From Dehalococcoidia bacterium (lineage in GTDB: Bacteria; Chloroflexota; Dehalococcoidia; Bin125): a stretch of DNA of 64,000 bases. The notes under the pieces are model-generated. The model worked only from the letters and a program-made list of their open reading frames with translations, made no database searches and was not told the origin of the DNA. The stretch covers positions 32,460-96,459 of the forward strand of contig JAJDYG010000009.1 of the NCBI GenBank assembly GCA_022822855.1. The letters run 5' to 3'. Position numbers and translations under genes: made by a program. Position 1 is the first letter of the stretch. Each line of letters begins with the position of its first letter. Of this stretch, positions 1-64,000 are shown piece by piece.

Positions 1-12
1 CATGTGTAGGCC

Positions 13-29
13 TTTACACTTCGCCAATC
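13..29 (+). promoter_or_regulatory. Conserved motif upstream of SBP gene (TTACACTTCGCCAATC)
   Basis: Related 16-17-mers occur 49-57 nt upstream of the three plus-strand SBP starts (13-29, 2205-2221, 7307-7323). Confidence 0.4.
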
Positions 30-62
30 TGCTGCCGAACCGAACAGCAAAGGAGCAAGCGG

Positions 63-2099
63 ATGAGCGAGCGACAAGACGGTAGGAACTACTGGCAACG
101 CATGGGGCGGAATCGGATGAGCCGGCGTGCATTGCTGCGCGCCTCGGGCCGCGCCGGGGTCGGCGCGACCGGCTTGGCGCTGGTCGGCTGTGGCGACGAC
201 GATGACGACAGCGTCTCGCAGGTCGCTCAACAGCAGCAACAGCAACAGCAGGCGATGCAGCAGCAGGCCGCGCAGCAACAGCAGCAGCAGGCCATGCAGC
301 AGCAGCAGCAAGAGCAGGCTGCCGAACAGGCCGCGCAACAGGCCGACCAGCAGGAAGAGCAGGCGGTCGCCGACGCCGAACAGCAGCAGCAACAACAAGC
401 GGCTGCAGCCGTTCCGGAGACGGGCATTCCAACCTACGGCGGCACGATGCGCCGTTCATCGACGATCGAGACGCACGACTATTGGGACCCGCACCGCGGT
501 GTCTTCGGACCGACCCAGTTCATGCACTCGATGCTCTACAACAACCTGATCCGCTGGAAGAACAAGGAGAAGGCGGAGATGGAGGCAGACATCGCTGGTC
601 TGCCCGAGATCCCCGATCCGACGACGTACGTGTTCTCGCTCAATCCTCGCGCGGCGTGGCACGATGCCTACCCGACCGAGGGTGGCCGCAACATCACCGC
701 CGAAGACATCGTGGTCAACGTCGACCGCAACACGGCCGGCGTCGACTCGACCGGCGCCGAGGATGGTTCATTCCTGGGATTGTCGAGCTGGCGAAAGATC
801 GCGTCGGTCGAGGCAGTTGACGAGACGACGCTGCGCACGACGTCGGACGGGATCGACTCCACGTACCTGTCGGCAACCTTCCTGAGGCCGTTTGGCTGGA
901 TGGCCGCGCCGGAGGGCATCCGCGAGTGGGGCACTGAATCGGACGTCTGGCGCGACGACCCGACCACCTTGCGCGTCGCGGGCTCGGGGCCGTTCATCGC
1001 CGAGAGCTACGAGCCGACCGAGGTGTTCGTCGCGAACCGCAACCCGAACTACTGGAAGGACGACGCCTGGGGCCAGCAATTGCCCTACGTCGACCGGATG
1101 GAGTACTACAACCTCTTCGACGAGACGGCGATCGAAACCGCCTTGCGCTCGAAGGAGTTGGACGGCGCCTGGCTCAACATCAGCCGGGTCGAGTCACTGC
1201 TCGGCGACTTCCCCCAGATGCAGCGCAACACGGTCGGCGGCGGTTTCACGATCATGATCCGCACCAACTACAACCCCGACTGGCCGGGCGAGGACGGCGA
1301 GGGCAACCCCTGGCTCGACCGCCGCGTCGCCGCCGCCTTCCACCTGGCCACCGACCGGTATCTGATGATCGACACGGTCTATCTCGGTTCGGCCAAGCCG
1401 TCGGTGTTGGAAGAAATCCCCTGGTTCTCCACGTTCTGGTCACCTAGCCAGGAGGAGATGACGAACATCCCAGGCTTCCGCGCCGATCACGAGGCTGATC
1501 TTCAGGAAGCCAACGAGCTGATGGACGCCAGCGGCTTCCGCGACACAGGCCGATCGATCTACCTGTTCGCGCCTGACGTCTGGGAGCAGCGCTACCCCGG
1601 CATCGTCGAGACGGCGAAGAACATGTACGAGTCCGGTCTCGGCATCGGGGTCGAAATCAGCATCGACCCGTACACGATCCTGCTCCAGCGATTGGTCGAC
1701 GGCACCTCCACCGGTCAGATTCCCTGCTGGACTAACCCGCCCTCCGACCTCGACCCAACCAGCTACTGGCTCAACGGCCGCGTGCCGGGCGGTTCGGCGA
1801 ACTTCTACAGCTACGAGAACCCGCGCGTGACTGAGATCGCTGAGGAGATGAAGGTCACCCTCGATCTCGAGGCCAAGGGCGAACTCGGACGCGAGATGGT
1901 CGAACTGCAGCTGGGCATCCACCCCGACTATGGCTGGGAATCGCTCTCACCAGGTCTGGGCGTGATGAACCCGGTGTCGAACGAGGCGGCGTGGCCGTGG
2001 TACCACGTCATTCCCGACGGCTACCAGTTCGCTCACCAGGGCCACAAGATCGTCGAAGAGCTGTGGCTCGACACCGCCCACGAGGAGTACCCCGCCTGA
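63..2099 (+). CDS. ABC transporter substrate-binding protein, family 5 (peptide/nickel, DppA/OppA-like); Tat-signal lipoprotein with Q-rich linker
   Basis: N-terminal twin-arginine motif (SRRALLRASGRAGVG) followed by a lipobox (LALVGCGDDDDD). A ~90-aa Gln/Ala/Glu low-complexity linker follows, then a long family-5 SBP-like body. Three paralogs in the window share this architecture. Confidence 0.85.
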   Translation: MSERQDGRNYWQRMGRNRMSRRALLRASGRAGVGATGLALVGCGDDDDDSVSQVAQQQQQQQQAMQQQAAQQQQQQAMQQQQQEQAAEQAAQQADQQEEQAVADAEQQQQQQAAAAVPETGIPTYGGTMRRSSTIETHDYWDPHRGVFGPTQFMHSMLYNNLIRWKNKEKAEMEADIAGLPEIPDPTTYVFSLNPRAAWHDAYPTEGGRNITAEDIVVNVDRNTAGVDSTGAEDGSFLGLSSWRKIASVEAVDETTLRTTSDGIDSTYLSATFLRPFGWMAAPEGIREWGTESDVWRDDPTTLRVAGSGPFIAESYEPTEVFVANRNPNYWKDDAWGQQLPYVDRMEYYNLFDETAIETALRSKELDGAWLNISRVESLLGDFPQMQRNTVGGGFTIMIRTNYNPDWPGEDGEGNPWLDRRVAAAFHLATDRYLMIDTVYLGSAKPSVLEEIPWFSTFWSPSQEEMTNIPGFRADHEADLQEANELMDASGFRDTGRSIYLFAPDVWEQRYPGIVETAKNMYESGLGIGVEISIDPYTILLQRLVDGTSTGQIPCWTNPPSDLDPTSYWLNGRVPGGSANFYSYENPRVTEIAEEMKVTLDLEAKGELGREMVELQLGIHPDYGWESLSPGLGVMNPVSNEAAWPWYHVIPDGYQFAHQGHKIVEELWLDTAHEEYPA

Positions 2100-2108
2100 T
2101 CAACTAGT

Positions 2109-2160
2109 CGCCCGGCTTGCGACTCGGCTCACTACCTGGGAGCCGCGCAGCCGGGCGGCG
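2109..2160 (+). terminator. Intercistronic nested stem-loop after SBP gene 1
   Basis: GCCCGGCT...GACTCGGCTC-actacctgg-GAGCCG...AGCCGGGC, followed by a GTTTGCGCCGTGGTTTTGGG T-rich tract. Confidence 0.4.
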
Positions 2161-2204
2161 TCGTTTGCGCCGTGGTTTTGGGTTGGCGTGTGAGGTGTCA
2201 AATG

Positions 2205-2221
2205 GCTTACACTCTGCCAAT
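2205..2221 (+). promoter_or_regulatory. Conserved motif upstream of SBP gene (CTTACACTCTGCCAATC)
   Basis: Copy 2 of the SBP-upstream motif. Confidence 0.4.
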
Positions 2222-2253
2222 CCAAGGCTGAGCGAGACAATGGGAGGCCCAGG

Positions 2254-4269
2254 ATGAGCGACCGAAACTATTGGCAGCGGCTGAGGCGGAAGCAGATGAG
2301 TCGCCGGACGCTCTTGCGGGCGTCCGGTCGAGCCGGGGTGGGCGCCGCCGGCCTGGCGCTGGTCGGTTGCGGCGGCGACGACGATGACGACAGTGCCTCG
2401 CAGGTTGCTCAGCCGCAGCAACAGCAACAGCAGGCGACGCAGCAGCAGGCCCAACCGCAACAACAGCAGCAGGCCATGCAGCAGCAGGCCCAGCAACAGC
2501 AGGCAGAGGACTCTGCCGATCAGCAGGCCCAACAAGCCGACCAGCAAGAGCAAACCGTTGCTGACGCCGACGATCAGCAGCAGCAACAAGTCGCGGCGTC
2601 CAATATCGTCCGCGGAGGAGACCTGCGGTTCTCAACGCCTGCTGCAACCCACGACTATTTCGACCCGCACAGAGCCGTCTTTGGGCCCACCCAATTCTGG
2701 ATGGGCTTCTACATGAACTATCTGATTCGCTGGCGCAACAAGGAACAGGGGATTCTTGAGGCGGATGTCGCTTCGTTGCCGGAGATTCCCGATGACGAGA
2801 CATACATCTTTCGCGTTGACCAGGGGGCTCGCTACTGGGATCAGTACCCGACGGAAGGCGGGCGCGAGGTCACTGCCGAGGACATCCGATTGAATTTCCT
2901 GCGGCAGATCGAGGCCGTCGACGCTAATGGCGCTGAAGACGGTACCTTCCTTGGGGCATCGGCCTTCCGCAAGACCGCCTCGATGGACGTGCCGGACGAG
3001 ACGACCTTTGTCGCCAAGACGGACGGTCCGGACGCGACTTGGATGGGCGTTCCCCTACGTCCGTTTAGCTGGATCACCAGCCCCGAAGCGATCACGGAGT
3101 TTGGCGACCGCTGGCGCGACGAGCCGTCCAATGTCGAACTGTCGTCGGGAACCGGAATGTTCATCCCCCAGAACTTCGATCCGGACATCGGGATCGATAT
3201 GGTTCGCAACGACAACTACTGGAAGATGGGCGCCGACGGGCAGCCGCTGCCTTACAACGACACTGTCACGCTCTCGAACCTGACTGATCCCACCGCCGTT
3301 GAGGCTGCATACCGCGGACGTGAGATCTTCGTGGGCGGGTTCCCGCTCTCCTCCGTCCAGGCTGAGAGCATTCTTGGCGACTTCCCCGACCACGGCCAGG
3401 GACAGATCGCGTTCGGATTCACGATCATCACCGGCGGCGCGAACTTCAACGCCGATTATCCCGGAGAAGATGGTCTCGGTAATCCCTGGATCGATCGCCG
3501 CTTCACTCAGGCCATGCACGTCGCGGTCGATCGCTACCTGATGATTGACACCGTCTATCTCGGATCAGGAAAGCCCTCCGGGATGGGCGAGACGCCTTGG
3601 TACAACGCCTTCTGGGCGATTCCCGAGGACGAGCTCCTGCAGACGCCGGGCTTCCGCCCGGATCGCGAGGCTGACATCGCAGAGGCCCGGGCACTGTTCG
3701 ATGCGACCGGCTACGACCGGAGCCGCGGACTGACGCTGATTGCGCCTGACATCTGGGAAGGCACCTACCCGGGCATTCTTGAGACTGAGGTTGGCATGTA
3801 TCGCGAGGCCCTCGACCTCGAGGTCAGCTTCGACGTTCAGCCGTACACGGTCATCCTCCAGCGTTGGATCGAAGGCACGTATCCCGGTCAGGGTCCGCAA
3901 TGGACGAACCCGCCCTCCGACCTCGATCCGACAACGTCCTACAACAACAACTACATCCCGGGCGGCAGCACCAACAACCTCGCGTACGATCACCCGCGCA
4001 TGACGGAGATCGCTGAGACCATGACGGTCACCCTGGACCTGGAACAGCGCCAGCAGTTGGCCCACGAGGCTCAGCGGATCCTGCTTGGGACCCATCCTGA
4101 CTATGGGCTCGATGGTGTTGCCAACAGCCCGGGTGTGATGAACGGTATCTCGCCGGCAGTCTGGTGGCCGTTCGTCCATCGCAACGACGACACGCTCCAG
4201 TTTGCCCATGCCAGTCACCGCTACGACGACACCTGGGTCGACACTACTCACCCGGACTACCCGGCTTAG
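2254..4269 (+). CDS. ABC transporter substrate-binding protein, family 5 (paralog 2)
   Basis: Same N-terminal pattern (NYWQRLRRKQMSRRTLLRASGRAGVGAAGLALVGCGGDDDDD) and Q-rich linker. Conserved blocks shared with 63-2099 include FSTPAATHDYFDPHRAVFGPTQFWMGFYMNYLIRW and WTNPPSDLDPT. Confidence 0.85.
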   Translation: MSDRNYWQRLRRKQMSRRTLLRASGRAGVGAAGLALVGCGGDDDDDSASQVAQPQQQQQQATQQQAQPQQQQQAMQQQAQQQQAEDSADQQAQQADQQEQTVADADDQQQQQVAASNIVRGGDLRFSTPAATHDYFDPHRAVFGPTQFWMGFYMNYLIRWRNKEQGILEADVASLPEIPDDETYIFRVDQGARYWDQYPTEGGREVTAEDIRLNFLRQIEAVDANGAEDGTFLGASAFRKTASMDVPDETTFVAKTDGPDATWMGVPLRPFSWITSPEAITEFGDRWRDEPSNVELSSGTGMFIPQNFDPDIGIDMVRNDNYWKMGADGQPLPYNDTVTLSNLTDPTAVEAAYRGREIFVGGFPLSSVQAESILGDFPDHGQGQIAFGFTIITGGANFNADYPGEDGLGNPWIDRRFTQAMHVAVDRYLMIDTVYLGSGKPSGMGETPWYNAFWAIPEDELLQTPGFRPDREADIAEARALFDATGYDRSRGLTLIAPDIWEGTYPGILETEVGMYREALDLEVSFDVQPYTVILQRWIEGTYPGQGPQWTNPPSDLDPTTSYNNNYIPGGSTNNLAYDHPRMTEIAETMTVTLDLEQRQQLAHEAQRILLGTHPDYGLDGVANSPGVMNGISPAVWWPFVHRNDDTLQFAHASHRYDDTWVDTTHPDYPA

Positions 4270-4324
4270 GGGCGGACGACTCACGACGTCTGGACGGCCA
4301 GAAGCGAACTAGTCGGGAGCAGCG

Positions 4325-5950
4325 ATGCAGCGATATCTCATCCAACGCCTAATCCTCGTGATTCCGACGCTTTGGTTGGTGATCTCGCTGCTCTTCTTGG
4401 CTCTGCGGGCACTGCCGGGAGACTTCGTCACCCGTAAGCTCTCCAACCTTGAGAACCAGGGCGCTGAGCAGCGCGAGTCGGAAATCGTCGGCTTCATAGA
4501 AGTCGAGGACACGACACACCGGGTGATCTCGGGCGACACCCTGGAGGACATCGCAACGGAGAACGCCACGACCGTCTCCGCGTTGCTCGCTCAGAACCCG
4601 GATCTCGACACATCGGGCGAGCTCAGGCCCGGCACCCGGATCACCGTCATTCCTGGCCAGTTGCTGTCGCAGATCGCCATCGGAGAGAAAATTTCACTGC
4701 CTGAAGAAGTGGATACCGGCGTGCAGTTGCTGCTCGACCGCAACCCGGACGTTGACTTTCCTCAGTATCAGGGCCAGCCTTACGCGGAAGCAGGGACGAT
4801 TCTGATCCTGCGGAACACTCTGACGCTCGATGAACTGGCGCACGTCAACCGGATCGATGCCAGCGACATCCTCGCGGTCAATCCCACCGGCAGCGCTAGC
4901 AATCCCGACGGGAACTTATCGGCCGACACGCAATTGATCCCAACAGGACTTGTGGTTGCCGAAGAGGGCGACACGCTTGAAGGGCTCGCCGCGGCATTCG
5001 GTCGCGACCTCGAAGCGATGACCGCGGCTAACCGTGGAGTAGACCCGGCCGAACCCTTAGAAGCGGGGACAGACATTCTCATCCCCTCGGACCGGATCGT
5101 GACTCCGACTACCAAAATCACCGAGGCAAACATTCGGCATCGACTGGGCATCGACAAGCCGCTAGGCACTCAGTACATCGATTTCCTCTGGGAGACTGTG
5201 CGGTTGAAGTTCCGGCCGTCCTTCCAGACCCAGGAAGGGTCGCTGGACATCTTCCTGCGCGCCTTGCCGCGGACGTTGCACCTGAATGTCTACGCGTTGA
5301 TCGTGGCCCTGGTGATCGCCCTACCGGTCGGCATTCTGTCCGCGATGCGGCAGGACCGGCCTCTGGACTATGCCTTGCGCGGGTTCGCCATCCTCGCGCT
5401 GGCCGCGCCTTCCTTCTGGATCGCAACGATGATGATCTTTGTCGTCACACCGGGAGGCATTTCAGAAGCCGGGATCTGGTCGATTCCGCTGACATCGGAA
5501 GAGGCGAGATCGGTCTTCTCCTCCTTCACCGGAGCTCTGGCCCTGTACTCGATTCCTGCCGTCGCTGGCGGCATCGCAGCGGGAGCCGGCTTGATGCGGA
5601 TCACCCGGTCCGAACTGCTTGAGGTGCTGCGACAGGACTACGTCCGTACCGCATGGTCCAAGGGGCTCCGCGAACGAACAGTGATTCGCCGTCACGCGAT
5701 GCGCAACGCCCTGGTCAACGTGATGAGCGTCCTCGGCCTGCAGATTGCAGCGCTGGTCGGCGGCAACATCATCCTCGAGCTGCTGTTCAACATCCCAGGC
5801 ATCGGACTGTTGCTCATTCAGCGCATCAATCAGGCCGACCTGCCGGTCGTGCAGACGATGGTGTTCTTCTTCGCCCTGTTCATCATCATCGTGAACATCA
5901 TCATCGACATCTCGTACGCGGTGATTGACCCGCGTATTCGATACACCTAA
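4325..5950 (+). CDS. ABC transporter permease, DppB/OppB-like, with ~230-aa periplasmic insertion containing LysM-like repeats
   Basis: N-terminal TM helix plus the PGD motif typical of DppB. The conserved LGIDKPLGTQYIDFLW segment and C-terminal TM core (ALRNALVNV..IDISYAVIDPRIRY) are present. Between TM1 and the LGIDKP block lie three LysM-like units, e.g. HRVISGDTLEDIATENATTVSALLAQNPDLDTSGELRPGTRITVIPG. Confidence 0.85.
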   Translation: MQRYLIQRLILVIPTLWLVISLLFLALRALPGDFVTRKLSNLENQGAEQRESEIVGFIEVEDTTHRVISGDTLEDIATENATTVSALLAQNPDLDTSGELRPGTRITVIPGQLLSQIAIGEKISLPEEVDTGVQLLLDRNPDVDFPQYQGQPYAEAGTILILRNTLTLDELAHVNRIDASDILAVNPTGSASNPDGNLSADTQLIPTGLVVAEEGDTLEGLAAAFGRDLEAMTAANRGVDPAEPLEAGTDILIPSDRIVTPTTKITEANIRHRLGIDKPLGTQYIDFLWETVRLKFRPSFQTQEGSLDIFLRALPRTLHLNVYALIVALVIALPVGILSAMRQDRPLDYALRGFAILALAAPSFWIATMMIFVVTPGGISEAGIWSIPLTSEEARSVFSSFTGALALYSIPAVAGGIAAGAGLMRITRSELLEVLRQDYVRTAWSKGLRERTVIRRHAMRNALVNVMSVLGLQIAALVGGNIILELLFNIPGIGLLLIQRINQADLPVVQTMVFFFALFIIIVNIIIDISYAVIDPRIRYT

Positions 5951-5973
5951 TCGGTTGGCCCGGGGGTAGCACC

Positions 5974-7215
5974 ATGAGTGACGAACGGCAATCGAATTCT
6001 GCGCAGCTGGAAGAGTTCGCGCAGGCCCAGGGACTTCGCGTCGAGGAACGAAGCACGTTCCAACTGGTCTCGAGAGCGCTCGTCTCATTCTTCAAAACCA
6101 AGCCGCTCGGCGCTGCCGGTCTGATGCTCGTGGTGGTCTGGTCAATCATCGCCGTGGGCACGGTTGGTTCAGGCGGCGGCTGGCTCGGCATCGGTCGCTA
6201 CGACTCGCAGGATGTCTTCAAGGTCGCCAACGCCAGCTTTGCCGACGACAAGATCGCAAACGAACTTGACGGCAAGCCGGCAGACATTTCTGACGGCGAA
6301 CTGCGCGAGCTGCTCCTTAACCCCGCCGTCTACGGCGATCTGGCCAGGGATTCGGGCGTTCTCGATGACATGCTGGAGTATGTCGAAGGGCGAATCGCCG
6401 ACGGCACCTTGCTCACTCATCTACAGGAGATAGACCCAGCGCAAATCGAGATCGCCAACGGCGTCATCGCGGATGTCGATGATCTGCTCGCCACCGGTAC
6501 CAACACTCCGTTGACGACGGCTTCGTTGCAGGGTCCGTCGCCCAAACACTGGTTCGGCACCGACCGCGCCGGGCATGACCTCTTCTCCCGCGTCACCGAA
6601 GGCGCGCGTCTGTCGCTCTACATCGGCTTCTTCGCCACCTTGATAGGTGTTGTCGCCGGAACCGCGATCGGGCTGATCTCTGGCGGCTTGGGCGGCAACA
6701 TCGACCTAGCGATCAACCGCCTGATGGACGCGCTGCTCTCCTTCCCGCCGATTGTGCTGTTGCTGCTCCTTCGTTCAGTCACTGAACCTTCGGCGCTCTG
6801 GGTGACATTGGCTCTCTCGGTGCTGGCGGTCGGACCTGTCCAGCGCATCGTGCGAGGCGCGGTAATCGCACTGCGGGAAATGCCGTTCGTCGAGGCGGCG
6901 CGCACCCTCGGCGCGACCAACGCGCGGATCATGTTGCTGCATATTCTGCCCAACATCGTCGCGCCGCTGATCGTGATCTTCTCGATTACGATCGGCGCCT
7001 TCATCCTCGCCGAGGCAGCGCTCAGCTTCCTCGGCCTGGGCACGCTGGACGTCTCCTGGGGCAAGATGATTGCCGACGGCCGCCAGTTCATCGTCCAGTC
7101 GCCGTGGACGTCACTGTTCGCCGGCCTCGCTCTGACCAGCTTGGTCTTCGGCTTCAACGTCCTCGGTGACGCCTTGCGGGACGTCTTTGATCCCCGTCTC
7201 CGTGGCAGTCGCTGA
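5974..7215 (+). CDS. ABC transporter permease, DppC/OppC-like, with extended N-terminal periplasmic region
   Basis: HWFGTDRAGHDLFSRV motif, EAA-like loop and C-terminal GDALRDVFDPRLRG. About 110 aa longer than typical DppC. Confidence 0.85.
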   Translation: MSDERQSNSAQLEEFAQAQGLRVEERSTFQLVSRALVSFFKTKPLGAAGLMLVVVWSIIAVGTVGSGGGWLGIGRYDSQDVFKVANASFADDKIANELDGKPADISDGELRELLLNPAVYGDLARDSGVLDDMLEYVEGRIADGTLLTHLQEIDPAQIEIANGVIADVDDLLATGTNTPLTTASLQGPSPKHWFGTDRAGHDLFSRVTEGARLSLYIGFFATLIGVVAGTAIGLISGGLGGNIDLAINRLMDALLSFPPIVLLLLLRSVTEPSALWVTLALSVLAVGPVQRIVRGAVIALREMPFVEAARTLGATNARIMLLHILPNIVAPLIVIFSITIGAFILAEAALSFLGLGTLDVSWGKMIADGRQFIVQSPWTSLFAGLALTSLVFGFNVLGDALRDVFDPRLRGSR

Positions 7216-7306
7216 CCAGTCCAGTCCTGAAGCTGAACTGTCCAACCTCTCAGCCGGTCCGGCGGGAGCCTGGCACGTGTCTTTGGCGCGAACTGGGCGT
7301 CGTCAA

Positions 7307-7323
7307 GTAGACTGTGCCAACTG
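7307..7323 (+). promoter_or_regulatory. Conserved motif upstream of SBP gene (GTAGACTGTGCCAACTG)
   Basis: Copy 3 of the SBP-upstream motif, more diverged. It is followed by the hairpin CAGCACG-N9-CGTGCTG. Confidence 0.35.
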
Positions 7324-7363
7324 TCAGCACGCGCCTTAGACGTGCTGAGAAGGAGCGAGATTC

Positions 7364-9376
7364 ATGCCCGAGCGGAACTACTGGCAACGCATTCGACGCA
7401 ACAAGATGAGTCGGCGCGCGCTCTTGCGCGCATCGGGAAGGGCAGGAGTCGGTGCCGCCGGTTTGGCCCTCGTCGGCTGTGGCGGCGACGATGACGACGA
7501 CCAACAGTCCGTTGCTCAGACAGCCGATCAGCAGCAACAGCAGCAGCAGGCCATGCAACAGCAGGCCGATCAGCAGCAGCAACAGCAGGCGATGCAGCAG
7601 CAATCGCAGGAACAGCAAGCTGAGCAGGCTGCACAGCAGGCCGACCAGGAAGAGCAGGAGACGGCAGCCCAGGCCCAACAACAGCAACAGCAACAGGCCG
7701 CCAGCGTCGACCGCTACGGCGGAACACTGCGTTTCTCGACCCCTGCTGCGACCCACGACTTCTTCGACCCACATCGTGGCGTGTTCGGCCCCACCCAGTA
7801 CTGGATGGGGTTCTACATGAACTACATGATCCGCTGGGCCACGAAGGAAGGCGGGGTCATGGAGGAGGACATCACCTCCTTGCCCGAGCTGCCCGATGCC
7901 GAGACCTACATCTTCAGCGTCGACCGAGGCGCGCGCTACTGGGATCAGTACCCCACAGAGGGTGGTCGCGAGGTCACCGCTTCCGACATTCAGCTCAACT
8001 TCGAACGGCAGATCGAGGCGCTCGACGCGGAGGGCAACCCTGACGCCCGCTTCCGCGGCCAGGATGCATTCAAGAAGACCGCCTCGATGGAAGTGCCCGA
8101 CGATGGCACTTTCATCGCCCGCACCGATGGCCCCGATGCGACCTACCTCGGCGGCACCATTCTGCGTCCCTTCTCTTGGATTACCTCACCCGAGGGCATC
8201 CAGGAGTTCGGCACTCGCTGGCGCGACGAGACCGCCAACGTCGAGCTCTCGTCGGGTACCGGGCCGTACATTCCGCAGACCTACGACCCGGACATTGGCA
8301 TCTACCTTGAGCGCAACCCCAACTACTGGAAGAACGCGTCGGATGGCAGCCAGCTGCCGTTCATGGACGCCGTCGAGTTCGTCAACCTGACCGATGCGAC
8401 CGCCGTTGACGCCGCCTATCGCGGCAAGGGCATCGACATCGGTGGATTTCCGCTGTCTGCGGTACAGGTGGAGGAGTTGACCGGTGACTTCCCGGACCAT
8501 GAGGTCCGTGAGGGCGCGTTCGGATTCACCGTCGTCACGGTGATGGGCACGTACCAGCCCGGCTGGGAAGGCTCGGACGGTCTGGGCAATCCTTACCTCG
8601 ACCGGCGCTTCGCGTACGCGATGAACGTGGCGGTCGACCGCGACCTGCTGATCGATGCGGTCTACCTGGGAGCGGCCAAGCCGTCCGCGACACACTTCTG
8701 CCCCTGGTTCTCGACCTACTGGACGATTCCGCCGGAGGAGCTGCGCACGATTCCGGGCTTCCGCCTGAACCGCGACGAGGACATCCAGTTGTGCCGTGAG
8801 TTGATTGCTGCGTCCGGGTTTGACACCGACCGGACAGTCACGATCTACATCCCGGACCTTTGGGAGCAGACCTACCCGGGTATCACCGAGACGACCCGCA
8901 ACATGTACGCCGAGGCGACCGGCATCAACGTCGAGCTGGACATCCAGCCGTACACGGTGATGCAGGACCGCTACGACAACCAGACCTTCCCCGGCCGAGC
9001 GCCGACCTGGACCAACCCTCCGGCCGACCTCGACCCAACCGCGCAGTTCACGCTGTCGCTCAAGGTCGGTGGTGCCTCGAACCTGACCCAGTACAACTAC
9101 GCTCCAACAGAGGAGATCGTTGACGAGATGGCGGTCACGCTGGACACCGAACAGCGCCGCGACATGGGACTCAAGGTGCAGCGAATCGGCCTCGGCGTCG
9201 ATGAAGAGCACGGCCTTGACGGCATCTTCGGCTGGTTCGGTGTGATGAACGGTATCGCGCCGACAATCTGGTGGCCGTACGTCAACCGCCCGGACCACAC
9301 CTGGCAGTTCGCGCACGACTCCCACAACTTCGACACGGCCTGGGTCGACACCCAACACGCCGAGTACCCGGCATAA
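7364..9376 (+). CDS. ABC transporter substrate-binding protein, family 5 (paralog 3)
   Basis: Tat motif plus lipobox, Q-rich linker, and paralogous blocks shared with the other SBPs. Confidence 0.85.
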   Translation: MPERNYWQRIRRNKMSRRALLRASGRAGVGAAGLALVGCGGDDDDDQQSVAQTADQQQQQQQAMQQQADQQQQQQAMQQQSQEQQAEQAAQQADQEEQETAAQAQQQQQQQAASVDRYGGTLRFSTPAATHDFFDPHRGVFGPTQYWMGFYMNYMIRWATKEGGVMEEDITSLPELPDAETYIFSVDRGARYWDQYPTEGGREVTASDIQLNFERQIEALDAEGNPDARFRGQDAFKKTASMEVPDDGTFIARTDGPDATYLGGTILRPFSWITSPEGIQEFGTRWRDETANVELSSGTGPYIPQTYDPDIGIYLERNPNYWKNASDGSQLPFMDAVEFVNLTDATAVDAAYRGKGIDIGGFPLSAVQVEELTGDFPDHEVREGAFGFTVVTVMGTYQPGWEGSDGLGNPYLDRRFAYAMNVAVDRDLLIDAVYLGAAKPSATHFCPWFSTYWTIPPEELRTIPGFRLNRDEDIQLCRELIAASGFDTDRTVTIYIPDLWEQTYPGITETTRNMYAEATGINVELDIQPYTVMQDRYDNQTFPGRAPTWTNPPADLDPTAQFTLSLKVGGASNLTQYNYAPTEEIVDEMAVTLDTEQRRDMGLKVQRIGLGVDEEHGLDGIFGWFGVMNGIAPTIWWPYVNRPDHTWQFAHDSHNFDTAWVDTQHAEYPA

Positions 9377-9383
9377 CAACCGG

Positions 9384-9412
9384 GTCTGTCAGGACGAACC
9401 GCGCTCGGCTCC
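9384..9412 (+). terminator. Intercistronic stem-loop between SBP gene 3 and permease gene
   Basis: GGCTCCCCTGCC-tgca-TGGCAAGGGAGCC, a near-perfect palindrome just after the stop at 9376. Confidence 0.4.
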
Positions 9413-9516
9413 CCTGCCTGCATGGCAAGGGAGCCGAAGCAGCCGGCGAGCGACATCGCCGAGCGAGGCCGGATTTCCCCAGCAGCATCCTGCTCAAGCA
9501 GGAGTGACGGGATCAC

Positions 9517-10998
9517 ATGCAGAAGTACCTGATCCGACGATTCCTGCTTGTGATCCCCACCTTGTGGCTGGTTATCTCGATCCTCTTCCTCGTGCTGAAT
9601 GCGTTGCCGGGCGACTACGTCACAATCAAGCTGTCCAACTTGGAAGCATCAGGCGCGACCAAGATTGAAGCTGAGATCGTCGGCGAGCTGGAGGTCGAAC
9701 GCACCCTGCATCGCGTCGTCGGTGGCGACACTGTCGCCTCAGTTGCGGCGCAGTATGGGGCTGCCGTTGACGACATCGTTGCCGTCAACCCCAATCTTGA
9801 TGCCGGATCTGAGCTTCGGCCCGGCTCGACCATCGTGGTGATCGATGGCCAACTCCTCTCGTCTATCGCCCGGACCTCGAGGCTTTCCCTGCCCGAGGAG
9901 AATGAAGCGGGCATCGCGCTGCTTCAGGAGCGCAACCCCGACGTTGAATTCGGCACCTTCGCCGGTCAGCCGTTCGCGCCCGCCGGCGTCACTCTGACCC
10001 TGCGCGAGAGCACGACCTTACGTGAACTCGCCGAAGTCAACCGCGTCTCCCCCGACGACTACATGAACGTCAACTTGGAGGGCACTCCCGCCAATGAAGA
10101 TGGCTCCTTGACCGTCGATACGCCGCTCTTACCCGGCGACATCTACATCTCGCCGACCCGAGAGATCACCGAGGCGAGCATCAAACATCAGCTTGGCATC
10201 GACAAGCCGCTGGGCCAGCAGTACATCGAGTACCTGTGGGACACGATCCGGTTCCAGTTCCGACCGTCCTTCCAGACCAACGAACCGTCGATGGACATCT
10301 TCCTGCGCTCGTTGCCACGGACGCTGCACCTGAATGCTTACGCGTTGATCGTGGCAGTCACCGTGGCGTTGCCGGTTGGCATCCTCTCGGCGATGCGGCA
10401 GGACCAGGCGCTCGATTACGGACTGCGAGGATTCGCCATCCTGGCCTTGGCCGCGCCTTCCTTCTGGATCGCGACCATGATGATCTTTGTGGTCTCGCCG
10501 GGTGGCATCTTCGAAGGAGGGATTTGGTCGATCCCGCTCACCGACGAGGAGGCGCGGAGCATCTTTACCTCGGTTGATGGGTTCTTTGCGCTCTACACGA
10601 TTCCGGCTGTAGCGGGCGGCATAGCCGCCGGCGCCGGACTAATGCGCATCACTCGCTCCGAGTTGCTCGAGGTCCTGCGTCAGGACTACGTGCGCACGGC
10701 TTGGTCAAAGGGCTTGCGCGAGCGAGCCGTGATCCGCCGGCACGCGCTTCGCAACGCGCTCGTGCCGGTGCTCAGCGTGTTCGGACTGCAGTTGGCGGCC
10801 CTGGTCGGCGGCAACATCATCCTCGAAGTGCTGTTCAACATCCCCGGCGTCGGACTCATGCTGCTGCAGCGGCTCTACCAGGCAGACATCCCAGTGATCC
10901 AGACGGCGGTGTTCTTCCTCGCGCTGTTTGTGATCATCGTCAACATCGTGATCGACATCAGCTACGCGCTGATCGATCCGCGCATCCGCTACACCTAG
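9517..10998 (+). CDS. ABC transporter permease, DppB/OppB-like, with LysM-like periplasmic insertion (paralog)
   Basis: Collinear with 4325-5950. Carries the LysM-like unit HRVVGGDTVASVAAQYGAAVDDIVAVNPNLDAGSELRPGSTIVVIDG and the LGIDKPLGQQYIEYLW block. Confidence 0.85.
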   Translation: MQKYLIRRFLLVIPTLWLVISILFLVLNALPGDYVTIKLSNLEASGATKIEAEIVGELEVERTLHRVVGGDTVASVAAQYGAAVDDIVAVNPNLDAGSELRPGSTIVVIDGQLLSSIARTSRLSLPEENEAGIALLQERNPDVEFGTFAGQPFAPAGVTLTLRESTTLRELAEVNRVSPDDYMNVNLEGTPANEDGSLTVDTPLLPGDIYISPTREITEASIKHQLGIDKPLGQQYIEYLWDTIRFQFRPSFQTNEPSMDIFLRSLPRTLHLNAYALIVAVTVALPVGILSAMRQDQALDYGLRGFAILALAAPSFWIATMMIFVVSPGGIFEGGIWSIPLTDEEARSIFTSVDGFFALYTIPAVAGGIAAGAGLMRITRSELLEVLRQDYVRTAWSKGLRERAVIRRHALRNALVPVLSVFGLQLAALVGGNIILEVLFNIPGVGLMLLQRLYQADIPVIQTAVFFLALFVIIVNIVIDISYALIDPRIRYT

Positions 10999-11024
10999 AA
11001 GTTCGCCAGGTAACCGAGCAGACC

Positions 11025-12257
11025 ATGAGCCAGCAATCCGGCGCCACCGATCAACTCGACGATTTTGCCGCGACTGAGGGTCTGCGCATCGATCAGGCGA
11101 CCGGCCTGCGGCGCGCCCTGGTCTCCTTCCGCGACTTCATGGTGACCAAGCGCCTCGGCGCTGCCGGCGTGATAATCGTCGTGCTCTGGAGCGTGATCGC
11201 CGTTGGTACCGTCGGTGACGGCGGAGGCTGGTTGGGAATCGGGCGCTACGACTCGCGCAGCGTGTTCGAAATCCCTTCCGTCAAGTACGCCGATGACAAG
11301 CTCGCCAACGCGCTTGATGGCCTCTCCGCCGACACCTCGGACGCTGAGCTCCGCGCCATCGTCAGCGAACCCGAGATTTTCGGCGAGCCCGCTGCTGACG
11401 TCAACGTTCAGGCCGAAATGGTCGACTATGCGCTGCAGCAGATCGAGGCCGGACTGCTGCTGGAGACCCTGATCGAAGAGGAACAGATCGAGATCCAGGA
11501 CGGCACCATCGTCGACGTCGACAGCTTGCTCGCCGCTGGAACTGACAATCCACTGATTACCGCCTCGCTGCTGGGACCTTCGGGTAAACACTGGTTTGGA
11601 ACCGATCGTGCCGGACACGATCTGTTCTCGCGGGTCACCGAGGGCGCAAGGCTATCGCTGTACATCGGATTCTTCGCCACGCTGATCGGCGTAATCGCCG
11701 GCACAGCGACCGGTCTAATCTCAGGCTCATTTGGAGGTTCGGTCGATCTGGTCATCAACCGCATTCTTGACGCCGTTCAGAGCTTCCCGCCAATCGCATT
11801 CCTGCTTCTGATCGCTTCGATCACCGATCCCTCAGCGCTGTGGGTGACGCTGTCGCTCTCGGTGTTGGGGATTGCGCCGACTAATCGGATTGTCCGAGGG
11901 AGCGTGATCCAGATTCGCGAGATGCCGTACGTCGAGGCAGCTCGTACGATCGGCGCAAACTCGACACGAGTGATGGGATTCCACATCCTGCCCAATATTT
12001 TCGCGCCCCTGATCGTCATTTTCTCGATCACGATCGGTGCATTCATCCTCGCCGAAGCAGCGCTTAGCTTCCTTGGCTTGGGCACGCTCGATGTGTCGTG
12101 GGGGAAGATGATTGCCGACGGACGCCAGTTCATCGTCTATTCGCCCTGGACATCGCTCTGGGCCGGTCTCGCCTTGACCTCGCTCGTCTTCGGCTTCAAC
12201 GTTCTCGGTGACGCCCTGCGGGATGTCCTCGACCCGCGACTTCGTGGTAGCCGCTAG
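11025..12257 (+). CDS. ABC transporter permease, DppC/OppC-like (paralog)
   Basis: Collinear with 5974-7215. The start is placed at the ATG of MSQQSG (11025) rather than the ORF-track start at 10701, which overlaps the upstream permease. Confidence 0.8.
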   Translation: MSQQSGATDQLDDFAATEGLRIDQATGLRRALVSFRDFMVTKRLGAAGVIIVVLWSVIAVGTVGDGGGWLGIGRYDSRSVFEIPSVKYADDKLANALDGLSADTSDAELRAIVSEPEIFGEPAADVNVQAEMVDYALQQIEAGLLLETLIEEEQIEIQDGTIVDVDSLLAAGTDNPLITASLLGPSGKHWFGTDRAGHDLFSRVTEGARLSLYIGFFATLIGVIAGTATGLISGSFGGSVDLVINRILDAVQSFPPIAFLLLIASITDPSALWVTLSLSVLGIAPTNRIVRGSVIQIREMPYVEAARTIGANSTRVMGFHILPNIFAPLIVIFSITIGAFILAEAALSFLGLGTLDVSWGKMIADGRQFIVYSPWTSLWAGLALTSLVFGFNVLGDALRDVLDPRLRGSR

Positions 12258-13292
12258 ATGGTTGATCTGACGGACGCTCCCGAACTGCCTGGCGGCATCC
12301 TTCGCTTCACCCTGCCCATGTTCCCGCCGCTGGGGCATGTCCATGTCTGGCTGATCCCAACCGGCAATGGCTGGGCGATGTTCGATGCCGGGTTCCCGAC
12401 GCCCCAAGGCGTGGACAAGCTTGAAACCGAGATTGAGCCGCTGCTCACCGACGGCCGTCGACTCGAGGCGGTCTTCATCAGTCACTACCACCCCGATCAC
12501 ACCGCCTTCGCCGGGCGCCTCCAGCGCGCCTTTGGCTGTGACGTTTACGTCCACGAAGCCGATTGGGAGCGCATGCGGCGGATGCAGCAGATGCGCGAGT
12601 CGGACGACGGCAGCGGCGACGCGTTCCGGCGTCGCTTCTCCAGCGGTTGGACTGAGGCGCTCGACGATCACGAGTTCGAAGGCGAACAATCGCAGGAAGC
12701 CGGCGACGGTATGTTCTCGAAGATGCGCGATGCGCTGAAGGACATCGACCTTCCGATGCCCGAACCGAGCTTGCTCTCGGGCGGCGAAACGATTGATATC
12801 GGCGGCCGCGAGTTCGAGGCCATCTGGACGCCGGGTCATACGGAGGGCCACCTGTGTGTCCGTGACCTTGACCAGAATGCTCTCTTCACCGGCGATCATC
12901 TGCTGGGCCGGATCACTCCGCACATCGGTATGTGGCCCGATCAGCGCCGCTCGCCGCTTCCCGACTTCGAACAGTCCCTGGGTTTGGTTCAGGAACTCAA
13001 CGCTTCGATCGCACTGCCTGCCCATGAGGCGGTCATTGAACACCCGGCGGAACGCGCGGGTGAGATACTCGAACATCATCAGATCCGCCGGCAGGACATG
13101 CTCAATGCCGTCGCCGATGGCAACCACACGGTCAGGGACATCGCGATTCGAACCTTTCCCAAGCGGGCGAAGGATCGGATGCAGCTCACGATGGCGATGT
13201 CGGAGACCGCGGCGCACCTTGAAGCGCTCGTCGAAGAGGGCGAGCTCGTTCGCTCCGGCGAGGGCGTCGGGCGACAATACTCGTCCCTCTAG
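12258..13292 (+). CDS. MBL-fold metallo-hydrolase
   Basis: HYHPDHTAF (HxHxDH) motif. The start codon lies 1 nt after the permease stop. Confidence 0.75.
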   Translation: MVDLTDAPELPGGILRFTLPMFPPLGHVHVWLIPTGNGWAMFDAGFPTPQGVDKLETEIEPLLTDGRRLEAVFISHYHPDHTAFAGRLQRAFGCDVYVHEADWERMRRMQQMRESDDGSGDAFRRRFSSGWTEALDDHEFEGEQSQEAGDGMFSKMRDALKDIDLPMPEPSLLSGGETIDIGGREFEAIWTPGHTEGHLCVRDLDQNALFTGDHLLGRITPHIGMWPDQRRSPLPDFEQSLGLVQELNASIALPAHEAVIEHPAERAGEILEHHQIRRQDMLNAVADGNHTVRDIAIRTFPKRAKDRMQLTMAMSETAAHLEALVEEGELVRSGEGVGRQYSSL

Positions 13293-13361
13293 TTCTGCCG
13301 CCGTATGACGTTCGTTACCTTCTAGTTCAGAGTCAGACTCCGCGCGCATCGGAGGCGAGAG

Positions 13362-14237
13362 ATGGCAGATCTGTCAGGCAAGGTTGCATTCATTACTGGC
13401 GCGGGAAGTGGCATCGGTCAAGGGACTGCGGTCCGGCTCGCTCGCGACGGCGCCGACATCTGCATCGCCGAGATCGACCTTGAAGCAGCGGAAGAGACGG
13501 CGTCGATGGTCCGTGAGTTCGGACGCTCGGCACAGATCGTGCGCTGCAACGTCGCCTCGAAGGATCAGGTCCAGGACGCCGCCGACGCCTGCGTCAGCGA
13601 ACTTGGCAGCATCGATATCGCCGTCGCCAACGCTGGAATTGGTCGCGGGGGCTCGGTGCTCGACATGGAGCTGAAGGACTGGCAAGACCAGGTCGACATC
13701 AACCTGACTGGAGTGTTTCTCACCGTGCAGGCAGCGGCCCAGCGGATGGTCGCTGCCGGCAGTGGTGGGCGCATAGTCTGCATCTCATCGCTGGCGGCGC
13801 TCAACACCAGCCAATGGATGTGGAGCTACTCGGCGACGAAGGCAGGCGTCGCGATGATGGTTCGTGGCTGGGCGGGAGACCTCGGACCTCACGGCATCAA
13901 CATCAACGCGATTGGACCCGGTGTGATTGACACGCCCCTCGCCCATTCACTGGCCGGTGATGAGGGAGGACCGATCCGGACGGCACTGGAGGAGGCGACG
14001 CCTCTCGGGCGCTCCGGTGTGCCCTCGGACATCGCCGGACTGATCTCTTTTCTGGTCGGGCCGGACGCCGATTTCATGACCGGCACCTACCTCGTCATGG
14101 ACGGCGGCATCCGTGACGCTCGCGGCGGCGGATTGCTGGAGGACCCGGAGACGCCGCTCGGGCAGGAGCGCGCCCGCCACATGCAGGCCAGCGAAGAGCG
14201 GACGGCCCGCCTTCAGCCTCTGATCGATCAGCGTTAG
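13362..14237 (+). CDS. SDR family oxidoreductase
   Basis: TGAGSGIG Rossmann motif and YSATKAG catalytic YxxxK. Confidence 0.8.
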   Translation: MADLSGKVAFITGAGSGIGQGTAVRLARDGADICIAEIDLEAAEETASMVREFGRSAQIVRCNVASKDQVQDAADACVSELGSIDIAVANAGIGRGGSVLDMELKDWQDQVDINLTGVFLTVQAAAQRMVAAGSGGRIVCISSLAALNTSQWMWSYSATKAGVAMMVRGWAGDLGPHGININAIGPGVIDTPLAHSLAGDEGGPIRTALEEATPLGRSGVPSDIAGLISFLVGPDADFMTGTYLVMDGGIRDARGGGLLEDPETPLGQERARHMQASEERTARLQPLIDQR

Positions 14238-14247
14238 GAGCTGGTTA

Positions 14248-15366
14248 GTGTCAGCCTCTGTGCACCCTTCGCAAATGCCCGAGATTCCAGACTCAGCGCG
14301 CGCGATGGTTCTGACGGGTGTCCGCCAGCTTGAGATGCAGTCGTTTCCTATTCCCGAGCTTGGCCCTGACGATGGTCTGCTGCGGATGGAAGTGTGCGGC
14401 ATTTGCGGCTCCGACTACGAGCAGTTCAACGGACACTTCTCGTCCCAGGTCCCTGTGATTCCCGGACATGAGCCCGTCGGCCGGATCGCGGCCTTGGGAG
14501 AGCGCGCCCGCGAGCGATGGGGCGTTGAGGTCGGCGATCTCGTCTCGGTCGAGCCCGGGGTTCGCTGCGGGCGATGCGCGCACTGTCTCGACGGTCGTCA
14601 GTGCAGCGACGGCGCCGGCATTGGCTACACGCTCACCGACCGATCGCCCGGCCTCTGGGGCGGCTATGCCGAGTATCTCTATCTGCATCGCTCGACCGTG
14701 ATGCACCGGATGCCGAATGACATGCCACCTCGGCTCGCTGCTCTCTACAATCCGCTGGGCGCCGGATTCTCCTGGGCGGTCAATGCCGCCAACCTGCAAG
14801 TCGGACAAACCGTGGTCGTGCTCGGTGCCGGACAGCGTGGGATCTGCTCGATCATCGCCGCGCGCGCGGCCGGAGCGGGGACGATCATTGCCACCGGATT
14901 GGCGCGCGATGAGCACAAGCTGTCGCTCGCTCGCGAGTTCGGGGCAGACCTCACCCTCGTCGCAGACAGTGACCCGGTGGTCGAACGAGTCCTCGAAGCC
15001 ACTGACGGCCGCGGGGCTGACGTGGTCATCGATGTCACGCCGTACGCGACCGATCCCGTCTCGGAGGCGATGAAGATGGCTCGCCGCGGCGGCACTGTTG
15101 TGCTGGCCGGACTCAAGGGCGGACGCCGCGTCCCCGAGTTCAACTCCGACGACATCGTCATGCGCCACCTGCAGGTTCGGGGCGTCTTCGGCGTCGACCA
15201 TGAATCCTTCGTCCAGGCGGTCGAGACGATTCGCTCCGGCCGCTTCCCGTTGGAGCGTCTGCATACGCACGCGTTCGGACTGGAGGACGCCGCCACCGCG
15301 ATCGATACGCTCGCCGGCGAAACCGGCGAGCCAGCGGTCAACGTAACGATTGAGCCCTGGCTCTGA
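14248..15366 (+). CDS. Zinc-dependent alcohol dehydrogenase (MDR family)
   Basis: GICGSDYEQ and GHEPVGRI zinc-binding motifs, and a GAGQRG Rossmann segment. Confidence 0.8.
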   Translation: MSASVHPSQMPEIPDSARAMVLTGVRQLEMQSFPIPELGPDDGLLRMEVCGICGSDYEQFNGHFSSQVPVIPGHEPVGRIAALGERARERWGVEVGDLVSVEPGVRCGRCAHCLDGRQCSDGAGIGYTLTDRSPGLWGGYAEYLYLHRSTVMHRMPNDMPPRLAALYNPLGAGFSWAVNAANLQVGQTVVVLGAGQRGICSIIAARAAGAGTIIATGLARDEHKLSLAREFGADLTLVADSDPVVERVLEATDGRGADVVIDVTPYATDPVSEAMKMARRGGTVVLAGLKGGRRVPEFNSDDIVMRHLQVRGVFGVDHESFVQAVETIRSGRFPLERLHTHAFGLEDAATAIDTLAGETGEPAVNVTIEPWL

Positions 15367-15488
15367 GCCGGTCAGGAACCACTGCGACATAGGAGGCCGT
15401 TCGATGGTCGGTTAGGATTGCCCTATGCGTTGCATCGTCTCTGCCGGTGCCGCGGCGTGGATCTTCCGATGACTCGAAGGGGACAGTG

Positions 15489-16139
15489 ATGCCCGAACTT
15501 TCTATCAGCGATCAGATCGTCCTGTTGGGACTAGGCGAAGACGGAGTGCTCGACCGGCCATACGACGGCCGGCTCGACTACGCGATTGCCGGAGCGTCGC
15601 TGCTGGACCTGTCGTTCCTGAATCGGATCGATACCGACCCCAACCGGCTGTTCATCATCTCCGCTGACTCGACCGGCAATCCGCTGCTCGACAGTGTGCT
15701 TCATCAGATCAATTCCGGCCCGCCCAATCAGCCGATCTCATACTGGATCTCCGAGATCGCGCGATACTCGCTCGTGCTTCGACAGCAGATCATTGAAGAC
15801 CTGACCGATCGACACGTCATCCAGCGGGAAGCCGGACGCCGGCTGATCGTGCTCAAGTCGGAGAAGTTCCCGCCGGTCGATCCACAGGTTGTCCGCGATG
15901 TCCAGCGCAAGCTGATCGATACCCTCCTCTCCGACGAGATCCCCGACCCCGAGACGGTCGCCCTGATCGGTCTGGCGCGGGCCAGCCGTCTGCTCGAGCT
16001 CTTGCTTCCCCGCGAGTACCTCGACCGCGTCGAAACCCGCATCGAACAGCTCGCCCGCATGGACCTGATCGGCATGAGCGTGAACCGCACCCTGGACGAA
16101 ATCCAGGCGGCCGTCGCGCTCGCGGTGCCGGGCCTCTAG
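15489..16139 (+). CDS. GPP34/GOLPH3-like family protein (hypothetical)
   Basis: N-terminal pattern LSISDQIVLLGLGEDG ... YAIAGASLLDLSFLNRI resembles the GPP34 family. Start taken at the internal Met (MPELSIS). Confidence 0.5.
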   Translation: MPELSISDQIVLLGLGEDGVLDRPYDGRLDYAIAGASLLDLSFLNRIDTDPNRLFIISADSTGNPLLDSVLHQINSGPPNQPISYWISEIARYSLVLRQQIIEDLTDRHVIQREAGRRLIVLKSEKFPPVDPQVVRDVQRKLIDTLLSDEIPDPETVALIGLARASRLLELLLPREYLDRVETRIEQLARMDLIGMSVNRTLDEIQAAVALAVPGL

Positions 16140-16181
16140 GCGTTCGTGACTCCTGCGACCTGAGCGAGACGGGACATTCCG

Positions 16182-17390
16182 ATGGACTGGAACGACACGC
16201 CCGAACAGGCCGCGTTCCGCGGCCAGGTGTCGTCTCTGATCGCCGAGCGTCTGCCCAGGCGCTACCGCGATCTGGCCGCTCGCGGCGCGATGCCAGAGCG
16301 AGCCTGGGAGAACGACCGCAAGTCCAGTGACCCGGTCGAGTACGCGGCGGCCATTGACTGGCACGCCGCGCTTGCCGAGCGGCACTGGGTGGCGCCGCAT
16401 TGGCCGTCCGAGTACGGCGGCGGCGGCCTGACGCCGATGGAGCAGTTCATCTTCAACCAGGAGATTGCAGAAGCCGGTGCGCCAGGCGTCGGCGGATCCG
16501 GTGTGAACATGCTCGGCCCAACGTTGATCGTCCACGGGTCGGACGAGCAGAAGGCGAAGTATCTGCCGCCGATCCTCGACGGCAATGTCACCTGGGCTCA
16601 GGGCTACAGCGAACCCGGCTCCGGCTCCGACCTTGCCTCGCTGACCACCCGCGCCGTTCGAGACGGCGACGATTTCATCATCAACGGACAGAAGATTTGG
16701 ACCTCCGCCGCGCATACGGCCGACGCCATGTTCGCCCTCGTCCGCACCGACCCGGACGCGCCCAAGCATCGCGGCATCTCGTTCGTGATGATCGACGACA
16801 TCAAGACGCCCGGGATCACGGTGCGGCCGTTGATCAACATCAACGGCGACCACTACTTCAACGAGGTCTTCTTCGAGGATGTCCGCATTCCCGCGAACAA
16901 CCTCGTGGGCGAGCTCAATCGCGGTTGGTACGTGGGGATGACGCTGCTGGACTTCGAGCGCTCTAACATCGGTGGCACGGTCGCGGCGCGCCGCCAGCTT
17001 CGCCAGTTGATCACGCACATCCAGAACAACGACCAGGGCGCCCGCGAGCGTGTCACGCCGGAGTTGCGGCAGGAGATCGTCGACCGCTACGTCGAGACCG
17101 AAACGCTGTACCAGTTCAGCTTCCGCATCATCTCGATGCAGTCGGCGGGTCTGGTGCCGAACTACGAGGCTTCGACGGCAAAGCTGTTCGCCTCCGAGCT
17201 GAGCCAGCGCCTGGCGCTGACCGCGACCAAGGTCTTCGGCCTCCACGCTCAGCACTGGAGCGACTCGCCGCCGGCCAGCACATTCACTCGCAACTACGTC
17301 GGGATGGTTCCCGCCACGATCCGAGGCGGAACCTCAGAGGTTCAGCGCAACGTGATCGCCACCCGAGGTCTGGGCCTGCCTCGGGCCTAG
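16182..17390 (+). CDS. Acyl-CoA dehydrogenase
   Basis: ACAD middle and C-terminal domain motifs (GYSEPGSGSDLASL, QKIWTSAAH, IRGGTSEVQRNVIA). Confidence 0.85.
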   Translation: MDWNDTPEQAAFRGQVSSLIAERLPRRYRDLAARGAMPERAWENDRKSSDPVEYAAAIDWHAALAERHWVAPHWPSEYGGGGLTPMEQFIFNQEIAEAGAPGVGGSGVNMLGPTLIVHGSDEQKAKYLPPILDGNVTWAQGYSEPGSGSDLASLTTRAVRDGDDFIINGQKIWTSAAHTADAMFALVRTDPDAPKHRGISFVMIDDIKTPGITVRPLININGDHYFNEVFFEDVRIPANNLVGELNRGWYVGMTLLDFERSNIGGTVAARRQLRQLITHIQNNDQGARERVTPELRQEIVDRYVETETLYQFSFRIISMQSAGLVPNYEASTAKLFASELSQRLALTATKVFGLHAQHWSDSPPASTFTRNYVGMVPATIRGGTSEVQRNVIATRGLGLPRA

Positions 17391-17453
17391 CTCGCCCAGC
17401 CACTCACACGAGAATTTCCTGTGTCTGCGCATATCATCCTCTGAGATGCGACA

Positions 17454-20132
17454 GTGCAGGATTTCTCCATGACCAACGACGAACATCTCCTTGACGGCGT
17501 GCGCGTGATCGAAGTCGGGGACGAGGTCTCCGCTTACGCCGGCAAGCTGTTTGCTGGCCTCGGCGCAGAAGTGATCAAGGTTGAGCCCCCCGATGGATGC
17601 TCTACTCGGAGCATCGGACCGTTTTACCAGGATGACCCAGGTCTCGAGCGGTCGCTGTTCTGGTGGCACTACAGCATCGGCAAACGATCGTTGACGCTCA
17701 ATCTGAACGCCGATGATGGTCGCTCGACGTTGCTGAACCTGCTTGGCACGGCTGACCTGTTCCTCGACGCTCGACCGAAGTCCGACCTTGAGCAACAGGG
17801 ACCCGACGAGGAGGCCGTCCGCGAGGCGAACCCGGACATCGTGATTGCCCGGATGTCTCCGTTTGGCGATTCGGGGCCGTGGGCTGACTATCGGGGTTCG
17901 GATCTGGTCCACCTGGCGCTGGGTGGGCCGATGATGAACTGCGGCTATGACCCTCGGCCCGACGGCACGTACGACACTCCCCCTATCGCGCCGCAGATGT
18001 GGCAGGCGTACCACATCGCCGGGGAGCTGACCGTGATGAATGCGATTGGGGCGCTGATTGATCGGGGGCGTTCCGGCCGAGCGCAGACATTGCACACCGC
18101 GGTGCATGACGCGGTTGCCAAGAACACCGAGCTTGATCTGATGAGTTGGGTCTATCGGCGGGCGCGGTTCTTCCGGCAGACCTGCCGCCATGCGGCTGAG
18201 GTGGTCTCGCCGTTGCCGATGATTGGTCCGACCAAGGATGGGCGCTGGGTAATGGCGCTGCCGCGCGGACGGTCTCAGTCGTTGATCGACTTCCTGGACA
18301 GCTACGACATGGCGGCCGATTTGAAGGACAAAGCGCCGGAGTCGGGCGGCGCGAACACGCGCTCCAGAGGCGAGACCGCCGCCCACCTGCAGGAGGTGTC
18401 GCAGCGGTTGATCCGCAAGTTCCGGTTCGAAGACGTGCCCTGGCGCGAAGCGCAGGACCTGGGTCACCTCTGGGCGCCGTTGCGCAAACCGCATGAGAAC
18501 GCGCTCGATCCTCACTGGTGGGAGCGGGGGAGCTTCGCCAGGGTGGCGCATCCAGAACACGAGGTTGATGGCAAACCGGCAGAGTTCATCTACACGTCGA
18601 GCAAGTGGGTTTCGTCGGAGACGTCGTGGCAGGTCGGGCCGCGCGCCCCGCTGCTCGGAGAGCACAACGAGGAGATCCTCGGCGAGCTGGACGCCGGCTC
18701 CTTGCGTGTGGGGCAGGCTTCTGGCATCTCTCTCCGCGGAGCGGGCGGAGAACAGAACGGGAATGGCCGAGCCGATATCCCGGAAGGGGAGTGCTCGGTG
18801 TCCAGGTGGGGGACGCCGTTTCCGCTCGAGGGGGTTCGCATTCTCGACTTCACCTGGTGGCTCGCCTCGGGCGGCGCGCCGCGATTCCTGTCGGCGCTGG
18901 GCGCGGAGGACATCAAGGTCGAGTGGCATCAGAACATGGACCTGCGGGTCGGCATGGCTCAGTTTCCGCAAGGCGGCAAGGGAGCTCGTGAAGTCCTGGG
19001 GATCAACGATGGACCGTTGCCGCCCGACAACTCGACGATCAACCGCTCAGGGCAGTTCAACGACTTCCACGCAGGACATCGCGGACTCTCACTCAATCTG
19101 CGCGACCCCCGCGGGCTGGAGATTGCCAAGCAACTGGTGTCAATTTCGGACATCGTCGCCGAGGGCTTTTCGCCCGGCGTGATGGAGCGCTGGGGCCTGG
19201 GCTATGAGGTGATGAAGGAGATCAAGCCGGACATCATCTACCTGTCGCAATCGGGGATGGGCCAGGTCGGCGTCTACGGGCGATACCGCACCGTCGGTCC
19301 GATCGCCGCGTCCTTCGGCGCGATCTCCGAGTTATCGGGCCTGCCGGAGCCATATGCTCCGGCCGGTTGGGGGTACAGCTACCTCGACTGGTTCGGCGCG
19401 TACAACCTCGCCAACGCGATGATGGCGGCACTGTACTACCGCGACCGGACCGGCAAGGGTCAGTGGATCGACTCCTCACAGGTTGACGCGGGCATCTATC
19501 TGAACGGCACGTCGGTCCTCGAGTGGTCGGCCAACGGGACGATCTGGCAGCGCTACGGCAACCGCTCGCCGTACAAGCCGGCCGCCCCGCATGGCGCGTT
19601 CCGATGCCGCGACGACATCGAGTCCAGCGACCGCTGGGTCGCGTTCGGCTGCTTCGACGAGTCGGACTGGCAGTCGCTGCGGCGGGTGATGGGCGACGCG
19701 GAGTGGGCGGCATCGGACCGCTTCGCCACGTTGGCGGATCGGCTGGCTAACCAGGACGAATTGGACGAGCGGATTTCGGAGTGGACGCGTCAACATGACC
19801 GCTGGGACTTGATGACGAGACTGCAGGAGGCCGGAGTCGCCGCCGGCGTTTGCCAGGACGCCCAGGACCGGTTCGAGGGCGACCCGCAGCTCGCCCACCT
19901 CAACTGGCTGACCGAGGTCGAACATTCCGAGATGGGTCCCTGGCCGACCAAGGAGGTGCCGGTCAAGTGGAGCGAGACTCCGCCGTTCATGGGCGGGCCG
20001 ATCGACCGGGGCGCGCCGCGTTACGGCGAGGACAACCACTATGTGCTCGGCGAGCTGCTCGGCCTGAGCTCGTCGGAGATCTCCCGGCTGGCGGATGACG
20101 GGGTGATCGCCGAGGGTCTCGCGAAGGTCTGA
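17454..20132 (+). CDS. Family III CoA-transferase (CaiB/BaiF-like), tandem-duplicated fused protein
   Basis: Two CoA-transferase III-like halves. The N-terminal half has VRVIEVGDEVSAYAGKLFAGLGAEVIKVEPP. The second half (from ~aa 460) has VRILDFTWWLASGGAPRFLSALGAEDIKVEW. Confidence 0.8.
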   Translation: MQDFSMTNDEHLLDGVRVIEVGDEVSAYAGKLFAGLGAEVIKVEPPDGCSTRSIGPFYQDDPGLERSLFWWHYSIGKRSLTLNLNADDGRSTLLNLLGTADLFLDARPKSDLEQQGPDEEAVREANPDIVIARMSPFGDSGPWADYRGSDLVHLALGGPMMNCGYDPRPDGTYDTPPIAPQMWQAYHIAGELTVMNAIGALIDRGRSGRAQTLHTAVHDAVAKNTELDLMSWVYRRARFFRQTCRHAAEVVSPLPMIGPTKDGRWVMALPRGRSQSLIDFLDSYDMAADLKDKAPESGGANTRSRGETAAHLQEVSQRLIRKFRFEDVPWREAQDLGHLWAPLRKPHENALDPHWWERGSFARVAHPEHEVDGKPAEFIYTSSKWVSSETSWQVGPRAPLLGEHNEEILGELDAGSLRVGQASGISLRGAGGEQNGNGRADIPEGECSVSRWGTPFPLEGVRILDFTWWLASGGAPRFLSALGAEDIKVEWHQNMDLRVGMAQFPQGGKGAREVLGINDGPLPPDNSTINRSGQFNDFHAGHRGLSLNLRDPRGLEIAKQLVSISDIVAEGFSPGVMERWGLGYEVMKEIKPDIIYLSQSGMGQVGVYGRYRTVGPIAASFGAISELSGLPEPYAPAGWGYSYLDWFGAYNLANAMMAALYYRDRTGKGQWIDSSQVDAGIYLNGTSVLEWSANGTIWQRYGNRSPYKPAAPHGAFRCRDDIESSDRWVAFGCFDESDWQSLRRVMGDAEWAASDRFATLADRLANQDELDERISEWTRQHDRWDLMTRLQEAGVAAGVCQDAQDRFEGDPQLAHLNWLTEVEHSEMGPWPTKEVPVKWSETPPFMGGPIDRGAPRYGEDNHYVLGELLGLSSSEISRLADDGVIAEGLAKV

Positions 20133-20221
20133 CGCCGGCCCAGGGGCTGTGTTCGGCGGGGACTTTTCCGGCGGTTTGTCAGCTCACGGCGAAGCTGAGA
20201 GCAGGTGAGTCCTCCCCAGAA

Positions 20222-20272
20222 AAAAAACAGGCGCGAAAAAAAAGAGAAGACCCGCGTTACAACGGGTCGTCA
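20222..20272 (-). terminator. Rho-independent terminator (minus strand)
   Basis: Hairpin GACCCG-cgttacaa-CGGGTC. On the minus strand it is followed by TCTCTTTTTTTTCGCGCCTGTTTTTTTTCTG. T-runs are rare in this GC-rich sequence. Confidence 0.5.
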
Positions 20273-20562
20273 TCTTGCTCGGACAGCTCCTCCTCCTCGA
20301 TGCGGGCGTCGCAGGATGGTCCATGTTCGGAGGCGGGGACGGCTGGTTCGCGGTCGTAGAGGTCGCGGAGCTTATGGCGTGCGAGCTCGAATGCGTCGGT
20401 GGCCTGGAGCATCTGTTGGATGATTCGGCGTTGGGGGTTGGCGGGGGAGAGCATGCGTGCGAGGGCACCCGCGGCGGCGACGGCAATGTAGGCCGGCCTG
20501 GATGGGTCGGCGAGGCAGGCGAGTCGGTGGACGGTGGCGCGGTAGTGGAGCGGAGTTGGCAT
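20257..20562 (-). CDS. Hypothetical small protein with acidic C-terminus
   Basis: ORF ending inside the terminator hairpin, downstream of the esterase gene on the same strand. No recognisable domain. Confidence 0.3.
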   Translation of the reverse strand: MPTPLHYRATVHRLACLADPSRPAYIAVAAAGALARMLSPANPQRRIIQQMLQATDAFELARHKLRDLYDREPAVPASEHGPSCDARIEEEELSEQDDDPL

Positions 20563-20749
20563 GAGGATGGCCTCCCTGTTCAGAACGGACTGATGTTCTT
20601 ATCCTACGCAGTTTGGGAGGCGATAGGGGAACGGCGGGAGTCTGATCCGGGGTGTGTAGCGTCGAAGACGGGGGCGAAGGGAGAGCCGGGCGGGTCCCCC
20701 CGATCAGGTCGGGGGCAGGCTCCGAGTGAATCGGGGACTGGAAGACTCG

Positions 20750-21910
20750 TTAGAGGGACGCGTAGAGGGCGTCGATGAGGACGGTGCAGCGGGGGTCGTG
20801 GGCGACTTCGGTGCCCATCTGGTTCATGACGTAGCCGAAGCCGATGTTGGCGTCGAGGTCGGCGTAGCCGAGGGAGCCTCCGGCGCCAGAGTGGCCGAAG
20901 GCTCGGGGATTGGGGCCGTAGGGCGTGGATTCTCCGGTGAGGGCCCAGCCGAGTGCGAAGCGGGTGTTGATGCCGATGCAGGCGTCGGGGCCGTTGGTCT
21001 GTTCCTCGATGCCGTTCTCGATGGTTTCCGGACTGAGGACATGGACGCCGTCGATCTGGCCGCCGTTGGCGGCGGCGCCGTAGATGCGGGCCAGGGCGCG
21101 GGCGGTCGCGTGTCCGTTGGCGGCGGGGATCTCGGCGGCCCGCCAGTCGCGTCGCGACGCCATCGCCGGCCCGCCGGGGTTGAAGACCGGCGGATTGACG
21201 ACGGCGACGATGCCAACGCTGTCGGGGTCGCCGAACAGGTCGCTGGTGGGCGGGAACTCGGCGGCGATCTGGGGTTCGATCACGGTCGAGATGCGGGCGT
21301 CGAATTCAGGACCGGTGCCGATGTGGGCGTCGAGGCCTAGGGGCGCGGCGAACTCCTCGCGGAAGTACGTACCCAGCGAGCGGCCGTCGATCCGGCGGAC
21401 CACCTCGCCGACCAGCCAGCCGAAGGTCATGGCGTGGTAGCCGTGCTTCTCGCCGGGTGTCCACCAGGGCTCCTGCTCGGCGAGGGCCGAGGTCATGGTT
21501 TCCCAGTTGAACATGTCCTCGGCGACGAGCTCGCGCTTGACGGCGGCCATGCCTGCCTTGTGGCAGAGCAGCCAGCGGACCGGGATGTCCTGTTTGCCGG
21601 CGGCGGCAAACTCGGGCCAGTACTCGGCGACTGGGGCGTCGATATCGAGCCTGCCCTGTTCGACCAGCCGGTGAGCGCAGAACGCTGTGAGCCCCTTGGT
21701 CGAGGAGTAGACGTTGACGAGCGTGTTGCGATCCCATTCGCGCTCACGGTCGGGCGCGTACCAGCCGCCCCAGAGGTCGACGACGGGCTCTCCGTTGAGG
21801 TAGATGGCGACGGCTGCGCCGACTTCGTTGCGCTCGTCGAAGTTGCTCTCGAACGCTCGTCTGACGGCGTCGAAGCGCGGGTCGTTCCATCCGTGGATTG
21901 GAGTGGTCAT
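20750..21910 (-). CDS. Serine hydrolase, beta-lactamase/esterase (class C-like) family
   Basis: S-x-x-K motif (YSSTKGL). Start placed at MTTPIHGW by alignment with paralog 22084-23244. The upstream part of the ORF-track frame is encoded by the hairpin repeats. Confidence 0.8.
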   Translation of the reverse strand: MTTPIHGWNDPRFDAVRRAFESNFDERNEVGAAVAIYLNGEPVVDLWGGWYAPDREREWDRNTLVNVYSSTKGLTAFCAHRLVEQGRLDIDAPVAEYWPEFAAAGKQDIPVRWLLCHKAGMAAVKRELVAEDMFNWETMTSALAEQEPWWTPGEKHGYHAMTFGWLVGEVVRRIDGRSLGTYFREEFAAPLGLDAHIGTGPEFDARISTVIEPQIAAEFPPTSDLFGDPDSVGIVAVVNPPVFNPGGPAMASRRDWRAAEIPAANGHATARALARIYGAAANGGQIDGVHVLSPETIENGIEEQTNGPDACIGINTRFALGWALTGESTPYGPNPRAFGHSGAGGSLGYADLDANIGFGYVMNQMGTEVAHDPRCTVLIDALYASL

Positions 21911-21930
21911 GGTTGGTCCTTGTGGCTGGG

Positions 21931-22075
21931 AGCCCCCCTCTGCCTTCGGCATCTCCCCCCAGAGGGGGGAGAGAAGGATGGGAGTCAGCATCTCCCCAGA
22001 AGGGGAGAGAGTGAGAGAGGAAGCGGCGTCTCCTTCAGATGGGGAGAGTGGGTAGGAGTCGGCAGCTCCCTATGC
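21931..22075. repeat. Three tandem GC-rich palindromic hairpin units (CTCCCC..GGGGAG type)
   Basis: Units gcatctccccccagagggggagag, gcatctccccagaaggggagagag and gcgtctccttcagatggggagag lie between two co-directional paralogous genes. Confidence 0.75.
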
Positions 22076-22083
22076 GCTAGAAG

Positions 22084-23244
22084 CTAGAGCGAGGCGTAGA
22101 CGGCGTCGATGAGGCCGTTGACTCGAGGGTCTCCACTGAGGTTGTTCTGCATCTGGTTCATGGTGTAGCCGAAGCCGATGTTGGCGTCGATGTCTCCGTA
22201 GCCGAGGGATCCGCCGGCGCCGGGATGGCCGAAGGCTCGGGGGTTGGGTCCGAGGGGCATGAACTCGCCGGTGAGCATGAATCCGAGGCCGAAGCGGGTG
22301 GGGATCATCAGGCAGGTGTCGGGACCCTTGGACTGTTCGGCGATGGCGTTCTCGAGGGTGTCGGGGTTGATCACGTGGATGCCGTCGATCTCGCCTCCGT
22401 TGGCCGCGCCTCCGTAGAGGCGGGCCAGCGAGCGCGCTGTGGCGTGTCCGTTGGCTGCGGGGATTTCCGCGCCGCGCCAGCCTCGGCTGCCGGTGATGTT
22501 GTCTTCGTCGGGTCCGGCGATGGGTGGGTTGGAGAATGCTGCCGCGCCGACGCTGTCCTCGCCCATCATTTCAACGAGGTTGGGGGCATCGGGATCGACC
22601 GGCGCGTTGATCAGGGTCGAGATGCGGCCGTCGAACTCGGGTCCGGTGCCGATGTGCGCGTCCAGTCCGAGGGGCGCGGCGAACTCATCCCACCAGTAGC
22701 GGCCGATGGAGCGTCCGTCGATGCGGCGGACGACCTCGCCGACGAGCCAGCCGTAGGTCAGGGCGTGGTAGCCGTGCTGTTCACCCGGCGTCCACCAGGG
22801 CTCCTGCTCGGCCAGTGCCTCGCACATGGTGTCCCAGTTGTAGAGGTCTTCCATGACCAACGGTCGGCGGACGGCGGCCATGCCGGCGCGGTGCGACATC
22901 AACCAGCGGACGGGCATGTCGCCCTTGCCAGCCTGGGCGAACTCGGGCCAGTATTCGGAGACCGGCGCATCGAAGTCGAGCCGGCCTTCCTCGGCGAGCC
23001 GGTGGGCGCAGAAGGCGGCCAGGCCCTTGGTCGTGGAGAAGACGTTGACGAGCGTGTTGCGGTCCCACTCGCGCTCATGGTCGGCGTCGTACCAGCCGCC
23101 CCAGAGGTCGACGACGGGCTCGCCGTTGAGGTAGACGGAGACCGCTGCGCCGACTTCTCCGTGCTCGGCAAAGTTTGTCGCGAAGGCTTCGCGGACCGCG
23201 TCGAATCGTGGCTCGGTCCATCCGCCGATTGGCGCGTCGGTCAT
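22084..23244 (-). CDS. Serine hydrolase, beta-lactamase/esterase family (paralog)
   Basis: FSTTKGL S-x-x-K motif. Collinear with 20750-21910. Confidence 0.8.
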   Translation of the reverse strand: MTDAPIGGWTEPRFDAVREAFATNFAEHGEVGAAVSVYLNGEPVVDLWGGWYDADHEREWDRNTLVNVFSTTKGLAAFCAHRLAEEGRLDFDAPVSEYWPEFAQAGKGDMPVRWLMSHRAGMAAVRRPLVMEDLYNWDTMCEALAEQEPWWTPGEQHGYHALTYGWLVGEVVRRIDGRSIGRYWWDEFAAPLGLDAHIGTGPEFDGRISTLINAPVDPDAPNLVEMMGEDSVGAAAFSNPPIAGPDEDNITGSRGWRGAEIPAANGHATARSLARLYGGAANGGEIDGIHVINPDTLENAIAEQSKGPDTCLMIPTRFGLGFMLTGEFMPLGPNPRAFGHPGAGGSLGYGDIDANIGFGYTMNQMQNNLSGDPRVNGLIDAVYASL

Positions 23245-23378
23245 GGTTGAAGTCCTTGTCTGTGTGGAGTTTCCATGTGTCCGCAGGCAACGCTAGCAGG
23301 TCGGCCAACGAGTAGCCTGTGCGCGTCAATCTGACCTGGATCGATGACCTGGCTTGATGACCTAGAGGGGGACCTCCA

Positions 23379-24329
23379 ATGCCGAACGTACCGACCGAAG
23401 CTGACGTGCTGGCGATGATGGACTCGCTGTCCAACTGGGGACGATGGGGCGACGATGATCAGTTGGGCACGCTGAACTATGTGACGCCCGAAGTGCGCCG
23501 GGCGGCTGCGGCGCTGGTGACTGAGGGCGTGTCTGTATCGTGCGCCTGGGACATCGAGAACACGCATCAGCCGGACCACGCGATGGGCACGCCGCAGCGG
23601 TTCATGGTTGCGACCGGTGAGTCGGCGGCGGCGATCGCCGAGGCTGGGGTGTCGCGTATGGGCGGTGCGATGGAGTTTTTCGGACTGGTCTATCACGGAT
23701 ATGCGATCACACATCTGGACGGACTGTGTCACATCTTCTGGGACGGAAAGATGTACAACGGCAAGGAGGCGCGGCTGGTGAACTCGACCGCGGGCGCGAC
23801 CAACCTGCCGATCACTGAGCTGCGGGACGGGATCGTGACTCGCGGAGTGCTGCTGGATGTGGCGGCGGCCAAGGGCGTCGATTGGATGGAACCGGGTGAG
23901 GGCGTCTTCCCGGAGGATCTCGAAGCGGCCGAGGAACGCCAGGGCGTCAGGGTGCGCGTGGGCGACGCAGTTCTATTGCGCACGGGCTACGGCAAGCGCA
24001 AGCGAGAGGTTGGGCGGGAGGCGCTGCTGGAGACCGGATTCCCCGGATACCACGTCGCCTGTCTGCCGTGGCTGCACGAGCGCGGAGCGGCGGTGATCGG
24101 CGCGGACACGGCGACCGATGTCAACCCGTCGGGCTATCAGACGCTGGGCATTCCGATCCACGCCGTCGGGATTGTGCATATGGGACTCTGGCTGATGGAC
24201 AACATGCAACTCGAGGATGTCGCCGAAGCCGCCAATCGCTACGGACGGCACGAGTTCCAGTTCGTGCTCAGTCCGCTGCGGATCATCGGCGGGACAGGGA
24301 GTCCGGCGAATCCGTTGGCGATCTTCTAG
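23379..24329 (+). CDS. Cyclase family protein (kynurenine formamidase-like)
   Basis: HGYAITHLDGLCH motif (HxGTHxDxxxH-like), typical of the putative cyclase family. Confidence 0.7.
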   Translation: MPNVPTEADVLAMMDSLSNWGRWGDDDQLGTLNYVTPEVRRAAAALVTEGVSVSCAWDIENTHQPDHAMGTPQRFMVATGESAAAIAEAGVSRMGGAMEFFGLVYHGYAITHLDGLCHIFWDGKMYNGKEARLVNSTAGATNLPITELRDGIVTRGVLLDVAAAKGVDWMEPGEGVFPEDLEAAEERQGVRVRVGDAVLLRTGYGKRKREVGREALLETGFPGYHVACLPWLHERGAAVIGADTATDVNPSGYQTLGIPIHAVGIVHMGLWLMDNMQLEDVAEAANRYGRHEFQFVLSPLRIIGGTGSPANPLAIF

Positions 24330-24446
24330 TACGGCACTCCCTCGCCAAGGGGCGGCAACGGCTCCAACCCCTGATTCATTCAGGTGGCTGCCTGAGGACC
24401 AAGCGGGTCCCCGAACGAGTCGGGGACTGGGAGAGGGAGCGCGCCT

Positions 24447-25487
24447 TCACGCGTTTGGCGTGATGTGGACCTTGATCGACTTTGAGCTCTTGTCGAGGGC
24501 GGTATCGAATGCCTGGTTGATGCCGTCAAGGCCGAATCGATGGGTGATCAGTGACCGCGCCTCTTCCGTGCAGCCGGCGAGGACTTCCAGCGCCTGCTGG
24601 TAGTCGGGGGCTCGTCCACCCAGGGCCCCGTAGGTGACGGCGCCGACCATCGTGATCTCTTTGCCGAGCAAGGTGAGCGGATTGAAGCCGGCGTTGTCGA
24701 TGGCGAAGACGCCGAGCACGATGACGCGGCCGAGGCGGCGGACGACGTCAACGGACTGGCGGATGGTGTCGGCGTGCCCGCCGACGCACTCGGCGACGAC
24801 GTCGATGGCGTCGTCGTCGGTAAGCTCCTTGAGGCGTTGTTGCCCGGCATCGTCCTCGCCGATCACCTCGGCCGCTCCGAGCGCTCGGGCGGCTTCCTGT
24901 TGATGCGGATGTCGAGCGAGGACGATGACGTTGGCTCCGGCGGCCTGGGCCGCGAGTTGGGCGGTGAGGCCGATGGTGCCGGCTCCGATGACGAGGACGG
25001 TTTCTCCCTGGCCCAGGGTGGCCATGTTGTAGCCGTGGACGCCGCAGGCGAGCGGCTCGGCGATAGCTGCGACTTCGCCGTCGACGTTGGGCGGTGCTTT
25101 GAAGACGGCAACGCCCGGCGCGAAGACGTCCTGTGCCATGCCTCCGTCGACCGCGATGCCGATCAGTCCTCCGGCGACCTGGCACTGGTTGTAGTGGCCG
25201 GAGATGCAATGTCCGCATTGACCGCAGCGCAGCAGCGGCTCGACGCCGACGACATCGCCTTCCTTGACATGATCGACGCCTGGGCCGACGGCGGCGACGA
25301 TCCCGCCGATCTCATGGCCGGGCGTGCGCATCGACGTTGGCTCGAAGTCTCCGCGGTACCAGTGCAGGTCGGAGCCGCAGATGCCGGCGTTGACGACCTG
25401 GACTCGCACTTCGCCCTCGCCGGGAGCACGCTGCGGGTCGTCGAGGAGGCTGAGGGTTCGGTCAGAATTCCAGGCGGCGCGTCGCAT
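24447..25487 (-). CDS. Zinc-dependent alcohol dehydrogenase (threonine/sorbitol dehydrogenase-like)
   Basis: AGICGSDLHWY and GHEIGG motifs, and a GAGTIG Rossmann segment. Start set at the internal Met MRRAAW. Confidence 0.8.
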   Translation of the reverse strand: MRRAAWNSDRTLSLLDDPQRAPGEGEVRVQVVNAGICGSDLHWYRGDFEPTSMRTPGHEIGGIVAAVGPGVDHVKEGDVVGVEPLLRCGQCGHCISGHYNQCQVAGGLIGIAVDGGMAQDVFAPGVAVFKAPPNVDGEVAAIAEPLACGVHGYNMATLGQGETVLVIGAGTIGLTAQLAAQAAGANVIVLARHPHQQEAARALGAAEVIGEDDAGQQRLKELTDDDAIDVVAECVGGHADTIRQSVDVVRRLGRVIVLGVFAIDNAGFNPLTLLGKEITMVGAVTYGALGGRAPDYQQALEVLAGCTEEARSLITHRFGLDGINQAFDTALDKSSKSIKVHITPNA

Positions 25488-25587
25488 CGGTGGCTCCCAT
25501 CGGCTGCCTTCAGGCATCGGCTCGTGCGCCGCAAGGCTAACAGTCAGCAAAGCGGCCCGGCAGTCGACTGCCGATAGGCTGATTGCC

Positions 25588-27594
25588 ATGCGCTCCATCG
25601 CCCTGCTCATTCTGGGACTGCTGATCGTCGCGGCGGTGTCGGCCGGCTGCGGCGAAGACGAGGCCTCCGAGCCGTTGGCCGAGCAATCTGAGCAAGTGGC
25701 GGAATCAGGTTCAGGCGATCAGCGAGCGGACACTCAGCGGCAGCAGCAAGCGCAACCACAGCCTCAGCCGGAGCAACCCGAGCGGAGCGAAGAGTCCGGC
25801 GAACCGAAACAACAGTCGGCCGCGCAACAATCCGAGCAGCCTGAGGCTGCGCCATCCGAGCAAGATCAATCGCAGCCGGAGCAACAGGCCGAAGCACAGA
25901 CACAGCAACAACAAGTGCAAGCGCAAGCGGAGGCAGAAGCTGAGACCAAGCTCGTCATTGGAGGCGACCGGCCGGCCACTCTGCTCCTGCCTGAGGAGGG
26001 AGATCGGTCGCAACCACGGCCGCTGATCGTCCTGCTGCACGGGTACGGCAGTCGTTCGGCCGAGGCGGACGCGTACTTCCGGTTCTCGCAATGGGTGGAC
26101 AAGGATGAGTTGGGACTGCTGCTGCCCGACGGGACGGTGGACGAGATTAGCAATCGGTTCTGGAATGCCACCGACGAGTGCTGCGACATCTTCGCGACTG
26201 AGCCGGACGATGTCGGTTACATCAAGTTGCTGATCGATGAAGCGCGAACGATCGCCGAGTTCGACCAGGTCTTCGCCGTCGGGCACTCCAACGGCGGGTT
26301 TATGGCCTATCGGCTCGCCTGCGAGGATGTGCCAGGCCTCACGGCGATCGTCAGTCTCGCCGGCGGCGCGTTCGCTAATCCCGAGGATTGCCGTGCGCCC
26401 GCTCCGCTGTCGGTGCTGCAGATTCATGGCACCGATGACAGTATTGTGCTCTACGAGGGCGGGCGCTTGCCCGCTCATCCCGATCCCGACCGCCAGCCCG
26501 TTCCCGGTGCGAAGGACTCGATGCTCCGATGGGCGGAGCGAGCCGGCTGCGACGCTGACAGAGCTGGAAGGCGTCCGCCGATCGATGGCGACACCGCAGT
26601 CGATGGGCGCGAGACGTCGGTGGTCCGCTTCTCCGACGGCTGTGCCGGTGGGACTGTGATGGAACTCTGGACAATCAAGGGCGGCGGTCACATACCGCTG
26701 GTCCGGGATACGGACTTCACGCCCGGGATCCTGAAGTGGCTCGGGGCGATCTACGACCCGAGCTCGGTCGCGGGCGGTCCCCCGAGCCGCAGCATCAGTT
26801 CGCACGCGATCGGGAATGAGCGGCAGGCGGAGTTGCTGTTGCCAGAGGGCCGCGAGGGCGAGACGTTGCCGCTGATCCTGTCGCTGCACGGCTACCAGGG
26901 CGACGCGGCGGCGCACGACTGGTACTTCGGACTTTCGGAACGGATCCTGGGCTACAACTTCGCGTTGATCACGCCGCAGGGCACAACAGATTCGCGGGGC
27001 AACCCCTTCTGGAACGCGACCGACGGCTGTTGCAACTTCCATGGCAGCGAGGTTGACGACTACGGCTGGCTGACCGGTCTGGTCGCGGACGCGCGTGAGA
27101 TCGTTGATATCTCGGGCGTGTACGTGGTTGGCTACTCAAACGGCAGTTTCATGTCGTATCGGCTCGCCTGCGACGGACTTGAGGGTCTGGTCGCGATCGC
27201 CAGTCTGGCCGGCTCGTCCTTTGGGGATCCCGAGCGCTGCGCCGACGCCATGCCGATCTCGGTGCTGCAGGTCCATGGCACCAACGACCTGGACATCCCG
27301 TACGCGGGAACGCTCGAACATGCAGGAGGCTATCCCGGAGCGGTTGAGCTCACTCAGCGCTGGGCCGAGCGCGCCGGCTGCGACGCGACTGCGGTCGAAG
27401 AGTTGGCCGGCATCGATCTCGAGGCGCAGATCGACGGGGCCGAGACCGCGGTTCAGCGAATCCGCGACGGCTGCGCTGACCGCATCACCATCGAACTGTG
27501 GACGATCGAAGAAGCAGATCACTTTCCCATGTTCCAGGACGACTGGCCCGATCGTCTCTTGGACTGGCTGTTCAACGAATCGCGGACGAACTAG
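25588..27594 (+). CDS. Lipoprotein with tandem esterase (PHB-depolymerase-like, alpha/beta-hydrolase) domains
   Basis: Signal peptide plus lipobox (LLIVAAVSAGCG), then a Q/E/P-rich linker. Two homologous domains follow, each with LHGY..G.H / G-x-S-x-G (VGHSNGGF and VGYSNGSF) and repeated FWNATD(E/G)CC. Confidence 0.75.
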   Translation: MRSIALLILGLLIVAAVSAGCGEDEASEPLAEQSEQVAESGSGDQRADTQRQQQAQPQPQPEQPERSEESGEPKQQSAAQQSEQPEAAPSEQDQSQPEQQAEAQTQQQQVQAQAEAEAETKLVIGGDRPATLLLPEEGDRSQPRPLIVLLHGYGSRSAEADAYFRFSQWVDKDELGLLLPDGTVDEISNRFWNATDECCDIFATEPDDVGYIKLLIDEARTIAEFDQVFAVGHSNGGFMAYRLACEDVPGLTAIVSLAGGAFANPEDCRAPAPLSVLQIHGTDDSIVLYEGGRLPAHPDPDRQPVPGAKDSMLRWAERAGCDADRAGRRPPIDGDTAVDGRETSVVRFSDGCAGGTVMELWTIKGGGHIPLVRDTDFTPGILKWLGAIYDPSSVAGGPPSRSISSHAIGNERQAELLLPEGREGETLPLILSLHGYQGDAAAHDWYFGLSERILGYNFALITPQGTTDSRGNPFWNATDGCCNFHGSEVDDYGWLTGLVADAREIVDISGVYVVGYSNGSFMSYRLACDGLEGLVAIASLAGSSFGDPERCADAMPISVLQVHGTNDLDIPYAGTLEHAGGYPGAVELTQRWAERAGCDATAVEELAGIDLEAQIDGAETAVQRIRDGCADRITIELWTIEEADHFPMFQDDWPDRLLDWLFNESRTN

Positions 27595-27600
27595 CGGCTG

Positions 27601-28185
27601 ATGCTGCGCAAGCTGGGTATGGTCGGACTTGGCGTTCCGCTGATCGCGATCGTTGGCGCACTGATCTACCTGTTCCTGTTCGGTACCTCCGAGCCGACCT
27701 TCGATGCCGCGACACGGGAACTGGCCCGCGACCACACCGTCCTGCGTATCCGCGATGAGCCGCCGGCTGCGCTCATCGCTCCCGACGAGCCGCCCGAGTC
27801 GGTCATCCTGGTTCTCGTCCTGCCCGACGACGCGCGGCACGTCTGGTCGGCGACCCAGGCGCTCGGACTTCTGGACGAGGTCGATAGCCACGGATTGGCC
27901 GTGATTCCGGTCAACACCCCGCTTGAACGCGATCAACTGTCGGAGTTGGTCGAGCTCGCCGCCGAGTTCGTCACGCCGAGCCGCATCTACCTTGCTGCCT
28001 TCAAAGGCGGGCCACTCTCCGCCGTCTGCGAGGGCGAGCTACCGGACGGCTGGTCGGGCGTCGCAGTCGTGGATGTGGCGGGACGCGAGTCGTTGGATCA
28101 CTGCGCCGATCTGCCCGTCTTGCGGATCGAGGGACAGCACAATCCGGCCCCTCGTATCGTGCAGTGGATGCTGGAGCCGGAATGA
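27601..28185 (+). CDS. Membrane-anchored degenerate esterase-like protein (catalytic Ser replaced)
   Basis: N-terminal TM. Its layout parallels the upstream esterase domains (LAVIPVNTP ~ LLLPDGTVD; LPVLRIEGQHN ~ LSVLQIHGTDD). The nucleophile elbow is changed to AAFKGGP. Confidence 0.4.
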   Translation: MLRKLGMVGLGVPLIAIVGALIYLFLFGTSEPTFDAATRELARDHTVLRIRDEPPAALIAPDEPPESVILVLVLPDDARHVWSATQALGLLDEVDSHGLAVIPVNTPLERDQLSELVELAAEFVTPSRIYLAAFKGGPLSAVCEGELPDGWSGVAVVDVAGRESLDHCADLPVLRIEGQHNPAPRIVQWMLEPE

Positions 28186-28640
28186 CGTTGTCTGAAGCCC
28201 TCCGCGACCTGTCCCTCGATCGCAGCGACGACATCGCTATCGCCGTGTCGGACCGCTTGCCGGGTGATGCCGCGGCGCGCCTGGCCCAGGCGATCACGGC
28301 TCGCCTGCAAGAGGCGGCCGTGCCGCGCGATCAGCGCACATGGATCATCGCGACACGCAATGACGACGAAGCCGCGGCCTCGCTTGTGGCTGCCGTCTCG
28401 GACCACATCGATGGAGCTCGGCTGATCATCCATGACTCGCGCGAGACCGACGACCTGACCTTCCAGCGTCGAATTCCCGGCCAGCGAAGAGGCGGCATCT
28501 ATCTCAGTCACGCGTGGCAGTCGGCCAGCGTCAGAATCGCGTGCGGCGAGCCGCGACGAGTGCTGTTCGGCCTCAGCGCGTGGTTCAACGGCCCGAGGCA
28601 ATTGGACGAGTCTGACCTGAACGCCACGGTGTGCCTATAG
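28182..28640 (+). CDS. Hypothetical protein
   Basis: ORF with its start in an ATGA overlap with the upstream stop (translational coupling). No recognisable domain. Confidence 0.35.
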   Translation: MTLSEALRDLSLDRSDDIAIAVSDRLPGDAAARLAQAITARLQEAAVPRDQRTWIIATRNDDEAAASLVAAVSDHIDGARLIIHDSRETDDLTFQRRIPGQRRGGIYLSHAWQSASVRIACGEPRRVLFGLSAWFNGPRQLDESDLNATVCL

Positions 28641-28685
28641 GGGCGATCACAAGGGTCGCCACGCCAGGTTGGCTCGTTCGGAGAG

Positions 28686-29912
28686 TTAGCCGCGAGGCAA
28701 GCCGAGGCCGCGGGTGGCGATGATGTTGCGCTGGATCTCCGAGGTGCCGCCCTCGATCGTGTTGGCGATCGAGCGGATGAACGCGTACGAGTGGCGACCG
28801 CGACGCGGTGCTTCCTTGCCCTGGAGTTGGCCGTGCAGGCCGAGCACCTTGACCGCTGTGCTCTGGATGCGCTGGTTGAGTTCCATTGCGAACAGCTTGG
28901 CCATTGAGGCCTCGTGGTTGGGGATCAGGCCCTGGTTCTGCATTGAGACAATCCGGTAGGAGATCATCCGGGCGGTCTGCGTCTCGATGTAGCGGTCAGT
29001 CAGCGCCAGCTGAGTCTCGCGCCTGTCGACCGACGAGAGGCCGCTGCCGCGGTTCTCCTTGGCGTAGCGGATGATGTCCTCGACCGACTGCTGCATGCCG
29101 ACGGCGGAGCCGATGCTGGAGCGCTCGAAGTCGAGCGTGGTCACTGCGCCGTACCAGCCTCTGTTGACTTCGCCCAGCACGTTGCGCTGCGGGATGCGGA
29201 CATCCTCGAAGAAGACCTCGTTGAACTCGTGCGTGCCGGCCATGTTGACCAACGGGCGCGTCGAGACGCCGGGCGAGTGCATATCGAGCACGAAGTAGGT
29301 AATGCCCCGGTGCTTGGGCGCGTCGGGGTCGGTACGGGCCAGGAGGATCATCCAGTCCGACTTGTGCGCGCCCGATGTCCAGATCTTCTGGCCGTTGACG
29401 ACGAAGTCGTCTCCGTCCTTGACGGCGCGAGTCTGCAGCGAGGCGAGGTCGGAACCGGAGCCCGGCTCGGAGTATCCCTGACACCAGATCGCGTCGCCGC
29501 TGAGGATCGGCGGCAGGTGCTCTTCCTGCTGATCCTCCGTGCCAATCGTGATGATCGTGGGGCCGGCCATGCCGATCGCGATGCCGCCTGGTCGCGGCGC
29601 GCGCGCCTCGGCCATCTCCTCGTTGAAGATGAACTGCTGCATCACGGAGAGTCCGGCGCCGCCGTATTGCTTCGGCCAGGCGGGAGCGATCCAGCCGCGG
29701 TCGGCCAGCTCCTTCTCCCACTCCCGCTGGGTCGGCGGGCGGTCAAACGGTTGCGCGGCTCGCGCTTCCTCGCGCATCTTGTTGCGCCGAGGCTGGAATT
29801 CGTCCTTGATGAACGACTTCACCTCGGTGCGGAATGCGGCTTCTTCGTTGTTGTCGTGGAAGTCAACCATCATGCGTCTCCATCCGGGCCAGTTCACAGC
29901 ATCGTATCTCAA
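28686..29912 (-). CDS. Acyl-CoA dehydrogenase (paralog of 16182-17390)
   Basis: Collinear ACAD motifs (GYSEPGSGSDLASL, QKIWTSGAH, IEGGTSEIQRNIIA). Confidence 0.85.
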   Translation of the reverse strand: MRYDAVNWPGWRRMMVDFHDNNEEAAFRTEVKSFIKDEFQPRRNKMREEARAAQPFDRPPTQREWEKELADRGWIAPAWPKQYGGAGLSVMQQFIFNEEMAEARAPRPGGIAIGMAGPTIITIGTEDQQEEHLPPILSGDAIWCQGYSEPGSGSDLASLQTRAVKDGDDFVVNGQKIWTSGAHKSDWMILLARTDPDAPKHRGITYFVLDMHSPGVSTRPLVNMAGTHEFNEVFFEDVRIPQRNVLGEVNRGWYGAVTTLDFERSSIGSAVGMQQSVEDIIRYAKENRGSGLSSVDRRETQLALTDRYIETQTARMISYRIVSMQNQGLIPNHEASMAKLFAMELNQRIQSTAVKVLGLHGQLQGKEAPRRGRHSYAFIRSIANTIEGGTSEIQRNIIATRGLGLPRG

Positions 29913-29926
29913 GTGAGGGCTAGACT

Positions 29927-30670
29927 TTGGCCATGGTTCGCAAACGGATGCTCGAGGACGACGCCCGGCGGTTGCTGGGCGGATCGCCGGTGGCGATCGT
30001 CAGCACGAACTGGCGAGGCGTCGGCAATGCGGCGCCGATTGCCTGGTCGATGCCGGTCTCGGTCAATCCGCCCCTGGTCGCGATCGCAGTGCATCCTTCG
30101 CGGCGCACCCACGACATGATCAAGTTTGGGGAAGAGTTCGCGATCAATATCCCATCGAAGGTGCTGCTCAATCACACGCAGTGGCTGGGTATGGTATCGA
30201 ACACGATCGGCGACAAATTAGAAGCATCCCGTGTGCCCTCGTTCAAAGGCAAGGAGATTGATTCACCCTTGCTCGAGGGTTGCATCGGTTGGATTGAATG
30301 TACGCTTCATGACTTCTACACAGTGGGCGATCATACGTTATTCATCGGCAAAGTTGTGTCGGCTCAGGCCGATACGGACGGTTTCGATTTCAACACCGGT
30401 ATGTGGTCGCTGGACGACGATGAGTACAAGCCGCTGATGTACCTGGGCGGCCGCAGCTACAGCATCCTCGACGATCTCTTCGACGCGACGGTCGAGCAAC
30501 GCCCGGTCGAACAGATGCTTGAGGAGGGTATCGGGCGGGAGCTGGAGGAGGCTGAGGCTGAGCGCCGCATCAAGCGCGAGGAAGAAGCCGAGCGTCGTGA
30601 GGAAGAAGAGCGTCGCGGGGAGGCCGAGCCCGATACGTCAAGCCTGCCGCGAGAGCTACCCGATGCGTAG
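29927..30670 (+). CDS. Flavin reductase-like domain protein with Glu/Arg-rich C-terminal tail
   Basis: Flavin reductase-like core (LLGGSPVAIVSTNWRGVGNAAPIAWSMPVS). C-terminal EAEAERRIKREEEAERREEEERRGEAE charged segment. Confidence 0.7.
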   Translation: MAMVRKRMLEDDARRLLGGSPVAIVSTNWRGVGNAAPIAWSMPVSVNPPLVAIAVHPSRRTHDMIKFGEEFAINIPSKVLLNHTQWLGMVSNTIGDKLEASRVPSFKGKEIDSPLLEGCIGWIECTLHDFYTVGDHTLFIGKVVSAQADTDGFDFNTGMWSLDDDEYKPLMYLGGRSYSILDDLFDATVEQRPVEQMLEEGIGRELEEAEAERRIKREEEAERREEEERRGEAEPDTSSLPRELPDA

Positions 30671-32882
30671 TCGCCATGTGCGCCATGTCCCTGTCGAGCT
30701 GGCTGCCGCTGCGTTCATCGTGGTTGCTCTCGTCCTCGTCGCGCTGTCAGGGACTCCAGGTAGCGACCCAACGTCGGCCCAGGACCAAGATGAAGCGGTC
30801 ACGGCGCGGGTCGTGGCCCGAGATGCGACGGGCAACCGAATTGAGTTCGGGATCCGCACTGGGGAAAGGACATACCTTCCCGACGAGCGCTTCATGTCTC
30901 GAAACAGGAGGAGCGTGCGCTGGGCGCAGAGTTCTGAGGTCGTCATCGCGGACGGGCGGGCGCTACATGTGACTGCGCGGCGACTCACGAGCGGCAGCTT
31001 CGAGTTTGGGATTCGCGTCGACGGTGTGACAGAGCGGCTCCTGCCCCAGTCACGTTTCGTATCGGCCGACCGGGACCTCGACGAGTGGCTCGACAGCAGC
31101 CCCGTCACACTGCCACATCCGGAGATACTGCGGACCGTCACGCCTGTCTCGCCGGAATTGCTCGGGCTTGGGAGCAGTCATAGCTGTGCCGTGACGGGCG
31201 ATGGAAGCATCGAGTGCTGGGGTTCCCACGAGTACGGTCAGAATGACCCGCCAGACGGGCAGTTCCTGACGATCAGCGCCGATGCAGTCCAGAGTTGCGC
31301 TTTGAATGTCGGCGGCGGCATCGTCTGCTGGGGCGACAACAGCCTGGGTCAACTCGATGCGCCGGTGGGACGCTATGTTGCGCTCGGCATAGGCGGTGTT
31401 CATGGCTGCGCACTGGATGAGGACGGGGCCATCGATTGCTGGGGACTCGACTTCAATGGGCAGGCAACATCGCCGGAGGGCAGGTTTGTCGCCCTGAGCT
31501 CGGGCACCGGCCACAACTGCGCCATCACCACATCCGGCGAAGTGGAATGCTGGGGCGACAATCTGTGGGGTCAGTCTGACGCTCCCGAGGGGCGCTTCGT
31601 TGCTGTTGACGCGGGAGGCGCCCATAGCTGCGCTCAGGATGCAGCAGGCGCGATTCAATGCTGGGGCTACGGTGGCGATGGTCAGTTGGGCATTCCACCC
31701 GGCCGATACACCAGTTTCGTCGCCGGAGCCTGGCATACCTGTGCCATTGACGGCGACGGTCATCTCGGCTGTTGGGGTTGGGACGGTCACAACCAGAGCA
31801 GTCCGCCGCCGGGATCCTACGCTGCAGTTGGCGCAGGCGGTGCACACACCTGCGGCGTTGCGACCGACGGCAGCGTCCGCTGTTGGGGCTCAAACGGCGC
31901 CGGTCAGACCGAGTCGCCGAGTGGAGAGTTCAGCGAGGTTGTGGCAGGTTTCTTACACACCTGTGCTCTCGACGAGGAGGGCGCCGCCTCATGTTGGGGC
32001 ACAAACGGAGATGGTCAATCGGACGCACCGGAAGGGTCGTTCATCTCAATCGGTCCCGGCCTGTCACATACCTGCGCGGTCGACCAGGACAATGAGTTGG
32101 TCTGTTGGGGCTGGGATGGCTACGGCCAGACCGATGCGCCTGTCAGCGAGCTACCCGAGGATGAATCGCGGTTGGTTCCGTTCAGACTCGGGGACAGCGA
32201 CTGCGAACAGGACGAGTTCGGCGCCTTCAGCAGAGATACCTGTTGGGGCAGCGACGAGGATTCTCCGCTCAGTCCACCGAGGGTAAGTCACTACCAGACG
32301 GTCGGCAGCGGAGGTTCATTCTCTTGCGCCCTCACGCTCAACAACGAGATCGACTGCTGGGGCACCGGGCGAAGCGGGCAACTGGAGTCGCCTTCTGGCC
32401 AGTGGCGGAGGCTGAGCGTCGGCTTTGCGCATGCCTGCGCACTGGACGAAGCTGGCGAGATCACCTGCTGGGGGGCGAACTCATACGGACAGTCTGATGC
32501 GCCGGAAGGGCCATTCGTGTCCATCTCGGCGGGAATCGTGCATACCTGCGCACTTGATGCCGCAGGTCAGGTCACCTGCTGGGGCGACGACGAATACGGA
32601 CAACTCGAGATCACGCCAGGGTCCTACGAAGTCGTGTCGTGCGGCGGGGAACACACTTGCGCGATGACCGCCTCGGGCGAGATCTCCTGCTGGGGACGCG
32701 ACGTCTGGGGTCAGGCGAGCCCGCCTGAAGGCGTGTACACCGCGCTGTCGGTGGGCGCCGAGCACAGTTGCGCCCTGAACGAGGAGGGCGAGATCGTCTG
32801 CTGGGGCATCAACAGGTACGGGAACACCGACGTCCCGGAAGCGCTCCAGCAGCCCGGCGCCGTCTCGGTTGCGAGCGAATAG
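30663..32882 (+). CDS. Membrane-anchored RCC1-repeat (beta-propeller) protein with N-terminal novel tandem repeat module
   Basis: N-terminal TM (AAAFIVVALVLVAL), then two ~55-aa repeats (ARxxxGxxEFGIR...LP..RF). About 15 RCC1-like blades follow, each with H-x-C-A ... C-W-G-x-(N/D)-x-x-G-Q. Start at the ATG overlapping the upstream stop. Confidence 0.8.
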   Translation: MRSRHVRHVPVELAAAAFIVVALVLVALSGTPGSDPTSAQDQDEAVTARVVARDATGNRIEFGIRTGERTYLPDERFMSRNRRSVRWAQSSEVVIADGRALHVTARRLTSGSFEFGIRVDGVTERLLPQSRFVSADRDLDEWLDSSPVTLPHPEILRTVTPVSPELLGLGSSHSCAVTGDGSIECWGSHEYGQNDPPDGQFLTISADAVQSCALNVGGGIVCWGDNSLGQLDAPVGRYVALGIGGVHGCALDEDGAIDCWGLDFNGQATSPEGRFVALSSGTGHNCAITTSGEVECWGDNLWGQSDAPEGRFVAVDAGGAHSCAQDAAGAIQCWGYGGDGQLGIPPGRYTSFVAGAWHTCAIDGDGHLGCWGWDGHNQSSPPPGSYAAVGAGGAHTCGVATDGSVRCWGSNGAGQTESPSGEFSEVVAGFLHTCALDEEGAASCWGTNGDGQSDAPEGSFISIGPGLSHTCAVDQDNELVCWGWDGYGQTDAPVSELPEDESRLVPFRLGDSDCEQDEFGAFSRDTCWGSDEDSPLSPPRVSHYQTVGSGGSFSCALTLNNEIDCWGTGRSGQLESPSGQWRRLSVGFAHACALDEAGEITCWGANSYGQSDAPEGPFVSISAGIVHTCALDAAGQVTCWGDDEYGQLEITPGSYEVVSCGGEHTCAMTASGEISCWGRDVWGQASPPEGVYTALSVGAEHSCALNEEGEIVCWGINRYGNTDVPEALQQPGAVSVASE

Positions 32883-33726
32883 AGCTTTGACTCAGGAGAT
32901 CGTGCGCAGGATCGTTGAGGGCGACAACCTGCCAATCCTGCAGGGGTTGCCCAATGAGAGCGTGCAGCTCGCATACACCGATCCGCCGTTCAACACCGGC
33001 AATGTGCGGACGTATCAGCGATTTCGGACAACCCAAGATGAACAGGGCGACCGTACCGGATTCGGTGGTCGCCGATACCGCTCTGAGGAGACATCGTCGC
33101 ACTCGTACTCCGATGCGTTCGAGGAGTACATCGGCTTTCTCGCTCCCAGGCTCGCCGAGATCTGGCGGGTCTTGCGCTTGGATGGAACCCTGTATCTGCA
33201 CCTCGACGCACGCGAGGTCCACTATGTGAAAGTCTTGCTCGACAGCATCTTCGGTCGCGACTGCTTTCTCAATGAAATCGTCTGGGCTTATGACTTTGGC
33301 GGCCGGCCCAAACGGCGTTGGCCGGCCAAACATGACAACATCCTGGTCTACGTCAAGGATCGGGAGCAGTACGTGTTCAACCGAGACGAGATCGATCGCA
33401 TTCCCTATCTGGCGCCGGGCTTGGTTGGGAAGGAGAAGGCAGCGCGAGGGAAACTGCCGACGGATGTCTGGTGGCACACGATCGTCGGGACCAGCGCCAA
33501 GGAACGGACCGGATATCCGACGCAGAAGCCCGTTGCACTGGCGGAGCGGATCATTCGGGCGTCCAGCGATGCGGGGGAATTGGTGCTCGATCCGTTCGCC
33601 GGCAGCGGGACCGTCGGCGCGGCCTCAGCGCATCTCGGTCGCCGATACCTATTGGTCGACAGCAATCCCGAGGCTGTCGCGGTGATGTCGGAGCGATTGC
33701 CCGACGCCGAGGTGGTCAGACCGTGA
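32869..33726 (+). CDS. DNA methyltransferase (N6-adenine/N4-cytosine, beta-class), apparently orphan
   Basis: Motif IV TDPPFNTG precedes motif I PFAGSGT near the C-terminus. The start overlaps the RCC1 gene end. No restriction enzyme gene is adjacent. Confidence 0.8.
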   Translation: MRANRALTQEIVRRIVEGDNLPILQGLPNESVQLAYTDPPFNTGNVRTYQRFRTTQDEQGDRTGFGGRRYRSEETSSHSYSDAFEEYIGFLAPRLAEIWRVLRLDGTLYLHLDAREVHYVKVLLDSIFGRDCFLNEIVWAYDFGGRPKRRWPAKHDNILVYVKDREQYVFNRDEIDRIPYLAPGLVGKEKAARGKLPTDVWWHTIVGTSAKERTGYPTQKPVALAERIIRASSDAGELVLDPFAGSGTVGAASAHLGRRYLLVDSNPEAVAVMSERLPDAEVVRP

Positions 33727-34771
33727 TATTCGGCGCGCATTCCTGCATGAACAGACTCATCGACTTCGTCACCTGATCGTGCGGCACCATTCCTCCTGGG
33801 TTGCACCAGGTGAGGAAGTGACCGACTCCGTAACGCTCGCTCAAGGCTGAGAGCTTGGCCGTGACCTCGTCCGGATTGCCGATCGCGCAGAGCTTGTCGA
33901 CGACCTCTTCGTAGGTGGCGTTTCGATTCCGAGCCAGCAGTGGGGGCAGGTCATTGGGGTCGCCGCCGCGTCGGGTCCAGCCGCGGAAGCCGGTATCACT
34001 GACGACCTTCATGTAGCTCATCATGCTTGCTTCGACTTCCGCCCTTGCAGTTTCCGACGACTCGTGGACATGCACCGGCAGCAACAGTCCGGCGTCAGAC
34101 GCGGTCGCGTCGGGCCGCGCCTGCCAGTACATCTCGAAGCGGCGATCGAGATCTTCGTCGAATGCGGTGATCGGACTTGCGAACACCCGCCACTGCTCGT
34201 CGCTGGCTCGTACGAACGATTCGTCGCTATTCGCCGCCATCCGTAGCGGCGGTCCCGGACGCTGGATCGGCTTTGGCACGACTTGCACGTTGCGGTAGCT
34301 GAAGTGGTCGCCCTCGAAGTTGACGGGACCATCGGCCCAGGCCTGCTGGATCACGGCCAGCGCCTCGTTGAAGCGTCCGGCGCGGTCGGCCATGCGCACA
34401 TTGAACCCGGCGAAGTGCTCGGCGATGCTCCCGCGTCCGATGCCGAACTCGAGCCGACCACCGGAAATGATGTCGACTGTGGCGGCATCTTCAGCGGCGC
34501 GAATCGGATCGGACAGGGCGAGCAGCGCGACTCCGGTGCCCAGGCGGATCCGTTCAGTCTGCGACGCTGCCGCCGCCATGGTCACCATCGGCGACGGCAG
34601 CACGGAGAATTCGCGGACGAAGTGCATCTCGGCCAGCCAGGCGGCATCCCAGCCGATCCGGTCGCCGTGGACAATCTGGGCGATGGTGTCGCGATAACGC
34701 CGCGGCACGTCCTGCCCGTCGGCCTGGGGTAGCTGGAAGAAGAGCCCGAACTCTGCAGGTTGGCCCGGCAT
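33716..34771 (-). CDS. LLM-class flavin-dependent oxidoreductase (luciferase-like monooxygenase)
   Basis: Luciferase-like monooxygenase N-terminal pattern (FGLFFQLP..., AEMHF). The 3' end overlaps the MTase 3' end by 11 nt (convergent). Confidence 0.8.
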   Translation of the reverse strand: MPGQPAEFGLFFQLPQADGQDVPRRYRDTIAQIVHGDRIGWDAAWLAEMHFVREFSVLPSPMVTMAAAASQTERIRLGTGVALLALSDPIRAAEDAATVDIISGGRLEFGIGRGSIAEHFAGFNVRMADRAGRFNEALAVIQQAWADGPVNFEGDHFSYRNVQVVPKPIQRPGPPLRMAANSDESFVRASDEQWRVFASPITAFDEDLDRRFEMYWQARPDATASDAGLLLPVHVHESSETARAEVEASMMSYMKVVSDTGFRGWTRRGGDPNDLPPLLARNRNATYEEVVDKLCAIGNPDEVTAKLSALSERYGVGHFLTWCNPGGMVPHDQVTKSMSLFMQECAPNITV

Positions 34772-34888
34772 CGTCGCCCTCCGCTCTTCCCAGCTTCGGA
34801 TAGTGGCAGGCTAACCGACGACCTCATGGGCAGACCTCACAGACCTATACTCGACGCCAGAACGCAAGAGGCATGAGAGGGTCCGACG

Positions 34889-35476
34889 ATGACCACCGCC
34901 ACATACACGGTCCAAGATTTTGTCAGGGATGCTCAGCGGATTGTTGATCGGGGCGATTCGGGGGATCAACAGATTGCTCAGATCGCCGGACCGTTGGAGC
35001 GGTTGATCCAACGCAAGGACTGTTTGCTCGACCTGCCGGAGTGCGATGACGCGGATCCGGAACAGGGCTTCATCATTCATCGCTCCGACAATCTGACCGT
35101 CTCGGCCGTCGTCTGGCAGCCAGATTCGGGCGCACCGATCCACAATCACAACGGCTGGGCGATGGAGGGCGTAATCTCAGGCGTTGAGCTAAATCGCAAC
35201 TACCAGCGCATTGACGACGGATTAACGCCCTGGCGCGCTGAGTTGGAAGAACTGGAACCATCGCTCGTGCCGGCCGGCACGACGACCTACCTGCGCGAAC
35301 CGCCGGCGGACATCCACGCAGTGGAGATCAACCAGGGCAAGACCCTCGCGATCCACGTATACGGACTCGACCTGCTCCGCCAGTGGCGCTACCGCTTCAA
35401 CCTGGAAACCGGCGAGGTCGAACCGTTTGGCATGCGGACTCGCCGCCAGCTCGACAGCGCGCAACAAGCGAAGTAG
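34889..35476 (+). CDS. Cupin domain protein (cysteine dioxygenase type I-like)
   Basis: PIHNHNGWAMEGVISG cupin motif with His residues. Confidence 0.5.
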   Translation: MTTATYTVQDFVRDAQRIVDRGDSGDQQIAQIAGPLERLIQRKDCLLDLPECDDADPEQGFIIHRSDNLTVSAVVWQPDSGAPIHNHNGWAMEGVISGVELNRNYQRIDDGLTPWRAELEELEPSLVPAGTTTYLREPPADIHAVEINQGKTLAIHVYGLDLLRQWRYRFNLETGEVEPFGMRTRRQLDSAQQAK

Positions 35477-35512
35477 AGGGTCAGCAGCGACGACCGACTC
35501 GGGAGGTTCACA

Positions 35513-36292
35513 ATGGGCAAGCTTGACGGACAGGTCGCGCTGATATCCGGCGCCGCGCGAGGTCAGGGCGAAGCACAGGCTCGGCTGTTCGCTCGCGAGG
35601 GCGCCGCTGTCGCGCTCGGTGATGTGCTTGTGGAAGATGGCCAGCGCGTCGCCGAAAGCATCAATGACACGGGCGGCCAGGCGATGTTCCAGAAGCTCGA
35701 TGTGACCGAAGTGTCGAGCTGGAAGTCGATGGTCGATGAGACCCTGGCCCAGTTTGGCCGGTTGGACATTGTGGTCAACAACGCCGGCATCGCCAGGGTG
35801 AAGCTGATCGAAGAATCGTCGCTCGAGGAGTATCTCGAGGTGGTCCGGATCAACCAGCTCGGCGTCTGGCTGGGGATGAAGGCGGCGATTCCCGCGCTCA
35901 AGGAAGCCGGAGGCGGTTGCATCATCAACACCTCCTCAACCGCAGGCCTCGAGGGCTATTCGGGTCTCGGCGCGTACGTGTCGTCGAAGTTCGCCGTGCG
36001 CGGGATGACCAAGGTCGCGGCCATCGAGCTGGGGCCATACAACATTCGCGTCAACTCGGTGCATCCCGGACCAATCGACACACCGATGATCCGCGATCCG
36101 CAGATTGCTCGAAGCGGAGACCAGGACTTTGACATCGCGCGAACGTCGCCGATCCCCCGAGTCGGGCATGTGGACGAAGTCGCTGCGATGATGCTATTCA
36201 TCGCAGCCGACGCGACGTACAGCACCGGTTCGGAGTTCGTAATCGACGGCGGCGTCACAGCCGGTTCGACGATCGCTCGGTCCAACGACTGA
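35513..36292 (+). CDS. SDR family oxidoreductase
   Basis: GAARGQG Rossmann motif, NNAG, and YVSSKFAV (YxxxK). Confidence 0.85.
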   Translation: MGKLDGQVALISGAARGQGEAQARLFAREGAAVALGDVLVEDGQRVAESINDTGGQAMFQKLDVTEVSSWKSMVDETLAQFGRLDIVVNNAGIARVKLIEESSLEEYLEVVRINQLGVWLGMKAAIPALKEAGGGCIINTSSTAGLEGYSGLGAYVSSKFAVRGMTKVAAIELGPYNIRVNSVHPGPIDTPMIRDPQIARSGDQDFDIARTSPIPRVGHVDEVAAMMLFIAADATYSTGSEFVIDGGVTAGSTIARSND

Positions 36293-36362
36293 TGCGGATC
36301 ATGGTCGGGCCAACGAGATTCCCGCGTTCGCGGAATGAAGAAACTGGATGGGTAGGAGCGAC

Positions 36363-37133
36363 ATGGGCAAGTTAGATGGACAGGTTGCGCTGATCTCGGG
36401 CGGCGCGCGAGGTCAGGGTGAGCAACAAGCACGCCTCTTTGCTCGTGAAGGGGCGGCAATCGCGATCGGCGATGTGCTCGAGGAAGACGGCAACCGCGTC
36501 GCCGAGAGCATCAACGACACCGGCGGCCAGGCGATGTTCCGCAAGCTGGACGTCGCCGACCAGTCGAGCTGGGCCGAGATGGTCGATGCGACGACGGAGC
36601 AATTCGGCAAACTGAACATCCTAATCAACAACGCCGGGATCCTGCGCAACGGGTCTATCGAGGACACGACTGTGCAGGAGTACCTGGAGGTGATCAAGAT
36701 CAACCAGGTCGGTGTCTGGCTGGGCATCCGCGCAGCGATCAAACCGATGCGCGAAGCCGGCGGCGGCTGCATCATCAACACTTCGTCGACGGCCGGTCTC
36801 GAAGGGTATCCAGATTCCAGCGCCTATGTCTCGTCCAAATTTGCCGTAACCGGCCTGACAAAGGTCGCCGCGTTGGAGCTGGGACCGTACAACATCCGCG
36901 TCAACTCGGTCCATCCCGGTCCGATCGATACGCTGATGACGGCCCCCCCAGGCACCCCGCGACGTCCGAACGGCGACATCCCGGTGAACCTGGTGCTGAC
37001 CCGTTTCGGCCACGCCGACGAGGTGGCCAAGATGATGCTCTTCATCGCCGCCGAGGCCACCTACAGCACGGGCGCCGAGTTCGTCATCGACGGAGGCCTG
37101 ACGGCGGGTCGGTCGCTTCAGGTCGGGGAGTAG
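36363..37133 (+). CDS. SDR family oxidoreductase (tandem paralog)
   Basis: Strong similarity to 35513-36292 (MGKLDGQVALISGGARGQGE...). Confidence 0.85.
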   Translation: MGKLDGQVALISGGARGQGEQQARLFAREGAAIAIGDVLEEDGNRVAESINDTGGQAMFRKLDVADQSSWAEMVDATTEQFGKLNILINNAGILRNGSIEDTTVQEYLEVIKINQVGVWLGIRAAIKPMREAGGGCIINTSSTAGLEGYPDSSAYVSSKFAVTGLTKVAALELGPYNIRVNSVHPGPIDTLMTAPPGTPRRPNGDIPVNLVLTRFGHADEVAKMMLFIAAEATYSTGAEFVIDGGLTAGRSLQVGE

Positions 37134-37145
37134 CGGACTCGCTCG

Positions 37146-37505
37146 CTAACTCCTCTGTATCGGCTTCGCGAACGAGATCTCGTGGCCGTCCGGGTCGACG
37201 ATGTGGAAGTAGCGCTCCCGCCAGGGTGCGTCTCGCGGCTCGGCCTCGGGAGTCAGGCCGGCGCTGACGGCGTTCGCGTGGAAGGCATCGACGTCGTCGA
37301 CATAGAAGATCGCTCGTCCCCAGAAGCCTGAACCGTGGTCGGCGGCGATCAGGTTGAGATAGCTCTGACCGGCTCGGTACGAGGTGAACCCTGCATCGTG
37401 GCCGCCGTATATCTTCTCGAAGCCCAGTGCCTCGTAGAACGCCGTGGCCGCCGACATATCGCCGACCGCCAGCGTGACCGCGCTCAGCGCCGTGACCTGC
37501 GGCAT
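37146..37505 (-). CDS. VOC (glyoxalase/bleomycin-resistance) family protein
   Basis: Small protein of the right size for a VOC fold. It sits adjacent to a second, similar gene. Confidence 0.65.
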   Translation of the reverse strand: MPQVTALSAVTLAVGDMSAATAFYEALGFEKIYGGHDAGFTSYRAGQSYLNLIAADHGSGFWGRAIFYVDDVDAFHANAVSAGLTPEAEPRDAPWRERYFHIVDPDGHEISFAKPIQRS

Positions 37506-37507
37506 GG

Positions 37508-37918
37508 TCAGGTGAGGTCCGTGAACGGGTTGTAGGCCAGTTCCCAGAGGTAGCCGTCGGGGTCGCTGAAGTATCCCGCATACCCGCCCCAGAAGACTTC
37601 CCTTGGCGGCTGAACGGGTGTCGCGCCTGCCTCAACTGCTTCCCGCATCGTGGAGTCGACCGCCTCGCGCGAGGGCAGGTTGTGAGCCAAGGTGATGGTC
37701 GGCGTGCCGGCCGACGGTTGGGCGAAGTCGACCGGCGCTTCGTCACGAAACAGCTCTCGTCGATAGAGCGCCAGCGTGATGTTCTCCAGCTCGAGGAACA
37801 CGATGTTCTCGAAGCTGTCGTCGTCGCGCATCGGCCAGCCCAGTCCGTCGCGGTAGAAGCGGACGGAAGCGTTGAGGTCGGATACTCCGAGCGTGATGAT
37901 GCTGATCTTGGGTTTCAT
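37508..37918 (-). CDS. VOC (glyoxalase/bleomycin-resistance) family protein
   Basis: Small protein of the right size for a VOC fold. The ITLGVSDL start is typical of this family. Confidence 0.65.
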   Translation of the reverse strand: MKPKISIITLGVSDLNASVRFYRDGLGWPMRDDDSFENIVFLELENITLALYRRELFRDEAPVDFAQPSAGTPTITLAHNLPSREAVDSTMREAVEAGATPVQPPREVFWGGYAGYFSDPDGYLWELAYNPFTDLT

Positions 37919-37938
37919 GGGATCAGCGTAGCGTCGAT

Positions 37939-39036
37939 CTACGGGGTTGCAGCTTCCACGCGCCGCCTGATGCCATCGAAACTCGTCCCCGCGTTGATCC
38001 CGTTGACATGAACCACGGGACCGTATCTGATTCCAATCGCCGCTGCGTCACGGACAATCTGGTTATGAGCCTGGCGCGTGGCCGGATCGTCGTAGCACCG
38101 CTCGAAGCTGTCGGTGTCGAGCCCGATCTCACCGGCATAGTCAATGAGCTGGTCGCGCGAAGCTGCACGGCTGCCGTCAACAAGGAACCGATCATGGAAC
38201 TCCCAGAAGGCGGCGCCGCTTTGCTCGGTGGCGCAGACCATCGCATAGCCGACCCGCTCGGACGCCGCGCCGACGTAGGCGATGTTGACGAACTGGAACC
38301 GGGCGATGCCGGTGCGGACGTACTCTTCAATCACGCGCGGCTCAACCTGAGTCGCGATTCTGCGGCAGTTTGGTCAAAACGGATCGCCGTACTCGACAAT
38401 CAGCACCGGCGCATCCGGATCGCCGACGATGCTGCCTTCCACGATCAGGCCGTCGCGGTGGGTCCCGCTGATTCTCTCCACGTCGGATGCTTCGGTCGTC
38501 CCTTCCCCGGTGTCGTCGTCCGTATCGTCTGGTTCAGGCACCGATTCAGGCAGTGACTCGGGCTCGTCGTGTTCGTCGTCCTGTTCGCGAGCAGGCAGCA
38601 GGATCGGCGTGCTCGAGCGCCACGCTCCTACGGTCGACGCGCGCGGGAAGTACCGCCTCGTGGGCAGGAACTCCTGTCGCGGCTCGTCAATCCTAAGGCC
38701 GAACTCGACCCGAGTCTCGCCGTTGCGGCGGGCAATGACTCGTACCTCAGTGCCGTCCGACAGTTCGACGAGGGAACTCTCTCTCCAGCCTTCGTCGCTG
38801 ATAGCGGCCGAGAAGACGCGCAGACGCGGCAGTTGGTTGCCTTCTGAGGTTCGCAGCCCGAACTCGATGTCGCCGTCAACCTGGAGCCGGGCGATGATCC
38901 GGACCGTTTCCCCGCCCTCGGAGCCGTGCCCGCTGATTGCGATCAGGCTGGCCAGCGATGACACAGCGATCAGCGCGAGCAGATTGATGGTTCGAATGGC
39001 GCTTGCGCGAATCATGGTGTCCGGATCATAAGACAA
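37939..39036 (-). CDS. DsbA/BdbD-like thiol-disulfide oxidoreductase interrupted by an in-frame TGA at the first Cys of the CxxC motif (candidate selenoprotein U-P-N-C, or pseudogene)
   Basis: Two ORFs (38374-39036 and 37939-38334) lie in the same frame, separated by 13 sense codons after a TGA at 38374-38376. The junction reads APVLIVEYGDPF-[TGA]-PNCRRIATQVEPRVIEEYVRTGIARFQFVNIAY. This matches the DsbA/BdbD active-site region (VEFGDY-C-PSC...FSFVNV). The N-terminal part has a TM plus the tandem repeat module also seen in the RCC1 protein. Confidence 0.6.
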
Positions 39037-39094
39037 GGGGCGGGGCGAATGCCCCGCCCCTTGCCTGGCGGTTCGTTGAACCGGGTGTCCGGAG

Positions 39095-40387
39095 CTAGAA
39101 CGCCAACGGCGCCGGGTCGGCCTGGCCGGTCTCCATGCCCTGCGGCCACCAGTGGTCTTCCCAACCTTCGTCGTCCCAGATGTGCTTGAGGTTGGGCAGC
39201 ACCTGCTGGGCGGTCATCTCGATGTTGGGGATGGCCAGTTCCTTGGGAATCGAGCCGAACTGGTTGAGGATCATCAGGTGTCCGACGTGGAGCGTGCGAA
39301 TCACTTCCTCGAGCTGTTCGGTGACCTGGCTCGGCGTGCCGGCGACGATGTTGCCTTCGCGGATCAGGTCGGCCCAGGTGATCTCGGAGTTGGCCTTGGA
39401 TTCGACCATCTTCTCGGCGGTTTTCTCGCCTTCGAACTTCTTCGAGTCGCCGAAGACCGGCTTGAGGCCCTGACTGCGAGTGAAACCCTGCTCGATGGTG
39501 CGGACGGTCCGATAGCCGGGCGGGTCGGCGTAGCGCGGGTCGATGTGGAGCATCTTGTTGTAGAAGTACTCCGCGTGCGGCCCGAACTTGTCGGCCACTT
39601 CCTGCTCGGTTTCGCCGACGGCGACGAGCTGGAGGAATCCGGCGTGGTACGGGTTGAGCGGCTTCTCGCGCTGCTGCATCGTGCGCCAGAATCCGTCGAC
39701 GTTCTTCTGACCGGCCTTGTAGCCGCCGTAGGAGAGGTAGCAGTAGACGTAGTTGTGGTCGGCGCACCACTCCCAGGTCTCGACCGAGCCGCCGCCGGGA
39801 ATCCAGACGGGCGGGTGCGGCTGCTGGATCGGTCGCGGCCAGATGTTGATGTAGCGCAGCTGGTTGTAGCGGCCGTTGTAGGAGAAGACCTCGGGCCGCG
39901 TCCAGGCCTGCGTGATCACATCGGCGGCCTCGTAGTACTTGTCGCGCAGGTGCGACGGGTTGGCGCCGTAGCAGAAGCAGTCGTCCATCGGCGTGCCGAC
40001 GGGGAAGCCGGCGACGAGGCGACCGCCCGAGATGCAGTCGAGCATCGCGAACTCTTCGGCGACGCGAGTTGGCGGGTTGTAGAGCGCAATCGAGTTGCCG
40101 AGCACGACGATCGCGACGTCCTTGGTGCGCCGGCAGAGGTTGGCGGCCATCAGGTTGGGCGACGGCATCAGGCCGTAGGCGTTCTGGTGGTGCTCGTTGA
40201 TGCAGATGCCGTCGTAGCCGGCAGCAGCGGCGGCCTCGAGCTCGTCCAGGCCGTCGTTGTACATCTCGTGCGCCTTGGCCGGGTCGAACAGCTTGGAGTC
40301 GACGTCTACCCAGACCGAGTTGTTCGTCTCTGCGAAGTCGGGCGGCAGATCCCGATACGGCATCAGATGGAAGAACTCAAATTTCAC
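39095..40387 (-). CDS. LLM-class flavin-dependent oxidoreductase (luciferase-like)
   Basis: Luciferase-like monooxygenase family pattern (MKFEFFHLMPY..., GGRLVAGFPVGT). Confidence 0.8.
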   Translation of the reverse strand: MKFEFFHLMPYRDLPPDFAETNNSVWVDVDSKLFDPAKAHEMYNDGLDELEAAAAAGYDGICINEHHQNAYGLMPSPNLMAANLCRRTKDVAIVVLGNSIALYNPPTRVAEEFAMLDCISGGRLVAGFPVGTPMDDCFCYGANPSHLRDKYYEAADVITQAWTRPEVFSYNGRYNQLRYINIWPRPIQQPHPPVWIPGGGSVETWEWCADHNYVYCYLSYGGYKAGQKNVDGFWRTMQQREKPLNPYHAGFLQLVAVGETEQEVADKFGPHAEYFYNKMLHIDPRYADPPGYRTVRTIEQGFTRSQGLKPVFGDSKKFEGEKTAEKMVESKANSEITWADLIREGNIVAGTPSQVTEQLEEVIRTLHVGHLMILNQFGSIPKELAIPNIEMTAQQVLPNLKHIWDDEGWEDHWWPQGMETGQADPAPLAF

Positions 40388-40597
40388 GGCGTACTCCGTT
40401 CGGTTCCACGTTCACAGCATCGCCCATCCGGCAGGCGGTCTCTGGGGCAAGGTATTGAAGAAGGTGCGTCAGTGTCAATCAGCGTCGCGCTCCATCAGGT
40501 GTGGAAGAGGTGGTGGAACCGGGGCGCGGCGACCGAGGTGAGCTGCCTGGAGGCGGCCCCCGGGGCCGCCCTCACAGGCGGACGCGGTGAAGACTCC

Positions 40598-42613
40598 TTA
40601 GGCCGAGTACTCCGGATGCGTCGTGTCAAGCCAGGTGTCGTCGTAGCGATGCGAGGCATGGGCGAACTGGTAGACGTCCTCGGAGTTGTGCACGTAGGGC
40701 CACTCGACCTGCGGCGAAATGGCGTTCATCACGGACGGCTGACCGGTCATCCCCTCAACCCCATGGTCGGGATGGACACCGAGGAAGATCTTGAGCAGTT
40801 CGGAGGCTGTCTCCTTGCGTTTGTCGACATCGAGTTCGGTCCGCATGCCCCTGATCATCTCCTCCGCAGGCGGGTAGTTGTACTGCGAGAAGTTGGAGCT
40901 GCCACCGGCGACGTGAGTGATGTTCCACTCACCGGTCGGGTCAAGGTCTTGCGGCGGGTTGGTCCAGGCTGGCGTTTGGCCGGGGTGGGTGCCCTCCAGC
41001 AGACGCTGAAGAATGACGGTGTACGGCTGGATGTCCATCGACAGCGTGACCCCCAAGGCCTGCTCGTACATCGAGCGCACCGTCTCCGTGATGCCCGGAT
41101 AGGTCTGTTCCCAGACGTCCGGCGTGATCCAGTAGAAGGTCCGGCTGTCGCGATCGACGCCCGCGGCATCCAGCAGTTCATTCGCCATCTGGATGTCGGC
41201 ATCGCGATTCGGCCGGTATCCGGGCCACGTGGCGAGTTCTTCGGGCGGGACCGTCCAGGCCTGGTTGAACCACGGTGCCTGAGCGATCGCGCTGATCTTG
41301 GCCGAGCCCAGGTAGACGGCATCGATCAACAGGTAGCGGTCGGTGGCCACGTGGAAGGCATAGGCCAAACGACGGTCCGCCCACGGATTGCCCAGTCCAT
41401 CCTCACCCGGCCAGTCCGGGTTGAAGTTGTAGCGGATCTGAATCGTGAAACCGAAGGGAACGTCGAAGACGTTGTGTTCGGGGAAGTCGCTCAGAATGCC
41501 CTCAACCTGCAGGCTCGAAAGCGGGAATCCGCCAATGTCGATCCCCTTGCCGCGATACGCGGCGTCGACAGCAGTCGCGTCGACGAGGTTCGTGAACTCG
41601 ACCCGATCCAGATATGGCAGCGCGCCGCCGTCTGCCCCGTTCTTCCAGTAGTTCGGGTTGACATCGAGATTGATGCCAAGGTCCGGGTCGTAGTTGAGCG
41701 GCATGTACGCTCCCGTGCCGGAAGAGAGCTCGACGTTCGTCTGCTCGTCACGCCAGCGGTTACCGAACTCGGTGATCGCCTCGGGTGAGGTGATCCAGGA
41801 GAACGGGCTCAGGTGCGCGCCCAGATAGGTCGAGTCAGGCTCGGCGGTCGTGTAGGTAATCGTCGTGTCATCGACGACTTCGAGCTTGTCCGTCTGCTGG
41901 TATTTGCTCGCGGTCAGGAATGACGTGTCCTCAACGCCGTCCGCGTCAACGGAATCGATCTGCCGCTGAGAGTTGAATCGAATATCCTCCGCCGTGACCA
42001 GCCGTCCACCCTCCGTCGGGTAGCGGTCCCAGAACCGCGCGCCCTGGTCGACGCTGAAGATGTAGGTGGTGTCGTCGGGAATCTCTGGCAGCGACGCAAT
42101 GTCGCTCTCCATGATTCCCTTTTCCTTGTTTCGCCAGCGGATGAGGTAGTTCATGTAGAACCCCATCCAGAACTGGGTCGGACCGAACACCGCGCGGTGC
42201 GGATCGAAGTAATCGTGGGTGGCCGCCGGAGTCGAGAAGCGAAGCGTGCCGCCTCTTGTCAGGCCTGAGGTGTCGGCGACGGCCTGCTGTTGCGCCTGAT
42301 CCGCTTGGTCCTGTTGAGTCTGCTCTTGCTGATCAGCCTGCGAGGCCGACTGGTCGGCCTGTTGCTCCTGGTCCTGCTGCATGGCCTGTTGCTGTTGTTG
42401 CTGCATGGCCTGCTGTTGCGCGGCTTGCTGTTGCGCTTGCTGCTGTTGTTGCGCAGCGGTGACGGCCTGCTGGCCGTCGTCGTCATCGTCGCCGCAACCG
42501 ACCAACGCGAGGCCAGCCGCGCCGACACCGGCGCGCGACGAGGCTCGCAGGAGCGAACGCCTGCTCATTCGCTTACGCGCCATTCGCTGCCAGTAGTTCT
42601 GTCGCTCGGTCAT
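40598..42613 (-). CDS. ABC transporter substrate-binding protein, family 5 (paralog 4)
   Basis: Same Tat/lipobox N-terminus (NYWQRMARKRMSRRSLLRASSRAGVGAAGLALVGCGDDDDD), Q-rich linker and paralogous blocks. It stands alone with no adjacent permeases. Confidence 0.85.
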   Translation of the reverse strand: MTERQNYWQRMARKRMSRRSLLRASSRAGVGAAGLALVGCGDDDDDGQQAVTAAQQQQQAQQQAAQQQAMQQQQQQAMQQDQEQQADQSASQADQQEQTQQDQADQAQQQAVADTSGLTRGGTLRFSTPAATHDYFDPHRAVFGPTQFWMGFYMNYLIRWRNKEKGIMESDIASLPEIPDDTTYIFSVDQGARFWDRYPTEGGRLVTAEDIRFNSQRQIDSVDADGVEDTSFLTASKYQQTDKLEVVDDTTITYTTAEPDSTYLGAHLSPFSWITSPEAITEFGNRWRDEQTNVELSSGTGAYMPLNYDPDLGINLDVNPNYWKNGADGGALPYLDRVEFTNLVDATAVDAAYRGKGIDIGGFPLSSLQVEGILSDFPEHNVFDVPFGFTIQIRYNFNPDWPGEDGLGNPWADRRLAYAFHVATDRYLLIDAVYLGSAKISAIAQAPWFNQAWTVPPEELATWPGYRPNRDADIQMANELLDAAGVDRDSRTFYWITPDVWEQTYPGITETVRSMYEQALGVTLSMDIQPYTVILQRLLEGTHPGQTPAWTNPPQDLDPTGEWNITHVAGGSSNFSQYNYPPAEEMIRGMRTELDVDKRKETASELLKIFLGVHPDHGVEGMTGQPSVMNAISPQVEWPYVHNSEDVYQFAHASHRYDDTWLDTTHPEYSA

Positions 42614-42883
42614 GTCGTCCCTCCATCTCCGTTGGTCGGGAAAATTCTAGGGAATTCTGACCGGGCCTGTTCGCCTCGGTGCCCACCGACACCACCCACT
42701 GCATCGTGAGCGTCCCCCAAAAGAGGCGTGCGCGTGCAGAGAGGATGATGCCCAACAGCGCTCAACCGCCGGGAGCGCACCCAGAACCCTGCAAACTCAC
42801 CCAATATCCACCGGAGCGGAGCCTCATCCCATGGCAAGCAAGCCCATCTGCACAAGTTCCGGGAGTGCAGATGAGGAGAGAGT

Positions 42884-43387
42884 TCAGAGAGGCCGAATGC
42901 GCAGCGTCGGCGCATCACCAGTCGCGCTGCCAAACACCTCCCGCAGCTTCTTCGCCCGGAAATGGAAGATGTGGCGCAACTGCGGAACGACCGCGAAACT
43001 CGCGACCGGCGCAGAGATCGGATCGAGCGGCAATGACCAGTGGACCTGGTCGGTCGCAAGCACGCCGCCGTCGACCTCCTGGAAGTGATGCTCGTGATGC
43101 CAGAGCGCATAGGGTCCGGCGATCTGGTCATCGGCGAAGTAGTAGGGCGCGTTGACCTGAGAGATCTCCGTTGCCCAGGAGACCCGGAGCGGCAGGATCG
43201 GCAACGGAGTCAGGCGATAGGTGATGATCAGGCCCGGATGCACCGCCTCCGGCGGATCGCCGGTAATCTCGAAGCGCATCTCTGGCGGAGTAATCACCGC
43301 AAGATTGCGCGGGTTTGAGAAGAAGTTCCAGGCTGACCGCAGGTCGGTCGAGAGCGTCTGGGCAGCGTCGAGCCTATAGAATGGCAT
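42884..43387 (-). CDS. SRPBCC (START/Bet v1-like, polyketide cyclase/CoQ-binding type) family protein
   Basis: Size and pattern resemble COQ10/SRPBCC proteins. Confidence 0.55.
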   Translation of the reverse strand: MPFYRLDAAQTLSTDLRSAWNFFSNPRNLAVITPPEMRFEITGDPPEAVHPGLIITYRLTPLPILPLRVSWATEISQVNAPYYFADDQIAGPYALWHHEHHFQEVDGGVLATDQVHWSLPLDPISAPVASFAVVPQLRHIFHFRAKKLREVFGSATGDAPTLRIRPL

Positions 43388-43504
43388 GGTTCATTCAGAC
43401 TGATACTATGCGCCTATCGCAGAGCGGCGACGTGAGGGTCGGAAGTGGCGATCATCGATCGTCTCAGGGTTGTCGACACTCTGAAGTAGCGTCTCGGAGA
43501 AGAC

Positions 43505-43789
43505 GTGTCTCGCGAGTTTACCGACGCGCTGCAGGACGAGATGGCTCCGATGATGACGAAGGAGGAGATCCAGATGATGATCTCCGGCCTGGTCGATCAA
43601 ATCGAGGCTCGCATGTGGCGCGTGGTGGCATTTGCCACAGGGATTCTGATTGGCGTGATCGCGATTGCCACGACACTCATCCTGACACTCAATCGATTAC
43701 AGCGTCGCGAGCACGCCGCCCAGACCGATCAGCGCGCCGACCAGCAGATGCAACTGCGCCGTCCGTTTCAGCATCGGGTTGAGCGCTGA
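43505..43789 (+). CDS. Hypothetical small membrane protein
   Basis: One predicted TM segment (VVAFATGILIGVIAIATTLILTL). Its 3' end overlaps MenA on the opposite strand. Confidence 0.25.
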   Translation: MSREFTDALQDEMAPMMTKEEIQMMISGLVDQIEARMWRVVAFATGILIGVIAIATTLILTLNRLQRREHAAQTDQRADQQMQLRRPFQHRVER

Positions 43790-44608
43790 TCCTTCCCGAC
43801 CAGTCACGATCTCGCGGGCGAGCCACATGGCCGGCGGCAATCCTATCCAGGCGATGTAACAGTAGTAGGGGATCAACCCGACCGATGCGAAGACGGCGAT
43901 GCCGACGAACGCGCCAATCGTCAGAACGACGTATTCGATCCTGGTGTTTCGTTCCCCGATCGTGACCGCGAGGGTCCGTTTGTGGCTCGCGCGATCCGTG
44001 TGAATGTCGCGCAGATTGTTGACTACCAGGATCGCCGTGACCAGGCAACCCACGGGCACAGAAGCAGCGGCCAGCTCCCACGTCAGCTCCTCAATCTGGA
44101 CGTAACCCGCGCCCATCACGGCGACGAAGCCGAAGAAGAGGAAGCAGATCACGTCGCCCAGGCCTCGGTAGCCGTACGGCAGCGGTCCGCCTGTGTAAGT
44201 GACGGCCGCGATCAGGGAAAGCGCGCCAATTGGCAGGATCGGCCAGCCCACGATGATGATCAGCACGATCCCGACGATCAGGGCAGCCGCGGTCGCCAGC
44301 GCGATACCGACAGTCATCTCTCGTTGCGACAACCAACCCTGGGCGACGGCGCGCGGCGGTCCGAGGCGGTCCGGCGTATCAGCGCCGCGGCGGAAATCGG
44401 AGAGGTCGTTGGCGAAGTTGACGACGATCTGGATGAAGATCGCGCCGATCAGGGCGAGGAAGAAGCGGCCGGCCTCGAAGTCGCCGTCAACGGCCGCAAT
44501 GCCTGTGCCGGCGAGCACCGGCGATACCGCCGCTGGGAGGGTCGGCGGGCGGACCGCGAGGAGCCAGGCTCGGCGTTTGGGTGGGGCGGGAGGCGCCGCG
44601 GCCGACAT
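43697..44608 (-). CDS. menA: 1,4-dihydroxy-2-naphthoate polyprenyltransferase (UbiA family)
   Basis: UbiA-family Asp-rich motif NDLSDFRRGAD, a multi-TM protein. Adjacent to menB, which it overlaps. Confidence 0.8.
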   Translation of the reverse strand: MSAAAPPAPPKRRAWLLAVRPPTLPAAVSPVLAGTGIAAVDGDFEAGRFFLALIGAIFIQIVVNFANDLSDFRRGADTPDRLGPPRAVAQGWLSQREMTVGIALATAAALIVGIVLIIIVGWPILPIGALSLIAAVTYTGGPLPYGYRGLGDVICFLFFGFVAVMGAGYVQIEELTWELAAASVPVGCLVTAILVVNNLRDIHTDRASHKRTLAVTIGERNTRIEYVVLTIGAFVGIAVFASVGLIPYYCYIAWIGLPPAMWLAREIVTGREGSALNPMLKRTAQLHLLVGALIGLGGVLATL

Positions 44609-45459
44609 CAGGGGAATCGCGGGTACTTCGAGAAGTCGGGCTTGCGCTTCTCGAGGAACGCCGTCTTGCCCTCCTTGGCTTCCTCAGAGAGGTAATACAG
44701 CAGGGTCGAGTCGCCAGCGAACATCTGCATTCCGGACAGCCCGTCGGTGTCGGCCACGAGGGCTCGCTTGATGAAACGCAGCGCGGTCGGCGACATGCAC
44801 AGAATCTCGCGACAGCGGTTGACGACTTCCAGCTCAAGCTCGTCGACTGGGAACACCTCGCAGGCGAGCCCCATCTCGACGGCCTCGGCCCCGCTGTACT
44901 GGCGGCACTGCATCCAGATCTCGGCGGCCTTCTTGTGACCCACCAGCCGCGCCAGCAGCATCGTGCCGTATCCGGCGTCGAACGATCCAACCTTCGGTCC
45001 GGTCTGGCCGAACCAGGCGTTGTCGGCCGCGTAGGTCAGGTCGCAGACCGTGGCCAGGACATTCCCGCCGCCGATCGCGTAGCCCGAGACCATCGCAATC
45101 ACCGGCTTGGGAATCGATCGCATGTAGCGGTGCAGATCAAGCACATTGAGTCGCGGCACGCCGTCGTCGCCCACATAGCCACCGTCGCCGCGGATCCGCT
45201 GGTCGCCGCCCGAGCAGAACGCCTCCTTGCCCTCGCCGGTCAGAATGATCACACCGACCGACATGTCCTCGTGTGCGCGTTTGAAGGCGTCCAGCAGCTC
45301 GAACAGGGTCTTGGGACGGAAGGCGTTGCGCACCTCGGGCCGGGCGATCGTGATCTTGGCGATGCCCTCGGCGACGTCGTAGTAGATGTCGCCGTAATCG
45401 CCCGACCGCTCCCAATCCGGGAGACCGGTGCGTTCGACGGTGACGGTTGGACGGGACAT
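44608..45459 (-). CDS. menB: 1,4-dihydroxy-2-naphthoyl-CoA synthase (crotonase family)
   Basis: Crotonase-fold signature plus MenB-specific C-terminal pattern ([13 protein letters not shown]..., [13 protein letters not shown]). Confidence 0.85.
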
Positions 45460-45465
45460 AACTCG

Positions 45466-46119
45466 TTACTCCTTCGATGGGTGTGAATTCGAATTGGATT
45501 GGAGCGGAACGCCGGCGCTGCGCAACAGCAATCGCCGAAGTTCGGGATAGATGCGGTCAATCGGCATCGCGACGCGGCCGGCGGCCCAGGCCGACAGAGT
45601 CGACTGAACCATGCCGACCCAGGCGCGCGCCGTGAGGTCGGGATCGAGCGGCGCGTCGAGCTGACTCAGACGGCCGCCGTCGAGCGCGCTTCGGAGCTCC
45701 AGCGAGATCAGGGCGACGAACTCGTCCTCGATCTCGGCCACCCGCTCGCGCGCCGCCGCCGATCCGCCCAGCGTCTCGCTGGCCAGGACGCGGGCCAGCG
45801 AGCGGTGCGCGGAAAGCGTCTCAATCAGCGTCGCCAGCGCGGCGTCAGCTCGCGCCACCGGGTCGGAGCCGGCGGCGCTCATCGCATTATCGACCCGCCG
45901 TCGGAGAACATCCCCTGCGCGTCCGATCACCGCCGCGATCAGCGCCTCCTTGGTCGGGAAGTGAAAGTACAGCCCGCCCTTGGACGTGTCGGCAGCGGCC
46001 GCGATCTCGTCCATCTGCGCGTCGGAGTATCCCCGACGGGCGAAGACGCGAGCAGCAGCGTCGAGCAGCAACTCGCGCCGCTCGACCGCGCGGGCCTGAC
46101 GTGGCTGTGTCGTGGTCAT
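45466..46119 (-). CDS. TetR/AcrR family transcriptional regulator
   Basis: N-terminal HTH (AAARVFARRGYSDAQMDEIAAAADTSKGGLYFHFPTKEAL). Start set at the internal Met MTTTQ. Confidence 0.75.
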   Translation of the reverse strand: MTTTQPRQARAVERRELLLDAAARVFARRGYSDAQMDEIAAAADTSKGGLYFHFPTKEALIAAVIGRAGDVLRRRVDNAMSAAGSDPVARADAALATLIETLSAHRSLARVLASETLGGSAAARERVAEIEDEFVALISLELRSALDGGRLSQLDAPLDPDLTARAWVGMVQSTLSAWAAGRVAMPIDRIYPELRRLLLRSAGVPLQSNSNSHPSKE

Positions 46120-46124
46120 CCGCT

Positions 46125-46145
46125 GCTCCAGGACAAAACAAATCC
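46125..46145. promoter_or_regulatory. Candidate TetR operator palindrome CCGAC-N6-GTCGG in divergent TetR/menG promoter region
   Basis: Sequence ccgacgcaccggtcgg lies between the divergent starts at 46119 and 46178. Confidence 0.3.
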
Positions 46146-46177
46146 GACGCACCGGTCGGTTTCTGTACTGTATCAGC

Positions 46178-46879
46178 ATGGATCGTCGGACCGCCGCTCA
46201 ACAGCGCACACGCACCATCGAGGAGATGTTCAGCCGTCTGGTCCCCCACTACGACCGCATGAACCGCCTGATGACCGGCGGTCGAGATGGTCGCTGGCGG
46301 ACCCTGGCCGTAGAGACGTCGCAGCCGCAAGATGCAGTCGTGCTCGATCTTGGCGCGGGCACCGGCGACCTCAGCGCAGAGTTCCGTCGCCAGGGCGCTG
46401 GTCACGTACTCGGCTTCGATGTCTCGGCCTCGATGCTCGCGCGGGCCGACGAGAAGTTCGGGCGCGACGGCATCGACTGGCTGCAGGGCGACGCGCTGCA
46501 CCTGCCCTTCCCCCACGAGTCGTTCGATGTGGTCGCCTCCGCCTTCGTCATGCGCAACCTGCCCGACCTGGCCGGCTCCTTCGAGGAGATGGCCCGAGTC
46601 CTCAAGCCGGGCGGCCGCCTGGTCGGCCTCGACATCACACACCCGCCGGACACGCCCTGGGGCCGAGTGCTGCGCGTCGGCTTCGAACAGGGCGTCACCA
46701 GGGTGGCGGGTCTGCTCTCAGGCGACCGCTCCGCCTATCGCTATCTGCCCAACTCGCTCAGCGGCTACCCGACCGCGGACGAGTTGTCGCGAATGCTTGA
46801 GTCAGCTGGCCTGGTCGATGTGTCATACCGCCGCCTGTCAATGGGCGCGGTCGCGCTGCACCTGGGTCGGAAGAGCTAG
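46178..46879 (+). CDS. ubiE: Demethylmenaquinone methyltransferase / ubiquinone-menaquinone C-methyltransferase
   Basis: EMFSRLVPHYDRMNRLMTGG signature of UbiE/MenG and an LDLGAGTGD SAM motif. Sits in the men cluster. Confidence 0.8.
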   Translation: MDRRTAAQQRTRTIEEMFSRLVPHYDRMNRLMTGGRDGRWRTLAVETSQPQDAVVLDLGAGTGDLSAEFRRQGAGHVLGFDVSASMLARADEKFGRDGIDWLQGDALHLPFPHESFDVVASAFVMRNLPDLAGSFEEMARVLKPGGRLVGLDITHPPDTPWGRVLRVGFEQGVTRVAGLLSGDRSAYRYLPNSLSGYPTADELSRMLESAGLVDVSYRRLSMGAVALHLGRKS

Positions 46880-47502
46880 CGCTGAGCGTCCAACGCGACC
46901 ATCGCCCGTCCGCTGCCCTTGACCAGCCGACCGCCCCAGGTCGTCGGCGGGGCTTGATCGACGCTCAGCCACTCGGAGCGGGTGATGCGAAAGCCGGCCG
47001 CCTCCAGTGGATCACGTAGCGACTTCCGAACCTTCTCAGGTGTCGGCCGATCGAACCCCTCGGGCACTGCCTCGGCGTTGAGCACGATGCTGAGTCTGGC
47101 TCTCGGCGCGGCCAAGTCGTTGAGGATGTCGCCGATCAGCGCGTCGCCGCCGAGGATCAACCTCAGCAACGCAGCCCAGGGGAAGTAGATCGTGATCCAG
47201 TCGCCTGTGCCTTGCAGCTCGGCCGGGAGCGATTCGACGCTCGCCGCGACGTACAGTGCGTTGGGCGCGCCGCCGCGAGCCGGTTTGCGGTCGGCGAGCT
47301 TCGCGGCTTCGCCGAGTGCATCCCGGTCAGGATCAACCCCAATGGCGAGAACGTTGCTGTACTCCCGGGCGAAGCGCCGCGGCCAGGCTCCGTCACCCGT
47401 GCCCAGATCGACCAGAGTCGACGCGTATCCCGTACGCAGTTCGTAGAACTCGCTCTGGTCCATGTTGCGTGGACCGCGACGGCTGATGATTTCCAGTGAC
47501 AT
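46876..47502 (-). CDS. Class I SAM-dependent methyltransferase; possible 16S rRNA (adenine1408-N1) methyltransferase (KamB/NpmA-like)
   Basis: The GTGDG motif I, KPARGGAPNALY and FPWAALLRLILG segments recall aminoglycoside-resistance 16S m1A1408 MTases. This rests on motif similarity recalled from memory. Confidence 0.45.
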   Translation of the reverse strand: MSLEIISRRGPRNMDQSEFYELRTGYASTLVDLGTGDGAWPRRFAREYSNVLAIGVDPDRDALGEAAKLADRKPARGGAPNALYVAASVESLPAELQGTGDWITIYFPWAALLRLILGGDALIGDILNDLAAPRARLSIVLNAEAVPEGFDRPTPEKVRKSLRDPLEAAGFRITRSEWLSVDQAPPTTWGGRLVKGSGRAMVALDAQR

Positions 47503-47603
47503 CTCAGAGCCCAGAGTAGACTTGCGGCGGTACGTCCTCAGTCGCACCGCGACAGTTCCCCCTGTTGAGAGGGGGGCTGCAGTTGCTGGAAAGGAACTCT
47601 CCA

Positions 47604-48710
47604 ATGCCGACTCCCGCGCGCGTGATTTTTCTCCCCGAAGCCGACGAGCCGCTGGCTATCGAACGCGTCGACCTCCCCGACCCAACAGACTTCCAGGTCG
47701 TGGTGCGACAGTTCGCGTCGGGCATTTGCCACTCGCAGTTGCACCAGATGCACAACCCGCGCAACGGCGACCAGATCCTGGGGCACGAAGCGACAGGCGA
47801 AGTGATCAAGATCGGCTCTCAGGTCACGAACGTTCAGGTCGGCGACATCGTCTTCGTCACCTGGGTGCCGCGTAGCCCCGACACGGCGAAGCGCGAAGTC
47901 GACGCAATCGTGGTTGAGCGGCCCAACGGCCGCACCGCGACCACCCGCAACGTGTTCACCTGGGCCGACACGACGATCGCAGACGAGAAGTACATTGTCA
48001 AGGTCCCGCAGGACACACGTCGCGATGTGACCTCGATCATCGGCTGCGCCGTGCTCACCGGCTCGGGCGCGGTCTACAACACCGCCGCGGTGCGCGAGGG
48101 CGACAGCGTCGTGATCTTCGGTGTCGGCGGCGTGGGGCTATCCGCCGTCGTAGCCGCCTCGGTCGTCAAGGCGGACCCGATCATCGCGGTGGATCTGGAC
48201 GACGAAAAACTGGAGTTCGCCAAGCGGTTCGGCGCGACCCACGGCGTGAACGCCTCTGGCGGCGATGCCATCGAACAGATTCACGCGCTGACCCAGGGCG
48301 ACGGCATGACCAGCTTTGGCGAGCCCATCTCGGGTGCCGACTTCGCCTTCGACTGCATCGGTCGCGAGGTGACGATGGGCCAGATTTTGCGGGCCGTACG
48401 TCCCGGCATCCTGGGCGCCGAGACCGGTGGCACGGCAGTGTTGGTCGGCGTCCCGCAGTCGGGCGTGACCTTCAGCGAGGTCGATATGCGCGGCATGTTG
48501 ATCAACGAAAAGAAGTACATCGGCTCTATCGGCGGCAGCTGTCATCCCGACCGAGACTTCCCGATGTTCCTCGCCTGGGCCGAGGACGGCGCCCTCGACC
48601 TCGACGCGATGGTCACCGAACGCTTCAAGATCGGTCAGATCAACGAGGCAACCGCCGCGCTCGAGCAGGGCGAAATCTTCGGTCGCGCAATCATGGAGTT
48701 TGACGACTAG
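47604..48710 (+). CDS. Zinc-dependent alcohol dehydrogenase (MDR family)
   Basis: GICHSQLH and GHEATGEV motifs, and a GVGGVG Rossmann segment. Confidence 0.8.
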   Translation: MPTPARVIFLPEADEPLAIERVDLPDPTDFQVVVRQFASGICHSQLHQMHNPRNGDQILGHEATGEVIKIGSQVTNVQVGDIVFVTWVPRSPDTAKREVDAIVVERPNGRTATTRNVFTWADTTIADEKYIVKVPQDTRRDVTSIIGCAVLTGSGAVYNTAAVREGDSVVIFGVGGVGLSAVVAASVVKADPIIAVDLDDEKLEFAKRFGATHGVNASGGDAIEQIHALTQGDGMTSFGEPISGADFAFDCIGREVTMGQILRAVRPGILGAETGGTAVLVGVPQSGVTFSEVDMRGMLINEKKYIGSIGGSCHPDRDFPMFLAWAEDGALDLDAMVTERFKIGQINEATAALEQGEIFGRAIMEFDD

Positions 48711-48712
48711 GG

Positions 48713-49933
48713 TCAGGCCAGCAGCAGCGGGATCTCCATCTCCTCCGAGCGCATGCCGGCGTGGTAACCGTTCAGCGCGGAGACCCGATTACCCGCCTCG
48801 CCGTAGACCAGCACATTTCTCGTCGCAGACACGGCGATGTGGCTGCCGATGCGCTCTGCTGCCACGCTGCTCAGCGGCTTTGGGCCGAAGAGTTGCAACT
48901 CCTCAGACTCCGCCAATGTCAGCAGCGCCCAATGGCGGCCCCAACGCTCGCGGAACTGCCCCGCGAAAGCGTCTTCACGACCGGCGCGTACGCAGAACAT
49001 TGGTACTCGAGGCTCGCCATGCGGCGGCGTGTGCAACTCGTCGATAATCTCGTCGTCGGGCAGGAACAGGCCCTTCTCCGCAGCCGTGACTTTGAGCTCG
49101 CCATGGTCGGCGCTGATCGCGATTCGAGCGCGACCGTCGACCTTTTCTGCGATGATCGTCAGGGCTTCGTCCACAGCTTGCAGCGCGCGAAGCGTAGCGG
49201 GCGCGTCGGGCCCATCACGGTGTGCGGCGGTATCGACCATCGGCAGGTAGAGGTAGTGGATGCCGGTCTCTTCCTGATCGACCAATCGCGTGACGACTGT
49301 GTCGGCGGCGTCACGCAGGTGATCGAACGGGTCGGTCTGGGCCTCACCGCGCTGGTAGTTGGTGAACTCACTGTTGGAGATGTTGCGCGGGTGATAGGTG
49401 CGAAGCCGACCGCTGATCGTGGCCATACGCGACGGATGGACGAAGGCGTCCTCAGGTTGAACGCCGAACTCCTGCAGGCGGCGCTCTGAGTCTCGTTCGA
49501 CGAACGGCAGGATCGTGGCCGTGATGTCGTGGCGATGGAGGTGCGTGTACCAGGCGGGGACTCCGTGTTGAGCGGGCCACGCGCCAGTGGCGAGCGTCGT
49601 CAACGCAGCGGCGGTGGTCGAGGGAAAGACTGAGCGAAGCTGAATTCCCTCAGCGCCCGCCAGCAGCCCTCCCGGCTTCGCGAGTTCGTCAAAGACGCAG
49701 CCGAGACCGTCGACCAGAACGAAGAGCAAAGGTCGCTCACGACCGATTCGCTCTGCGAGTTCAGCGGCTCTGGTGTCCTCATCGGAGAGCGGAGCGCCGC
49801 CGATCGAGGCGATCGCTCGAGCAAGATCCACCGTCGATGGCGGTGCGTCGCCCTCGAACGGGTGAAGTAAGTCGCCCTCGCGGAACCAGCCCTCTACACG
49901 TTCGACATCGGCGGATGCCACGGCAGTGCCCAA
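48713..49933 (-). CDS. Alkaline phosphatase superfamily protein (nucleotide pyrophosphatase/phosphodiesterase-like)
   Basis: LVDGLG, FPSTTAAALTTLATGAWPAQHG and SADHGE motifs of type I phosphodiesterase/NPP. Confidence 0.7.
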   Translation of the reverse strand: MGTAVASADVERVEGWFREGDLLHPFEGDAPPSTVDLARAIASIGGAPLSDEDTRAAELAERIGRERPLLFVLVDGLGCVFDELAKPGGLLAGAEGIQLRSVFPSTTAAALTTLATGAWPAQHGVPAWYTHLHRHDITATILPFVERDSERRLQEFGVQPEDAFVHPSRMATISGRLRTYHPRNISNSEFTNYQRGEAQTDPFDHLRDAADTVVTRLVDQEETGIHYLYLPMVDTAAHRDGPDAPATLRALQAVDEALTIIAEKVDGRARIAISADHGELKVTAAEKGLFLPDDEIIDELHTPPHGEPRVPMFCVRAGREDAFAGQFRERWGRHWALLTLAESEELQLFGPKPLSSVAAERIGSHIAVSATRNVLVYGEAGNRVSALNGYHAGMRSEEMEIPLLLA

Positions 49934-49971
49934 CTAGGCCGCCGCGCATTGAGTCGACGGCTTGGCGGCGG

Positions 49972-50829
49972 CTAGATCTGAGAGTAGCCCGAACCCGGCG
50001 ACGTGACACCGGTGCCCGCCGGCTCCTTGCCATCCATGTCCCAGCCGAATTCCTTGAGGATTTCCTGGGAGTAGGTGACGCGGCCGGAGACCTTGTCCAG
50101 CGGTTCGGTCGCCAGCAGCAGCGCCGCCTGCGCCATGATCTCCACTGACTCGCTGTCGTTCGGGTCACGGCCTTCCATCAGCCGATGGTGGACGACGCCC
50201 GGCGTTGGCACGATCTGCGAGGGGCTGTAGCAGGTCACCGAAATGCCGTACTGGTGAACCTCGGAGGCCAGACCCTGCGTGAAGCGCTCCAGCGCGGCCT
50301 TCTCTGCGCCGTACAGCGTGCCGCCGCCACCGTCACCCTCGTATGGGCCTCGGCCCGGGCCGATGGCCGCTGCCGAGGAGACGTTGACGATCGCGCCCGC
50401 GCCGCGCTCGATCATGCCGCCCTCGTTGAGGCAGAGCTGGCTCATGTAGAACGGTCCGTGGAAGTTCACGGCCGTCGAGCGCAGCCAACGGCGGACAGGG
50501 AAGTCCTTGACCGGGATGAAGTAAGTCAGCGCCGCGTTGTTCACAAGCACATCGGGCTGTCCGTAGGTGTCGATGCAGGCTTGCACGATTCCCGCGCACT
50601 CCTCGTACTCGGAGACGTTCCCGGCAACCGCTGTCGCCTCGCCCCCAGCGTCGCGGATGTTCTTGATGGTCATTTCCAGCGAACCGGGCAGTGGGTGTGT
50701 GCCCTCCTGCACCGTACGCGCGGTCGCGACCACCTTCGCGCCCTCAGCCGCGAAACACTCGGCGATCGCCGCGCCGATGCCGCGGCTCGCGCCCGTCACG
50801 ATGGCAACCTTGCCGTCCATCTTGCCCAT
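49972..50829 (-). CDS. SDR family oxidoreductase
   Basis: TGASRGIG and NNAA motifs, and YGAEKAA (YxxxK). Confidence 0.8.
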   Translation of the reverse strand: MGKMDGKVAIVTGASRGIGAAIAECFAAEGAKVVATARTVQEGTHPLPGSLEMTIKNIRDAGGEATAVAGNVSEYEECAGIVQACIDTYGQPDVLVNNAALTYFIPVKDFPVRRWLRSTAVNFHGPFYMSQLCLNEGGMIERGAGAIVNVSSAAAIGPGRGPYEGDGGGGTLYGAEKAALERFTQGLASEVHQYGISVTCYSPSQIVPTPGVVHHRLMEGRDPNDSESVEIMAQAALLLATEPLDKVSGRVTYSQEILKEFGWDMDGKEPAGTGVTSPGSGYSQI

Positions 50830-50934
50830 GAGGTTCTCCAGTCATGTGGTTGGGGTGCTGCTATGGGTATCGAGAGCATCATAGCGAAGCATTTCACAAG
50901 CGAGACCAGATGACTCCCGCGATAGCCTCTGCGC

Positions 50935-52170
50935 ATGGAACGAGTTGTGATCGTCGGCGCTTCACTGGCAGGTCTCAACGCCGCTGAAGCGTTGCGAGAC
51001 GAAGGATTCCAGGGTCAGATCACGCTGATCGGGAACGAGCCGGAGATCCCTTACGACCGGCCGCCGCTGTCCAAGCAACTGCTGACCGGCGAATGGGACG
51101 TCGATCGGCTGCCGCTGCGCTCCGCCGAAGATCTCGACGCGCTGAAGTTGGAGTTCCTTCGCGGCAGAACTGCGGTCCGGTTGGACCCCCAGGCGTCCAC
51201 GGTGGAACTCGATGATCACTCGCTGGTCGAGTACGACGGAATGATCATCGCAACCGGCGCGCGAGCGCTCACGCTGCCGTTCAGCCACGAGCTGAGCGGA
51301 GTGCACACCCTTCGAACGCAGCAGGACGCTCTGCGGATTCGTGAGGACCTGGATTCAGCCACGAGGGTCGCGGTGATCGGCGCCGGATTCATCGGTGCGG
51401 AGGTGGCCTCCTCCGCGAGAGCGCGTGGACTCGACGTCACGATGGTCGAAGCGCTGTCCGCGCCGATGCTTGGCCCGTTGGGGGCAGACCTCGCCGCGTG
51501 GGCAACAGGGCTTCACGAGCAAGCAGGCGTTCAAATGCGATTCAACGCCAGGGTCTCAAGGCTGATCGGCGAGTCTCGCGTCGAAGCGGTCGAGTTGCAG
51601 GACGGCACACGTCTCGAGGCCGACACGGTGGTTGTCGGAATCGGCGTTCGGCCGAATGTCCAGTGGCTGGAGGATTCGGGTCTGACGATCGGTGATGGCG
51701 TGATCTGCGATCAGTTCTGTCGGGCAGCGCCGATGATCTATGCGGCCGGTGATATCGCGCGCTGGCCCAACGAGCTGTTCATGCACTTTCGCTACGGCGA
51801 ACCCCAGCGCACGATGCGGATTGAGCACTGGACCAACGCAATCGAGCAGGGAATGGCGGCAGCCCGAAATCTCATGTTGGAGAGTCGAGGCGAGCGGATG
51901 GAGGCATTCACTCCGGTGCCGTACTTCTGGTCCGACCAGCACGGCCTGAGCATCATGGCCTCCGGCATCACCGCGCCGCGCGATGAGTTCCGGCTGGTGC
52001 ATGGCTCGCTCGAGTCGAACCGGTTCGCCGCGATCTACGGTCTCCGCGGATACCTGACCGGCGTGGTCGCCGTCGGCTGGCCGAGAATGCTGCGTCGCTA
52101 TCAGGGCTTGATTCGCAAGCAGGTGAGCTGGGATGAGGCCCTGGAGACCGCTCGAGAGATCGAGGGATAG
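50935..52170 (+). CDS. FAD-dependent NAD(P)H oxidoreductase (ferredoxin/rubredoxin reductase family)
   Basis: Two dinucleotide-binding motifs (VVIVGASLAGLNAA; VAVIGAGFIGAEVA). Confidence 0.8.
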   Translation: MERVVIVGASLAGLNAAEALRDEGFQGQITLIGNEPEIPYDRPPLSKQLLTGEWDVDRLPLRSAEDLDALKLEFLRGRTAVRLDPQASTVELDDHSLVEYDGMIIATGARALTLPFSHELSGVHTLRTQQDALRIREDLDSATRVAVIGAGFIGAEVASSARARGLDVTMVEALSAPMLGPLGADLAAWATGLHEQAGVQMRFNARVSRLIGESRVEAVELQDGTRLEADTVVVGIGVRPNVQWLEDSGLTIGDGVICDQFCRAAPMIYAAGDIARWPNELFMHFRYGEPQRTMRIEHWTNAIEQGMAAARNLMLESRGERMEAFTPVPYFWSDQHGLSIMASGITAPRDEFRLVHGSLESNRFAAIYGLRGYLTGVVAVGWPRMLRRYQGLIRKQVSWDEALETAREIEG

Positions 52171-52171
52171 C

Positions 52172-53362
52172 TCAGGATCCGTCCTGCCACGCAGCGGTCC
52201 GCCGTCCTCGGCGCTCCGCGAATCCGGCGGCGACATCGACCAGCGCTTTCGCCGGACCCAACCGGCTCTGGAACGATGTGTAGGTCGACTCTCCCCGGAC
52301 GATCCGGCAGAACGCGGTCCAGAAACGGTCGGAGCGGCGCAGCAACTGCACATACGGCCACGGGCTTTGGTGGAACAGGGCCTGGAGTTGTCGTGCGACC
52401 CTCAACTCGGGTTCAATCTCCGCCTCAATGGCCGATTGGTATGAAGAGAAATCGGTCGACTCGCCGGCAATGAGATCACGGGCAGCATCGGCAGCAAGCT
52501 GCCCGCTGCGGATTGCGTTGCCAATGCCCTCACCGGACAACGGATCGACCAAGCCTGCTGCGTCCCCGACGAATGCGGTTTGTCCTGAAACCAGCGCGCT
52601 ATCCGGATCTCTAAGCGGCAAGTGGTGCCCGCGAAGTTCGGTCAGCGAGCCGCCATCGAACGATTCGCAGCCCGCGTACTTCGATAGCTCGTCACGGAGT
52701 GTCGGCGCTACCGCCGGGAAGCCGCCGAGTCCGACGTTGCAGTGGTCGCCCTTGGGAAAGACCCAGCCGTAACCACCGGGCATCGAACCAAGTTCCAGTC
52801 CGACGGCGTCGCTCCATCGTTCGCCAGCCGTTTGCCGCGAGCGATCGGCATTGCCTTCCAGAGCCACCGCCCCACGGAGCCTCGGGAGTCCGAGCGCGCG
52901 CCGCACGATTCCGTTGGCGCCGTCCGCGGCAATGACCGCGTCGGCACGGTGATTGTCACCGTTCGCGAGCGAGAGTGAAGTCCCCTCAATGCCCCGAACA
53001 GGCGAACCGTCTCGGAACTCCGCGCCGACCTCGACTGCCCGCTCGACCATGAACGCGTCCAGACGCGAGCGCTGCGTCATGATCGCCAGGGGTTCGTGAT
53101 AATGGTGTTCGAACTCCCAGGAGCGCTTGTAGCGCACGCGAAACGAGGCGATGGTCTGCTCGGTCACCGCGTCGAGTGAGTATGGCAGCAGGTTGACCGC
53201 CGAGATCAGAACGCCGCCGCCGCACGGTTTGTCGCGAGGGAACTCGGCGCGGTCGACCAGCAGCACCTCGGCGCCCGCCGTGGCGAGGTCGTAAGCCGCC
53301 GTCGATCCGCCGGGTCCGGCCCCAACGACTATGACGTCCCAGCTTCTTGCCATTTGTCCCAC
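52172..53362 (-). CDS. Geranylgeranyl reductase family FAD-dependent oxidoreductase
   Basis: DVIVVGAGPGGSTAA FAD motif and DKPCGGG. Confidence 0.8.
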   Translation of the reverse strand: MGQMARSWDVIVVGAGPGGSTAAYDLATAGAEVLLVDRAEFPRDKPCGGGVLISAVNLLPYSLDAVTEQTIASFRVRYKRSWEFEHHYHEPLAIMTQRSRLDAFMVERAVEVGAEFRDGSPVRGIEGTSLSLANGDNHRADAVIAADGANGIVRRALGLPRLRGAVALEGNADRSRQTAGERWSDAVGLELGSMPGGYGWVFPKGDHCNVGLGGFPAVAPTLRDELSKYAGCESFDGGSLTELRGHHLPLRDPDSALVSGQTAFVGDAAGLVDPLSGEGIGNAIRSGQLAADAARDLIAGESTDFSSYQSAIEAEIEPELRVARQLQALFHQSPWPYVQLLRRSDRFWTAFCRIVRGESTYTSFQSRLGPAKALVDVAAGFAERRGRRTAAWQDGS

Positions 53363-53898
53363 ACCGTCTTGAGGCCGGCTGCGATCGGCGCGGCGAAACA
53401 GAAGATGATCGACTCAATCGGCTCGCCGAAGGCGATCGCCAGGAAGGGCAGAGGCGCCGCGACCAGCAGGATGCCGAGTTCGGCGATCCGGGTGATGAGG
53501 TAGGTCAGCCCGCCGACGACGAACGTCACACCGAATTGCCAGGGCAGAAACGCACCTGCCGCGCCGAGCCCGGTCGCGGCCGCCCGCCCACCATTGAAGC
53601 GCAGAAACAGCGGCCACATGTGGCCAACCATTACCAGACCGCCAGCCGCCATCCACCAGCCGAGGTCCAGGCCCCAGAATCGGGCAATCGAGACGGCCAG
53701 CAGCCCTTTGCCGATGTCCAGCACGATGATCACCGCGCCGAAGAAGTGTCCAGCTCCCATCCGCGCAGCGTTGGCCGCGCCGACGTTCCCGTCCCCGGCC
53801 TGTCGCAAGTCCTGACCCGTCCGCCAGCGGAACACCAGCCAGGAAACGGGCACGGAGCCCAGCAGGTAGGCGAGGATGAGCGTGACCGCCTCTGGCAT
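53329..53898 (-). CDS. plsY: Glycerol-3-phosphate acyltransferase
   Basis: AYLLGSVP..., GDGNVGAAN and DIGKGLLAV motifs. The 3' end overlaps the GGR start. Confidence 0.8.
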   Translation of the reverse strand: MPEAVTLILAYLLGSVPVSWLVFRWRTGQDLRQAGDGNVGAANAARMGAGHFFGAVIIVLDIGKGLLAVSIARFWGLDLGWWMAAGGLVMVGHMWPLFLRFNGGRAAATGLGAAGAFLPWQFGVTFVVGGLTYLITRIAELGILLVAAPLPFLAIAFGEPIESIIFCFAAPIAAGLKTVWDKWQEAGTS

Positions 53899-53934
53899 TG
53901 CCGATCCTTGGGCGGTGTTCCGGCCGTCCGGCGA

Positions 53935-54864
53935 TCAGTCGTTCGCGTACACCGGCGTCAGCCAGTGTGAGTATGAATCGCGGTTGCCGATGATCGCGTC
54001 AAAATAGAGGCGCTCCAGTTGCGCAGTGATCGGGCCCGTCTCGCCTCCGTTGATCACCCGCCGGTCGACCGAAGAAATGGGCGTGACATGGGCAGCCGTA
54101 CCGGTCATGAAGACTTCGTCGGCCAGCCACAGTTCCGAGCGATCAAGCGTGCGCTCGACCGTCGGAATCCCAAGTTCTTGCTCGGCCAGCTCCATGACGG
54201 TGTTTCGCGTAATCCCGACCAGGATGTTGTCGGAGCTTGGCGGCGTGTAGATCACCCCGTCGTTGATGATGAAGATGTTTTCGCCCGAGCCCTCCGAGAC
54301 GTGCCCGTCCTCGTTGAGCATGATCGCCTCGTCGAACCCCGCCGTCTCCGCCTCGGTCTTGGCCAACGCCGAGTTGATGTATGCGCCGGTCACCTTGGCT
54401 CGAACCGGAATCGACTGGTCTTCAGTCCGCCGCCAGGACGATGTCACAACATGCACGCCGCCGGCCGCATCGAGGTATGCGCCCCAGGGGATCAGGAAGC
54501 AGAGGAAATCGTCGGCAATCCCGTGCAGCCGGACGCCCAGCGCTTCGGCCGACTTGTAGACCATCGGACGCACGTACACGTCCTGCTTGAATTCGCTCCG
54601 GCGCACGAGATCAACAGTGATGTCGCAGAGCTCATCGTCCGACAGCGGCAGGTCCATCATCAGCGCGTGAGCTGACTTGCGCAGCCGCTCGTAGTGTTCG
54701 CGCATGCGGAACAGGTAGAGCTCCTCGTGGTCGGCGTTCCAGTTGGCGCGGATGCCCTCGAATACGGCCGTACCGTAGTGCAGAGCATGGGTCATGACGC
54801 TGATCTTGGCGTCGGCCAGGGGCATGACTTCGCCCTGGAGGTAGGCCATTTCCGTGCCGGACAT
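53935..54864 (-). CDS. ilvE: Branched-chain amino acid aminotransferase
   Basis: BCAT class IV aminotransferase pattern (HALHYGTAVFEGIRA, ...EGSGENIF). Confidence 0.85.
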   Translation of the reverse strand: MSGTEMAYLQGEVMPLADAKISVMTHALHYGTAVFEGIRANWNADHEELYLFRMREHYERLRKSAHALMMDLPLSDDELCDITVDLVRRSEFKQDVYVRPMVYKSAEALGVRLHGIADDFLCFLIPWGAYLDAAGGVHVVTSSWRRTEDQSIPVRAKVTGAYINSALAKTEAETAGFDEAIMLNEDGHVSEGSGENIFIINDGVIYTPPSSDNILVGITRNTVMELAEQELGIPTVERTLDRSELWLADEVFMTGTAAHVTPISSVDRRVINGGETGPITAQLERLYFDAIIGNRDSYSHWLTPVYAND

Positions 54865-54988
54865 CGCGCGCTCCTCGTGAACCTGAGGTCAGTGCCGAAG
54901 CATTACCCGTCACGATACACGCGAGTTCGGCCGCGTTCGATTGTTGTGATCACTACTTGATGAGGTTCTACGGCTCGTGCTCTGGTCT

Positions 54989-55402
54989 CTACAGCACCAT
55001 CTGAGTCTGCGTCACCTGGGCGACCAGCTTGCCCTCCGGATTGAGAATCGTCGTCTGCCAGACCTGTGTCCGCCGACCGCGGTGCATCGGCCGGCACTCG
55101 CCTCGCAGAGTCGTCCCCTCGGCGCCCCCGCGGAAGAAATTGGTTTTCGACTCGATCGTCGTCGTCCCCGCGCCCGGAGGCAGATTCGCGCTCGTCCCGA
55201 CCGCTCCCAGCGTATCGGCGAACGCCATGATCGCCCCGCCGTGCATCAGCCCCGGCGCCGTACACAGTTCGCGACGGACATCGATCTCCCCGACGATCAA
55301 TTCCGCCTCAACCGACACAAGCCGTAGCCCGATGTGCTCGGGCAGAAGCCCCTCGAACCCTCGTCGGAACGGCTCTACATCTCGCGAAACTGCGTCTGGC
55401 AT
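54989..55402 (-). CDS. PaaI-family hotdog-fold thioesterase
   Basis: LHGGAIMAFADTLG motif. Confidence 0.7.
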   Translation of the reverse strand: MPDAVSRDVEPFRRGFEGLLPEHIGLRLVSVEAELIVGEIDVRRELCTAPGLMHGGAIMAFADTLGAVGTSANLPPGAGTTTIESKTNFFRGGAEGTTLRGECRPMHRGRRTQVWQTTILNPEGKLVAQVTQTQMVL

Positions 55403-55467
55403 CGATCGGACCCTTCGATTCTCTGCTCAGGACTGAATCAAGCCTGGTGTGGTGATAACGTCACGCC

Positions 55468-56373
55468 ATGAGCGCTACGCCAATCTATCGCGTCGGATCC
55501 CGTGAAGTTCGCGTCCTCTCCGACGGCGTGATCTGGCTCGACGCCGGCGCCGTCTTCGGCCTCGTCCCCAAGATCATGTGGCAGCGCGTCACCGGCGAGA
55601 CCAACGACCTGAACCAGATTCCCCTAGCCCTCAACTGCCTCCTGCTCGAATCCGACGGCAAGACCGTCCTGATCGAGACCGGTCAGGGCAACAAGGACTT
55701 CGAACAGACCCGCCGCCGCGGCTGGGAGCCTGATCACGGCAAGCTGATCGACGATCTGGCCCGCAACGGCATCCAGCCTGCCGATGTCGACATCGTGATC
55801 AACACCCACCTACACAACGACCACACCGGCTGGAACACCATCGAAGACGCCGACGGCGACTTGAACGTCACCTTTCCCAACGCCCGTTACTACATCCAGC
55901 GCGGCGAGTGGGAAGATGCGATGCACCCAAACGAGCGAACCCGCGCCACCTACCTGCCCGAGAACCTCCTGCCGGTCGACGCGGCTGGCCAGATCGAATT
56001 CATCGACGGCGAAACCCAGGTCACCTCGGACATCACCGTGATCGAGACGCCCGGCCACACCGCCGAGCACGCCTCGGTCGTGATCGCTAACGGCGGCGAG
56101 TCGGCCGTCTACCTCGGCGACATGATCCAGCATCAGGTCCAACTGGAGCGGGTCGCCTGGCTGTCGGCCTTCGACGTGCTCCCGCTGATCAACCTCGAGA
56201 CCAAGAAGCGTCTGATCGCCGACGCGATCAAGAACAGATCCCTGTTGGTCGCGGTACACAATCCATTCCCCGGCGTCGGTCGCATGAGCGCCGGCGAGCG
56301 CGGACGCAACGTCTGGACCTCGGAAGAGCCGCACGCGACCGCCGAGACGCTGGAAGTCGTCGGAACCGACTAG
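55468..56373 (+). CDS. MBL-fold metallo-hydrolase
   Basis: HLHNDHTGW motif and a downstream His/Asp. Confidence 0.75.
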   Translation: MSATPIYRVGSREVRVLSDGVIWLDAGAVFGLVPKIMWQRVTGETNDLNQIPLALNCLLLESDGKTVLIETGQGNKDFEQTRRRGWEPDHGKLIDDLARNGIQPADVDIVINTHLHNDHTGWNTIEDADGDLNVTFPNARYYIQRGEWEDAMHPNERTRATYLPENLLPVDAAGQIEFIDGETQVTSDITVIETPGHTAEHASVVIANGGESAVYLGDMIQHQVQLERVAWLSAFDVLPLINLETKKRLIADAIKNRSLLVAVHNPFPGVGRMSAGERGRNVWTSEEPHATAETLEVVGTD

Positions 56374-56420
56374 GGAAGCACCCCAGAAAGAACGCGAAGA
56401 GAACGCGCGAGGGCAAGAAC

Positions 56421-57071
56421 ATGGCATTTGGTGAACACCCGCTCGGCGGCGGCATGGGCATGGACATGGACCCCGCCGAGGTCATGAAGCACCTCCCCAA
56501 GCCGCGGCGCAAGCTGTGGCGGCAAGAGAAGCTGGTCGACGACGTCTACCTCCAGTACCGCGACCAGACCGAAGAGCTGCCCGAGCCGGACCTCGTCGAG
56601 CGCATCTTCCTCATCGTCATGCGCCGCGACCGCTGCCTCGTCGTCCGTCACGGCGACCGCCACCAGCCATGGATGCTCCCAATCCTCGAGTTCGACATCG
56701 AACCGCGACCCGAACCGCTGGACCCTGAACTTGATCAGGACGCCCGCCGCGCCGCGCTGACCCAGACCATCCGCAGCGTCGTCGAAGACACCTGGCAGGT
56801 CCCGATCGTCGACTGGTCGCAGCACACCCGAGTCCAGATGACTGCGCGGGAGTTGCAAGTCGATGTCGAAGTCGGCGCGCGCCGCTACGAGATGGTCGTG
56901 ATGGCTGAGGCCGGCGAGCCGCTCGATCTGGTGGAAGACACGGAGTGGACTCGCCGCTTCTTCCAGCCTCGGGACATGAACAAGCTGCTGCGGGAGCGCT
57001 ACTACGACTACCCAGAGGTCGAGCAGGCCTACGAAGTCCAGGTCATCGAGGCCGCCAAAGCCGCAACCTGA
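56421..57071 (+). CDS. Hypothetical protein
   Basis: ORF with coding-like composition. No recognisable domain. Confidence 0.4.
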   Translation: MAFGEHPLGGGMGMDMDPAEVMKHLPKPRRKLWRQEKLVDDVYLQYRDQTEELPEPDLVERIFLIVMRRDRCLVVRHGDRHQPWMLPILEFDIEPRPEPLDPELDQDARRAALTQTIRSVVEDTWQVPIVDWSQHTRVQMTARELQVDVEVGARRYEMVVMAEAGEPLDLVEDTEWTRRFFQPRDMNKLLRERYYDYPEVEQAYEVQVIEAAKAAT

Positions 57072-57379
57072 TCACTCGGGAACAGACGGTCCGTGAACAG
57101 ACGCAATGCGTGGAAACTAGTACAGTCAGGGCAACCATGACAGAGTGCGCGCCCGTCCCAGATTCGGTCGAGCCGAGCAGACAGCGCTCCGGCCTCCGGG
57201 GTGTCCGTGCGCGGTGGGTACAAGTTGCTGTAGCAGGCGGTCGCGCGTTCCACGCCTGAGTGATCGGCGCTCAGACAAGACATCGGGACCAGGGCCGCTT
57301 CCTCCGAATCGCCGAACCACTACGACCAACAACTCAACACACTGAATGAGTGCACAACGCCCGCCGACGAGAGCGGGTG

Positions 57380-59077
57380 ATGGCTGAGGAGAACGCCATG
57401 CGTTTGACCGGTGCCCGAATCCTGATGGAATGCCTGCGCGCGGAAGGCGTCGAGGTCTTCTTCGGCTACCCCGGCGGCGTCGTCCTGCCGCTCTACAACA
57501 CGCTCGGCGAGTACCCGGACATCAAGCACGTCCTCGTCCGACACGAACAGGCCGCCGCCCACGCCGCCGACGGCTACGCCCGCGTCGCCGGTCGCACCGG
57601 CGTCTGCCTGGCCACCTCCGGACCCGGCGCGACCAACCTCGTCACCGGCATCACCACCGCCTACATGGACTCCGTGCCGATGGTCGTGCTGACCGGCAAC
57701 GTCGCCCGAGACCTGATCGGCCGCGACGGCTTCCAGGAAGCCGACATTACCGGCATCACCCTGCCGATCACCAAGCACAACTACCTGCTCATGCGCGCTT
57801 CCGAGATCGCGCCCGCGGTCAAAGAGGCCTTCCACATCGCCTCGACCGGCCGCAAGGGCCCGGTCCTCGTCGACATCCCCAAGGACGTCTTCATCGAGGA
57901 GGCGGAATGGGACGGCTACCCGCAGGGCGTCTCGCTGCGCGGCTACCCGATCATGGACGTGCCGCGTGAGGAAGAGGTCGACAAGGCTGCTGAGATCATC
58001 AACGCCGCCAAGAAGCCGATCATCATCGCGGGGCACGGCGTCGTCCAGTCGGACGCCCAGGACGAGCTGCTCGAGTTCGCCGAGCGTTCCGACACGCCGG
58101 TGCTGACCACCCTCCTCGGTATCTCCGGAATGCCCGAGGATCACGAGCTGTCCTACGGCTTCCTCGGCATGCACGGACACTTCTACGCCAATATGGCCGC
58201 CGACAGCGCCGATGTCGTGATCGGCATCGGCATGCGCTTCGACGATCGCGCGATGGGCCGCTTTGCTGACTTCAACAAGACAGCGAAAATCGTTCACATC
58301 GACATCGACCCGGCGGAAATCGGCAAGAACTTCAAGACCCACGCGCCCGTCAACGGCGATGTCAAGGAGACGCTCTCGCGGCTGCTCCCCCAGATCGAAC
58401 GGAGTTCGCACCCCGAGTGGCGGACTGAGATCGATCAGATCATGGAACAGCATCCGACCGATTACATCGAGGAAGGCACCGGACTCGGCGGACCCTGGTT
58501 GGTCCGCGCGCTCGCCGAAGCGACCGAGGGCCAGTCCACGATCGTCACGGGCGTCGGCCAGCACCAGATGTGGGCCGCCCAGTACTACCCCTACACGAAA
58601 AAGCGTCAATGGGTCACCTCCGGTGGTCTCGGCACCATGGGCTACGAAGTCCCCGCCGCGATGGGCGCCCAGTTCGCCCAGCAGGAGCCGATCTGGTCAA
58701 TCTGCGGCGACGGCGGCTTCCAGATGACCTCGCAGGAGCTACAGACGGTCGCCGATCACAACCTGCCGGTGCGCTTCGCCATCTTCAACAACGGCTTCCT
58801 CGGCATGGTCCGCCAGTGGCAGGAGCTGTTCTACGAGAACAACTACCACTCGGTGGACTTGGGCCAGCCCGACTTCGTCAAGCTCGCCGAGGCCTACGGC
58901 ATCCGGGGCATCCGCGCCGCCACCCGCGCCGAGGCGATGCAGGTCTTCCGCGACCTCGAGGGCTACGACGGACCCGTCGTGATCGACTTCCAGCTCGAGC
59001 GCGAAGAAAACGTCTGGCCGATGGTTCCCGCCGGCGCGGCGCTCTCGGAAACGATTGAATCGGCCGACGACCTCTAG
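57380..59077 (+). CDS. ilvB: Acetolactate synthase, large (catalytic) subunit
   Basis: TPP-enzyme signature (GYPGG, GPGATNLVTGI, GDGGFQM) and ilvBN arrangement. Start set at MAEENAMRLTG. Confidence 0.9.
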   Translation: MAEENAMRLTGARILMECLRAEGVEVFFGYPGGVVLPLYNTLGEYPDIKHVLVRHEQAAAHAADGYARVAGRTGVCLATSGPGATNLVTGITTAYMDSVPMVVLTGNVARDLIGRDGFQEADITGITLPITKHNYLLMRASEIAPAVKEAFHIASTGRKGPVLVDIPKDVFIEEAEWDGYPQGVSLRGYPIMDVPREEEVDKAAEIINAAKKPIIIAGHGVVQSDAQDELLEFAERSDTPVLTTLLGISGMPEDHELSYGFLGMHGHFYANMAADSADVVIGIGMRFDDRAMGRFADFNKTAKIVHIDIDPAEIGKNFKTHAPVNGDVKETLSRLLPQIERSSHPEWRTEIDQIMEQHPTDYIEEGTGLGGPWLVRALAEATEGQSTIVTGVGQHQMWAAQYYPYTKKRQWVTSGGLGTMGYEVPAAMGAQFAQQEPIWSICGDGGFQMTSQELQTVADHNLPVRFAIFNNGFLGMVRQWQELFYENNYHSVDLGQPDFVKLAEAYGIRGIRAATRAEAMQVFRDLEGYDGPVVIDFQLEREENVWPMVPAGAALSETIESADDL

Positions 59078-59111
59078 AGCAGTACTGACCGAAACAGAGG
59101 AGACTCTCTGA

Positions 59112-59699
59112 ATGGCTTCCCGCAATACCATCGTCGCCCACGTCGAAGACCGCCCGGGCGTTCTGGCGCGCGTCGCGTCGTTGTTCCGCCGCCGAGGTTT
59201 CAATATCGAGTCGCTCACCGTCGGTCACTGCGAAGAGCCCGGCCTCAGCCGCATGACCATCGTCGTCGACGGCGACGATCACCAGGTCGACCAGGTCTGC
59301 CGCCAACTGTTCAAACTGATCGACGTCGTCTCCGTTCAGGACATCACCTACGTCCCGATGGTTGACCGCGAACTCGCGCTGATCAAAGTCTCGGCCAGCA
59401 ATTTCAACCGCCGCGAGGTCCTCGACGTGGTCGAGGTGTTCCGCGCCGATGTCGTCGACGTCCATTCGGATGCGCTGATCGTCCAGGTGCTCGGCGACGA
59501 GGGCAAGGTCGACGCCGCTCTCAAGATGTTCGAGCAGTTCGGCATCCTCGAGATGGTCCGCACCGGTCGCGTCGCCATGCTGCGCGGCACCGAGACCACC
59601 AAGCCGCCAGCCATCTCCGACTCCCAGCAGGCCGCCGCCGCCATCCGAGCCATGCTCGGCCGCCGACCCGAAGGCGCCCTCCCCTTCGCCAGCGACTAA
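59112..59699 (+). CDS. ilvN: Acetolactate synthase, small (regulatory) subunit
   Basis: ACT domain N-terminus (TIVAHVEDRPGVLARVASLFRRRGFNIESLTVG). Lies immediately downstream of ilvB. Confidence 0.85.
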   Translation: MASRNTIVAHVEDRPGVLARVASLFRRRGFNIESLTVGHCEEPGLSRMTIVVDGDDHQVDQVCRQLFKLIDVVSVQDITYVPMVDRELALIKVSASNFNRREVLDVVEVFRADVVDVHSDALIVQVLGDEGKVDAALKMFEQFGILEMVRTGRVAMLRGTETTKPPAISDSQQAAAAIRAMLGRRPEGALPFASD

Positions 59700-59715
59700 C
59701 CGCCGAACAAATCCC

Positions 59716-59790
59716 CACTCCCTTTCTCCCCCCGCGAAGCGGGGGGAGATGCCGAAGGCAGAGGGGGGTCCCCGCTTGCCCTACCCTCCT
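59716..59790. repeat. GC-rich palindromic hairpin element; inverted copy of the element at 21931-22075
   Basis: tctccccccgcgaagcggggggaga hairpin. The reverse complement of 59741-59773 shares the 28-nt core cccccctctgccttcggcatctcccccc with 21934-21961. Confidence 0.75.
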
Positions 59791-60229
59791 CCCGAGTCAC
59801 TTCTCCCTCCGCGGGGCTGCGCGCAAATCGCCTCAGCACACCATCGCGCCCACGTAGGGGGCGACCCTCGTGGTCGCCCTGTCCGCTGAAAACGAAGGAC
59901 GAGGCCAACCCTCCAATGCCCCGCACTTACCCTCCGATGCCCCGTGCTTGCCTGCCCCTGGCTTGAACAGGGGACACGGGGCCCAGACCTCAGCCGTTGC
60001 AATCGCGAAAGCCTCGGCCTCACTTCGGCCTCAGCCACGAAAGTCCCATCTGCAAGCCAAACAACGCTCCACCTCTAAGAGAACCTATGTACGGTTAGAA
60101 TCAGCCAGCACCAAATCCAACCACCTGAAGGGGAGGCACTATGCCCATGCCGACGCAACATCAGCCTCGCGGTTTCCCCCTGCCCACCAACCGTTCTCCT
60201 CACACAGATCCGAACAAGCCCGAACACGC

Positions 60230-60440
60230 GGAACACTCCCCTCTGCCCCGTTCAGCTCACCCTGTCGCTGTCCAGCAAACCTTGGACCAACCGGAACATG
60301 GCTGAACACAGCTGAACCAGGCTGAACGATCCTGACCACCCTGAACGCACGATCCTCAGCAATACACTGGAGATCGTCCCATTGATCCGCCAAACACAGA
60401 TTTCACCTGAACACCTGAACACCTGAACCGCGAACAACTG
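60230..60440 (+). repeat. Cluster of CTGAAC(A/G) hexamer repeats in G-depleted ilvN-ilvC spacer
   Basis: About 10 copies, e.g. ggctgaacacagctgaaccaggctgaacgatcctgaccaccctgaacgc and cacctgaacacctgaacacctgaacc. Confidence 0.6.
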
Positions 60441-60512
60441 CCCAATACCCAATCCACGCCTACACTCAGGCGAGAACAACGATCACCCAACCCCAACCCG
60501 CAGGAGACCCGT

Positions 60513-61517
60513 ATGCCCGCCCAGATGTACTACGACGCCGACGCCGACCTTGATCTGATCAAGGACAAGAAAATCGCCGTGATCGGCTTCGGCTCCCAGG
60601 GTCACGCGCACGCGCTCAACCTTCGCGACTCAGGCTGCGACGTCATCGTCGGCCTCTATCCCGGCTCGCGAAGCTGGAACAAGGTCCAGGACTCCGGACT
60701 CCAGGTCGACACCGTCGCCGACGCCGCAGCCGCCGCCGACATCGTCATGGTCCTCACCCCCGACCACGTCCAGAAGGCGATCTACGACCAGCACATCGCC
60801 CCCTCGATGACCGAGGGCAAGACCCTGATGTTCGCTCACGGCTTCGCCATCCACTACAACCAGGTCGCTCCGCCGCCCGAGGTCGATGTCACGATGATCG
60901 CCCCGAAGGGCCCCGGTCACCTCGTCCGCCGAGTCTTCGAAGAAGGCGGCGGCGTCCCGGCGCTGCTCGCCATCTACCAGGACGCTTCCGAGACCGCCAG
61001 GGAGGTCGCCCTCGCCTACGCCAAGGGCATCGGAGGCACCCGCGCCGGCGTCCTCGAAACCACCTTCCTCGAGGAAACCGAAACCGACCTCTTCGGCGAG
61101 CAGTCCGTCCTCTGCGGCGGCGTCACCGCCCTGATGCAGGCCGGATTCGAGACCCTCGTTGAGGCCGGTTACCAGCCCGAGTCCGCTTACTTCGAGACGA
61201 TCCACGAGGTCAAGCTGATCGTCGACCTGATCTACGAGGGCGGCTTCGCCAACATGCGCTACTCGGTCTCCGACACCGCCGAGTATGGCGACCTGACCCG
61301 GGGCCCGCGCATCGTCGACGAGTCCGTCAAGGCCAGGATGAAGCAGATCCTCGACGACATCCAGGACGGCACCTTCGCCCGAGAGTGGATCATGGAAAAC
61401 CAGACCGGCCGCCCTGGCTTCGATAAGCTCCGAGCCCGCGCCGCCAGCCACCCCAGCGAAGAGGTCGGAGCCGAGCTCCGAGGCATGATGTCCTGGCTCA
61501 ACGAAGAAGCCGACTAA
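60513..61517 (+). CDS. ilvC: Ketol-acid reductoisomerase
   Basis: [19 protein letters not shown]ossmann motif and KARI C-terminal domain. Confidence 0.9.
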
Positions 61518-61529
61518 CCCGACTCGCGC

Positions 61530-62030
61530 TCAGCCGGAGCGTTCGTCCAGAGCAAGTTGATACGGCAGCGGATCGCCCAGGTCACCGTCGCGCCAGTGGG
61601 TGAGCGAGTGGGCGAGGTCTGACAGCTCCGACGCCGATTGACCCTCGGTCGCCCGCAGGATCTGCTCCGTCGTCGCGATCTCGGCGCCGTTGAAGCCGAA
61701 CAGGTCGGCACTGGTCAGCGCCATCGGACGGTACTGCGTGTACCCGCCCAGGTCCGACGGTTGGATCACGATGCTGCCGTCATCGATCAGCGGGTCCAGG
61801 TACAGCTCGAACTTGACCAGCCACGGCCCGTGCTCGGCGACCACATAGTCCGCCCCGGTGATCGACTCCCCGTGCCGGCGATAGTGCAGAAAGTCGCTCA
61901 GGCAGAGCAACGTGTTCAGTTGACTCGTCCCGAACGAGCGCGCCGTGATCCGCCGCTCGCACAGATAGATGATCAACTCGCGCAGCTTGGGTTCTCCCAA
62001 CTCCGAGGTGAAGCGGGTGAGCGTGGTCAT
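61530..62030 (-). CDS. Panacea (DUF4065, SocA-like) domain protein - candidate antitoxin
   Basis: Pattern KLRELIIYLC...LCLSDFLHYRRHGESITGADYVVAEHGPW and the C-terminal SASELSDLAHSLTHW resemble the DUF4065/Panacea domain. Confidence 0.55.
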   Translation of the reverse strand: MTTLTRFTSELGEPKLRELIIYLCERRITARSFGTSQLNTLLCLSDFLHYRRHGESITGADYVVAEHGPWLVKFELYLDPLIDDGSIVIQPSDLGGYTQYRPMALTSADLFGFNGAEIATTEQILRATEGQSASELSDLAHSLTHWRDGDLGDPLPYQLALDERSG

Positions 62031-62042
62031 ACGATCTCCAGT

Positions 62043-62432
62043 TCAGCCGCTCGTCCGGGCGGGCTTGGCCGCCCTGGGTTTCGCATGGCGTAGCTCGTGC
62101 GGCACGCCGCGGGCTTCGAACAGGTCGACCCACTCCTGCTGAGTCCGGTTGCGCAAGGCCTCAGTGATCACCGTCGATAGCTCCGAGGCGTGCTGAAGTC
62201 GCAACTCCGCCGTCGCAAAGCGCGGGTCGTCCTCGATCTGAAGCTGAAACTCCGGCAGATACGCCTCGCCGTCGGCTGGATGGCGCTCGTGATGATCCCA
62301 CATGTGATCGGCGAGTGCAGCCTCACCCAGTGTGTCGCGCAGCCGTTGCCACTCCGCGTCGGTCGCAATCGTCAGATGGACCCAGCCGTCTGTCGCGCGG
62401 TACGCCCTCTGCAATGCGTTGAAGTCCGCCAT
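62043..62432 (-). CDS. Hypothetical protein, upstream partner of the Panacea-domain gene (candidate toxin)
   Basis: 129-aa ORF lying 13 nt upstream on the same strand. No recognisable domain. Confidence 0.4.
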   Translation of the reverse strand: MADFNALQRAYRATDGWVHLTIATDAEWQRLRDTLGEAALADHMWDHHERHPADGEAYLPEFQLQIEDDPRFATAELRLQHASELSTVITEALRNRTQQEWVDLFEARGVPHELRHAKPRAAKPARTSG

Positions 62433-62527
62433 CTTCCGGTTCCTCTTCTCTGCCTCAACTTGGGCGCAGGCTAGCGGTTAGCCTGCCCTCGAGTTCACTG
62501 GCAATGAGGACCGAAAAGGAGCAAGCC

Positions 62528-63556
62528 ATGCGTGCTGTGGCATCACGAAACGGTCAACTGCGAATCGCCGACGTTGACAAACCGGAACCGGTCGAGGGCG
62601 AGGCGCTGGTCAAAGTCCTGGCCTGCGGCATCTGCGGCTCGGACCTGCATTTCGTCAGGTTCGGCGAGGACATCGTCAAGGGCTCGATGGACTCCGGCAA
62701 CGCGCGCTTCGCGCCCGACCTCAGCCGCGACATCATCATGGGCCACGAGTTCTGCGTCGAGGTCGTCGAATACGGCCCCAACACCAACGGACCCGTCGGG
62801 ATCGGCGATCGGACGACCTCGGTGCCCACCCGCGGCGCCTACAGCAACGACTACCCCGGCGGCTACAGCGAGTACATGGTGCTCGACGCGTCGATGCTGC
62901 TTCCCGTCGAGGACAGCGTCGAGACCGAGCACGCCGCCACCACCGAGCCGATGGCCGTCGGCATGCACGCCGTCCGCGCCGGACAACTGAGCGGCGGTGA
63001 GCCGACGGTCGTCTACGGTTGCGGACCGGTCGGCCTGGCCACCATCGCCAGCCTGCGCAACGAGGGCTCGGGCATAATCATCGCCTCCGACTTCTCTCCC
63101 CGCCGCCGTGAACTCGCCGGAATCATGGGTGCCGACGTGGTCGTCGACCCGCGAGAAACGCCGCCGATCGCCGCCCTCGAACAGCGCGGCTACACAGCCG
63201 GCAACGAGGTCGTCATGTTCGACGCCATCGGTGTCCGGGGCACGATCGCGCTGCTGATGAAGGAAGCGCCTTCGCGAGGCGCCCGCCTGGTCATCGTCGG
63301 CGTCTGCATGCAGGAGGACACGATCGTCCCGATGGCCGGTATCGAGAAAGAAATCCAGATGAAGTTCGTCCTTGGTTACACGCCGGACGAGTACGCCGAG
63401 ACCCTCGACGCCATCACCTCAGGCGGCATTAGGCCAGGCCCAATCGTCACCGGCCGAGTCGGCCTCGACGGAGTCGCCGGAGCCTTCAACACCCTCGGAG
63501 ACCCCGAAGAGCACTGCAAGATCATGGTCACCCCGCACGAGGACAATGTGCTCTAG
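62528..63556 (+). CDS. Zinc-dependent alcohol dehydrogenase (MDR family)
   Basis: ACGICGSDLHFV and GHEFCVEV motifs, and a GCGPVG Rossmann segment. Confidence 0.8.
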   Translation: MRAVASRNGQLRIADVDKPEPVEGEALVKVLACGICGSDLHFVRFGEDIVKGSMDSGNARFAPDLSRDIIMGHEFCVEVVEYGPNTNGPVGIGDRTTSVPTRGAYSNDYPGGYSEYMVLDASMLLPVEDSVETEHAATTEPMAVGMHAVRAGQLSGGEPTVVYGCGPVGLATIASLRNEGSGIIIASDFSPRRRELAGIMGADVVVDPRETPPIAALEQRGYTAGNEVVMFDAIGVRGTIALLMKEAPSRGARLVIVGVCMQEDTIVPMAGIEKEIQMKFVLGYTPDEYAETLDAITSGGIRPGPIVTGRVGLDGVAGAFNTLGDPEEHCKIMVTPHEDNVL

Positions 63557-63635
63557 TTCAACTGCGAGAACGGAGGGCGTTCCGCGTAGAGAACAGATGT
63601 ATCAGGGACGCGATATATTGGTTGTAGGTCCAGCA

Positions 63636-64000
63636 GATGGAGGGGTTGACAGTGGGCGAAATCGTCGTCGAGATCCATCTGGAGAATGACCGTGATCGTG
63701 CGCTCTTCGAGGAAGGGCACCTCGAGGAACGCGAAGTCCGCAGCACCAGTGTTCGGGCCATCGTTGACACAGGCGCCGTGATGTTGGCGCTGCCTGAAGA
63801 TGTAGTCGATCGGCTCGGACTTCTTCAGGTGGACACGATCGCCGCGACATTGGCCGACGGCAGCCGCTGCGAGATGCCGGTCGTCGAACGGGTTTCCGTC
63901 CACATCGGCGACCGGAGGATGTTGACTGATGCTGTCGTCATACCCACTGGAGCGGATCCGCTCGTTGGTCAGCTGATCATGGAGCGGCTCGATCTGATCG
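63636..64000 (+). CDS. Retropepsin-like (clan AA) aspartic protease, partial (3' end beyond window)
   Basis: Frame not in the ORF track. It reads ...SVRAIVDTGAVMLALPEDVVDRLGL... with a D-T-G-A active-site motif. An ATG lies at 63636 and a GTG at 63652. Confidence 0.45.

Follow-up and report, generated by a model that had tools for sequence, protein, structure and literature searches.

A small protein of uncultured Dehalococcoidia is a lineage-specific product of exaptation, taken from the non-catalytic small domain of a CoA-transferase and carrying a histidine-rich insert gained since. It is 129 aa long and is encoded directly upstream of a stand-alone Panacea (DUF4065) protein of 166 aa; we call the two the fragment and Panacea-1. 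A preliminary description of the window (the whole stretch of DNA that was analyzed, 64,000 nt) had proposed that they form a toxin-antitoxin or defense pair, with the fragment as the candidate toxin. We give about an even chance to a different reading, namely that a cassette boundary separates the fragment from Panacea-1, which would make them neighbors rather than a cognate toxin-antitoxin pair.

Two adjacent genes between ADH and ilvC

Both open reading frames are present on the same strand with the sequences first quoted for them (Table 1), and both look like real, expressed genes. Their spacing, given earlier as 13 nt, is 12 nt. The pair does run convergently against ilvC, with the stop codons 12 nt apart, and the ADH gene diverges from the pair on the other side.

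Upstream of ilvC, a non-coding stretch of ~810 nt (window 59700-60512) separates it from ilvN, where relatives have only ~50-80 nt. This stretch is C-rich and contains CTGAAC-type repeats around 60290-60430; Rfam matched neither it nor anything else across window 59500-64000.

Table 1. Features of the locus. Positions are those of the window unless a related locus is named.
Feature	Position	Strand	Basis or remark
Panacea-1 gene, stand-alone Panacea (DUF4065), 166 aa	61530..62030	(-)	PF13274 match, AlphaFold model, Foldseek, dN/dS 0.10
Fragment gene, 129 aa, derived from family III CoA-transferase small domain	62043..62432	(-)	
Coding region of His-rich insert, residues 37-66 (...EAALADHMWDHHERHPADGEAYLPEFQLQI...), ~30 residues	62235..62324	(-)	PDB profile alignment
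Fragment/Panacea-1 junction, 12 nt, GGAG ribosome-binding site	62031..62042	(-)	TGA-ACTGGAGATCGT-ATG
ADH, Zn-dependent alcohol dehydrogenase family gene, conserved left flank	62504..63556	(+)	PF08240 + PF00107 matches
ilvC, ketol-acid reductoisomerase, conserved right border of variable Panacea slot	60513..61517	(+)	KARI_N + KARI_C annotation on orthologues
ADH/fragment divergent intergenic region, 71 nt	62433..62503		
Palindrome GCAGGCTA-n5-TAGCCTGC, operator-like	62466..62486		ADH/fragment common promoter region
Antisense small ORFs	L003 5360-5638, L026 ~4412-4675, L028 ~3635-3895	(-)	
Antisense small ORFs	L030 3642-3908, L032 3664-3942, L034 gap 3665-4000	(-)	
93-98 aa ORF	L002 5981-6262, L007 6596-6892, L008 ~6577, L016 ~1363		

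Panacea-1 is a stand-alone Panacea domain

The assignment of the 166-aa protein to Panacea/DUF4065 was borne out by the HMM search that might have overturned it. Panacea-1 matched Pfam PF13274 (SocA_Panacea) above the curated cut-off (32.7 bits vs. 25.7; E = 1.5e-7) over profile positions 3-112 of 113, and its relatives scored up to 47.6 bits. The published Panacea fold consists of helices around a central helix, with a small β-sheet that bears a conserved G-P-V-type motif (PMC8832971). The AlphaFold model of Panacea-1 (pLDDT 89.7) has this architecture: it contains a central helix (H35-53) and a small sheet with strands 62-65 and 68-71, on which sits the pair G68-P69, invariant across 42 Panacea homologues. 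Among the best Foldseek matches to the model was a phage protein annotated as SocA-like Panacea (E = 2.4e-4, TM 0.69); against the PDB, the matches were weak and winged-helix-like (E about 0.02). We found no HTH, PAD1 or zinc-binding extension on Panacea-1. Its only match in PHROGs was to a family of unknown function, and the fragment had none there; PADLOC matched neither protein. Panacea-1 is a genuine stand-alone Panacea domain, an identification that is ordinary in itself.

The fragment is a CoA-transferase small domain with a histidine-rich insert

The fragment had been described as acidic and His-rich, as it is (pI 5.55, 8 His), but also as lacking a recognizable fold. That second point gave way to a match with PF02515 (CoA_transf_3; E = 7.4e-14, 52.1 bits vs. 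a cut-off of 23.3), which covers two short stretches of the profile only, the better one at positions 262-308 of 366. In a family-profile alignment against the PDB, fragment residues 10-36 and 67-111 aligned to residues 253-279 and 284-328 of Rv3272 (394 aa), so that ~30 insert residues replace a four-residue linker. Because the alignment is confined to residues ~253-328 of Rv3272, the fragment corresponds to the small domain alone; without the large domain, it also lacks the catalytic and CoA-binding region of the family III enzymes. It does not have the two-domain CoA-transferase architecture (~360-420 aa, with catalytic and CoA-binding residues in the large domain), and NCBIfam enzyme models gave it 10.9-20.5 bits vs. 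cut-offs of 442-750. It has neither catalytic residues nor a membrane segment, and it matched no toxin family. The fragment shares the PF02515 sequence with the family III CoA-transferases (CaiB/BaiF/Frc; Rv3272, 5yit; Brucella CaiB/BaiF, 4ed9). Unlike them, it amounts to ~75 of their ~400 residues, stands alone as a protein of 120-130 aa, and has a ~30-residue His-rich insert where the enzymes have a linker of ~4 residues. On these comparisons, it is best classed as domain-derived rather than as an enzyme.

The insert (...ADHMWDHHERHPADGEAYLPEF...) is almost unchanged throughout the fragment family, with H43, W45, D46, H47, H48, E49, R50, H51, P52, D54 and Y58 nearly invariant. Its pN/pS of 0.04 is the lowest in the fragment gene and similar to that of ilvC, and it is missing from the best full-length relative, P0069. 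Fragment residues 25-50 were modeled as one long helix. H43, H47 and H51 follow one another at i, i+4 spacing on a single predicted helix, and the face that they form is probably a metal- or ligand-binding site. A further protein considered as a match to the insert, P0083, was rejected as unrelated and repetitive.

Among 1.84 billion representative proteins searched, the short form appeared in one 50%-identity cluster plus a few partial sequences; all other matches were ordinary CoA-transferases that aligned only to the two flanks of the insert. The fragment family is thus a narrow, lineage-specific invention. We found 33 short homologues of the fragment (62-96% identity); P0033 (189 aa), which looks like a chimeric call, was omitted from the later fragment alignment. 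The search of representative proteins also returned many double CoA-transferase forms of ~800 aa, and the window itself encodes an 892-aa protein with two tandem CoA-transferase III units (17454-20132, (+)). CaiB/BaiF CoA-transferases have been reported to be greatly expanded in SAR202 Chloroflexi.

Selection on the fragment and Panacea-1

An internal piece of PF02515 is what a dead gene might leave behind, and in some relatives full-length CoA-transferase genes lie nearby. The 129-aa ORF could thus be read as a remnant of a CoA-transferase that was truncated by insertion of Panacea or ADH. Against this, the ORF was intact in all loci, from ATG start to TGA stop, with the ribosome-binding site also conserved. 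Its dN/dS was 0.077, compared with 0.10 for Panacea-1 and 0.037 for ilvC; the values for the fragment and Panacea-1 indicate strong purifying selection on both. Diversity sat mostly at third codon positions, and the GC and GC3 of both genes equaled those of their neighbors. From the third-position diversity, the low dN/dS and the matching composition, we rejected the idea of a pseudogene; by the same evidence, the DNA is native rather than a recent acquisition. Full-length relatives also lack the strongly constrained insert. The selection analysis effectively refutes the remnant, to which we assign a negligible probability.

Two related ideas were dropped. The fragment is only ~18% identical to adjacent full-length paralogues, so it is not a recent remnant of them. 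Small ORFs downstream of Panacea in relatives, considered as the missing C-terminus of a CoA-transferase, proved to be an unrelated 93-aa ORF and a retropepsin-like protease.

Conservation of the locus

A genome scan with the Panacea alignment returned 20 species-level MAGs, all Dehalococcoidia or Chloroflexota and many apparently sponge-derived (judged by isolate names); a metagenome scan with the fragment alignment added one locus only. In every locus the order was ADH(-) / fragment(+) / Panacea(+) / ... / ilvC(-), and this fixed slot of Zn-ADH, fragment, Panacea and ilvC was found in about two dozen uncultured Dehalococcoidia genomes, with 88-97% amino-acid identity in ilvC among loci. ADH adjoined the fragment divergently in every locus of both clades. 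In main-clade relatives, the junction between the fragment and Panacea-1 was either 12-13 nt with GGAG or a 4-nt ATGA/GTGA overlap; in L034 and L038, the gap was 23-24 nt. Panacea-1 was always accompanied by the fragment (about 24 loci, including the deepest branch at 66% identity), and a Panacea gene of some type lay within ~400 nt of the fragment in all fragment loci.

This arrangement resembles that of PanAT loci, the Panacea/DUF4065 toxin-antitoxin systems (Kurata et al. 2022, PMC8832971; Ernits et al. 2023, PMC10440598). As in PanAT, a stand-alone Panacea with the conserved G-P strand motif has a small co-directional neighbor within 100 nt, in an arrangement conserved across species. Under the published in-silico criteria (PMC8832971), the pair qualifies as a Panacea toxin-antitoxin-like locus, with a gap of 12 nt (-4 to 24 nt in relatives), about 24 loci and borders set by divergent ADH and convergent ilvC. 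The pair would then be a type II toxin-antitoxin (or abortive-defense) pair of the PanAT kind, in which the fragment is a new toxin family and Panacea-1 neutralizes it by direct binding. Several further points agree with this proposal. Panacea-1 always follows the fragment, and a toxin-first gene order is found in known PanAT loci. All main-clade loci have a tight, operon-like junction; Panacea-1, though strongly constrained, lacks any alternative candidate partner within the window's cassette. For most toxins associated with Panacea, no domain is known (PMC8832971), and NetFlax indicates that stand-alone Panacea domains can neutralize toxins directly. We nevertheless consider a toxin-antitoxin pair unlikely. 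The fragment is acidic and shows none of the toxin features sought above. In the available portions of the Panacea paper (PMC8832971) and its supplement, the partners include no CoA-transferase-like toxin. NetFlax predictions were non-toxic in 10/26 tested. The tight spacing may also simply reflect a compact genome, since Panacea and ilvC are likewise only 3-12 nt apart.

The co-occurrence itself also carries less weight than the number of loci suggests. The preliminary description had looked to conservation of the pair in other genomes; the 129-aa ORF does adjoin Panacea in every related locus examined, but within one lineage and one syntenic slot. Because all co-occurrences fall in this single, vertically inherited slot, they represent one evolutionary observation and not independent co-occurrence. 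The loci were, moreover, collected by searching with the fragment and Panacea-1 themselves, and genomes without both are invisible to such a search. In a mirror-tree comparison, the partial distance correlation between the fragment and Panacea-1 (r = 0.28) fell between those of unrelated neighboring pairs (0.20 and 0.43).

The same junction can be read without a toxin. Panacea-1 might bind the fragment as a regulator, a sensor or a SocA-like proteolytic adaptor, controlling its level or activity, with the two co-expressed for stoichiometry. The translationally coupled junction, kept in two forms, and the housekeeping-like constraint on both genes would suit such a partnership. There is a precedent in Caulobacter crescentus: the Panacea family was founded on SocA, which delivers its partner, the toxin SocB, to ClpXP as an adaptor. 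There, as here, a Panacea-family protein is encoded beside a small protein, so that a role as adaptor or regulator is conceivable; in our locus, however, the gene order is reversed and the partner is the CoA-transferase small-domain derivative. A sensory role for Panacea has been proposed by NetFlax. We regard a non-toxic partnership as doubtful, on the same evidence of separate inheritance that speaks against the toxin-antitoxin pair (see below).

A putative operator between ADH and the fragment

The palindrome in the ADH/fragment spacer (Table 1) occurs once in the 64-kb window, vs. 0.03 copies expected by chance, and once in the same place in 21 related loci. It is the sole conserved block of an otherwise variable spacer. 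Its arms extend to 62457-62473 and 62479-62495, and in L007 an arm change is compensated. A simple scan of the intergenic region found no sigma-70-like promoter and no intrinsic terminator. We consider the palindrome a putative, operator-like site; its place in the ADH/fragment promoter region would tie expression of the fragment to the ADH side.

Exchange of Panacea cassettes beside the fragment

More distant Panacea relatives, at 30-49% identity, were recovered by a profile search. Sister-clade loci (L003, L026, L028, L030 and L031) contain the fragment, an opposite-strand small ORF and a second Panacea type, Panacea-2, which is 33-49% identical to Panacea-1; they contain no Panacea-1. Their fragment is intact (dN/dS about 0.08-0.25), and its HQWDHHERHPAD block is invariant. 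A close relative of the window, L034, has both Panacea types in tandem, in the order fragment, Panacea-1, antisense ORF and Panacea-2; the two are therefore paralogues and not diverged orthologues. Panacea-2 is fast-evolving (pN/pS 0.36-0.56) and Panacea-1 slow, a difference that would favor a non-toxic partnership of Panacea-1 with the fragment.

At the nucleotide level, ADH, the fragment and ilvC are 95-100% identical between L003 and L030, and the stretch from the fragment stop to the ilvC stop is only 25-74% identical. In L015, ADH and the fragment are 91-97% identical, the junction 70% and Panacea-1 83-87%. In L005, L007, L008 and L023, ADH is distant (67-83% identity) and Panacea-1 nearest of all (87-92%). 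In the window's clade, a recombination breakpoint thus lies at the fragment/Panacea-1 junction, and ADH and the fragment stay linked in both comparisons. From the sister clade without Panacea-1 and the breakpoints between the genes, it follows that the fragment is inherited with its ADH flank and Panacea with a variable cassette. Inheritance as one unit, which is typical of PanAT although not strictly defining, was not seen for the fragment and Panacea-1. These observations weigh against a toxin-antitoxin pair: the fragment remains under selection without Panacea-1, beside Panacea-2 alleles that are swapped between near-identical genomes; a breakpoint separates the two genes; and the locus, neither patchy nor mobile, is a fixed one that passes vertically and has native composition.

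The cassette also varies in size. The distance from Panacea-1 to ilvC ranges from 3 to 3553 nt among relatives, and the cargo found there ranges from a 93-aa ORF and a retropepsin-like protease to an ABC transporter and additional CoA-transferases. In some relatives, though not in the window, an ORF of 93-98 aa lies directly downstream of Panacea-1 (Table 1), with a hydrophobic N-terminus and a Gly/His/Asp-rich C-terminus; it is possibly an alternative Panacea-1 partner that was lost in the window. A retropepsin-like aspartyl protease gene (PF13975/PF13650) begins at 63652 in the window and runs off its end at 64000. Its homologues behave as if mobile: in some relatives they lie between Panacea-1 and ilvC, in others next to ADH.

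The antisense small ORFs (~76-92 aa) stand head-to-head with Panacea-2, and both are swapped together between near-identical genomes. The sister-clade ORF has no relative in Pfam, NCBIfam or PDB profile searches, and an impression by eye that it is RelE/ParE-like, which these searches did not support, was dropped. Panacea-2 may have its true partner in this ORF family.

In outgroups, Panacea genes are found within mobile or defense islands; the small partners there are different ones, and a CoA-transferase fragment is missing. In L035 (4001-4873) and L037 (3458-4808), a small unannotated ORF lies 21-76 nt downstream of Panacea, and the islands hold integrase, methyltransferase, Phd/PIN, HigA/Gp49 and NACHT genes, a typical Panacea toxin-antitoxin or defense context. 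These outgroup relatives of Panacea-1 thus resemble PanAT in their surroundings. The locus studied here differs from PanAT in that it is fixed, vertically inherited and native in composition. Its small neighbor, moreover, persists without Panacea-1, outside the recombining cassette, and as a CoA-transferase small-domain derivative has no counterpart among partner families in the available portion of the published descriptions.

Discussion

The reading to which we give an even chance, neighbors across a cassette boundary, would account for the locus as follows. The fragment and the divergent Zn-ADH gene are passed on together as a single unit, and they share a promoter region with the conserved, operator-like palindrome. 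Panacea-1 fills a variable cassette slot bounded precisely by the stop codons of the fragment and ilvC. Among relatives, this slot holds Panacea-1 alone, Panacea-1 with cargo, or an antisense small ORF with the fast-evolving Panacea-2, and recombination would exchange its content independently of the fragment. In the window, the cassette contains Panacea-1 alone, a solo Panacea that would be read through from the fragment's transcript. We infer that the fragment is functionally tied to the ADH/CoA-metabolism side and that it has no toxin-antitoxin relationship with Panacea-1.

A broader form of the opposing view would make the fragment a new family of effectors or toxins under Panacea control, which became fixed in a lineage of symbionts and which either Panacea paralogue can hold in check. 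Such a protein might bind metal or might poison the assembly of interlocked CoA-transferase dimers, of which these bacteria have many. We find this improbable. If the toxin reading were true, a toxin derived from an enzyme fragment would join the Panacea network, and a toxin-antitoxin module would be behaving as a core gene pair.

The locus also offers a caution, in that a conserved adjacency to Panacea, toxin-antitoxin-like by published criteria, is here most likely a matter of synteny where a variable cassette begins. Overall, its significance is modest, that of a lineage-restricted curiosity. What it adds is a small, strongly constrained protein family that arose from an exapted CoA-transferase small domain and a new His-rich insert, and a fixed chromosomal slot beside ilvC in which Panacea cassettes are swapped between close relatives.
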